Shown here: positions 1 through 64,000 of the stretch, one piece after another
How the letters are laid out: the number at the start of each line of letters is the position of its first letter
Position numbering within the stretch: position 1 is the stretch's first letter
Assembly (NCBI GenBank): GCA_964016885.1
Contig: OZ024741.1
Coordinates: 275,590,001-275,654,000 of the forward strand
DNA: 64,000 nucleotides
Reading direction: 5' to 3'
Source of the DNA: Eledone cirrhosa
Lineage: Eukaryota
Notes under the pieces: generated by a model
The model's input: the letters and a program-made list of their open reading frames with translations, nothing else
Told to the model about the DNA's origin: nothing
The model's database searches: none
Position numbers and translations under genes: made by a program

Positions 1-550
<550 letters not shown>

Positions 551-661
551 TCTTTCACCGAAAGTGATTTTTCATTGCATCTCTTCTTTCCATGATATCC
601 GGATTACATTGAGTTCTTCATACGGATTGGACACTACCGTAAACTCTTGGTAGATTTATCT

Positions 662-2027
<1,366 letters not shown>

Positions 2028-2145
2028 GAGGAGACTGAGGTTGGCTGGACATGCTCACCGACATCCAGAGTTGACATTGCACTCAGTGCTCCTTTGGGAG
2101 CCCCTACATGGACACACTAGAAGAGGAAGACCAAGGTTAACATAT
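2028..2145 (+). mobile_element. ~115-bp internal fragment of an RTE-type LINE embedded in (TA)n
   Basis: Translates [39 protein letters not shown]; near-identical to the reverse complement of 55660-55810. Confidence 0.85.
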
Positions 2146-2156
2146 ATATATATATG

Positions 2157-2187
<31 letters not shown>

Positions 2188-2440
2188 GTATATAATTAAC
2201 AATATATTTAGAAACACACAGATACATGCGGACACACACATATATACATGAATGCATCCGCACCCAACTGTGAGTTAAGGGTGCCAACTTCACCGATGTT
2301 GCTCAATGAATGACTGGGACAGACCAATTCAGTTGAACTAGACTGAACCAGTATCAGAGTTAAAAATACATTATGAAGAGAGAAGAAACATTTAGATATA
2401 ATTAGTAATAAAATGTATCATACCTAAACTGCTCCTAAAT

Positions 2441-2530
2441 TCCTCGACTACGTAGTTTGGTGGCATAAACAAAAACAATATATCATAAAGATATAGAGTC
2501 CTTGCGAGGTCTGCCGACTTATGAAGAGGA
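2441..2530 (-). ncRNA. Decayed hammerhead-like motif (U3:A8 type)
   Basis: Minus strand tcctc-TTcATAA-gtcggca...tgccac-cAAA-ctacgtag-TC-gagga; stems I-III pair, two core G>C changes. Confidence 0.45.
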
Positions 2531-2692
2531 TACCTCATTTTACTAGTCTCAAGAACGCGTCTACACGACGTGAGAAAGAATCCCAAAAGGCGGAGGGTGA
2601 GATAGTCACGCGATATAACGGTCGAGAAACAGAGCTAAGCCTCTTATAACCACGAAGAAAATACCACGGAGGCGGAGGGGGTATTTATATCG

Positions 2693-2731
2693 ATGTATAT
2701 CTATATATATATATGTATATCTATATATATG

Positions 2732-2829
<98 letters not shown>

Positions 2830-2837
2830 TATATACG

Positions 2838-2868
<31 letters not shown>

Positions 2869-2875
2869 GTATATA

Positions 2876-2925
<50 letters not shown>

Positions 2926-2943
2926 TGTGTATATATATATATG

Positions 2944-2990
<47 letters not shown>

Positions 2991-3005
2991 GTATATATAT
3001 ATATG

Positions 3006-3086
<81 letters not shown>

Positions 3087-3099
3087 GTATATATATATG

Positions 3100-3130
<31 letters not shown>

Positions 3131-3289
3131 GTATATATATATATGTATATATATATATGTATATATATATATGTATATATATATATATGTATATATATAT
3201 ATGTATATATATCTATATGTATATATATATGTATATATATATATATGTATATATATATGTATATATATATATGTATATATATATATATG

Positions 3290-3321
<32 letters not shown>

Positions 3322-3561
3322 TATGTATATGTATATGTATATATATATGTATATGTATATGTATATATATATATATATGTATATGTATATATATATATAT
3401 GTATATGTATATATATATGTATATATATATATATATGTACATGTATATATATATGTACATGTATATATATATATATATGTATATATATATGTATATATAT
3501 ATGTATATGTATATGTATATGTATATATATATGTATATATATATGTATATATATATATATG
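2693..3561. repeat. (TA)n array, G-type on + strand
   Basis: Read directly. Confidence 0.97.
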
Positions 3562-4399
3562 AAGACAGGGGGAAGAAAAAATGGCTTCACTTGTGCTTTC
3601 AACAAATTTATTTTCTTCACAAAATCCAAAAAGAATTTTTCTTAAAAAAAAAAATTTTATAAATTAAGTTGTTGGTTGTTGGTTTCGTCTTAGGAGTTCT
3701 TGGTTAACGTAGGAGGTATTGTTTCGTTTTTAGAAAGACCTTTCACGCTGAGGTGCGCTTGTCAAACTGATGTGTATGTGGTGTGTTGTTCTATATATAG
3801 GGATTTAACATGTCTGTGGAGTGGTGGGGGTTTCTTTTCTCCCCCTTTAATAAGTGCATGGGTGTAGGTGTGTTGAAAAAGTGTTCATAGCATTAATGAG
3901 TTGAGACGGTGAGTAGAGTTGGGTGGGGAGAAATTTAGCAAGTGCGGCCTGCCCCGGTCATTCTCGAAAAATTTCTTTATTCAGGGGAAAAAGCTTTTAG
4001 CATTGCTTTTGTGTTGAGAATGGTCACAGGCAAATCGCACCTGTCAAGTTTGTGAATAATTATTTTTTTATTTTTTTCCTGAAGAATTTTTCTACGTCCA
4101 TCCCAAAGTTAGTCCTTTGTTCAACACACACATATATGTGTGCATGTACGTACATACACACACGGGCATATGTAGGAATATATAGGCACACACCATGAAT
4201 CACACACCCATGTACAAATACATACACAAAAACATATAGAGACACATATAAAAACACACATACACATACGTACACACACGAATATGTACTTATACCTCCA
4301 CATGGGTACATATATATATATATATACACATATATATACACATATACATACATACATATATATATATATACATACATACATATACACATACATACACAT

Positions 4400-4481
<82 letters not shown>

Positions 4482-4538
4482 ACATATACATACATACATA
4501 TACATACATATACACACATAAAGATACATAATTAAATA

Positions 4539-4626
<88 letters not shown>

Positions 4627-4743
4627 TACATACACATACAAATACACATATGTACACATAAATACATACAGACACATACACACATATACACATACATATA
4701 CACATACATATACACATACATACATATCCATATACATATATAT

Positions 4744-4813
<70 letters not shown>

Positions 4814-4921
4814 ATATATATATACACATACATACACATACACATACACACACATACAAGTACATACATACACACATACATACATACACATACATGTACA
4901 TACATACATACATACATACAC

Positions 4922-4952
<31 letters not shown>

Positions 4953-5253
4953 TACATACATATATATATACATATATATATACATATATATACACATACA
5001 TACACACATACACACATACATATATATATATGTGCGTATACACGAGCACATAAAGACACATATACACACACACATATATATACATATATATACATATATA
5101 TACACATACATCTACATACATACATACATATACACAAACAGAAACATACACATATGTACACACATATATACATATATGCACATACATACACACACACACA
5201 TATATATAGGTACATACACATACATACACACACACATAAACATACATATCTAT

Positions 5254-5336
<83 letters not shown>

Positions 5337-5381
5337 TATATACAAACATACACATACATACATGTACATATACACATATAT

Positions 5382-5414
<33 letters not shown>

Positions 5415-5480
5415 CATATATATATACATATATATATATACACACACACATACAAACATACACACATCCATACATATATG

Positions 5481-5523
<43 letters not shown>

Positions 5524-5674
5524 ACACCCACATACATATATACCCACACGTACATACATCCATACATCCCTACACACATATATGTGTGTGTCTCACCGTT
5601 CATTCAGATATTCATGTGTATAAATAAGAAGAGGGGGGGGGTAGTGAAATGGAATTTTACCTCCGAGTGTTAAT

Positions 5675-7660
5675 TCATTTTTTCGTGTTCAGTAGTGGTT
5701 TAAATTTTTCAATGAAGAATTCTTCTTTATATCTGCGGAAATGTTCGTTATCCGACCATATCTTGAAGAAAGGGAAGATTGTGAATTTTCCCTTCCTGCA
5801 TGATGCAAAGTGTGCGCTACATATGGTATTTCTGACTGTGGGGTCTTTAATCTGTTGTTTATGTACCCGGACTCTATCATGTAATCCCGTTCCGGTTTCC
5901 CCAATGTAATACTCTTTACACTGTGGACATGTTGCGCAATATATTAGGTTTTTCGTTTTGCAGTTCATGTTAGCATTGACCTTGAAATTATCATGGTTTT
6001 TGAAGGACAACTGTTTTCCCTCTTCGATGAGTTCACAGGTTCCACATCTAGGGTCCCCGCATTTCGTCACTTGCATTGATTCCATGTTGGTCGTAAATTT
6101 TGCCTTGGTAATTAGTTTTTTAAGGTTGGGTGCTTGGCGTCTGCTATAAATTATCTGTGTTTTTTTTAAGAGTGCATTCATTTTGGTAGATTGCTGTAGA
6201 ATCGGGAGATACTGCTTAGCAGTTTTCACAATGTTGATGTTCCCTGGGTTGTGACTGATGACAAAAGAGATAGCAGGGTTTTCTTTTTTATGTTGTGGGT
6301 TTGGTTTTCTCAGTGTTGTTATTGGGATGTTCTTAGCCTTGGAGATGGCTGCGTTGATGAGTTTCATCGGGTATTCTTGTTTTTTAAGGAATTTTTTCAG
6401 GTCACATAATCTTTTTTCTTGTAGTACGGGGTGTGTTGCTATAGTGCAGATGCACCTTGCCATGTTGAAGGGAATGTTCCTTTTCGTATGTGAGGGGTGT
6501 GCTGACCGGAAATTTAAGTATTGGTGTGTCAGTGGGTTTGCAAAATAGGTCCGTTATGATATTTTCCCCTTCTTTAATGATGAGGATATCTAGAAAGGGC
6601 AGTTCCTTTTCGTTACATTCCATAGTGAATTGTATAGCTTCATGAAGCCTGTTTAGGATCGAATAACATTTTTGTAGGTCTGTTTGGCTTCTGTTCCAGA
6701 AGATGAAGCAGTCATCTAGGTAACGTTTCCAGTTTTTATTAATGTAGAAGGCGAAGTCGTGACTGAATGTTATCTGTAGTTGGGAATATAATTTTGCCTC
6801 TAAGTGACCCATAACGAGCGTTGCATATGGCTGTTCCTTTTATTTGTAGATAAAGTTCGTTGTCAAAGAGGAAGTGGTTGTTTTCCAATACTAATTTAAG
6901 TCCTTCCAAGATGAATTCTTTGGGGAATCTTTCTGAAATGTGACTTGAGTGTTTTGTAATCCAGAAGTCCACAGCTTCAATCCCTAGGTCGTGTGGGATG
7001 TTAGTGTACAGGCTTATTACATCAAAACTGACTAGGATTGTATCCTGGTGTACTTTTTGGGGGATAAAGTTAAGGAATTCCATATCATCTCTGATGTAGC
7101 TTGGAACTTTTTTACATAGGGGTTTGAGTATGATGTCTAATAGGTTGCTTAGACGTTGTGTGCTTGAGGCTGGGCCAGCAATAATGGGGCGTAATTTTAA
7201 ATCTGTCGGTTTTGGTGCTTCGATGTATGATGTATTTTTCCCTTTTATGTTGTTTTGGATTTCTATGGATTTGTGAATTTTTGGTAATCCATAGAAATTG
7301 CTGGTTTTCATTTCGAAGTTGGTTAGGTAATCTACTTCTTTTGGTGTTAGGTTGTTTTGGTACTTTGTTGTTAGTTTGCCTATTTGGTTCCTCGATTTCC
7401 TTTCTTCGTTTTTAGTGATTTTCCTGTAGAAGTTTTCGTCATTCAAGTGTGCTAGGACCATATCTTTGTAGTGGTTTGTGTCCATGATGACGATTGCTCC
7501 ACCTTTGTCCGCTTCTTTTATTATTATTGAGGAATCTCTTTGTAGCTTGTTCAATGCTAGTAGTTGGTCTGTAGGGAAGTTGCATTTGTGTTTCGTCTCG
7601 GCCGTATTTGTACGTACTGATCGGCGAAGGCAGGTTATGTATTCCTCCAGGTATTTATCT
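5675..7660 (-). pseudogene. PLE reverse transcriptase + GIY-YIG endonuclease, frameshifted
   Basis: Three overlapping ORFs: [57 protein letters not shown] Zn-knuckle, NLIYCATC..YYIGET. Confidence 0.92.
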
Positions 7661-7666
7661 CTATTT

Positions 7667-7757
<91 letters not shown>

Positions 7758-7928
7758 ACGTGTGTGTGTGCGTGTGTGTGTGTGTGTGTGTGTATGTGTG
7801 CGTGTATGTGTATATATGTATATTTAGTTATGTATCTTTATGTGTGTATATGTATGTATATGTATGTATGTATATGTATGTATATATGTATATATGTATA
7901 TATATGTATATGTATATATATATGTATG

Positions 7929-7959
<31 letters not shown>

Positions 7960-7966
7960 ATGTATG

Positions 7967-7997
<31 letters not shown>

Positions 7998-8476
7998 ATA
8001 TGTATGTATATGTATATATATATATATATGTATGTATATATGTATGTATATGTGTATGTATGTATATATGTATATATATATGTATGTATGTATATGTGTG
8101 TATATATATGTATGTATGTATGTATATGTATATGTATATATATATATGTATATATATATGTATATATATATATGTATGTATATATATGTATATGTATATA
8201 TATATGTATATATATATGTATGTATATATATATATATATGTATATATATATGTATGTATATATATATGTATGTATATGTATATGTATGTATATATATATA
8301 TATGTATGTATATATGTATGTATGTATATATATATATATATGTATATGTGTATGTATGTATGTATATATATATGTATGTATATATATATGTATGTATATA
8401 TATATATATGTATGTATATATATATGTATGTATGTATATATATATGTATGTATATATATATGTATGTATATACATA

Positions 8477-9090
8477 TGTGTCAGGTCACCAGTTGGTGCT
8501 ACTGGTAACATGTATCCCAGTACAATCTGTCTCATGGTCGGGTCGTTGGCGATTAAACTGGCAACCCCACCAAGGTTTCTTGGTGAGGAGGGTGACTTTG
8601 GACATCCTGCAGGACTAAAAACAAAACCTGTCAAAGGGTAAAGGAGCTCTTAAGAGTCAATGCCATCCAAAATCACCGGGAGAGATGACCCCTTAGCCTT
8701 TGTCAAGGCAGAATTCTAGGAGAAGGAAAACTCTGATATAACACCTGCAACCCTGATGGTATCCAATGATGTTGAATTGTTCTTCTTTTTGGTAAATATC
8801 ATCTTGGTTAAGAGAGTGGGACTGGCTTTGTGCAGTGCCTTTGCTCACTATAAAAGCTTCACAGCACAGGCATTGCTTTATATCTGGAGATCTCTCTGCA
8901 CTTGTCGTCACATGGTACCATGGGCCCAGCACTATGTGTCAATAATTGTCACAAGTGTAGTGTTTGTACCAGAGTTTTCAAGTCGCTGGCTGGACTAAAA
9001 AGTCACATTCGTTCAGCGCATTGGTAGAGGTTCTCCTACATGGATATAAAGTAGTGGCCGTACTCGAAAACGAGTTGGCAGCCACCATAT
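8477..9090 (+). mobile_element. Internally deleted, non-autonomous RTE derivative (putative 5' UTR joined to zinc-finger 3' end, (TATG)n tail)
   Basis: 8905-9088 matches the reverse complement of RTE 3' end 36960-37142 (CSVCTRVFKSLAGLKSH); upstream part resembles RTE 5' UTR (tctaggagaaggaaaactctg). Confidence 0.65.
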
Positions 9091-9147
9091 ATATATATAT
9101 GTGCGTGTGTATGTGTGTGTATGTGTATATGTATGTGTATATGTATG

Positions 9148-9190
<43 letters not shown>

Positions 9191-9199
9191 ATGTGTATA

Positions 9200-9230
<31 letters not shown>

Positions 9231-9769
9231 GTACCCATGTGGAGGTATGAGTACATATTCGTGTGTGTACGTATGTGTATGTGTGTTTTTATATGTGTCT
9301 CTATATGTTTTTGTGTATGTATTTGTACATGGGTGTGTGATTGATGGTGTGTGCCTATATATTCCTACATATGCCCGTGTGTGTATGTACGTATATGCAC
9401 ACATATGTGTGTGTTGAACAAAGGACTAACTTTGGGATGGACGTAGAAAAATTCTTCAGGAAAAAAATAAAAAAATAATTATTCACAAACTTGACAGGTG
9501 CGATTTGCTTGTGACCATTCTCAACACAAAAGCAATACTAAAAGCTTTTTCCCCTGAATAAAGGAATTTTTCGAGAATGACCGGGGCAGGCCGCACTTGC
9601 TACATTTCTCCCCACCCAACCCTACTCACCGTCTCAACTCATTACTGCTATGAACACTTTTTCAACACACCTACACCCATGCACTTATTAAAGGGGGAGA
9701 AAAGAAACCCCCACCACACCACAGATATGTTAAATCCCTATATATAGAACAACACACCACATACACATC

Positions 9770-9806
9770 AGTTTGACAAGCGCACCTCAGCGTGAAAGGT
9801 CTTTCT
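9770..9806 (+). ncRNA. Minimal hammerhead-like motif in pLTR (mirror copy 3732-3768, -)
   Basis: TTGACAA-gcgc-acctca-gcgt-GAAA-ggtc-TT; U3:A8 core variant; stem I weak. Confidence 0.5.
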
Positions 9807-10015
9807 AAAAACGAAACAATACCTCCTACGTTAACCAAGAACTCCTAAGACCTAACCAACAACCAACAACTTAATTTATAAAATAATTTTTTTTAAGAAA
9901 AATTCTTTTTGGATTTTGTGAAGAAAATAAATTTGTTGAAAGCACAAGTGAAGCCATTTTTTCTTCCCCCTGTCTTAATATACCTAACTGTACCAAGGAT
10001 TACACACATTTTCCA

Positions 10016-11169
<1,154 letters not shown>

Positions 11170-11170
<1 letters not shown>

Positions 11171-13300
11171 AATTCAAAAGTTCTATTTAAAGTTGTTGGG
11201 ATACAACAAGTAAATCTATTTATAACTGATATAAAGCACTCGACAAGTTTTTGGAGTAGATATACGATATTAATAAATGGAAACTATATTTATAAAACGA
11301 TATTTATTTCATTATACATATTTCAGGGATACCATATTAAATTATGGTATGCCTTCATCAGACAAAATACAATATATAACAGTTTTAAATATTAAATATT
11401 CGATGAATTGGAGTATTATTTCATAGGCTCCTCCTTTTAATTCCTCTTCAGAGAATTGTGATCTTTGTATTGAAGAAATATTCTTTATATTAAAGTCCAA
11501 ACATTCCCTTAATCTAAGGAACAATTTATTCAGTTGCTGAAGACATAGATTGAACTCAACGTTTAAATATAAATATAAATTTAAAATGTAGTATAAATAC
11601 TTAAGTAATTTTAGTTAATATATGGAACCTGTCGATAAATCATTAGATTCCTTCACCTTTTTCTTTTTAAACTTTCTTCCTAAATATAAACAAGGATATA
11701 ATAAACTACTCTAAAATGTCTATACTTCCAATGTATTAAATAAAATATATGTCAGATAAATTTCTATACTAAATATAAGGTATCTGTAGAATCATTGGGT
11801 TTTTTTTTTATTTTTTAAATCTTTTAAATTATTTTTATTTATTTGTTTTGATTATGATAGCTTCTCATAACTTTCATATGTCTACCCTTTCAATATCTTG
11901 ATTGAGATATACGTAGGATAAATTTCTATACTAAATATATAAAACATATTATTTTAACTTAAGATACTCTATAGTGTTTTAAAGATATTTAATGCTTTGA
12001 TATTTCTAGATTTCTTTTGTCTATACTGATATAGCTGCATTTCCAGAATATACTCCTTTGGTATTTTAAATTTATTTTGTTATGGTTATGTTTATAATCC
12101 TTTAGTGAAATATTGATATTTGATTATCTCTATACAAATGCATATGTGTGTATTAACATGCATAAAAAGTGTTATAGATTTTTTTTGTGTCTATATATGT
12201 CTGTATATATACATGAGTGATGCGTGACGACGCACGCAAATATTTATTTATACATATGTATGTGTATATATGTATGTGTATATATCTATGTGGTTGGGAG
12301 GTATGTTGCAGATATGCATAATATTAGACACATGAATGGTAATCGTATATATGAGGACATGAATGTTGATCGTATATATTTGTATATATATACTGTGAAA
12401 TTTTTATAACACAGAGAATGTATAGCAGTGATTAAGAGAAATCACTTACGTTTTGTATGGCTATATTGTTGGCTTGAGTAAACATAATTTCTATTTTCAG
12501 GACGTGCGTATCTATATGTATATATATATACATGTATATTTGTATGTCTTTGCATAAATTACTGATCTCTATAGCAAGGGTACATTTTGAACTCAGATTT
12601 TGATATATTGATCTCAAGTTTCTAAACTAAACATATAGTCATTATTGATCAATGTTTAATTTCTCATATTATATATCTATGTCCCATTCATGAATATTGA
12701 TACTTATATTTTTATTATTCATTTCATATGAATTGTTAACTCAACTTAATATGACATGACGTAAAGTTTTCATCGTCCCCCCCTCTCTCTATATAGTATT
12801 TCTCTCTCTTGAGTTTTTCTCTCTGTATGATGACTTGATATCTCTCTGTTGCCTTCCTTTGTTTTTCTTATTTCTTCCTTTTCTTTCTTTTTTATTTTTT
12901 ATTTTTTATTTTTTATTTCCTCCTATCTTTATTTATCTCTTTCTTTTCTCCATACATTTCTCTCTCTCTCCGATATTTCTCCAGGTTTTCTTTCTTTCTT
13001 TCTCTATCTCCGTCTTTGTTCTTTTCTCTCTCTCCGTCTTTTTTCTTTTTCTTTATCTCCGTCTTTTTCTAATTGTGCTTAACACTATGACTTATTAAAA
13101 CAATATAAACAATTGACTATCCAGACAGTCTCCGAAAGTAATGGTTGTATTTTAAAAGGGTACGTCAAACCTATTTGTAAAACTGTTATATATTGTATTT
13201 TGTCTGATGAAGGCATACCATAATTTAATATGGTATCCCTGAAATATGTATAATGAAATAAATATGGTTTTATAAATATAGTTTCCATTTATTAATATCG

Positions 13301-13303
<3 letters not shown>
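11170..13303 (+). mobile_element. Short PLE remnant: inverted terminus + GIY-YIG C-terminus + AT-rich 3' region + HHR
   Basis: 11398-11570 reads YSMNWSIIS*APPFNSSSENCDLCIEEIFFILKSKHSLNLRNNLFSC*RH; 11262-11386 is the reverse complement of 13178-13303. Confidence 0.8.
13197..13259 (+). ncRNA. Hammerhead ribozyme, intact core (inverted copy 11306-11368, -)
   Basis: attttgt-CTGATGA-aggcatacca-taatttaata-tggtatccct-GAAA-tatgta-TA-atgaaat. Confidence 0.8.
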
Positions 13304-15203
<1,900 letters not shown>

Positions 15204-17372
15204 CTCTTTTACCTGTTTCAGCCATCCGGCTGAAGCCATGCTGGGGCACCGCCCTTGTTGCTACACATTTTATCTCCAGCCTGTATAGGTTGGCCACTGG
15301 TGTAGGAGGGAGTTTGTTGCTGCTGCCCTTATGTTTCCCTCGTGTCTTGCTGTGGGCTCATCCGGGATCCTGGATAACAAGGTGTCGAGATGTTTCTTAA
15401 AGACATCCACCCCCACGTCATGCAAGTCTCGCAGATGCCTCGGCAGCCTGTTGAAGAGTTGAGGGCCCTTGAATCCCAGGCTATTGCAATACCTGCTCCT
15501 TATTCTAGATGTGGAAGACGGGACCTTTGGCACCACACATTGACGTCCTGTTCGACGGTTGGTCCAGCTCCCAATGCCAAAATTTGGTGCTAGTCCCTCC
15601 AGGATTTTCCACATGTAGATCACTGCGTATCTCTCCCGTCTTCGCTCCAAGGAGTAGAGGTTCAGTTCCTTTAGCCTCTCCCAGTAGCTTGTCTCCCTCA
15701 TCTTGGCAATCCTCTTGGTGTAGCTTCGCTGGATTGCCTCAAGCTCCGTGGTTAGTTTGACACTATGGGGTGACCACAGCTGGGAGCAGTAGTCCAGGCG
15801 GCTTAGGACAAAAGTCCTCCACAGTGTCAACATGGTGTCTCGATCTCTTGTAAGGAAAGTCCTCAAGATCCAGCCAGCGAATCGTCTACATGTTGTCGCC
15901 ACCTTCATGATGTGTGAAGAAAAAGATGCATCATCGCTCATGTCTATGCCCAGGTCTCGTATCGATTTTGACACGGGGATATCGGTTCCTCCTGCTCCTG
16001 TGTAGCTGTGTTCCACTATATTTGTGTTTGCAGGTTTGTATTGTAGGGCTTGGAATTTGCCAGCATTAAACTGCATGTTGTTTTCTTCCGCCCATCTGTA
16101 TATGGCATCCAGATCCTGCTGTAAGAGGGCAGCGTCAGCCGGGTCTTTGATTGCCTGTGCTACCTTAGTGTCATCAGCATAGCTAGTGAGGGATGTTGTT
16201 GCATGCACCACAGAGGGCATGTCCGAGAGAGCCACCAAAAACAGTAGTGGTCCCAGGACTGTCCCCTGGGGCACCCCACTTGTTATCGGTGTTTCCCCCG
16301 AGAGGGCCCCATTTGCTGCGACTGCCTGGCTTCTGTCCCTTAGGAAGCCATGCAGCCACTCACCTACTTTTCCAGTTATGCCGAGTCCGTGTAGTTTGTG
16401 ACATATCATTCCGTGGTCGACCTTGTCAAAGGCCTTCGCAAAGTCAAGATATATCACGTCTACATGTGAGCTGTCTAGTACGTGTCTCAGTACCCAGTCG
16501 TAGTGATGTAGCAGCTGTGTAAGGCAGCTTCTTCCTGGGCGGAGCCATGTTGCGTGCTAGTCAGGCGGTCATTTTCTTCGAGGAAAGTGATTAGTTTCTT
16601 TCTGACGACTCGCTCCATGACCTTACTGATATGCGACGTCAGGGAGACTGGCCTATAGTTCTTCGCCTCCGCTCTACTACCTCCTTTATGGATAGGGCAT
16701 ATTGTGCCTTCTTTCAACTCCCTGGGTAGTACACCGCTAGCCAAGGAGCTTCTGAAGAGCATCTTCAGTGGAGTTGCTAAGGCCCGCTTACATATTTTTA
16801 GGAGAACTGCTGGGAATCCATCAGGTCCAGCAGCCGAGTCTGTTCTAATTTCATCAATGGCGTACACCACATCCTCCTCCGTTATGTCTATGTGGTTGAT
16901 GGTTGCCATTTCTTGATGTAGTGTTGTGGCATTAAAGAACTCCTCTGGCTTCGTTATTTGCATGTGCCTCAGTGGACATGTGAAGACACTTTTGTACTGT
17001 TCGTTCAGTATTTCACATATCTCTTGGGGATTTTCGGTTAATGAACCATCCGTGTGGAAGTGTGGTCCAATCTTGCAGTGTACTGAGGCAGTTTCTTTTG
17101 CAAATTTAAAGAAGGCCTTAGGGTTTGTTTTAATGTTTTCTATGGCCTTGTTCTCTTTCTTTGCCCTCTCATTCTCATGTGAAAGTTTCAGTGCAATCTC
17201 GGTGTCAAGTAGTGCACGTTTCAAATAGGATTCCTTCTTGTTTTGGTTTTGTTGACTATTCAACTGGTTTGAGAGTTTAGTTCTACGTCTCATAAGGATT
17301 TTCCTATCTCTGGGAATAAGATTTTTGTGTCTGTTTGCCTCTTTCTCCGGGACACACTTTTTGCATATGGTG
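15204..17372 (-). mobile_element. 5'-truncated CR1/Jockey-group LINE (RT domain, one frameshift near 16530)
   Basis: [59 protein letters not shown]; 3' end runs into (TA)n. Confidence 0.92.
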
Positions 17373-18594
<1,222 letters not shown>

Positions 18595-20144
18595 TAATAG
18601 CAGGCCCCGCTTGCGAAACGCACCGTCTTAGCAACTTCATTGATACCCTTCTCAAACCCTTCCTCAAGCACATCAAAAGCTATATAAGGGACGACCTAGA
18701 TATGCTCAATCACCTCCCTAATATGCCACTTTCTGAACAAACCCTACTAGTGACGTTCGATGTAGTCAACCTATACTCCAACATCCCCCACAACCTAGGA
18801 ATAGAAGCTATCCAATTCTGGCTGGATAACTTCCACAATGAACTCCCACAACGCATCAAAAAAGAATTCGTGATAGAGGGACTCAAATTTATCTTGGAGA
18901 ACAATTACTTCGTTTTCAATAACAAACCCTACAGGCAGAAATCTGGGACCGCTATGGGAACGAAAACAGCCCCTACGTATGCCAACCTAGTCATGGGATA
19001 CCTGGAAATCACCCTCTACACTAAAGTCCTAAACAAATTTGGAAACACCCTCCACTTACACATTGAAAGGAACTGGAAGCGATATCTTGATGACTGCTTC
19101 ATCCTTTGGCACGAAAACATCGAAAAACTTAAAGAATTTCACACCCTTATAAATGGGCTCAACACAAATATTAACTTCACGATGGAATACAGCCATCAAC
19201 AACTCCCCTTCCTCGACATCCTCATTAAGATCCATAACAAAAAAATAGAAACAGACATATACTACAAGCCCACAGACTCCAAGCAATACCTCCCCTTCAA
19301 CTCTTGCCACCCTAGACACGTTAAAATTAATATTCCCTACAACTTAGCCAAGAGAATCTGTACTATAGTCTCCAATAAAAACATCTGCTACTTACGGCTA
19401 CAAGAACTAAAGGACACACTCATAGGCAGGGACTACCCTGCATCACTAATTGACAATGGAATCCAACGTGCCCTAAAACTCAGTACCCAGGACCTTAGAC
19501 ACCCTAAAGTAAATCAACCAAAACTAAAAGCTCTTCCATACATCTCCACACACAACCCCCTCAACAACGAGGCCTTTGACACCATCCTCCAGAACATCCC
19601 TGTATTGAAAAAGGACCATAGAATGAACCAAATTCTACGAACACACGATATCATAAAGAGCAAAAGACAATCCAAGTCAATGAAAAACATCTTAACACAT
19701 GCCAAAGTACTGCCAACCACAACAACGAAACCCACAGTAAAAAAATGCGATAGACCCAACTGTGGCATTTGCATCAACCTAATAGAGGGTTCGGAATTCT
19801 ATTTCAAAGATGGACAACGTTTTATAGTAAAACACAATTTCACATGTGCATCGGAAAATTTAATATATGTATTAACTTGTTCAGGTTGTCGAGAACAATA
19901 CATAGGCCAGACCAAAAACAGCCTCCGCCAACGCATGACTGTCCATAGATCCCAAATTAAAATACGGGAATACAGGAAAATACCACTGAGTGAACACATT
20001 GATACCTGCGCCGCCCAAAATCATCCCAACTTCAGAATCTTTCCCCTCTACAAATTTAAAGATAATGCCACCCACACCCAGCGCATCAGCAAGGAATCTT
20101 ACTTCATTAACAAATACGGACCCCGTCTAAACACTTCTCCCTAA
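18595..20144 (+). mobile_element. Neptune-type PLE, 5'-truncated, uninterrupted RT + GIY-YIG reading frame (~515 codons)
   Basis: [68 protein letters not shown]; no stops until 20144. Confidence 0.93.
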
Positions 20145-20282
20145 GACGAACCCACAACATACACACGTCAACATACATACCTACATCAGCACACATCTCT
20201 ACCCACATATAAACACAATGACTCACGTAAACACACATGCTCTATGGTGCAATACAAAAAAATATATGTGCATATATATGTA

Positions 20283-20313
<31 letters not shown>

Positions 20314-20322
20314 GTAGTGAAA

Positions 20323-20369
<47 letters not shown>

Positions 20370-20767
20370 GTGAATATCATTTCACACCTTTTATTGTTAA
20401 GATTGTTGATGTTCTATTAAGAGAACCGATTTTACTGAAAAAATCGAATAATGTACACCATTTTACCAGGGGGGAAAAAAATACTGGTCCACCCACACAC
20501 GCACACACACACACACACATGTATACACAGACACATACACACGCGTACATCAACATACAAAGAGACTTATACACACACACACACACACACACACGCGCAC
20601 TTCTCCGTATAAGACAAAAGCTGAAAAATATCTTTTGACCTTCGAATGACTCTGCTGTGTGTATGTACGCACACGCACACACACACACACACACACTTAT
20701 CTTAATAGCCATTTGACACACATCGCTGGTGGCTATTGTCGCAGCATCGAACACCTTACTACTACTA

Positions 20768-20813
<46 letters not shown>

Positions 20814-20834
20814 TTGTTGTGAAAGAGTCATTTC

Positions 20835-21293
20835 TCAATCTTGGCGCAAAACCAATTTTTTATCCACATGACCTCTACCGACCAATCAAAATTGTTTTGA
20901 CCATAATCTTTGCTGGAGCCACTTTTCTAACATTTTAACATAAAAACAGTCTTGGCGCAAAATCAACTTTTTACATTCACATGACCTCTACCGACCAATC
21001 AAAATTGTTTTGACCACAAGCATTTTTACAACACAAAAATAACGCTGGAGCCATTTTTTTAACATAAAAACAGGTAGAATTCCCAAAACTAATCAGATCA
21101 GAGCAAACAGCACGGACACTCTATCTCAAAATTATTTTTGAAAAGCATTTAGAAATGCGCAACCGGTAAAAACTTAAAAACTTAAAACCACAACTGAATA
21201 CTAACCCATACAATCACTAATACTCTTTTATTCCTAATTAAACCATTTTTCAACTGTGAACAATTTGTCAGCATTTTCTATTCCGTTTACCAA
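20835..21293 (+). mobile_element. pLTR-like non-coding repeat with decayed minimal HHR (21135-21172); related inverted copy at 25899-26240
   Basis: ttt-TTGAAAA-gcattt-aga-aatgc-GcAA-ccgg-TA-aaa; internal ~110-bp duplication (20840-20945 / 20950-21070); reverse-complement similarity to 25899-26240. Confidence 0.65.
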
Positions 21294-21356
21294 TACATAC
21301 ATATATATATACATATATATATATACATATATATATATACATATATATATATATAC

Positions 21357-21405
<49 letters not shown>

Positions 21406-21411
21406 CATATA

Positions 21412-23535
21412 CGATGGGGTTCAGCGACTCAGCGCAAGCAACTGACCTGGTTTGGATATACCTCCTACATAAGCTTAGGGAAGAAATACCGGCCCTACAA
21501 GGAGGTGTATATAGGGACGACGCCCTGTTTACCGTTAGGAACCATAGCCCCCGTAGGATAGAGAACCTTAACAAACATATACACAGGTTCTTTAAGTCAT
21601 ACGGCCTATCCGTAACTATGGACCTCAACCACAGGGTTGTCAACTTCCTGGACGTGACCCTGGAGTTGAGTACGGGCTTATACAAGCCATACCATAAGCC
21701 TGGAGAGTACCTCTCTTATATTAATTATGCCTCCAACCACCCTAAGCAGACTCTCAACTCCATAGTCTATAGTGTCTCACATAGAATCTCGAGTCTATCC
21801 GCCAATGAGGATATCTTCAACCAAGCGGCTGATTACTACAATAGGACCTTGATAAGCGCCGGCTTTAACCGAGGAATTTCCTACATCCCTAACGCTAGCT
21901 CTAGAACCACCCCCCTCATAAAACTAACGTTATAGTAAGCCATAGCTATAACCGATCACGCGGCGACCTCGTTAAAGTCGGATATAATAGAATAGATAAC
22001 CGCACCAAAGATCACGTCCCCGACGACGGTGAATACTGTAGATTACTCGAACTATTCCCCTATTACAAAACCAACAAAGGCGACGGCCTACTACCAACGC
22101 CTTCCAACCAACATCTTCGTGTACATAAACATGGAAGTGGTAGAAAGAGTGCACCCGAGCATAAAGTGAAAGGGGCACCGAACGGGCGACAGCGCATTAA
22201 CACACATAAGAGCGATCACTTAGATGGAACCACCCGTAGCAAAAGTACAAGGACACGTAATCGCAGTGTGGCCTCGAACATACCCCGGATATTCTTCGAA
22301 GCCTTAGAGAAGAACTTCCCACCCAACCATAGGTATAGAAAAATTTTTAATAGGAACAATATAAAAATATCCTTCTCTACTACTCCTAACCTAGCAGACA
22401 TCATAGGAACAACGAACCACAGTAAGATCACCAAGACACAGCACCTCGACGCAGACGCACCTACACCTGACAATAACTGTATCGGCCTTAACAACTCCCT
22501 GACAGCATCCAATAGTGTTGGCAAAGCATCCGCAGACGCAACCAGAATGACCGCGAAGTGACTGGGGAACATGCAGAACATGGCGTGCGGAATAACAATC
22601 GCACCATCCCGCGTGCTGTGGGTTGTAATTGTGCTAACGACAGCTGCGGTAGCGCAGCTAGCAACGTAGGCAGCAACAATGACAGCCTTATCGTGGGAAA
22701 TAGACGGAACCGCGACAGAAATTGCAACTGCCGCGACAGAGGACGATGCCCCCTTAGAGGATACTGCTTGACCGATAGGATTATATATAGATGCACTATT
22801 ACTAGCCACAATAGCGTTAAACATTATATAGGGGCCACCTCCGGCCCGTTCAAAATTAGGTTTCGAACACATCTCCACTCTTTCACAAATAGAAAACTAA
22901 GGCACTCCACCTCGCTCGCGGACTACATCACATCACTAAAGGACTTAAACATTAGCTTCTCCACGCACTGAGAGATTGTCGGCAGGGCTGCACCGTACAA
23001 CTTCAAGAGGAAATGCGATCTTTGCCTCATGGAGCTTTACCACATCATAACTGCACCCCACGAGCTCATCAACAGCAGAGCTGAAACAGCGATAAGTTGT
23101 ACACATCGCTTAAAAATATCCTTCTTTAGATGGGTTAAGAATGAAGAGTGAAATAGTACACTGGATCTCCCTGCAACAAGTCTTAACACCCCGGCGGGCA
23201 GGCGCAGCAAAATAACACCCAGAAAACAATCCTTGCATACCAGACCCAGCCTCAGACAAACGGAAAAAAAAAAAAGAAAAAAATATTATCCGGGAAAGAC
23301 AGCCCTAACACCGGCCAGAGTTACCTCCCTTGACCTGCTGCAAAATCAAAACAAGATATTTTTGCGAGCAATGAATCTTGATGTGGATTTAACCCCCAAA
23401 ACTCTTTCCGAACTATATAAGGAACACTTGTGATTATTTATGCCCTTGAGAAGCCCAACTGGGCGAAACGTACGTAGGTGATATTTTAAATAAACATGTT
23501 TTAACGGTCTATTCTCCGATTTTTCACTTTCCCAC
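21412..23535 (+). mobile_element. Penelope/Poseidon-type PLE, 5'-truncated and decayed, with 3' HHR and AATAAA
   Basis: [54 protein letters not shown]; AATAAA at ~23489. Confidence 0.88.
23443..23478 (+). ncRNA. Minimal hammerhead ribozyme, U3:A8 compensatory core
   Basis: cc-TTGAGAA-gccc-aact-gggc-GAAA-cgtacg-TA-gg; palindromic stem III (ACGTACGT). Confidence 0.75.
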
Positions 23536-25640
<2,105 letters not shown>

Positions 25641-25651
25641 TATATATATAC

Positions 25652-25682
<31 letters not shown>

Positions 25683-25683
25683 C

Positions 25684-26240
<557 letters not shown>

Positions 26241-26271
26241 AGGTTTGTGTCGGCTGACTGAGAAATGACTG

Positions 26272-26334
26272 GGGCATTTGACGATCCTGTTAGACCAACA
26301 AACTACGATTCTCTAACAAGATCGTCAAACGCCC
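26272..26334. other. 23-bp stem / 17-nt loop hairpin
   Basis: gggcatttgacgatcctgttaga ... tctaacaagatcgtcaaacgccc; the two mismatches are G:U pairs on the minus strand. Confidence 0.8.
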
Positions 26335-26860
26335 AATATCGAATCGTCGTGGATTATATGAGGGGCATATAATCTGAAAAATACGCTCCCCGGACTGTGA
26401 AAATGTTGCTGTGCATGAAATCCATATCATCGCTTTGCTACGCATTTCCAATATTTTTAATGCTTATATTATTTCTCCACGCACAGGCTATAACAATCAC
26501 ATAAAGAATTCATTACCAGTTCAACCCCCTTAACACTCTTGATCACCTGTTTAAGTGCTTCTATTACATGTAACACTCTGCCACACTATAGCATTATATA
26601 AACAAGACGCACGTGCTTGCCACTCGTGTAACTATTGCACTCAATAACCACTTATGACTATCCTATCGCATTAATTTCATGTTGTATTTTAACCTGTATT
26701 TTTGATTTTATCTTTTAATATGAATGTAATCTCTAAATGTATACTGCCACACTAAATGCTGTAATGGATGTTGACCCACCAAGCAACAATATTTGCATAT
26801 GTATCTGTATGTCTCTTGTGTTGAAAAGGAGGTCATATAAGTGTTCATTCATTAATAAAT

Positions 26861-26907
26861 TGCTCCGAAGAATCCAAACCTCGGTTTGGAGGAAACAGTT
26901 GTAAGCA
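26861..26907 (+). ncRNA. Minimal hammerhead (U4>C variant)
   Basis: tgct-CcGAAGA-atccaaacc-tc-ggtttggag-GAAA-cagttg-TA-agca. Confidence 0.65.
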
Positions 26908-27067
26908 TAAAAATGTTTTGAACAGTTCTTTGATTCTTATAACTTATATATATACATATACATATATATACATATACATATATATACATATACACATATA
27001 CATATATATATATATACATATACATACATATACATATATATATATATATATATATACATATACACAT

Positions 27068-27099
<32 letters not shown>

Positions 27100-27735
27100 T
27101 TTACGTCCGCTTTTCCCTGCTTGCAAGGGTGGGACGGGTCTTATTCAGCACAGCATCTCTCCACTCGTCACGGTCCCTCGTCATCTCCACCGTGAGCTTC
27201 AATGATCTGAGGTCTGTTCTCACCACCTCCGCCCATGATTTTCGTGGTCTACCTCTACCACGTCTTCCTTCAACTGGCATTTCCTGGCACTTCTTCACCC
27301 ATCGGTCATCCTCCATGCGCATCACATGTCCATACCACCTCAGTCTCCTCTCCCGTACACTACATTCTATCCCTCTCAGACACAGTTTCTCTCTCAACAC
27401 ATTTATGCTGGGTCGTTCACGCACATTTACACTGCACATCCAACGGAGCATGCTTGCCTCATTTCTCTCCAGCCGTCGCATATCTTCTGCGGTTGCTGCC
27501 CATGTCTCACTACCATGCAGCATCGCGCTCCTCACACAGGCATCATACAACCGGCCTTTCGTACGCAGGGAGAAACCCTTCTTCGTCAACAGAGGAAGCA
27601 GCTCCCTAAACTTCTTCCAACCCGTCCTTATTCTAGATACTATGGCCTCGGAACACCCTCCTCCCATGCTAATCTGATCTCCTAGGTACCGGAAGCTATC
27701 CACCACTTCTATAGCGCCCTCTCGCATTTGAAAAA
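27068..27735 (-). mobile_element. RTE LINE 3' end with (GAT)n tail
   Basis: [33 protein letters not shown]; open frame; tail 27068-27099. Confidence 0.9.
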
Positions 27736-27812
27736 TATATATATATATATACATATACACACACATATATATATATATATACATATACACACATATATAT
27801 ATATATATATAT

Positions 27813-28189
27813 ATATTGTTATACTTTGGGAGGGTCATGTTGCCAATAAGAAACACACGCACCAGTTGCTTTCACTTCAATTTATTATAATAAATTTATA
27901 AATTTAGGAATTTATAAATTTCCGGTTGGTTGGTTGGTTCCACAACCAGATGATTGTTTATATAGTGTCAAAGTTCTTTCGTCACACATTCTGTGACCTC
28001 TTCAGTGACTGTGGATTCTTTTCTTTGTTTTTGTGCCTCTCCTTTGTTCTGTCCTACGCCATCTTGTTTTTGTGTGTGTTGTGTGCTTAGTTTCCTAAAT
28101 TTATAAATTTATTATAATAAATTAAAGTGAAAGCAACTGGTGCGTGTGTTTCTTATTGGCAACATGACCCTCCCAAAGTATAACAATAT
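27813..28189 (-). mobile_element. Fold-back mini-element: ~97-bp inverted arms around a hammerhead (27967-28009, -)
   Basis: 27813-27910 is the reverse complement of 28092-28189; minus strand gtca-CTGAAGA-ggtcac-agaatgt-gtgac-GAAA-gaac-TT-tgac. Confidence 0.8.
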
Positions 28190-28243
28190 CGGTTTCAACA
28201 TACGTTTTCAGATAAAGAATCTTGCTAAACAAATTCAGAAACG

Positions 28244-28317
<74 letters not shown>

Positions 28318-28321
<4 letters not shown>

Positions 28322-28582
28322 GGTAAAATGTTGTGAAATTGACACTATTTCACGTTATTCCAGTTTACTCAGCTATAGAATTGAGGTGTGACGTCACTGG
28401 TGCCAAGCTGTATCGGCCATTACCTTTACCTTGGACAACATCAGTGGCATGGAGAGGGAAGACTGGTATGTATGAGCGACTGGAGGTCCTCTACAAACAA
28501 TCTTGCTCGGACTTGCACCTCAGAGAACTTTCTAGGAGCAAATCCCATGGTCATTTGTGACCTATGGGGTCTGTTTACTTTA
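28318..28582 (+). mobile_element. SINE-like repeat remnant
   Basis: Shares the ccagtttactcagct core with SINEs at 36410 and 47510; flanked by (TA)n. Confidence 0.45.
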
Positions 28583-28857
28583 GATATATATATCAGCAGC
28601 AGCAGCAGTAGCATGGATAGGACAGGCTGTCTCTTCATGAGGGATCAGGTCAGGGGACCACGATTCGCTCACACAGAAATGATTTTGGATTGGTTTCTAC
28701 GGCTGGATGCCCTTCCTAACGCTAACCACATTTACAGTGTGTGCTGGGTGCTTTTTGCTGTGTTGCCTACACAACCCCTGTACAGCGTGGACTGGGTGCT
28801 CGCTTTTATCATGACACCTACGTGACACACACACACATATATTATATATATATATAT

Positions 28858-28993
28858 ATATTTAATACAGAAAAGGCTTCTACAGGACTAGAACTGTTCC
28901 ATTCGGGAGAAATCATCGGGAAGCCCTGATGTGGTTACCCCCGATTGAACCCGGGATAAACTAGTCCTGTAGAAACCTTTTCTATATTAAATA
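28858..28993 (-). mobile_element. Palindromic mini-element with decayed hammerhead (28875-28925, -)
   Basis: 33-bp inverted arms; ggcttc-CcGATGA-tttctcccgaat-GgAA-cagttctagtcctg-TA-gaagcc. Confidence 0.65.
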
Positions 28994-29321
28994 AGTATAT
29001 ATATATATATATATAATATATATGTGTGTATATATATATACATACATTGGTTGTCTGTGGTACTGGGACTGGGAAGACGACAAATCAAAGAGGTACTTGA
29101 CACATGGTCAGATGCAGAGTGGGTATATTAGTGAAAGTAGAGGATCTACTGCGAGCTCGGCAGTTTATTCATCTACAAAAATAACACATACACACACAAA
29201 CACACATATGTATATATGTATATATATGTATGTTTGTGTGTGTATATATATATATATATGCTTGTGTGTGTATATATATATATATGTGTTTGTGTGTCTG
29301 TATATATATAAATCTATATAC

Positions 29322-29363
<42 letters not shown>

Positions 29364-29488
29364 CAAAAGGGATATTTAATTTGTTGGTAATTCAACAAAT
29401 ATATATATTTATAACAGATTCGAAGTTCTCGACAAGTTTTCTGGAGTTTAATATCAATGATATTAATAAATGGAATATATATATATAT

Positions 29489-31898
<2,410 letters not shown>

Positions 31899-31921
31899 GA
31901 TCCTTCCCAATCCCCTTGTTA

Positions 31922-31931
31922 TTTATTTATT
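31922..31931 (-). terminator. Candidate poly(A) signal of HECTD2 (overlapping AATAAA)
   Basis: tttatttatt on + strand ~200 bp past the stop codon. Confidence 0.45.
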
Positions 31932-32128
31932 CATGTATCAAGTAATGTTTTCTTAAATTACAAGAAAATATATTTGAATGACCACTGGTCAAGCTGATTT
32001 ATTATGAATCAACTAGTCTTTAAGCTACTGGAAAATATAATTTGTACAGCCTCTCGTTACTGGTTTATTATGGATTAGCTAGTTTTTTGTTAAGCTAGAA
32101 GAAAATATATTTGGTTGGTCAGTGAGGG

Positions 32129-32263
<135 letters not shown>

Positions 32264-32419
32264 TTAGAAGTAACAACACTGACACTAAAAATATTCTCAG
32301 GTCTTGGATAATCGTCCCCATCCCCTGCCTCACTTATTTACTTTTCAGATTCTCCCACTCCTCCCCATGTTCTTACCACCCCACCCTCCTGCCTATCAGC
32401 TTTTCTTAATCTATCTATC

Positions 32420-32830
32420 TTCTTCTTCGCCACTTATTCTTGAGATGGTCACTGGGGTAGAGTCCACAAACACTTCTTTCAGCAGGTTCTGTCAGAAGCA
32501 ACCATCTCCATTTGATCCGACTGGATCTCCAAGTGTGACCAGCCAAGCTCATGGATGTTATCCAACCATCTTGCTCAGGGTCTACCTCTGGGTCTCTTGC
32601 CGGTTGGTTTTGCCTGTAAAATCTGTCCAGCGATTCTTTCCTGAGACATTCTAACCACATTCCCATAATATCAGAGATGTGATCTGTCATTTCAGAGAAG
32701 TAGTGGCTCTACCTGGAGTGATTCTCTGATCTCTGAGCTATGCACTTTATTGAGTAACATTACTTCAAAGACCCTTCGGAGGAATCCCATTTCGGCCGCT
32801 TGTATTCGCGATCGTGTTCTTTCAGTCATG
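32420..32830 (-). mobile_element. Decayed RTE LINE 3' remnant
   Basis: MTERTRSRIQAAEMGFLRRVF on minus strand; gaagaaga tail. Confidence 0.55.
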
Positions 32831-33199
32831 TTGGCTAATCTATCTCTGGCGAAATTTTATTTTAAGTGGTAGCATTCCTGCGACAATTAATTTTCTTTAG
32901 ACATTAAAAAATATTATACATGAGAAAAAATTACATTACTAGAAATCCCATACATTATAAAATAATCAGGATGGGTTGGGGTCTCAATATGTAAACTAAA
33001 CTACTAATTCTGATTTTTAAATAAATCAATGGAAACAACCTAGAAACATTAGCGATTCTCCCCCTTCACCTGCTTATTCCAATCATTTTGGACCTGAGAG
33101 TAGATGTAGTGAGAGATTGGAGACTACCATGCTGGCCATCAAATGAAGACAATATAGTTTTTGAGAAGACCCTTCAGTCAGGACAATCATGTGACAACC

Positions 33200-33725
33200 T
33201 CTCACTGCTGGTGTCACAATAAAATGCGCCCTGTCCACTCTGTAAAGTAGTAATGATGGTGTCACAATAAAATGCACCCAGTCTACCTTATAAAGTGTCA
33301 CTGTTAAATACATTCTGTAAAATGGTAGTGCTCATGGCATGACAAAATACACCCAGTACACTCTGTAAAATGGTAGTGTTGGTGACATGAAAAATGCACC
33401 CATACACTCTGTTAAGTGGTAGCATTGGTGACATGAAAAACATACCACCATGTATACTCTGTAAAGTGTTAGTGCTTGTGGCACAAAAAACACACCCTGT
33501 ATACTCTGTAAAGTGTTAGTGTTGGTGGCTCAAAAAACCTCCCCAGAACACTCTGTAAAGTGGAAGTGCAGATGGCTCAAAAGAATGTGCCCAGTACACC
33601 CTCTGTAATGTGGTTGGCATTAAGAAAGACATCCAGTCATAGACACCATGCCAAATAGGGAACATATGGGCAAGACATGGTCACTCAGACTGTGACGAGC
33701 TGACCCATCCATGTCAGTGTGGATA
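33200..33725 (+). repeat. RTE-tailed SINE with ~9 tandem ~45-48-bp internal repeats
   Basis: Unit cacccagtacactctgtaaagtggtagtgttggtgacatgaaaaa, then the shared ggcattaagaaagacatccag..cccatccatgtcagtgtgga tail. Confidence 0.7.
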
Positions 33726-33739
33726 GCAGATGTAAAATA

Positions 33740-34232
33740 TTGTTGTTGATGATAAAGACGAAAATGATAATGGCAATGATGATGACGATGTTGATACGGA
33801 TGATGATGATAATGAAGATGACGATGGTGATGATGGTGATGATGATAGCCATGATAATGGTGATGGTGTCGATGACGATAATGATGATGGTGATGACGAT
33901 GATGATGATGATAGCCATGATAATGGTGATGGTGTCGATGACGATGGTGATGGTGATGACGATGGTGATGATGATAGCCATGATAATGGTGATGGTGTCG
34001 ATGACAATAACGATGGTGATGGTGATGACGATGGTGATGATGATAGCCATGATAATGGTGATGGTGTCGATGACGATAATGATGGTGATGGTGATGACGA
34101 TGGTGATGATGATAGCCATGATAATGGTGATGGTGTCGATGACGATAATGATGATGATGACAATGATGGTGTTGATACTGATGATGATGATAATTAAGAT
34201 GACGATGATTATGATGATGATGATGATGATGT
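33740..34232. repeat. (GAT)n-derived array with 54-60-bp higher-order unit
   Basis: Recurring gatagccatgataatggtgatggtgtcgatgacg (5 copies). Confidence 0.9.
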
Positions 34233-34269
34233 GTAATAGTGAAAAGTGATGGTGAGTCTTCCTACTCAC

Positions 34270-34410
34270 AGTTTCTGATCTTCGACTCTGGTAATCTTAA
34301 AAGACATGTCTGATGTTCCCCCAATTGGGACCCTGTCACTTCCTGTCGTGAAAAGCAGTAATTTCTTCTGTAATTCCGTTGGGAACTTGTAAACCACGTC
34401 CCAGAAATAC
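34270..34410 (-). CDS. HECTD2: HECTD2-like exon
   Basis: cttcag|G-YFWDVVYKFPTELQKKLLLFTTGSDRVPIGGTSDMSFKITRVEDQK-CT|gtgagt. Confidence 0.95.
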
Positions 34411-34844
34411 CTGAAGATAAACCAAAAGAGCTTACATTTGGTGGTGGTGGTGGTGGTGGTGGTAGTGTGGTGGTGGTGGGTGTAGTGTGGTGGTGGTGGT
34501 GGGGTGGGGTAGTGGTAATGGTGGGGGGGGGGGGTAGTGGTGATGGTGGTGGTGATGGTGGTAGTGATGATGGTGGTGGTGGTAGTAGTAGTAGCCTACT
34601 TGTTGTATGACATATGCACAATGGCTAGAGAGACAGATTGAGATTGGTGAGCCAGACTAGGGCCTCATTTGTAGTATCATGGATTGCCTCCAACCTGCTG
34701 GGAGAACATTTGAGGAGGGGAGGGCAATCTTGAACATGCAGCATCTCAGGTTAGGGTCCCCACAGTCACATGCTGAACTGTCTTTCATTTTCCATCAATT
34801 GGGATGATGGACTGTCCTGGCATCTGTTGTGTGGATCAGTTTAA

Positions 34845-35440
34845 CCCTTTAGCATTCAAACTGGCTGTATCCAGCCAGAATTCTCTCACCTCTTTCTGTT
34901 CAAACCGGCTGTATCCAGCCAGAATTCTCTCACCTCTTTCTGTTCAAACCGGCTGTATCCGGCCAGAATTCTCTCACTTCTTTCTGTTCAAACCAGCTGT
35001 ATCCGGCCAGAATTCTCTCACCTCTTTCTGTTCAAACCAGCTGTATCCAGCCAGAATTCTCTACACCTCTTTCTGTTCAAACCAGCTGTATCCAGCCAGA
35101 ATTCTCTCACCTCTTTCTGTTCAAACCAGCTGTATCCAGCCAGAATTCTCTCACCTCTTTCTGTTCAAACCAGCTGTATCCAGCCAGAATTCTCTCACCT
35201 CTTTCTGTTCAAACCAGCTGTATCCAGCCAGAATTCTCTCACCTCTTTCTGTTCAAACCAGCTGTATCTGGACAGAATTCTCTCACCTCTTTCTGTTTAG
35301 ACCGGCCACTCATACTAATGTTAAGGTATTGTTCTCAAAATAAATAATATCAAAATCTTATAAATTCAATATTATGTGAAATAAAACCTTTACCATGCAA
35401 AATTCAATAGTAAATATAGAATAATGTAAATGCTAAAGGG
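34845..35440. mobile_element. piggyBac-type MITE with internal 42-bp tandem array (~10 copies)
   Basis: TTAA|CCCTTTAGCATT ... AATGCTAAAGGG|TTAA; unit ttcaaaccagctgtatccagccagaattctctcacctctttctg. Confidence 0.8.
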
Positions 35441-36144
35441 TTAAGGGACACTTTTTGCTTTCTGGGAAGATCAAAGCCGGCTGGTTTAGATGTGGGGTCC
35501 TGGATGGTGTCATGGATGGGATCTTAGTTGGCAAATTTGAACTCATTCCATGATCTTCTCCACTCTTCCTTCAGATCAAAGTTATTGTGTTGAAGGCTCT
35601 TGATGGATTCTCATAGATCAAGTGTCCTCAAAGTGTTTGATATCAACCCAGAGAGTTTGATAGGACTCCTGGGTGGGTCGAGGGTGGGGGTGGGGGTGGG
35701 GAGGAATTTGGGTGCCATACCTGACATTAGTATATAAAACAAAAATATATAAAATCATACAATAAAATTCAATAAATGACCCCCATTTGGTCATAATAGT
35801 GAGAAATAGGGAGAGTGGGAGAGAAGGAGGCTATGACAGTGGGAGTTTGGTTTCATTGTGTTCGGACCTGGTGTATATGTGTATATATATATATTTATCA
35901 CACCACATTAACTGTAAAAGTCATTCATATTTTAGTACCACTTGTTTATATTTGTTTCTGATTTATATATATTTAGTCGTTATTGTTGTTTGTTTTAGCA
36001 TTTTATATTCTGTTTATTTATTTATTTGTTTGTTTATTTTTGTACATACCTGGTGTTGATGGGATTCTATGAAGGGGTTGATGATTGAAACAGTTTGTAC
36101 ACCCATGCTATAGATATACTAACATACCACATACATAACTACAT

Positions 36145-36545
36145 ATCATCATCATCATCATCATCACCGTTTTTACGTCCGTTCTTCCACGCTAGCATGG
36201 GTTAGACGGGTTGTCCTGTTGTGGGCAGTGTCTGGTCAGCTGACCTTCTCTTGCTCATATGGGAACTGATTCTGGCTTGATTTCTACAGCTGGATGCCCT
36301 TCCTAGCACCAACCTTATTTACAGTGAGTGCTGGGTGCTTTTTTACCGTGGCACCTCCACGACCACTTTGCAGTGGAATGATATGGGCCCCCAGTCCCTA
36401 TCATCTCATTTCTACAGCTGAGTAAACTGAAGCAATGTGAAATAAAGTGTCTTGCTCAATGAAACAACACATCACCCGGTCTGAGAATTGAACTCACAAC
36501 CTTTCGATTGCAAGCCCAATGCTCTAACCACTAAGCCATGTGGCT
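36145..36545 (-). mobile_element. tRNA-derived SINE with RTE-derived 3' tail and (GAT)n
   Basis: tRNA-like head (tggcttagtggttagagc..gagttcaattc), core cttgctcaa..aacaaca, tail identical to RTE 3' end at 63225-63400. Confidence 0.8.
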
Positions 36546-36559
36546 GCATATATACATAA

Positions 36560-36780
36560 GAAAAATACAAGAGAAGGAAGACCTCTATGGACCATTGATG
36601 AGGAGTTTGCAGATCCAGTATCCAAGATACATTTTCAGCTTCATACCCATCATTATTGGAGCTACAGGTTATATACCAACCCGCTTGGACCAAACTATAA
36701 CATGGACTACAAATGGCTGCGATAGCTGGCACCTTCAAAATTTGCAAAACATTCTTGCGATTCAAGGGATGACAATTTCT
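36560..36780 (+). mobile_element. Remnant of restriction-like-endonuclease non-LTR element (R4/Dong/NeSL-like)
   Basis: EKEDLYGPLMRSLQIQYPRYIFSFIPIIIGATG resembles the RLE C-terminus. Confidence 0.5.
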
Positions 36781-36954
36781 TTTCTTTTACAACTTTGCCA
36801 CCAGGAAGGTGGACAGTAAAAAATGTACTTGAAATTAAGAGAAAGAGAAACATACATACATTCATACATACATACAAACATACATATACATACATATACA
36901 TACATGCATACGTACATACATACATAAATACATACATACATATTTACATACATA

Positions 36955-38278
36955 GATATATGGTGGCTGCCAACTCGTTTTCGAGTACGGCCACTACTTT
37001 ATATCCATGTAGGAGAACCCCTACCGATGCGCTGAACGAGTGTCGCTTTTTAGTCCAGCCAGCGACTTGAAAACTCTGGTACAAACACTACACTTGTGAC
37101 AATTATTGACACCTAGTGCTGGGCCCATGGCACCATGTGACCCAAGGTGTCATGTGAGATCACTAGTCGACCTGCATACCCTTCCACAAACATTACATGT
37201 CGTCGTCTGATGAACACTTATAGCTCCACAGGTGCCTGCTTCCCTGTTCTTGTGCACTCTCAGGTGTCTCTTTAGACCTGCTATGCTCAGACAAACCCTA
37301 TTACAGGTCTCACATGTCAGGTCGTCTGTCAGTGCCTTCGGGAAGGCCAACACGGATTCCTTTCCGGACATCTCTTTTTAGTGTCGCGTGCCTTCTTCTT
37401 GTTTCCTCAAATAGACTCTTGCCACTAGCCATTGCTTTCCTCCAATGCGATGAGTCGCTAACGCATGCTTCCCAGTACTCACAAGGGATGTTACTTTTCT
37501 TGAGCGCCCCCTTGATGCAGTCCTTAAAACGCATCTTAGGTTTGCTCGCGTTCCTTTTTCCCATTTGGAGCTTGCCATAAAACAGCTGCTTCGGCATTCG
37601 CTTGTCATTCATCCTTACAAGATGGCCTGTCCAGCGTAGCTGATGTTTCAAAATCAAGGACTCGACACTATCACAGCCACTTCTGTCCAGAACCTCGACG
37701 TCACTGACAAACATTTGCCAAGTTATGCCAAGGATCTGATGTAAGCAGTACTGGTGGAACCTCTCAAGTCACTTCATCTGTCTACGGTAGACCACCCACG
37801 TCTCACAAGCATAAAGAAGTGCTGCGAGCACACCCGCATGATACACTTTGAGCTTTGTCTTTACCGAAATTCCGTGTTGAGACCAGAGACGCTTGTTCAG
37901 TTTTCCAAAAGCATCACTGGCTTTCTGTATCCTGTTTGATATTTCTCCATCAAGTGTTTGACCGACCATCGTCTGGTGAGAGCAAGAGCAAGATGTGTAG
38001 TTCGTAAAAGAGAGAAACGGCGAGGGGTATCACTTCCGAAACGGCTGAACGTTGCCCGTCTGAAGGATCCTGAAGTCAGAGAAAATCTGGTTAAAAAGAT
38101 GGATGCGTTAGAGTGCGGAAATGACTGGACTTCCTTTCAGGAGGCAGTTTATGGGGCATGTGCTGATGTTGTTGGATTCACAGATAAGAAGCATCAGGAT
38201 TGGTTTGACCAAAATGACAAGCTTATAGACAAGCTTTTGGAGGAGAAACATATGCTCCACTCCGCATTGCTTTTCTTT
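36955..38278 (-). mobile_element. RTE LINE with three C-terminal C2H2 fingers and 5' inversion
   Basis: 36955-37957(-): EISNRIQKAS..LLYACETW..QLRWTGH..ZnFs; 37958-38278(+): TDHRLV..KHQDWFD (endonuclease end/linker). Confidence 0.88.
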
Positions 38279-38280
38279 TC

Positions 38281-38335
38281 ATACATACATACATGATGGC
38301 TGCCTCCTCGTTATTGAGTATGGCCATTGCACGAG

Positions 38336-38389
<54 letters not shown>

Positions 38390-38530
38390 GCACACACATA
38401 CACATATCTATACACACACACGATAGCAACTAACAGCGCTGCGATCGAATGTGGCTTTTTAGCCCAGCCAATGATCTAAAATGTCTTGCACAGAGTTGGC
38501 AACCAAAACATTCACTGGGAATAGCCGGCT
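38281..38530 (-). mobile_element. RTE 3' end (family of 56281-57037)
   Basis: gatggctgcc..tatggccattgcac and HFRSLAGLKSHI finger; (TATG)n tail. Confidence 0.75.
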
Positions 38531-38714
38531 GTGGTTGGACTGACAGCTAGCGCCATCCCACTCCCTCATTCGGCCGCTGACCTCTGTACGACCGACCCCA
38601 TTTCACACGCACGCGCGCTCGGCCGTATACCTCAGATATTCAAATCAACAAACAGTGAAAGACGCGTTCCGAGTTGTCCGACAGACAACCTTTTCCCCCA
38701 CCCCGGGAAAAAAA

Positions 38715-38750
38715 CCCCAGTTGATGGATGTGAATCCGAAATATATAGGG
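38715..38750 (+). ncRNA. Decayed minimal hammerhead-like motif
   Basis: ccc-CaGtTGA-tgga-tgtgaa-tcc-GAAA-tata-TA-ggg followed by ATTAAA. Confidence 0.45.
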
Positions 38751-39037
38751 ACTATTAAATCTCTCCCAAGGTAACTCTCTCTCTTGTGTTGTTATTATTA
38801 TTTTTACCCTTTTACTCTTCCCTTCATTCTACACATCTCACACATCTTATACACACCACGCATCTCAACGTACACCCACTTACATATCTCTCTCTCCACC
38901 ACCGGACCTTGTTACCCGGAGATTTACCCATTTACATTGTCGAGGCTTCCAAACGACTTATAAATATTTACATATATATGGATATATATATATTGTATAT
39001 ATATATATATATTGTATATATATATTGTATATATATA

Positions 39038-39570
39038 TCATCATCATCATCATCACCGTTTTACGTCCGTTCTTCCACGCTAGCATGGGTTAGACGGGTT
39101 GTCCTGTTGTGTGCAGTGTCTGGTCGGCTGACCATGCCTTGCTCATACAGGAACTGATCTGGCTTGATTTCTACAGCTGGATGCCCTTCCTAACACCAAC
39201 CTCATTTACAGTGAGTGCTGGGTGCTTTTTCGTGGCGCCTACACGTCCACTTTACAGTGTGGGCTGGGTGCTTTTTTGCCGTGGCACCTCCACGACCACC
39301 TTGCGGTGGGGGGTGTGGGGGCATATTGTTTATATGTTTCAGCATGTACCCATGGGAGGTCGGGTACTCTGTATTACTGCGATATATATATATCCACACT
39401 GTAAATGTGGTTGGTGTTAGGAAGGGCATCCAGCCGTAGAAAACCTGCCAGATAGTCCTATATGAGTGAGATACGGTCACCCGACCAATCTTGCCTCAAG
39501 TGGGACAATTCCCGTCTAACCCATGCTAGCGTGGAAGATAGAAGTTAAGCGATGATGATGATGATGATAT
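39038..39570. mobile_element. Two RTE 3'-UTR copies head-to-head (39038-39380 -, 39395-39570 +)
   Basis: First is near-identical to 63225-63570; both have (GAT)n tails pointing outwards. Confidence 0.8.
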
Positions 39571-39618
39571 ATATATATATATGTATATATATATTTTATA
39601 TGAACAAATGGTACTTAC

Positions 39619-39734
39619 TTGATTGTAGCATCAGCTGGATTATAACCATCATAGGAAGCAATTTGCCTCAGCTCTCTCATATTTAAAGTAGGGGAACCAC
39701 AGACCAACATTTCAACCTCTTCAGGCCTCAACAT
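39619..39734 (-). CDS. HECTD2: HECTD2-like exon
   Basis: ctacag|MLRPEEVEMLVCGSPTLNMRELRQIASYDGYNPADATI-AA|gtaagt. Confidence 0.95.
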
Positions 39735-40493
39735 CTGTAGGGAGAGTAGTCAGCTTCACAAAAATGTATGTATGTAGCGGAGAGTGGAGGGTAGTATGAA
39801 GGGTGGGAAGTGAGGAATTAAGTGACACTTCAATCATCTACCAATAGATTTCTTGTGTGGTGGAATAATTATCATCATCATCATCATAAACAACAACATC
39901 TTACAGAGTGCACAGGGTGCATTTGAATAAAAAGATAAATATCCTTAACTTTAATAAATACTTTTCAAGGAATGTAAAGGGAGACAACTCCTAAATCCAA
40001 ATTGATTAAAAATTAAATGTGGGCATACAGTGGGGATTGAGTTTGATCTTTGATAGGTTCCGTGACAACTCCAGACATGTTTCAGCCCTATTAAAACCCC
40101 TCAACAAATCATATCCTTAAATATGCTTCCCAGATTTTAATGTGATAATATGTATGATTTTGAATGAACAAAAAATTATTCATTGATTAAGTAATTTAAT
40201 ATAAAAATATAGGAAAACTCCGCAGGCATGCCTTCTGCTTGAAAAACATATAGTTAAGTGGAAGCTAACATAATTAATGTAGTGAACAAAAAATGTTTAA
40301 CCAATTAAAATTACATCTATAATGAAAAGAAAAATTAATAATCAATCAACCAGCTGATTAATCAATAAAGAAGCAAATTGATTCCCTGTCAAATTTTAGA
40401 GGTTAATAACCTCAAGATGAAACCCTTTATTTGTGGCTATTGACTCCCAACTAATCAAGTTTGCCAAATATAGATGGGGAAGCTGATACTTAC

Positions 40494-40600
40494 AATGAGG
40501 GCGTTGGATGCGCAGACACTGTGAAAGCCAAAGTAGAACTCTTTAAACATCTTATAAACTGACTTGTTTAGTATCCAGTCTACATAGAGTTGGACATAAC
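40494..40600 (-). CDS. HECTD2: HECTD2-like exon
   Basis: ctacag|GT-YVQLYVDWILNKSVYKMFKEFYFGFHSVCASNALI|gtaagt. Confidence 0.95.
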
Positions 40601-40714
40601 CTGTAGAGTAGAGAAGTATAGAGAGGGTGAACTGTTGTGGGGGGAGGTGGACTGTTGTCTGTGTGGAATTTTGAGGGATTTACCAAAATTATTAATTATT
40701 TCATTACTAAGATA

Positions 40715-40896
40715 ATTGTTTCTACTTTTGGCACAAGGTCAGCAATTACCCCAGTGCATTACTGGTACTTTATTTTATCGACCCCGTAAGGATGAAAAGC
40801 AAAGTTAACTTCGACAGGATTTGAACTCAGACCGTAAAGGGACGTAACTCTATGCTGCAAAGCATGGCGTCCGGCCCTCTACCAATACTGCCAATT
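40715..40896 (-). mobile_element. tRNA-derived SINE (Meta-domain-like); further copies 44260-44440(+), 45340-45515(+), 48168-48345(-), 54935-55100(+), 56380-56532(-)
   Basis: A/B boxes (tggcagtatcggtag; gagttcaaatcc) and core gcctttcatccttacggggtcgataaaataaagtaccag. Confidence 0.8.
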
Positions 40897-41150
40897 CACC
40901 GTCCTTTCATTACTAAGATAATAACTTAATGTAAGGTTCTTATATGAAATTATGTTGGAAGATTTAAATTGGACCCCTTTCAAATGGGTGGTTTTATTAC
41001 ATAGAACCAGAGCTGGTTTAGGCTGGTTTGGTAACTAAAGGGTCAAACGTGTTTATATATGAAAGGAACAAAGGTGGGTCTAAGAGAAGAGTTTTCAAGA
41101 TGAAAACTATCAAAAGTATTCTAAAACAACATATGTTTATAAGCATTTAA

Positions 41151-41766
41151 CCCTTTAGCATTTAAACCGGCCATATCTGGCCAGAATTCTTACACCTATT
41201 TCTGTTTAAACCAGCCGTAACTGGCTGCTCATACCAACTTTATGGTATTGTTTTCAAAATAAATAATATCAAAATCTCATAGATTCAATATCATGTGAAA
41301 TAATTATGTGAGGTAAAGCCTTTACCGTGAAAATATAATAGTATATATAGAGTAATGTAAATGCTAAAGGGTAAAATCAGCTATATCTGGCCAGAATTCT
41401 CTCACCTCTTTCTGTTCAAACTGACTGTAACTGGTCACTCATACTTATGTTAAGATATTGTTCCCAGAATAAATAATATCAAAATCTCATAGATTCGATA
41501 CAATAGTAAATATAGAGTAATGTAAATGCTATGTGAGATAATTATGTGAGGTAAAGTGTTTACCACAAAGATACAATAGTAAATATAGAGTAATGTAAAT
41601 GTTATGTGAGATATTATGTGAGATAATTATGTGAGGTAAAGTATTTACCACAAAGATACAATAGTAAATATAGAGTAATGTAAATGTTATGTGAGATATT
41701 ATGTGAGATAAAGTATTTACCACAAAGATCCAATAGTAAATATAGAGTAATGTAAATGTTAAAGGG
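41151..41766. mobile_element. Second piggyBac-type MITE with internal duplications
   Basis: TTAA|CCCTTTAGCATT ... AATGTTAAAGGG|TTAA; repeated caatagtaaatatagagtaatgtaaatg blocks. Confidence 0.75.
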
Positions 41767-41784
41767 TTAAGTATGCTTACTTAC

Positions 41785-41872
41785 TGTGTCGGTTGCTGTT
41801 AGTTACTGGGATATTTTCACCATTGGTCTTCAATGAATGTGTTTTTATACAACCCAGTTCTGTGTGTGAGAT
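41785..41872 (-). CDS. HECTD2: HECTD2-like exon
   Basis: tttcag|ISHTELGCIKTHSLKTNGENIPVTNSNRH-A|gtaagt. Confidence 0.92.
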
Positions 41873-42155
41873 CTGAAACATGGGTTATAGAATGTAGATT
41901 GGAAATGTGAGTGTCCCAAATGGAAAAAATAACTGAAATAACAGTTGATCACTATAAATAATAGTGGTAGTAGTAGTAGTAGCAGTGGTGGTGGTGGTGG
42001 TAGTAGTAATAGTGGCAGTAGTGGTAGTAGTGGTAGTAATAGTGGTAGTAGTAGTAATAGTGGTGGTGGTGGTAGTAGTAGTAATAGTGGTGGTGGTAGT
42101 AGTGGTGGTAGTAGTAGTAGTAATAGTGGTGGTGGTAGTAATATGGAAGACTCAC

Positions 42156-42230
42156 CTGAAATGTTAATCCCAAATCTTCTTCAACATCTCCTTCGTAATC
42201 AAGGAGTTCCTGGAGACCCTTGCATAGATC
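42156..42230 (-). CDS. HECTD2: HECTD2-like exon
   Basis: acaaag|DLCKGLQELLDYEGDVEEDLGLTFQ|gtgagt. Confidence 0.92.
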
Positions 42231-42503
42231 CTTTGTTGTAGGAGGAGGAGGAGGCAGATAAATAGGGGAGAGAGAGAGATTATTACTGACAGTGAGGTAA
42301 CAGAGATAACAGGGGGGAGGTGAGAAGAGAGAAGGGGAGAATGAAAGAGGAGGAAGAGGAGAGAGAGGGGGGAGAAAGAGAGGAGAGAGAGAGAAAGAGG
42401 AGAGAACGAGGGGAGAGTGAGAAAGAAAGAAAGAAAGAAAGAAAGGTGATAGTGATGATGATGATGATGATGATGATGAATAAGGGAATGTGAAGTTACT
42501 TAC

Positions 42504-42665
42504 ATGCTGCACCAACTTGAAATCAGTGAGTGTGAGGTGTGCCAGTCCCACTGTGGCCTTGTCATTCATGAAGGGTACAACAGCGGGACTAAGTAACTTC
42601 TGATAGCAACAGGGTGGGAAACGGATATCTAGCATGATACTATTGTAGACGGCAAGTCCCATTAG
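42504..42665 (-). CDS. HECTD2: HECTD2-like exon
   Basis: gtccag|LMGLAVYNSIMLDIRFPPCCYQKLLSPAVVPFMNDKATVGLAHLTLTDFKLVQH|gtaagt. Confidence 0.95.
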
Positions 42666-42683
42666 CTGGACAGTGGAGCAATG

Positions 42684-43385
42684 AGTGAAGGAGATATGCA
42701 TATACATACAGTGGATCAAGGTGATATATACGTAAACATACAGTGGATCAAGGTGATACATACATATACAGGGTGGATCAAGGAGACACATACATATACA
42801 GGGTGGATCAAGGAGATATACATATACATGGTGGATCAAGGAGATACATACATATACATGGTGGATCAAGGAGATACATACATATACAGGGTGGATCAAG
42901 GAGATGCATACATATACATAGGGGATCAAGGTGATATATACATATACAGGGTGGATCAAGGAGATATGCATATACATGGTGGGTCAAGGAGACATACATA
43001 TACATGGTGGATCAAGGAGATACATATACAGGGTGGATCAAGGAGATACATACATATACATAGGGGATCAAGGTGATATATACATATACAGGGTGAATCA
43101 AGGAGGTAGATCAAGGTGATTCATATATATTCACGGTGGATCAAAGAGGTATATATACACAGTGAATCAAGGAGATACATATACATAGTAGATCAAGCTG
43201 ATATATATATACATCTATATATATATACACATGGTGGATCCAGGAGATATATACATATACACAGTGGATCAGAGTGAGACATACATATACACAGTGGATC
43301 AAAGAGAAACATACATATACTACATATATATACATGGTGGATCAAGGAGATACATACATATATATATATACATGGTGGATCAAAA
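42684..43385. repeat. ~30-bp minisatellite, ~23 units
   Basis: Unit gtggatcaaggagatacatacatatacagg. Confidence 0.92.
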
Positions 43386-43779
43386 AAATCCATGACTTAT
43401 CTGACCCAGGAGAACTGTGTGTGTCTCACCACTACCATGACTACCATCATTATTTTTCCAAACTCAAGAAAGCGTTTAAATATAAGTTTAAAAGCAGAGG
43501 TAATGGTGGGGAGTTCCAGTTAGATCTTGTCAACAACATCTCCATATGGTTAAAATACACAACAAATCTTTGATATCCAAATGGCTACAAAATGTCAGAA
43601 GAAGGGCGCCCAACAGTCATGACCTGAATGTGGCCTAGCTCCCTTAGGGTCTAAGAATTTAATGGTTAAAAGATTTGTTTGAGAAGGGGGTCTTCTCTGA
43701 AGACCTTCTGCTGGCTATCTCTCCTGGGAGTTTCTTACTATTACAAAACAAATTCAAATACCCCAAGGAGAGGAGAACT

Positions 43780-44190
43780 GTGTGGTCTGGTTGAAACACT
43801 GAACAAGTACCTTAAGGAGCCCAACATCTTTTGGTTCTTCTCAGATACGAAGAACTTTGACCAAGATCAAAAGGTAAACAGGAAGAATGACATGTAGCTC
43901 TGCTGCAGTCCTCACTCAAGCCCCCACTGTTATACACAACAAATTCCCATCTGTAATGGTCTTAGGGGAAATTGTTATCAGCGAAGACCATGTCATGACT
44001 TCCTACTTCTTTCTAGGTCTTAGGTCAGTGTCACAATAGACAACAAGACACTGGACATGACAGTAAAGCCATGAAGTGTGCTGAGGGGGTAACTAGGAAG
44101 AGGCCATATGTGTTCCAGCAAGACTCTGTTCCCTTTCATACTGACTGTAAAACCCAGCTATGGTTGGTCAAGCACATTCATGATCATGTC
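43780..44190 (+). mobile_element. Tc1/mariner-superfamily transposase remnant
   Basis: WFFSDTKNFDQDQKVNRKND, KFPSVMVLG, RPYVFQQDSVPFH. Confidence 0.7.
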
Positions 44191-44804
44191 TGTTGCTATT
44201 GCTATATTTACAAACTAAAGTCTATTGATATTGTTCGTTCCTCTCTTCCTCCTCATCATTTGGCAGTATCGGTAGAGGGTCAGACGCCATGCTTTGCAGC
44301 AAAGAGTTATGGCCCTTTATGGTCTGAGTTCAAATCCCGCCGAGGTTAACTTTGCCTTTCCTCCTTATGGGGTCGATGAAATAAAGTACCAGTAATGCAC
44401 TGGAATAATTGCTGGCCTTGTGCCAAAAGTAGAAATAATTATTGAACATCTATTTTCACTGCTATGAAAGGTTGGGTGGGTTGGATGAGTTGTCAAAGAC
44501 CAAGTCAATACTTAGTCAGAGTCACTAATCTCTTAGAATGGCTGCCACTCTAATGAGTGTGTTGGGCACATTTTATCATAGCACCAACACTAGAGATATT
44601 ATCATGTCCTTCATAGAACTGAAGAGACTAGTCAACCCGTTTTAGGCATGTTTTCTACAACTGAATGCCCTTCCTATCACCAACCACTTTATAGTGAGTA
44701 CTGGGTGAATTTTTCATGGCACCAGCACATGTGGGGACATAGCTTGGATCGGTAGCTTTTGCTATATTTATATTAACTATTGTTATATTTACAAACTAAG
44801 GTCT

Positions 44805-45250
44805 ACGTCATCATCGTCATGTTTCTGCCACTTTTCTATGTTTGCATGGGTTGGATGGGTCCTTCTCAGAACAGCATCTCTCCACTTGTCCCGTTCCTTT
44901 GTCATCTCCTTTGCCAATCTTAGCAATTTGAGGTCAGCTCTCACAACCTCTGTCCAGGTCTTTCTTGATCGTCCTCTACTGTGGCTTCCTTCCACTGGGA
45001 TTTCCTGGCATTTCTTCACCCATCGGTCATTGTCCTTGCACATCATTTGTCCATACTCCATACTAATGCAGTCTTCTCTTCTGAACACCATCTCAGATTT
45101 CTTTTAAACTCAGCTTCTCCCTCAGCTAGTCCAAGCTCTGTCTTTCTCTCACATTTACATAGCACATCCAATGTATCCAAAAGTATGGTTGCTTCATTTC
45201 TCTCCAGTCTATGCATGTCCACTGCAGTCACAGTCCATGTTTCACTACCT
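44805..45250 (-). mobile_element. Decayed RTE 3' end (family of 27068-27735)
   Basis: RLERNEA, WVKKCQEIPVEG..GRSRKTW, (GAT) tail. Confidence 0.8.
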
Positions 45251-45627
45251 CAAACCAGAGTCTAGGTATTATTATATTTACAAACCAGAGTCTGTAGCTA
45301 TTGATATATTTACAAACCAGAGCCTGTAGCTATTATTATTGGCAGTATCGGTAGAGAGTCGGAGGACATGCTTTCCAGCATAGTTACGTCCCTTTACAGA
45401 CTGAGTTCAAATCCCGCCGAGGTTAACTTTGCCTTTCATTCTTACGGGGTCGATAAAATAAAGTACCAGTAATGTACTGGGTAATTGCTGGCCTTGTGCC
45501 AGATGTAAAAAACAATTTTACAAAACAGGGTCTGTAGCTGTCGATAACCAGAATCTATAGCTATTGCTATATTTATATACTAGGGCCTGTAAATATAAGA
45601 AGTCAGATAAAAACAGTAAAAGGATAC

Positions 45628-45716
45628 GACCCCAACAAGGTGGAACTCCTGGTAGTTGTTACAAGGGGCACAGCTGAACCAATAAACTCCCGTAACCTTG
45701 TCAAATGTGAACATCC
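45628..45716 (-). CDS. HECTD2: HECTD2-like exon
   Basis: tttcag|GG-MFTFDKVTGVYWFSCAPCNNYQEFHLVGV|gtatcctt. Confidence 0.95.
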
Positions 45717-45804
45717 CTGAAAAATAAGATAATAAAATTAATTTTTTTGAAATATATTTAGCTGACAATTTGATCTTAAATTGGTTGAGTGGCAGGGAAA
45801 TTGA

Positions 45805-46002
45805 ATGAGGGTTGACTGAAAAGTTCATAGGCTGACCAAGATACTCTCATAGAATGACCAAATGAGGTTTATTTTTCAATATAGTCCCTAGAAAGAAACA
45901 ACGCAGTTATTAATAAGTTGATTGAAATTAGTGCATGTAAGATTTCATAGCTTTAGCATCAATCCTTCATATTCATCCTATGAACTCAGCTGACTCTCGT
46001 TA
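45805..46002. mobile_element. mariner-type MITE remnant
   Basis: Imperfect TIRs gagggttgactgaaaagttcatagg / cctatgaactcagctgactctc. Confidence 0.55.
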
Positions 46003-46476
46003 TGTTAGGAAAATTTTTAATACTGTTTTTGATGATTATTTCAACTATTTTAAATAAAACTTGAATGATTTAAAAATACACATACATACACATACATATG
46101 CACACACATATAGAAACACACATACACACATACAGGCTCACACACACATACATATAGAAGTGAAGGATTAAGTCTACTACTATCCAAGAAGACAACAATG
46201 GGATTTGAGCTCAGATCAAGAAAATTCAGAACAAATGTTTCAGAACAATGTTTTGAATATTTAACCAGTCAACAACCTTTGATCAATCCCAGAAGAATGA
46301 AAGGTAAATTTGACCTCAGTGGGATTTGAACTCAGAACACCAACTGTCAGAAGAAATACCAAAATGTATTTAGTCCAATGCTATAAAGATTTTGATAATT
46401 TTTTACATCATGCTGATTGTTTGAATTTTTGAAGCTCATTTTAGTGTTGAACATTATATAGGTTTAATAGACTCAC

Positions 46477-46609
46477 CATAGTCAGGATGAAAGATCCGAC
46501 GTATTAATAAAAGAAACCATTCCTTGGTCAAACCTCCCATGTCCAGTCCTGGTTCACCAGTAAATGTCACCTTTAGCTTCTTCTTTAGGTCTTTCTGTTT
46601 GTTGGCAAT
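46477..46609 (-). CDS. HECTD2: HECTD2-like exon (HECT N-lobe start)
   Basis: ctgtag|IANKQKDLKKKLKVTFTGEPGLDMGGLTKEWFLLLIRRIFHPDY-G|gtgagt. Confidence 0.96.
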
Positions 46610-47106
46610 CTACAGAAAGATGGTAAACATAATAAAAAAGAGAGAAAAAGTGAGAGGTAGAGAGAGAGAGAGAGAGAGAGGTTTTATGAGGGCTAGTTTT
46701 AGTCATGGATCAGTACACTATAGATCAATGTATCCAAGATGCAAATCCAGGCAAAGAGTCTCCATACTATCAATGTTATTCAGGATGAAGGTTAATACAA
46801 ATTGGCACCTATGTTGTCATAACTTAATTTTTTTCAAAATGAGTGGACTGGAGCACCAAGAAATAAATGCCTTGCTCAAACGCCCTGTGTGTCACATGGT
46901 CCAGGAATTGAACTCACAGTCTTACAATCATAAGTCAAACACTCTAACCACTAAGCTATTTAGTATATATTGGTGACACAACAAAAAAGCTCCCATGCCA
47001 TCCTGTTGGTGATTGTGCTTGTGCCATAGTGAAAAATCACCCAGTTCACACTGTAATGCAGTTGGCATTGGGAAGGGCATCCATGCAAAACAAGTATTAA
47101 ATGGGG

Positions 47107-47170
<64 letters not shown>

Positions 47171-47272
47171 GAAATATATATGTATGTAAAAGGTAAACAG
47201 AAATAACAACACAATCGGTACAGTATATAGAAGGGATATATTAGGTTAACGCTTGATATAGCAGGAAGAGGG

Positions 47273-47308
47273 TCTTAACGTTTCAGACGCTAGTCCTTCA
47301 TCAGAAGA
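47273..47308 (-). ncRNA. Minimal hammerhead ribozyme, intact core
   Basis: tctt-CTGATGA-aggac-tagc-gtct-GAAA-cg-TT-aaga; palindromic AACGTT. Confidence 0.75.
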
Positions 47309-47464
47309 AAGAATGAGAAATAAGATAGTTTGAGGGGACGGGCGGGTTGGAATTGGAAAAAATGTCTTTAGATAAAAATAACAGGTCCATTCATGTTGAC
47401 ATCTCATGTGTGTGTGTGTGTGTGTGTGTGTGTCATCCATTTTTACATCACTCAAATAAAAATA

Positions 47465-47725
47465 ACGGGTGATGTGTTGTTTCCTTGAGCAAGAAACTTT
47501 ATTTCCCATTGCTCCAGTTTACTCAGCTGTAGAAATGAGATGATAGAGACTGGGGTCCCTATCATTCCACTGCAAAGTGGTCGTGGAGGTGCCATGGCAA
47601 AAAAGCACCCAGCACTCACTGTTGGTGTTAGGAAGGGCATCCAGCTGTAGAAATCAAGCCAGAATCAGTTCCCGTCCCACCCTTGCAAGCAGGGAAAAAG
47701 TGGACGTAAAATGATGATGATGAAA
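47465..47725 (+). mobile_element. SINE (family of 36145-36545), 5'-truncated
   Basis: Reverse-complement similarity; (GAT)n tail. Confidence 0.75.
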
Positions 47726-48674
47726 AAAATGTATAACATGTAAAAGTTGCTATGAACATTATATTGGACAAACAGGTATGACACTTTGACAAAGGATGAC
47801 AGTACACCATGATAAAATTGGAACTGTGTTTAAGAAAAATTCTCCTGCGTTAATGTATACAAAGTTATGGAGGGTGAATTTTCCCAAATTTTTCCCTTTT
47901 TCTTATTTTATCAGTATAGTGATTCAACAACAGAACAGCAATGAACCAATAAAAAAATATATCTTATAACCAATTATAGACCAAAATTAAACTCACATTT
48001 TAACTAACATATGATATAGAGTATCCTTCCAAAAATTGTAGAATATAATACATACAATCTTGTTCATATTTGAGTGAGAGTTGTGTCCCTTGCCATGGCA
48101 TCACAAATGATAACAACTACATAACCAATTATGTCCCTTGTCATAGAAATAGTGTAAGCAACAATAATTATTTCTAATTTAGGCACAAGGCCAGCAATAA
48201 CCCAGTGCATTACTGGTACTTTATTTTATCGACCCCGTAAGGATGAAAGGCAAAGTTAACCTCGGCGGGATTTGAACTCAGATCATACAGGGAGGTAACT
48301 CTATGCTTCAAAGCATGGCGTCCGACCCTCTACCGATACTGCCAAAATTTCCCCATTTATCTCTTGAACACAAATATAACCAAGAAATATACTCTTCGAT
48401 AAGCTCAAAAGAGTGTAAACCAGTTAGTAAGTAAAATAGATGAGACTATTAATTCGTCTGCATGACTATGACTTCTTCTGTCAATAAAAGTCAATAAAAT
48501 CAAGTATTTTACCCAAGAGGGTAAAATGCAAAGATAACCTTGGCGGGATTAGAACTAAAACAGTAAAGATCTGCGATTAAATGCTGCCAAACATTTTGTC
48601 CAAAGCCATAATGGTTCTAAATAATAATTCTCAATTAAAATTGAGAAAATGTGGCATCTTAAGGCCAGTGATAA

Positions 48675-48980
48675 CACTGATCAACAGCATTTTTTTTTTC
48701 TTCTGCTGACCAAAGTTTGAGACCTGTTCTTGAGTAATTTGGGATCACTGAGGTTAAAAATGGCAATACCTTTTTTCTATGACATCAAGTTTTCACTTGG
48801 CCAACAGGGACGGTATACAAAACATCCGTTTTTCCTGTGTTTATGGGATAGCCGAGCGAAAGACAAACATGATAACCTGATGTGTTAGGAATAAATGGAT
48901 GCCACATCTGAAATCTGCACTTCAGAATTAGCTACAAACAACAACAAAACCTAAGTCAGCAAAAAGTGTGTTGGAATGAT
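48675..48980 (+). mobile_element. Chapaev3-like DNA transposon remnant
   Basis: CACTG start; LGQQGRYTKHPFFLCLWDSRAKDKH resembles the GYTKYPCFLCLWDSR motif. Confidence 0.5.
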
Positions 48981-48984
48981 AAAA

Positions 48985-49275
48985 AAGGGAACTGAAAAAT
49001 ATTTGTACCAGATACCTGGAAAGCCATCTCTGCAAGAGATACAGAAAATAGTACTGACTGGTACTGTCCATGTCCTGATAATGGCATTATCAATTTAAAT
49101 ACCTTGCAAAGACATTTACTGTTGTTTGTGCCCTTGCGGCATCATTTGTCTGACAATTGATTGTAAAATGTGTGTATTATAAAATGTTGCCTCAGGTGGC
49201 AGGTTGACACTCGGCAAGATTTGGGAAAGAAGCAGAATTCAAAGGAAGTTTTTTTTAAAATTATTATTATTATTT
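48985..49275 (+). mobile_element. R4/Dong-like non-LTR 3' remnant
   Basis: QIPGKPSLQEIQKIVLTGTVHVL resembles the RLE C-terminus; ends near (TTA)n. Confidence 0.45.
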
Positions 49276-49910
49276 ATTTTTAGTGATTTTTAATTATTTT
49301 TATCTTATTATTTTTAAAAATAATAATGATAATAACTTCTTTTTATTGCACAGACCCAAGCAGCAGGGGACAAGACAAGGATGAAAAGCAACATAATGGG
49401 GTTTACATGGAGTCGAAAGAAGGGGACACCAAGAAAGGGAAAACAGTAGATATAACATTAAAAATAACAATAATAAACAGTAATTATAACTATACAAAAC
49501 GATAACAAATGTCAAATAATAACTAAAAATTGTAAAATATATATTTTTTTAAACATCTGGTTGTCTTAAGAAGCATTGGTAAAATTTGAAATCTGAAATG
49601 TGAAATGTAGACATGGCCTGGGCCAATACTGGCCGAAACCTATCAAAGTTAGTCGTCCCAACAAAGGTGACTATAATAATAAAGGATCCTATAAATAATA
49701 GTTAAAAACATCAGGTAAAGTACCCCTGGAGACAGGGAAGCCTCCATTGTAGACACCTCTGTCCACTGTTTTCTATCTCTAGGGATATTTTACTCAATTT
49801 TTAAAACTATTGTTTATAGTGATTGACTACTATTATTATAGTCACCTGTCTTGGGACAACTACATTTAAAATTATTTGTTTGTTTGTTTTATTTTATTTG
49901 ATTTACTGAC

Positions 49911-50018
49911 CTCGTTTAGTGAATCTGACACAAGATATGATCGTCTCACATGGAGGTTGAGAAATAACATACCAATATCAGGAAGCTGTCGTTTCTGAAC
50001 TTTATCAACCAAACTTCG
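49911..50018 (-). CDS. HECTD2: HECTD2-like exon
   Basis: ttccag|RSLVDKVQKRQLPDIGMLFLNLHVRRSYLVSDSLNE|gtcagt. Confidence 0.95.
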
Positions 50019-50214
50019 CTGGAAAGAAACAGTGGAAATCTTTTATAAAAAAATTACAAATGTGGTCAGATTATAAATTTGTTATGGATGGGGGTGGGAA
50101 ACAGGTCCCAGTGTGGCTTTGATTGAACAGAAATATGATCAAAGGTATTCTGGTAAAAGCATGTATATAGTACTTGAAAAAGGTGAGATACTCATGACTA
50201 GAATGTATTTGATA

Positions 50215-50410
50215 ATAGATTTGATCATAGATTTGATCACAAATTTGATCATAAATTTGACCATTGATTTGATCACAGATTTGATCACAAATTTGATCAT
50301 AAATTTGACAATTGATTTGATCACAGATTTGATCACAAATTTGATCATAAATTTGACCATTGATTTGATCACAGATATGACCAAAGATTTAATTGATCAG
50401 AGTTGATCTG
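50215..50410. repeat. 12-bp minisatellite (atttgatcacar) with 60-bp higher-order unit
   Basis: Read directly. Confidence 0.85.
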
Positions 50411-50604
50411 AGGCAGGTTTAACAACAACAATAACAATACACACACACGCATATATATAAGTCCCTTCAAATTCTATATTATATTCAATATTAACTGGAA
50501 AGTTGAAAAGTTGATTTCTTTAAAAATATTGTAAAGGGAGGGTTAAGATGATGCTCCAGCATGGTCACAGTGTTAAAATCAGTAAAATAAAAGAGAGTAC
50601 TCAC

Positions 50605-50701
50605 TCTTGCCATGACAATCATCTGCTGCTCAGAGTCTCGTTGTAGAATGGTTCGTTTGGCACTGATGCTGAGTATAAAAGGGTATTGGCAGAAGGAAAA
50701 T
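50605..50701 (-). CDS. HECTD2: HECTD2-like exon
   Basis: caacag|A-FSFCQYPFILSISAKRTILQRDSEQQMIVMAR|gtgagt. Confidence 0.96.
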
Positions 50702-50750
50702 CTGTTGGGAATACACACACATACATATTACATATATATATATATATATT

Positions 50751-52538
50751 ATAATAGAATATAAAAGAAAAAGAAAAACGAACACGGATATACACATATA
50801 TGTGTTCAAATCGTAAGGGACCAGATTCGCTAAGGTGAAAAGAATACTAACTATAGACAATTGGGTTTGCTTGTCTCAATTTAAGAATAAATCAAGAAAA
50901 TAAATACAAACCGGAATTGTGGTAACTACCAATCACCCAGACAGCTTGTTGTTGTTTTGCAATGTTAGTTGTGAATAGAATTACCAATTCAAGCTCATCA
51001 GTGGGTGATGAATTAGTATCCTAGACACTTCTAAGTATATTAAGAAACTGAATAGTGTGCTATATATAATAGCGCACATGGCATCCTAGCGCGTCTCACA
51101 AACTTACACCACTAAAAATAGCAGCCAGGTTTATTCGACATTTGAAATAGCTCAACAAATTAACGGAGCTGAATATATCAAAGGTATATATTGAGTTAGA
51201 AACTCAAAATAGTCTCTTACAATAAAATAGCTCTAAGAAAGAGATATTTCCGAGCCATATATTATAATAAAATATAAAAGAAAAAGAAAAACGAACACAG
51301 ATATATACAGACCTGGAGACAATGCAGCAATGGATCACAGACTGGCAACTGAAGCTGGCTGTGGACAAGTGTACCACCATGCATTTTGGAAGGAAAAATC
51401 CAGCGTCCACATACTCCCTCCACAACACTGATATCAAGAAGTCCTCTTGTGAACGTGACCTGGGCATTACTGTCAGTAGCAATTTGCGTTGGACAAAGCA
51501 TGTCTCTAAGATTGTCAAGAAGGCCGAGGGTGTCTTGGCATCACTCAGCAAGACCTTTGTTAGCCGCTCTCCAGCCATCTATTTAAAACTGTATACAGCT
51601 ATGGTACGACCACACTTGGAATTCGCATCATCAGTCTGGAATCCCTACCTTGCTCAGAACATTGACCTCCTGGAAACTGTTCAGAGACGTGCAACCAAGC
51701 GCATACCCTCCATCAGACACCTACCATACTCTGAACGCCTTGCTTCCCTGGGCATGGATTCATTGAAGCTCTGATGTCTGGCAATGGACTTGGTGAATAC
51801 CTACAAATTTATTAACCATCTCGCCAATTGCAACCCTGAGCACCTTTTTGATCTCCATGTGTCTAACACACGTGGACATGCCTACAAAATCACTAAACAG
51901 CACAGCTCCCATGATTTTCGTAAACATTTTTTCACCCTCAGAGTTGCTGAAGCATGGAACAAACTGCCTGCGTCAGTTGTTAGCTGCCAAGACACTGCAT
52001 CCTTTAAGACATTCATGCTTCCCGAAATACGCCAAAACTACACCTGATGTACCCCTTCCATACACATGCACACATGTGTGTATCATGACTCGTGCACTGT
52101 TCATTTTACTGATGTTTGTGCATTATCCTATGTACTGTACATGTACTTTTTGATGAGTTGTGGTGCACCTGGGCACTGTACACAATATTTCATTATTATT
52201 ATTATTATTATTATATCATGACTCATACACTGTTCATTTTCCTGACATTTGTACATTATTCTATGTACTATACATGCACCTTTGATGAGTTGTAGTGCAC
52301 CTGAGGACTGTACACAATAATTTCATTATTATTATTATATATGTGTTCAAATCGTAAAGGACCAGATTCGCTAAGGTGAAAAGAATACTAACTATAGACA
52401 ATTGGGTTTGCTTGTCTCAATTTAAGAGAGAATCAAGAAAATAAATACAAACCGGAATTGTGGTAACTACCAATCAGCCAGACAATTTTATTGTAAGAGA
52501 CTATTTTGAGTTCCTAACTCAATATATACCTTTGATAC
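50751..52538 (-). mobile_element. Retrozyme-like tandem element (513-bp period) with type I HHR at 50932-51009 and short inverted end, interrupted by a LINE
   Basis: 50751-50943 repeats as 51264-51309 + 52337-52484; 52485-52538 is the reverse complement of 51174-51228; atcaccca-CTGATGA-gc...gc-aAAA-caac-aacaa-gctg-TC-tgggtgat. Confidence 0.75.
51310..52336 (+). mobile_element. CR1-group LINE 3' fragment with duplicated 3' UTR and (ATT)n tails
   Basis: ERDLGI, MVRPHLEFASSVWNPY, VQRRATKRI, TRGH, FFTLRVAEAWNKLP; 52083-52213 repeated at 52214-52336. Confidence 0.9.
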
Positions 52539-52554
52539 ACACACACACACACAC

Positions 52555-52601
<47 letters not shown>

Positions 52602-53103
52602 CATACATTTCCTACATATATATATAAATATGTGAATTTTTTTATTTCTAAAGAAATATGGTATGTTTATAAAAAAAATATTCTGAAAACCATAGCTATG
52701 ATTATAACATTGGCAGTCAGTGCCTCCCAGCAGTGCCTGGCAGAAGCAAGGGAGACAACTGTTGATGCACTTCAAACTTAAATGGTTCTCATCAGGATGG
52801 TGTTTCCCTCTTGCCACAGTTGAAAATATATAGTTTTCTCATGAGGGGATTAAACTCATTTGCATTTGAAGCTGTACAAGTTGCCTCAACTTAAAATAGA
52901 ATTAGAATTTAGCTTCGAACATAGCTGTATACAAATATGTATGTGAATTTCGTATTTCTAAAGAAATGCGGCATGTTTATAAATATATATATACATACAC
53001 ACACATATGTACATACATACATACATGCATCTATCCATACATACATGCATACATATATACACACATACATATATACATGCATACATACATACATACTTAC
53101 ATA

Positions 53104-53138
<35 letters not shown>

Positions 53139-53146
<8 letters not shown>

Positions 53147-53250
53147 TAAAATAACAGATTAAAGTTTAAGCAAAGAATCGCTGCTTTCACCCTTAACGGG
53201 ATCTTCTGAAACTCTTTGCTTAAACTTTAATCTGTTATTTTAATAAATAT
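53139..53250 (-). mobile_element. Palindromic mini-element: 38-bp perfect arms around a decayed HHR core
   Basis: 53139-53176 is the reverse complement of 53213-53250; centre (-) CaGAAGA-tccc-gttaa-gggt-GAAA-gcagc. Confidence 0.65.
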
Positions 53251-53483
53251 TTGCTCTACGGTTCTTATATATTTGATATATATTTTCCTTATCGAGCCCT
53301 CTTTGGATTTTAGTCTTCAATTTTATTATTATTACTATCATTTGATTTATTGATTTATTGATTTTTTATCTGAGTGTCCCGAATCTTCCAGATCGCAACT
53401 TTTCGATCGTACGGTTGATTATAGACTTGTTCTATGTGTGACGGTATTTTAACGATAGTTATAGCTCTGATTTATCTAAATTA

Positions 53484-53835
53484 TGGAGCCCTCTGCCGCT
53501 CATATTGAATTTTGTTTATCGTGAACTCGTGCGCCGATTTTTCGATACTCGATTATTCTACTATATTTAGCTCTAGACCTAGCTATTGACCAGTTAATTT
53601 TATTGTTCATTTTTTGTCGATTCTATTAAATGATGAATAGCTCCTGTTTATTTTAACATGTCTATTGAGCACTCTTATTCGATATGTGTATTTCCACATT
53701 TTCCCGAATTCCATGTGCATATTTAGCTTGGGTTATGCCTTTTCATTCGTTTGGAGCCCTCTGCCGCTCATATTGAATTTTGTTTATCGTGAACTCGTGC
53801 GCCGATTTTTCGATACTCGATTATTCTACTATATA
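53484..53835. repeat. ~82-bp direct repeat (53484-53566, 53752-53835)
   Basis: tggagccctctgccgctcatattgaattttg...gattattctactatat twice. Confidence 0.85.
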
Positions 53836-54009
53836 TATATATATATATATATGGGATAACAAGTTATCATTTTAGGTAATCCAGTTAGAGGTTATGAGTA
53901 CTCTGTACTATGGATAATTTTAACGTATGGCGTTGTTTGACTCAACAAGAGGTTGCCTTAGTTAGGTAGCGAGTTTGCAAGAATTCCCATGCAGGTTATT
54001 CTTGGAGCA

Positions 54010-55452
54010 ATAGTAGTAAAAGAGTGAAGAATAACATGATCGGCTGTACAAGAAGGGTTTTATTTACAGTATTAACAATTGTTTCATTGATCAGGTGAGT
54101 CTAAAGGCCGCTAATCACTCGAGGTTGCGCCACTCGAACTTAAATACAGATGGTATGTGCATAGGCATTCTATAAAAAACCGTAGACTTGCAAATACAAT
54201 GACACTGGCCAATAAGATCTGGCAGCTTAAGGACATCAACCAGAAATACGAGATTACCTGGTCAAAGTTATCGAGTGCAAGGGCCTACAGAAATGGAATG
54301 TCCCACTGTGAACTATGCAATATGGAGCTGCACCATATTTTAAAGTATGATAAAATGCTGTTAAACAACAAGATAGAACGATCAATCTTCTGTAGGCACA
54401 AAGCAGCCACCAAGTTCTCTAACTTCAAACCACAACCGGCATGATTCAATCCAGCAACCTCGGAATTCAGTCGAAACAACCCGAATTTAAATGTACTAGC
54501 TTCTCACCACTCCACTGTTATTAGCTGTCAACTGACCAACTGATCATTAAATCAACATCATGAATCTCCCAACCTTTCTTTCACTCTCTATCTCTATAGC
54601 CACATTAAGATAAAACAATCAGTCTACCAGACCTTAATCACCCATATATCATCACTGCCCCTTTCACTTTTTATTCTCTATCTGTATATCTACTGTTTCC
54701 CCTATCCTACCCTTTATGTCTCATCCTCGAATCCTTATTCTCATTCTCTGTATCCTGTTCCTTATCTCTTTCTCTCTTACTTTTTATTTATATTTAATCC
54801 TCTGATATTTTATTGTACCTCTTGCATTTTTATTTCACCAATTTATAAACTCCATACACTACATATCATATATATTTTGTATTTCTTTTCATGTTATTGT
54901 TATCATTAATGTCATCACTATTTTACACATCCACTAGGGTCGGACGCCATGCTTTGAAGCATAGGGTTACGTCCCTTTATGATCTGAGTTCAAATCCTGC
55001 CGAGGTTAACTTTGCCTTTCATCCTTACGGGGGTCGATAAAATAAAGTACCAGTAATACACAGGGTAATTGCTGGCCTTGTGCCTAAAATAGAAACAATT
55101 ATAACTTCAACTACCACCACCACTACTACTATTATCAGTACCCATATTTTGTACTTGTTTTTTACTTATTTTTTACATCTTTATCATTTTCATTTTTACA
55201 CTTTTATTATTGATTTATTGTTTTCATTCACTTGATTCTCTAATGTATCTATAAATACCAATGCCATGTGTTACACCCTCCAGTATTCCCATGATTTGAT
55301 CAGAGACACGCACTGTATTTAAGGTCAAGTGATGCAACTTCGAGTGATCAGCGGTTTTTAGACTCACCTGATCAATGAAACAATTGTTACTACTATAAAT
55401 AAAACACTTTTTGTACAGCCGACCATGTGATTCTTCACTCTTTCACTACTAT
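54010..55452 (+). mobile_element. PLE remnant: inverted terminus + GIY-YIG C-terminus + 3' region with long-stem-II HHR relic (55281-55394)
   Basis: 54157-54444 TLANKIWQLKD..ITWSKL..AY..CELCNME..LLN..FCRH; 54010-54149 is approximately the reverse complement of 55312-55452. Confidence 0.82.
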
Positions 55453-55519
55453 ACATATATATATATATACACACACAGACATATATATGCACACATATAT
55501 GCATATACATACATACATA

Positions 55520-56258
55520 TATACATACATACATCTATCTAGGGTGGGTAAAATTCCCGAGATCCATGGATGAGTTCTCTCAAGCAGTCTCTGTCCCTCA
55601 TCATCGCTGCCATGTCCTGCGTCTCCAAGAGACCGGTGTATGTCCTTAGGGCATCAACATATGTCAACCTCGGTCTCCCTCTTCTAGTGTGTTCATGCAG
55701 GGGCTCCCACAGGAGGACTGAGTGCAGTGTCAACTCTGGATGTCAGTGAGCATGTCCAGTTAACCTCTGGATGTCAGTGAGCATGTCCAGTTAACCTCAG
55801 TCTCCTCTGTGCTACTCTTGAGCTGACATTTGGGAGGCTCCCATACAGCTCTGAGTTCTTCATCCTCAGTGTGTTCTGATTAATGTTCAGGACCATCCTC
55901 AGCATTCTCGTGTAGCACCCATCCATCATCTGAGTGAGTTTCTTGGTCAGTGTCCAAGTCTCAGACACATACAGCAGCACAGATTCCACTACAGCAACAA
56001 AGAGGTGGATCTTCAGGTCTTTACGAAGGTCTGACTTCCACACCAATCTCAAACTGTGGCAGGCTGCCCAGGCTTTGCTCTTCCTCTCAACCACATCATC
56101 CTCTGTGTTTCCAATCTTTGCTCCCAGATACAGGAAGTCCTCAACCAATTCTAGCGGCTTCCTGCCTACATTCATAATCTTCTCGGGCTTCTTAATATTC
56201 TCTACCAGATACTTCGTCTTAACCTCATTTATTCTCAGCCCCACACTCATCAACACTG
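55520..56258 (-). mobile_element. RTE-type LINE 3' part (second family)
   Basis: GLRINEVKTK, FLYLG, LLYVSETW, RRLRLTGH, RRGRPRLTY; 30-bp tandem duplication at ~55735-55795. Confidence 0.88.
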
Positions 56259-56280
56259 GTGAAAAACACAGTGTGTCGAT

Positions 56281-57037
56281 ACATACATGATGGCTGCCCC
56301 CTCATTATCGAGTATGGCCATTGCACAAAAAAACCCCCAAAAACGTAATAACGACAATAATAATAACAACAATAATAATAATTGTTTCTACTTTTGGCAC
56401 AAGGCCAGCAATCACTCAGTGTATTACTGATACTTTATTTTATCGACCCCGTAAGGATGAAAGGCAAAGTTAACCTCGGCGGGATTTGAACTCAGATCAT
56501 AAAGGGCCGTAACTCTTCGCTGCAAAGCATGACACACACACACACAATAACAATTAACAGTGAAGCGATCAAATGTGGCTTTTTAGCCCAGCCAATGATC
56601 TAAAATGTCTTTCACAGGGTTGGCAAGCAAAACATTCACTGGCAGCAGCCGGCTGTGGTTGGAGTTTGTGTACTTTTGCATGTCGTTTGAGCCCTCCTGC
56701 TGATTTACATTCTCTACCACATGTTTGGCAAGCATGATGAGTAGCATCTCCAACAGCAGCCTGGTAGTCAACCACAGGTCTCACTTTATGACTGCGAAGA
56801 TGACTTTAGAGTCCAGTTTTGCTGAGGCAGAGATCGCACAGACGCTGCATGTCAGCACCATAGGAGGACCTTCGCTGTCTGGAAGTGCAACAACAATGCC
56901 CTTCCTCACATCCCGCTTTACTTTCTCGTATGCGATTAGAGATGCCTCAAAGGCAACTTTCCCCTCATATACAGTCTTTCTCCATTTATTACGATAAGCA
57001 ACAATATTTTCCCATGTATCAGCAGAGATGTTAGTGT
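56281..57037 (-). mobile_element. RTE 3' end with tandem C2H2 fingers, interrupted by a SINE
   Basis: WENIVAYRNKWR, CSVC.., CQTCGRECKSAGGLKRHAKVH, CQPCERHFRSLAGLKSH. Confidence 0.82.
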
Positions 57038-57087
57038 CTTGTATGTATGTATCATATGATACATACATACATACATAGTGAACTTAC

Positions 57088-57211
57088 CCGCCATTTGAGG
57101 AGACACTCTGCCATTTGTAATATTCTGCCAGTAAATCTAACTGTTCAAGATGGTGGTTATAGAAGTCTTCAAAGAGAATAATACAGGGCTTCACTAAGTT
57201 ATTGGCAGCAT
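57088..57211 (-). CDS. HECTD2: HECTD2-like exon
   Basis: ttctag|AT-AANNLVKPCIILFEDFYNHHLEQLDLLAEYYKWQSVSSNG-GG|gtaagt; aligns by eye to HECTD2 (N)TANNLVHPPLIPYTDFYN. Confidence 0.92.
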
Positions 57212-57220
57212 CTAGAATAG

Positions 57221-60200
57221 ATAGATAAATTTCTTTATTAGCCACAAGGGCACAAAAGAAGGGGACAAATACAAATGGGGAGTTTACATACAGGTATATG
57301 AAAATAAAACTATTAATAAAATAACAAATAACAATTGAAATCCCCAATAGGGGGGAGGCGTTACACAGGGGTTGTACACACCCCGAAAAAATGTACAACC
57401 CTCATCTCCAGGAGCACCAAGAGTGAGTACTCCCTTCCTCTCTTCCTCTTTTTCCTCAACCTACAGGCTTATATAGAGAGAAGGCCCAACCACTCGAGCC
57501 ATCTTTGTCACATTCACCCACCTTTTTAAAAATTTGCTGGGGTACAGCACCTCTCTCTCCATCCTGATTCTTCTTCCAAAATGATATTTGAAAAAACGAA
57601 TCAGTTGCTCGCTGGAGATAAAGGTGTCTGACCTCAGCCCTTTTAACCTCGTCCACCATATAACCTCTTTCACCATAGCCATGACACATAGGAAAACCGC
57701 CTCTCCCTCGGTTTTGAAGGAGGGTGGCGGTTTGATCATGACAATGGACTTGGTGGTCAACTGGATTAGTCCCACCCGTGACAATAGTCGTTCTACATCG
57801 CCCACAAGTCGGTAACGCCCGGGCAGTGTACAAATGCGTGCGCGACGGTTTCTTTGTCGCGCACACATCTCGGACAGATCTTTTTCGAAGGGTCCCTACC
57901 CGGGCGCCCGTGTCTGTAGAGCTTGTCTCGAACTGGTAGAGCTCCTCGGTAGCACTGCCAGGCCAGGGATTTTGGAAGTTGTCCATTGGTTCCGGGCGGA
58001 AGGTCCTACCGAACAGATTGGCCAGTTTGTCCTCTACACCTAGAGTTTCTCCGAGTGTGTCGTCGCACTTACTGCGGACCAACCCTCTATAGAATGTCGA
58101 AGTGGAGTCTCCACTGATCGCTGGGTCCGTTTGCCAGAGGGCTGTGAGCGCCTGAGCACATTTTCCTCGGTCTTTGCTTGACCCAGGACTGCAGCTTGGT
58201 CAGCGAGACGAGTCGTGGAAAGGCTTGCCTCACGAATGGGGCCCACACCGGTTATCTGGTGAGGAATACGTGGAGGTGCTGCAGCCTGAGTGCGTGTTTG
58301 CGCATCGTCAGCCACGGCATCCCCAGCCCTCCGTTTGAAGGGTGTTGGCAGCAGATGGATCTTCTCACCAAAGGAGCCCATTTCTTCCAAAGAAATTGAA
58401 AGAGCGCGCGCTCCATTTTGGTGAGCGTTTTGGCTGGACAAGGCACGACGGTCAAGTGGTAGTAGATGACAGACGCGATAAAAGTGTTCGCCACCTCTGC
58501 TCGACCTTTCAAGGATAGTTTGCACTCGGCCCACTTCTGGGTGAGCGCAAACACCTTGGCCATCACCTCGTTCAAGTTCTTCTCCACCTGGAGGTTCGGA
58601 CAAAACCAGACCCCGAGCAGCTTTACCGGTCCTTCCATCCAGTGTCCGATGACGTCATCGGAAGGCATCGGTTTGCCTCTCCATGTTCCGAGTTGCAAAC
58701 CAATGGATTTGTCCCGGTTCAGCTTCGCTCCTGTGAACCTTTCGTATTCCTCCAGTAAGGTGCCGACCTCCTCGATTTGCGAGGCGCTTGACACCATTAC
58801 TGCCACGTCGTCGGCGTAGGCCGATGCCGCTTTTCGCAGTCCCGGTTCCAAAGGGATGCTCTGCAATAGCTCCAGCTTCCGCAGTAGTGGCTCGAGAGTC
58901 AGTACGTACAGAAGGGAGGAGAGAGGGCATCCCTGTCGGATGGATTGCGTGATATGGATCGGCCCCGAGAGGTAGCCGTTCACCTTGACCCTTGAGCAGA
59001 TGTTGCTGCTGTGAATTGCAGCAATCCAGCCCCTGAACACGAGTCCAAAGCCTGCCGCCTCGAGCACCGCATCCAGGTAACGATGGTCAACCCTATCGAA
59101 AGCCTTAGACTGATCCAAGTTGATCAGGGCCCCACCGAAGCCAGGTTTACACCCTACCCTCTCTACGATGTATCGCATGAGGTGGAGGTTGTCGTGTATG
59201 GACCTGGTCGGGATTGCGCATGTCTGCGCTTCTCCCACCAGGTTTTCGATGACAAGCGCCAACCTCTTTGCCAACACCTTGGCCAAAATCTGTAACTCTG
59301 TGTTGAGCAGAGTTATGGGCCGGAAGTTGCCTATGTCATCCCCCTTATTCTCGTCCTTCCTGACTAACGTGACTACGCCCTTGGTCACAGAACTGGGAAT
59401 TCTCCCGTTCTGCTGCCAGTTGCAGTAGACCGCTTCCAGGAGACTGGAGAACAAGTCCGACATTGCTACGTAAAATTCGTAGGGTAGACCGTCGAGACCT
59501 GGAGATTTGCGTTTTCCGCATTGGCTCAGCGCGTCCCTTATCTCAGCGGCCGAAATCGGCCTTTCGCAGAACTTCGCCTCGCTGTCTAAGAGTCACAATA
59601 GACCGTCGAGGTATGGACCGAAATCCATAGCCCCTCCCGGTGCGCCGCCCTGCCTGAACAGTTGAGCAAAGTGCCGCTGAAAGGCCGCACACATCTGCTT
59701 TGGCTCACGTATCACGCGTCCGTCTTGGTCCTTCAAAGACCGAATCGTGGACTTGTTGCCACTTTTCGCCTCCGTCACTCGGGCCCAGCTAACAGCTTTG
59801 GCTCCCTCGTTTCCCAGAGCACGTATTTTGCTTCTGACAATGCAGCCTTCATGCTTTGTGTCGAAGAACTGGTCCAAGACTGTTCTCGTCGCTAGCACGC
59901 TGGCTATGTTGCCACTCCTAAGTGCCTCTTCTACTTTATCTACCAGTTCCTTTTTGGTCTTAGTTCTATCTAACACTAATTCTTTACTAAAACCTATCGA
60001 GTCTAATCTAACTGCCCTCTTGAGAGTGTACCACCATCTGTTGTTGACAATGGCCCCCGTCAAGTGCTGCTTAACTAAAGTGCTAATCCATCTACTGTAG
60101 GCTTTGCATGTCGGTAACGACAAGTTCAGCTTCCAGTAGCCGAGTCCCTGTCTATGGGGTTTGTCAAGGTTGACTAAGCAGGTTACTAATTTGTGATCTG

Positions 60201-60933
60201 AATAGGCAACCATGAACATTTGTGGAGAGCTTAACATGTCCCTATCCTTCTTTTTAACTAGAACCCTATCTAGGTACGATCTAGATGTTCCGCTGAGATT
60301 AGTCCACGTCCACAGTGGCACAGTCGGAAAATCTAGTCGATATCTATCGGCCAGGTCAAATCGGCCAATTAACTGTTTGAGGCTGTTACACCCCCCTTTA
60401 TCGGGACATGCTCCCACATAGTCCCAACGTGCATCTAGGATTCCATTCCAGTCCCCCACTAACAGCAGGGAGTGGGATGTTCCCAGAAAAGTCTCTAGAC
60501 GTTTGAAGAAGTCTGGCTGCGGTGTCCCGGATGGGGCATATGCGGCCACCAGCCTGAAGGCTCCACCTTCACTACCGTCAACGTCTACCAGTCGACCCTC
60601 AGGGTCCAGATGTACCGTCTGTGTTACGAGGTCCAGGTGTTTCCGCAGCAAAATGGCAACCCCACCCCCACCTCCTGGCTGACAGAGAGAGGCGTAGATT
60701 TCAAAGTTGTCGAAGGTGGGGGCCAGTTGTTGCTCGCTGTGGATCCTGGATTCGCAAATGGCTACTACATCCATACTGTGCGACCTGAGGTCGTTTAAGA
60801 GTTTTCCCTGTTTCCAGGGCATCCCCAGGCCGCGTACATTCACACATCCAACTCTTATATTGGCCATGTTGGTGCTGAAAAGTTAAAAGAAGAGGAAAAG
60901 AAATCACTCACCTCTTCGTCTCCTGGGGACCAG
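57221..60933 (-). mobile_element. L1/Tx1-clade LINE: near-complete ORF2 (APE endonuclease, RT, Zn-knuckle) with a few lesions
   Basis: ATG 60867, NVRGL, GDWN, SYLDRV, SDH, WKLN; stop at 59593; KSPGLDG, FRPITLLN, LDQSKAFDRV, RQGCPLS, YADD, GGLG; AATAAA + (CTAT)n tail. Confidence 0.93.
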
Positions 60934-61367
60934 GATAGATATATAGATTTCTTTATTTGCCACAAGGGCGCACAAGAAAGGGGGACAATACAAAGACACA
61001 TGCCGGGGTTGTTTAATACCCCGTCGATAGAACAACCCTCAACTTCAGGAGCATGTTATGCAAGTGCTCCTTTCTTCCTTTTGCTCTCTTCTTCAGAGAA
61101 GGCCCAATCACTCGGGCCATTTATGCTACATTCACCCACCGTTCAGTAAATTTACTGAGGTCCAGTGCTTCTCTCTCCATTCTGATTCTCCTTCTAAAGT
61201 GGTATCTAAAGAAGGGAATGAGTTGTTGTCCAGAGAGAAAGGCATCTGTTCTCAGTCCTCTCAATCTCGTCCACCATATAACCTCTTTCACCATAGCCAC
61301 TATACAGAGGAAAACCGCCTCTCTTTCGTTTTTGAAAGAAGTTGGCGGTTTGATCCTTACTATTATC
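60934..61367 (-). mobile_element. Second, 5'-truncated Tx1 copy (3' end)
   Basis: Homologous to 57221-57745 (EAVFLC..AMVKEVIWWTRL); same AATAAAGAAAT-(CTAT) tail. Confidence 0.9.
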
Positions 61368-61508
61368 AATAGCAAAATATTTTAGCTTTTGGGGCGAAAA
61401 ATGAGATTACCGCCCAGCTGACAATTCAGTCTGGGGGTTAATCTACGAAACTGTATTTTTTAACAAAAGGTTTCTGTTTTTTGCATGCAAAATTAACAAA
61501 AAACTTAC

Positions 61509-61535
61509 CAGCAAAGTTGTACACGTCCAGACTAT
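61509..61535 (-). CDS. Candidate 27-nt frame-preserving microexon of HECTD2
   Basis: Long pyrimidine tract-ctcag|ATAGTCTGGACGTGTACAACTTTGCTG|gtaagtttt; phase 1-1, no stop, compatible with the next exon. Confidence 0.55.
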
Positions 61536-62018
61536 CTGAGATAGATAGACAGACAGATAGGTAGATATATAGATAAAGAAAGAAAGGAAGGAAGAAAGAA
61601 AGACAGACAGAAAGAAAGACACACAGGCACACACACACACACACACACACATATATAAACAAGTTCAAATAAGTTGAGAGTACAACTGTATATATGGCCA
61701 AGAAAATTTAAAGCTCAATATGATTTTATAGTCCACAATATGAAGAGTAATAAACAATCTAAAGTTTAATCCAATGGGTAAATTCCAATCCCACTAGCGA
61801 TACACATTCATAGAGAAATATATATATATAAAACAAATAATAAAACAAGAATTATTATTAAAACATTTAATATACTTATGACCGTTTCAATAAACTAACC
61901 AGGAAAGAAACTTCAGTGGTAGAGATGTTTTGATTTTGTAAGCAAAGTTGTAAATAACGTTTAAGATGTATTAGAGAAAACGTTAAAAATTATATATATA
62001 TATATGTGTATATATATG

Positions 62019-62104
<86 letters not shown>

Positions 62105-62109
<5 letters not shown>

Positions 62110-62727
62110 AAAAGGTAACACACTAGAGAGAGATAGTGAGCCATCAATAAAACAGGGAAAAACCACCAGTCTATGGAATCTATAACCTATGAAAGGCAGG
62201 GTAGACACACAATAATTAAAAATATAAATTAAAGTGTATATACATACCTCTATAACTATATAACACACGTACAAATCCAAAGAGATCTGTTTCGCCAATA
62301 AGTTGTTGACAGAAATGAAATAGCCCATGGTTCATCAGCGTGTGTAAGGCTATACATTTCAGACAACTCTAAGAGAATTTAAAGCGACTGTCCAGTTACA
62401 CGTGGGAGAGAGAAGTCACAGCGTGTTTAGGGCAGTGAACCAGTCAACAAATTATTGGTGAAACAGATCTCTTTGGATTGTGTTATATAGTTATAGAGGT
62501 ATGTATTTACACTTTAATTTATATTTTTAATTATCGTGTGCCTTCCATAGGTTATAGATTCCATACACTGGTGGTTTTTCCCTGTTTTATTGATGGCGCA
62601 CTATCTCTCTCTAGTGTGTTACCTTTTCAACATATTGTATTTTAAAGAGCTCAGGATTCCTTCTCCTTTGAGCACATTATTGACAGGGAATAGCGAGAGT
62701 CTTTGGCTCCGTTAATTTATCGTGATA
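62105..62727. mobile_element. Second copy of the 30933-31812 retrozyme-like family, fold-back; intact-core HHR at 62263-62345(-)
   Basis: 62105-62310 is approximately the reverse complement of 62443-62632; acacacg-CTGATGA-accatggg...ttattggc-GAAA-cagatc-tctttg-gatttg-TA-cgtgtgt. Confidence 0.8.
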
Positions 62728-62990
62728 TATATATATCTTCTAGCATTTTAAGGGGTTCGTCGAGCTGCGGATTACAGAGTCGGGTAAGATCGATACAGAT
62801 CGAACCTTGAGCTGATCAGTGGCGAAATGTGTGTCACCAACCAATAAATGTAATGAAGGAGTAACCAATCGTCCTTGTTATCTTTTCAATATAATACACT
62901 CTGTATAGCTCTACACCCCGACACAGAAGTGAACCTAAACATCGAGTCCTCACCCGGGTGAACCTACAGTAACTCCAAGCTACACTCCCT

Positions 62991-63044
<54 letters not shown>

Positions 63045-63049
63045 TTATA

Positions 63050-63855
63050 TGTAAATGTGGTTGGTGTTAGGAAGGGCATCCAGCTGTAGAAAACCCGCCA
63101 GACAGTCCTACGCGAGCAAGACAATCACTCTTGCCTCAAGTGGGAAAACTCCCGTCCAAACCCATGCAAGCGTGGAACACGGACGTTAAACGATGATGAT
63201 GATGATGATGATGATATATATATATCATCATCATCATCATCATCACCGTTTTATGTCCGTTCTTCCACGCTAGCATGGGTTAGATGGGTTGTCCTGTTGT
63301 GGGCAGTGTCTGGTCGGCTGACCATGCCTTGCTCATACAGGAACTGATTTGGCTTGATTTCTACAGCTGGATGCCCTTCCTAACACCAACCTCATTTACA
63401 GTGAGTGCTGGGTGCTTTTTCGTGGTGCCTACACGTCCACTTTACAGTGTGGGTTGGGTGCTTTTTTGCCGTGGCACCTCCACGACCACCTTGCAGTGGG
63501 GGGTGTGGGGGCATATTGTCTATATGCTTCAGCTTGTACCCATGGGAGGTTGGGTACTCTGTATTACTGCGTGACGCCAGAGGTCACGGTCGTGTGTCAT
63601 CGCCTTTGAGAGGTGTAATTGGGTAAGGTCGGCTTTTACCACCTCATCCCAGGTCATCTTGGGTCTCCCCACTCCGTGGTTTCCATCGACTTCTAGTGTT
63701 CTGCACCTTTTTATGCAGCTGTCATCCTTCATACGCATCACATGTCCATACCAACGCAACCGCCTCTCCTGCACACAGCATTTGATTCCTCTTATGCTCA
63801 GTCTCTCTCACAATTCATTTATGCTTTGTCGTTCGCATATATTACTATTACACAT

Positions 63856-63860
<5 letters not shown>
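63050..63860. mobile_element. RTE 3'-UTR copy (63050-63215 +) tail-to-tail with an RTE LINE 3' end (63225-63860 -)
   Basis: [26 protein letters not shown]; facing (GAT)n/(ATC)n tails. Confidence 0.85.
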
Positions 63861-63941
<81 letters not shown>

Positions 63942-64000
63942 ATATATATATTTATATATATTTATATATATATATGTATATATATATATATGTATATATA

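What the first reader, a model, noticed from the sequence alone, without database searches (positions are those of the whole stretch)
50751..52538. Unrelated retrozyme-like family: 513-bp tandem period whose 5' end maps to the hammerhead cleavage site
Seen: after removing the CR1-group insertion there are ~1.4 tandem monomers. The monomer carries a type I HHR with 8-bp stem I and a G12>A change at a CpG. The partial copy begins (minus strand) at 52484, only 4 nt upstream of the predicted GUC^ site, and is capped by a 54-bp inverted piece. Inference: reverse transcription of a self-cleaved multimeric or circular RNA, finished by PLE-style inversion.
Basis: partly seen in the sequence, partly recalled or inferred. 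Interest (0 to 1): 0.75.

Follow-up and report, generated by a model that had tools for sequence, protein, structure and literature searches.

The report
Decayed hammerhead retrozyme, Penelope-style insertion
This is one worn-out copy of a small non-coding jumping repeat that carries a hammerhead ribozyme motif and was likely pasted into a TA microsatellite by a Penelope-type retrotransposon enzyme; it is a new family of a known kind, and its start near the predicted ribozyme cut site is not a family-wide rule.

Summary
Window 50751-52537 contains 1.38 head-to-tail units of a 513-nt repeat on the minus strand. A 1,027-bp 5'-truncated LINE splits it, and a 53-nt inverted piece caps it. The unit carries a type I hammerhead (HHR) motif with an 8-bp helix I and A in place of G12.

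Family level: the 3-Gb genome gave 3,149 first-look candidates. G12 is G in 125 of 139 copies, so GAAA is restored. Helices I and III show compensatory changes between subfamilies.

The cleaved-RNA inference is not supported. Of 239 mapped arms, 2 start exactly at the cut site and 17 lie scattered over q317-333. No 3' ends fall there. The window copy itself keeps 4 nt upstream of the scissile bond.

The Penelope-like (PLE) architecture is strongly supported:
- variable 5' truncation;
- partial tandems up to about 1.8 units;
- head-to-head inverted arms in 150 of 239 arms;
- (TA)n next to 133 of 157 canonical 3' ends;
- a strict rule that one arm ends at q513 and the other at q91 (46 of 46 pairs). 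The window copy obeys it.

Verdict: a new member of the metazoan non-LTR retrozymes. RNA circles and self-cleavage remain untested because no RNA runs were available.

The parts
50751..51263 (-). Full 513-nt unit (q1-513) of the repeat. Its 3' end (q513, ...TTCTATTAT) abuts (AT)n.
   Evidence: It is 95% identical to the best-preserved family copy, L066. The q513 terminus is shared by 79 of 239 arms.
50932..51009 (-). Type I hammerhead motif, inactivated in this copy. G12 is A (50958). There is an A-C mismatch in helix III (q312/q320). C replaces the majority U at q296 in helix II. The predicted cut lies between 50940 and 50939.
51264..51309 (-). 3' part (q468-513) of the upstream partial unit, continuous with the full unit.
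51310..52336 (+). Later insertion of a 5'-truncated LINE. It holds the post-RT region of the ORF with two stops. Its 3' end has a 133-bp tandem duplication and an (ATT)n tail.
   Evidence: 133-bp period, 1.9 copies, 52081-52338. (translation; tblastx to the RVT_1 ORF at 15645-15986, E 6e-18). Pfam found no domain in the two ORF pieces.
52337..52484 (-). 5' part (q321-468) of the upstream partial unit. It begins 4 nt upstream of the predicted cut site and holds only the 3' strand of helix I (TGGCTGAT, one change).
   Evidence: 97% to 50796-50943.
52485..52537 (+). Inverted 5'-truncated arm, the reverse complement of q36-88. Its outer end lies at the family's second fixed terminus (q91 class, ...CCTTTGATA).
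   Evidence: I1, 53 nt, 98%. Short inverted arms confined to q1-91 occur in 8 of 46 pairs.
50712..50750 (.). Left flank: compound (AC)n(AT)n microsatellite. With the right flank it is a candidate long target-site duplication (inferred).
   Evidence: About 38 alignable nt, with CA-then-TA order on both sides.
52538..52631 (.). Right flank: (AC)n(AT)n microsatellite.

Best explanation
Window 50751-52537 is a single, mutationally dead insertion of a non-coding 513-nt repeat family that carries a type I hammerhead ribozyme motif, and it was likely reverse-transcribed into a (CA)n(TA)n microsatellite by the enzyme of a Penelope-like retrotransposon.

Shown:
- The unit is non-coding. The longest stop-free stretch is 79 aa even in a trimer, and GC is 33%.
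- It is dispersed in at least several hundred copies.
- The hammerhead core is intact in the family majority and is supported by compensatory changes.
- Insertions have fixed 3' ends at two sites 91 nt apart (q513 and q91).
- They have variable 5' ends and partial tandems.
- They have head-to-head inverted arms that always combine one q513 end with one q91 end.
- (TA)n lies next to the 3' ends.
- A LINE later split the window copy.

Inferred:
- Both 3' ends of a staggered break in the microsatellite primed cDNA synthesis on element RNA. One primed at the q513 site (the long direct arm, 706 nt here). The other primed at the q91 site (the 53-nt inverted arm here). The two cDNAs were then joined at their variable inner ends.
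- The start of the direct arm at q321 is one of a loose cluster of stops at the 3' edge of the ribozyme. It would reflect the reverse transcriptase stalling or switching template at the folded RNA. It is not a run-off at a self-cleaved end.
- In active master copies the ribozyme would process transcripts. Self-cleavage and RNA circles are predicted from the family's likeness to retrozymes and are untested.
For: Copy number and age:
- 3,149 first-look candidates, of which 40 were scored, at 92-95% identity.
- 605 exact genome-wide hits of a 22-mer at q325-346 and 876 of one at q403-424, with 0 for the reversed controls.
- 46 full units have a mean pairwise identity of 91%.

Hammerhead motif:
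- G12 is G in 125 of 139 copies and H17 is C in 136 of 139.
- 60 of 139 copies pass a strict descriptor that gives 0 hits in 2 Mb of random sequence.
- The helix III pair q312-q320 is A-U in 61 copies and G-C in 57. The helix I pair next to the cut is A-U in 129 and G-C in 6.
- The catalytic fold lies 2.5 kcal/mol above the MFE.
- The circular unit folds at z = -4.2 against shuffles.

PLE architecture, in a sample taken in positional order along contig 1 (the first 100 places of each anchor):
- 239 arms were mapped. 3' ends fall at q91 in 78 and at q513 in 79.
- 150 arms are head-to-head, and 44 are longer than one unit, up to 818 nt.
- 133 of 157 canonical 3' ends are followed by (TA)>=3, against 9-17% background.
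- All 44 pairs with two canonical ends combine q91 with q513 (binomial p 1e-13). With a minimum arm length of 20 nt the count is 46 of 46.
- Both subfamilies use both ends: A-U 11 and 6, G-C 9 and 8.

PLEs in the genome: a GIY-YIG ORF lies at window 5675-6553. Its family gives 37,780 first-look candidates, up to 98% identity, and open frames to 796 aa.

Literature:
- PLE insertions show 5' truncation, partial tandems, an adjacent inverted 5'-truncated copy, a tail at one end only, and a (TA)n bias (PMC8557442, passages).
- Metazoan type I hammerhead repeats are non-LTR retrozymes, likely mobilised by PLEs (PMC7229834, passages; 10.64898/2026.07.22.740005, abstract and Results part 1).
Against: - No Rfam hammerhead model reaches significance. 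Helix II is unusually long at 36 nt. The MFE of the isolated motif is a competing fold. Catalytic activity is therefore unproven.
- No partner PLE was identified. The abundant PLE family present in the window shares no sequence with the repeat and has no conserved hammerhead within 1.5 kb of its endonuclease domain.
- Long tandem arrays, the usual form of non-LTR retrozymes, were not seen. Only 1 of 239 arms holds two complete ribozymes.
- In the biased top-hit sample, 2 of 10 pairs break the two-ends rule (L014 and L016). L016 is a palindrome that includes its flanks.
- The (TA)n next to 3' ends could be an element tail and not the target. Only 29 of 89 unpaired arms have (TA)n at the 5' side.
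- The sample requires an exact anchor word in at least one arm, so very short or very old insertions are under-represented.
Confidence: 0.78

Rival explanations
1. The copy was reverse-transcribed from a hammerhead-cleaved multimeric or circular RNA, and its 5' end marks the self-cleavage site.
For: - The direct arm starts 4 nt from the predicted cut.
- 5' ends are about twice as dense as a uniform expectation over q317-333 (17 of 239), and none fall in q298-316.
- Three arms start exactly at q325: L065 and L112 and L025.
- Arms longer than one unit exist (44 of 239).
Against: - The copy contains UGUC upstream of the scissile bond, so that site was intact in the template.
- The cluster is diffuse (317, 318, 319, 320, 320, 321, 321, 322, 324, 325, 325, 326, 326, 328, 332, 333, 333). 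It is no stronger than the hot spots at q1, q381, q402-403 and q453.
- No 3' ends fall at q324.
- Only 1 of 239 genomic arms has the two complete ribozymes needed to excise a unit.
Confidence: 0.1
2. A SINE-like element mobilised by a LINE (such as CR1/L2), with inversions made by L1-type twin priming and no Penelope-like element involved.
For: - LINEs with AP endonuclease and RT are present in the window, and one inserted into this very copy.
- Twin priming is known to give 5' inversions. That point is recalled, not checked here.
- No PLE partner was found.
Against: - In twin priming the second primer anneals internally on the RNA. Here both arms carry a fixed 3' terminus outward, and they always carry the two different ones (46 of 46).
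- Partial tandems, a one-sided tail, a (TA)n bias and a type I hammerhead are the published PLE combination (PMC8557442).
- The element shares no tail with the LINEs seen in the window.
Confidence: 0.08
3. An ordinary satellite or segmental duplication with a chance hammerhead-like motif, with no RNA intermediate.
For: - Rfam does not recognise the motif.
- One insertion occurs twice 25.6 kb apart as an identical copy (L020 and L021).
- L016 is a palindrome that includes its flanks.
Against: - Copies are dispersed over many contigs with different flanks and different truncation points.
- The descriptor gives 0 hits in 2 Mb of random sequence.
- Helices I and III show compensatory changes.
- 3' ends are fixed and 5' ends vary.
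Confidence: 0.02

Closest known systems
Metazoan non-LTR retrozymes (Cervera and de la Pena 2020, PMC7229834, passages read; Li, Clavereau and Pollet 2026, bioRxiv 10.64898/2026.07.22.740005, abstract and Results part 1 read)
   Same: - Small, non-coding, low-GC repeat with a type I hammerhead.
- No LTR, primer-binding site or polypurine tract.
- Co-occurs with PLEs in the same genome.
- The unit length of 513 nt lies inside the 51-972 bp range that Li et al. report for consensus lengths.
   Different: - It occurs mainly as dispersed insertions of 0.1 to 1.8 units with inverted arms, not as arrays from dimers to large multimers. 1 of 239 arms has two complete ribozymes.
- Helix II is 36 nt and helix III is 5 bp, unlike the short helices described for amphibian motifs.
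- Rfam models miss it.
- Circular RNA and self-cleavage were not tested here.
Insertion architecture of Penelope-like elements (Craig et al. 2021, PMC8557442, passages read)
   Same: - Strong 5' truncation.
- Partial tandems (pseudo-LTR).
- An inverted 5'-truncated copy at the 5' end.
- An extension ('tail') at only one end.
- (TA)n microsatellite bias.
- In canonical PLEs the hammerhead lies in the repeat part.
   Different: - There is no RT or GIY-YIG ORF, so the element is non-autonomous.
- The 'tail' is 91 nt, against the 30-40 bp described.
- The one-tail rule is strict here (46 of 46 pairs).
- The one PLE family I examined in this genome shares no sequence with it.
Plant LTR retrozymes (Cervera et al. 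2016, PMC4918200; search listing and abstract start only)
   Same: Non-autonomous retroelement with hammerhead ribozymes, thought to spread through circular RNA.
   Different: Plant elements have type III hammerheads in LTRs and a primer-binding site and polypurine tract, and are mobilised by Gypsy elements. None of this applies here.
Newt/salamander satellite 2 and axolotl hammerhead repeats (as described in PMC7229834, passages)
   Same: Type I hammerhead in a repeat of a few hundred bp.
   Different: The amphibian motifs have a helix III of 1-2 bp and cleave as dimers within long tandem arrays. This motif has a 5-bp helix III in the family majority and sits in dispersed short insertions.

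Membership tests
Hammerhead ribozyme, type I | Conserved core: C3 U4 G5 A6 N7 G8 A9, G12 A13 A14, A15.1-U16.1, and H17 not G | tested here: met
   The family majority has every core nucleotide. G12 is G in 125 of 139 copies and H17 is C in 136 of 139. The window copy itself fails at G12, which is A.
Hammerhead ribozyme, type I | Three helices around the core, with helix I open and helices II and III closed by loops | tested here: met
   - Helix I is 7-8 bp in 59 of the 60 copies that pass the descriptor, and helix III is 5 bp in 46 of 60.
- Compensatory pairs: helix III A-U 61 / G-C 57; helix I A-U 129 / G-C 6.
- The constrained catalytic fold is -17.0 kcal/mol against an MFE of -19.5.
Hammerhead ribozyme, type I | Match to a curated covariance model | tested here: not met
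   There is no hammerhead hit at gathering score or at E<=1-10. The best hit is RF03152 at 17.6 bits, E 0.5, gathering score 56.3. In that alignment 33 nt fall in an insertion in helix II.
Hammerhead ribozyme, type I | Self-cleavage activity | not testable with these tools
   This needs in vitro transcription of a G12-intact copy.
Metazoan non-LTR retrozyme | Short non-coding unit of low GC carrying a type I hammerhead, without LTR, PBS or PPT | tested here: met
   The unit is 510-513 nt with 33% GC, and the longest stop-free stretch is 79 aa in a trimer. The hammerhead evidence is given above.
Metazoan non-LTR retrozyme | Tandem arrangement (dimers to multimers), so that two ribozymes flank a unit | tested here: inconclusive
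   Partial tandems are common (44 of 239 arms exceed one unit; maximum 818 nt in that sample and 943 nt in L017). Only 1 of 239 arms has two complete ribozymes. Arrays elsewhere in the genome are not excluded, because only 40 of 3,149 candidates were scored.
Metazoan non-LTR retrozyme | Expressed as linear and circular RNA of unit length | not testable with these tools
   No RNA run is listed for this organism.
Metazoan non-LTR retrozyme | Co-occurrence with PLEs | tested here: met
   A GIY-YIG ORF lies in the window. Its family gives 37,780 first-look candidates.
PLE-type insertion (non-autonomous) | Fixed 3' end with variable 5' truncation | tested here: met
   3' ends fall at q91 in 78 and q513 in 79 of 239 arms. 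5' ends spread over the whole unit.
PLE-type insertion (non-autonomous) | An inverted 5'-truncated copy adjacent to the 5' end | tested here: met
   150 of 239 arms form 74-78 head-to-head pairs. In the window this is 52485-52537.
PLE-type insertion (non-autonomous) | An extension (tail) at only one end of the insertion | tested here: met
   In 46 of 46 pairs with canonical ends, one arm ends at q513 and the other carries the extra q1-91. There are 2 exceptions among 10 pairs in the biased top-hit sample.
PLE-type insertion (non-autonomous) | Microsatellite, here (TA)n, insertion bias | tested here: met
   133 of 157 canonical 3' ends are followed by (TA)>=3, against 9-17% background. The data do not separate target from tail.
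PLE-type insertion (non-autonomous) | Sequence shared with the terminal repeat of an autonomous PLE | tested here: not met
   The one PLE family examined (30 copies) shares no sequence or hammerhead with the repeat. Other PLE families were not examined.

The most novel reading that the evidence does not exclude
The strict one-of-each rule may be the footprint of how a Penelope-type enzyme integrates. In 46 of 46 head-to-head pairs, one arm starts at q513 and the other at q91, 91 nt downstream, and both subfamilies use both sites. On this reading the two DNA ends of a staggered break in a palindromic (TA)n repeat prime on one RNA, circular or multimeric, at two fixed AU-rich sites that bracket a 91-nt recognition segment. 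The published 'tail at one end' would then be the distance between the two priming sites. The lack of 5' ends in q298-316, beside pile-ups on both sides of it, would be a genomic record of the folded ribozyme blocking the reverse transcriptase.
Probability: 0.3. Interest if true: 0.6.

Novelty: new member of a known kind. Interest (0 to 1): 0.38.

Why it matters
It adds a family of hammerhead-bearing non-coding retroelements that standard ribozyme models miss. The family shows all the published hallmarks of Penelope-like insertions. That supports, from insertion anatomy, the proposal that animal retrozymes ride on PLEs; earlier support came from co-occurrence or sequence likeness. The strict pairing of two fixed 3' termini gives a simple, countable signature. 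An in vitro PLE system or a genome-wide census could test it. The mechanism behind PLE tandem and inverted structures is stated as open in PMC8557442 (passages). For the window itself the result is ordinary: a dead, LINE-interrupted copy.

Tried and rejected
- RNA evidence: the look-up of sequencing runs listed no RNA holder. It gave four runs of one study, kind unknown and kept as contigs. Laying them gave only fragmented repeat contigs that also cover the flanks. It gave no information on RNA ends, circles or expression.
- Rfam: gathering and E-value scans of the window, the region and 10 sister loci gave no hammerhead. Only a non-significant hit appeared on 101 nt.
- Partner search: the PLE family in the window was fetched as 30 copies. 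Its 3' region is a conserved TG/TA-rich low-complexity stretch unrelated to the repeat. My descriptor found 7 scattered hits there and no conserved one.
- Sum of arm lengths: the median is 605.5 nt, close to 513 + 91, and arm lengths correlate negatively (r = -0.39). I rejected both as evidence for a single shared template. The median equals the sum of the two medians. The requirement that at least one arm hold an anchor word produces a negative correlation by itself.
- Apparent pile-up of 5' ends at q1 (17 arms): this is largely an artefact of the linear query and of the diverged, low-complexity q450-513 stretch. By eye these arms start around q497-503.
- The 5' end cluster at q447-468 seen in the first 30 loci shrank to about twofold in the positional sample. 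No defined full length exists.
- The core-intact count of 83 of 139 is an undercount. In 20 copies BLAST placed a 3-nt gap inside GAAAC.
- TRF cannot report the 513 period because its longest period is 500.
- Earlier-findings look-ups by place and by sequence returned nothing.
Full report
**Observation.** I number the unit q1..q513 = window 51263..50751, read on the minus strand.

The repeat finder shows three things:
- a 53-nt direct repeat at a spacing of 513 (50744-50796 and 51257-51309, 94%);
- a 148-nt direct repeat at a spacing of 1541 (50796-50943 and 52337-52484, 97%);
- a 53-nt inverted repeat (51176-51228 and 52485-52537, 98%).

On the minus strand the element therefore reads, in order: an inverted piece (reverse complement of q36-88), then q321-468, then a 1,027-bp foreign insert (51310-52336), then q468-513, then q1-513. 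The direct part is 706 nt, or 1.38 units.

The insert translates into the conserved post-RT region of a LINE reverse transcriptase. It matches the window's RVT_1 ORF by tblastx (33% over 114 aa, E 6e-18). It ends in a 133-bp tandem duplication and (ATT)n.

The hammerhead lies on the minus strand at 51009-50932:
- helix I, ATCACCCA/TGGGTGAT, 8 bp;
- CUGAUGA;
- a 36-nt helix II closed by G-C and C-G;
- AAAA where GAAA is expected;
- helix III;
- GUC, with the predicted cut between 50940 and 50939.

The partial unit starts at 52484, 4 nt upstream of that cut.

**More than chance?** My own descriptor finds only this site in both strands of the 64-kb window. It finds none in 2 Mb of Markov-1 random sequence. 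Rfam gives nothing at gathering score, at E<=10 on the region, or at E<=1 on ten sister loci. On 101 nt of the best copy, the top hit is a hammerhead model aligned in the same register. It scores only 17.6 bits (E 0.5, gathering score 56.3), with 33 nt of helix II treated as an insertion. The call therefore rests on the motif, its rarity, and covariation. It does not rest on a curated model.

**The family.** The window lies in a 3.0-Gb genome (G000, contig 2).
- A search with the unit gave 3,149 first-look candidates, of which 40 were scored. Full-length matches are 92-95% identical.
- Two 22-mers of the unit occur 605 and 876 times exactly, and their reversed controls occur 0 times.
- I fetched the first 100 places of each word in positional order along contig 1, giving 136 loci. 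I mapped them with BLAST and chained hits into co-linear arms. This gave 256 unique arms, 239 of them at least 40 nt long.
- 46 full units have a mean pairwise identity of 91%. One copy (L066) is 98.8% identical to the column majority.
- The unit is non-coding. The longest stop-free stretch is 79 aa in a trimer, and GC is 33%.

**Is GAAA restored?** Yes.
- Of 139 copies that cover the ribozyme, position G12 is G in 125, A in 11 (the window copy among them), C in 2 and T in 1. H17 is C in 136. The majority reads GCGAAAC, so the G-to-A change in the window sits at a CpG.
- 60 of 139 copies pass the strict descriptor, and 10 more pass if A is allowed at position 12.
- Helix III in the majority is 5 bp. 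Its fourth pair (q312-q320) is A-U in 61 copies and G-C in 57, with 14 copies holding G-U or mismatches.
- The helix I pair next to the cut is A-U in 129 copies and G-C in 6.
- The second and third pairs of helix II are U-U mismatches in about half the copies and A-U in the other half.
- These compensatory changes between subfamilies indicate that the fold was maintained while master copies diverged.
- The catalytic fold is 2.5 kcal/mol above a competing MFE fold.
- The whole unit folded as a circle is more stable than dinucleotide shuffles (z = -4.2).
- The window copy has three lesions: G12A, an A-C mismatch in helix III, and a broken pair in helix II.

**Do ends cluster at the cut site?** Not in the way the inference needs.
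- Of 239 arms, 17 begin in q317-333, at 317, 318, 319, 320, 320, 321, 321, 322, 324, 325, 325, 326, 326, 328, 332, 333 and 333. Two begin exactly at q325.
- That density is about twice a uniform expectation. It matches other hot spots: q1 17, q453 6, q402-403 9, q381 5.
- No 3' ends gather near q324.
- Arms that start at q317-322, like the window's, contain nucleotides upstream of the scissile bond. Their template was intact at that site.
- One pattern is unexplained. No arm starts in q298-316 (about 9 would be expected), while about 10 start in q279-297 and 11 in q317-325. I read this as a likely effect of RNA structure on the reverse transcriptase. This is inference only.

**What the architecture is.**
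- 3' ends are bimodal: q513 (...TTCTATTAT) in 79 arms and q91 (...CCTTTGATATAT) in 78 arms of 239. Both subfamilies use both ends.
- 133 of these 157 ends are followed by (TA)>=3, against 9-17% background.
- Lengths are broad with no defined full length. 44 arms exceed one unit, with a maximum of 818 nt here and 943 nt in L017. Only one arm holds two complete ribozymes.
- 150 arms sit head-to-head with an opposite-strand arm, 3' ends pointing outward.
- Following a lead from earlier notes of this scan, I cross-tabulated the two 3' ends of each pair. All 44 pairs with two canonical ends combine q91 with q513, and none is concordant (binomial p 1e-13). With a minimum arm length of 20 nt the count is 46 of 46.
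- In the biased top-hit sample, 7 unique pairs plus the window are discordant and 2 are concordant. One of the two, L016, is a palindrome that includes its flanks.
- In 8 of 46 pairs the q91 arm is so short that it lies wholly inside q1-91. The window's 53-nt cap belongs to this class.
- The window's two flanks are both (AC)n(AT)n in the same order and align over about 38 nt. I take this as a likely long target-site duplication (inferred).

**Comparison with what is known.**
- Craig et al. 2021 (PMC8557442, passages) describe PLE insertions as 5'-truncated and arranged in partial tandems (pseudo-LTRs). They are often preceded by an inverted 5'-truncated copy and carry a 30-40-bp tail, often at one end only. 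Several clades are biased to microsatellites, (TA)n for Naiads. Canonical PLEs have hammerheads in the pLTR.
- Cervera and de la Pena 2020 (PMC7229834, passages) define metazoan non-LTR retrozymes as short, low-GC tandem repeats with type I hammerheads. [quoted passage not shown]
- Li et al. 2026 (preprint; abstract and Results part 1) report consensus lengths of 51-972 bp, widely varying monomer proportions, and likeness of retrozymes to PLE pLTRs.
- The present family fits both descriptions. It differs in four respects: scarcity of arrays, a long helix II, a 91-nt 'tail', and the strictness of the one-tail rule.
- PLEs are abundant in this genome. A GIY-YIG ORF lies at window 5675-6553. Its family gives 37,780 first-look candidates, up to 98% identity, and open frames of 796 aa. 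That family shares no sequence or hammerhead with the repeat. The partner is unidentified.

**Verdict.**
- retrozyme-like family: yes;
- restored GAAA: yes;
- PLE-style inversion: yes;
- 5' end as the mark of a self-cleaved RNA: no.

This is a new member of a known kind. Expression, circularity and catalysis could not be tested, because no RNA holder was listed.

Noticed in passing
window 5675-7827 (-), with flanks 4060-5673 and 7828-8650: A Penelope-like element. A 292-aa ORF with a C-terminal GIY-YIG domain follows a 362-aa ORF. TA/TG low-complexity tracts lie on both sides. The family is very abundant and young: 37,780 first-look candidates, up to 98% identity, open frames of 796 aa. Its 3' region is a conserved TG/TA-rich stretch.
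   Followed up: partly
window 53140-53250; also L004 1189-1299: A hairpin of about 110 nt (MITE-like inverted repeat) sits beside TA repeats. The L004 copy hits the plant miRNA model MIR7723 at 62 bits, far below its gathering score of 200. This is probably a small foldback transposon.
   Followed up: no
L075 (G000:C1:218613466-218613851): The 22-mer at q403-424 recurs five times at a spacing of exactly 91 nt. This is a local tandem amplification of a 91-nt piece of the repeat. The equality with the 91-nt tail length may be coincidence.
   Followed up: no
L016 (G000:C3:262050140-262051117 and flanks): The two arms both end at q91, and the unique flanks on either side are reverse complements of each other. 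The whole insertion with its flank is a palindrome: either a post-insertion inverted duplication or an assembly artefact.
   Followed up: partly
L020 and L021 (G000:C4:353148426 and 353122821): The same insertion, with identical structure and flanks, occurs twice 25.6 kb apart. This is a segmental duplication.
   Followed up: no
family coordinates q298-316 (window 50966-50948): None of 239 arms has its 5' end in this 19-nt stretch, which covers the 3' strand of helix II, GAAA, and the 5' strand and loop of helix III. Both neighbouring stretches collect about 10 each. This is unexplained and may be a structure effect on reverse transcription.
   Followed up: partly
window 50207-50390: A 12-nt / 48-nt tandem repeat (ATTTGATCA-type, 15 and 3.6 copies) lies 360 nt upstream of the element.
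   Followed up: no
window 24331-25341 (-) and 29873-31039 (-); 58252-60882 (-): Two ORF fragments join an RT domain to a PHD finger. There is also one LINE with AP endonuclease and RT. The window is dense in retroelements, and its first 2 kb are almost pure (TA)n (GC 9%).
   Followed up: no
window 36481-36538 (-); similar sequence in flanks of L008, L019, L028: A tRNA-like match lies just above the Rfam gathering score (31.2 bits). tRNA-derived SINE-like sequence recurs next to several copies of the repeat.
   Followed up: no
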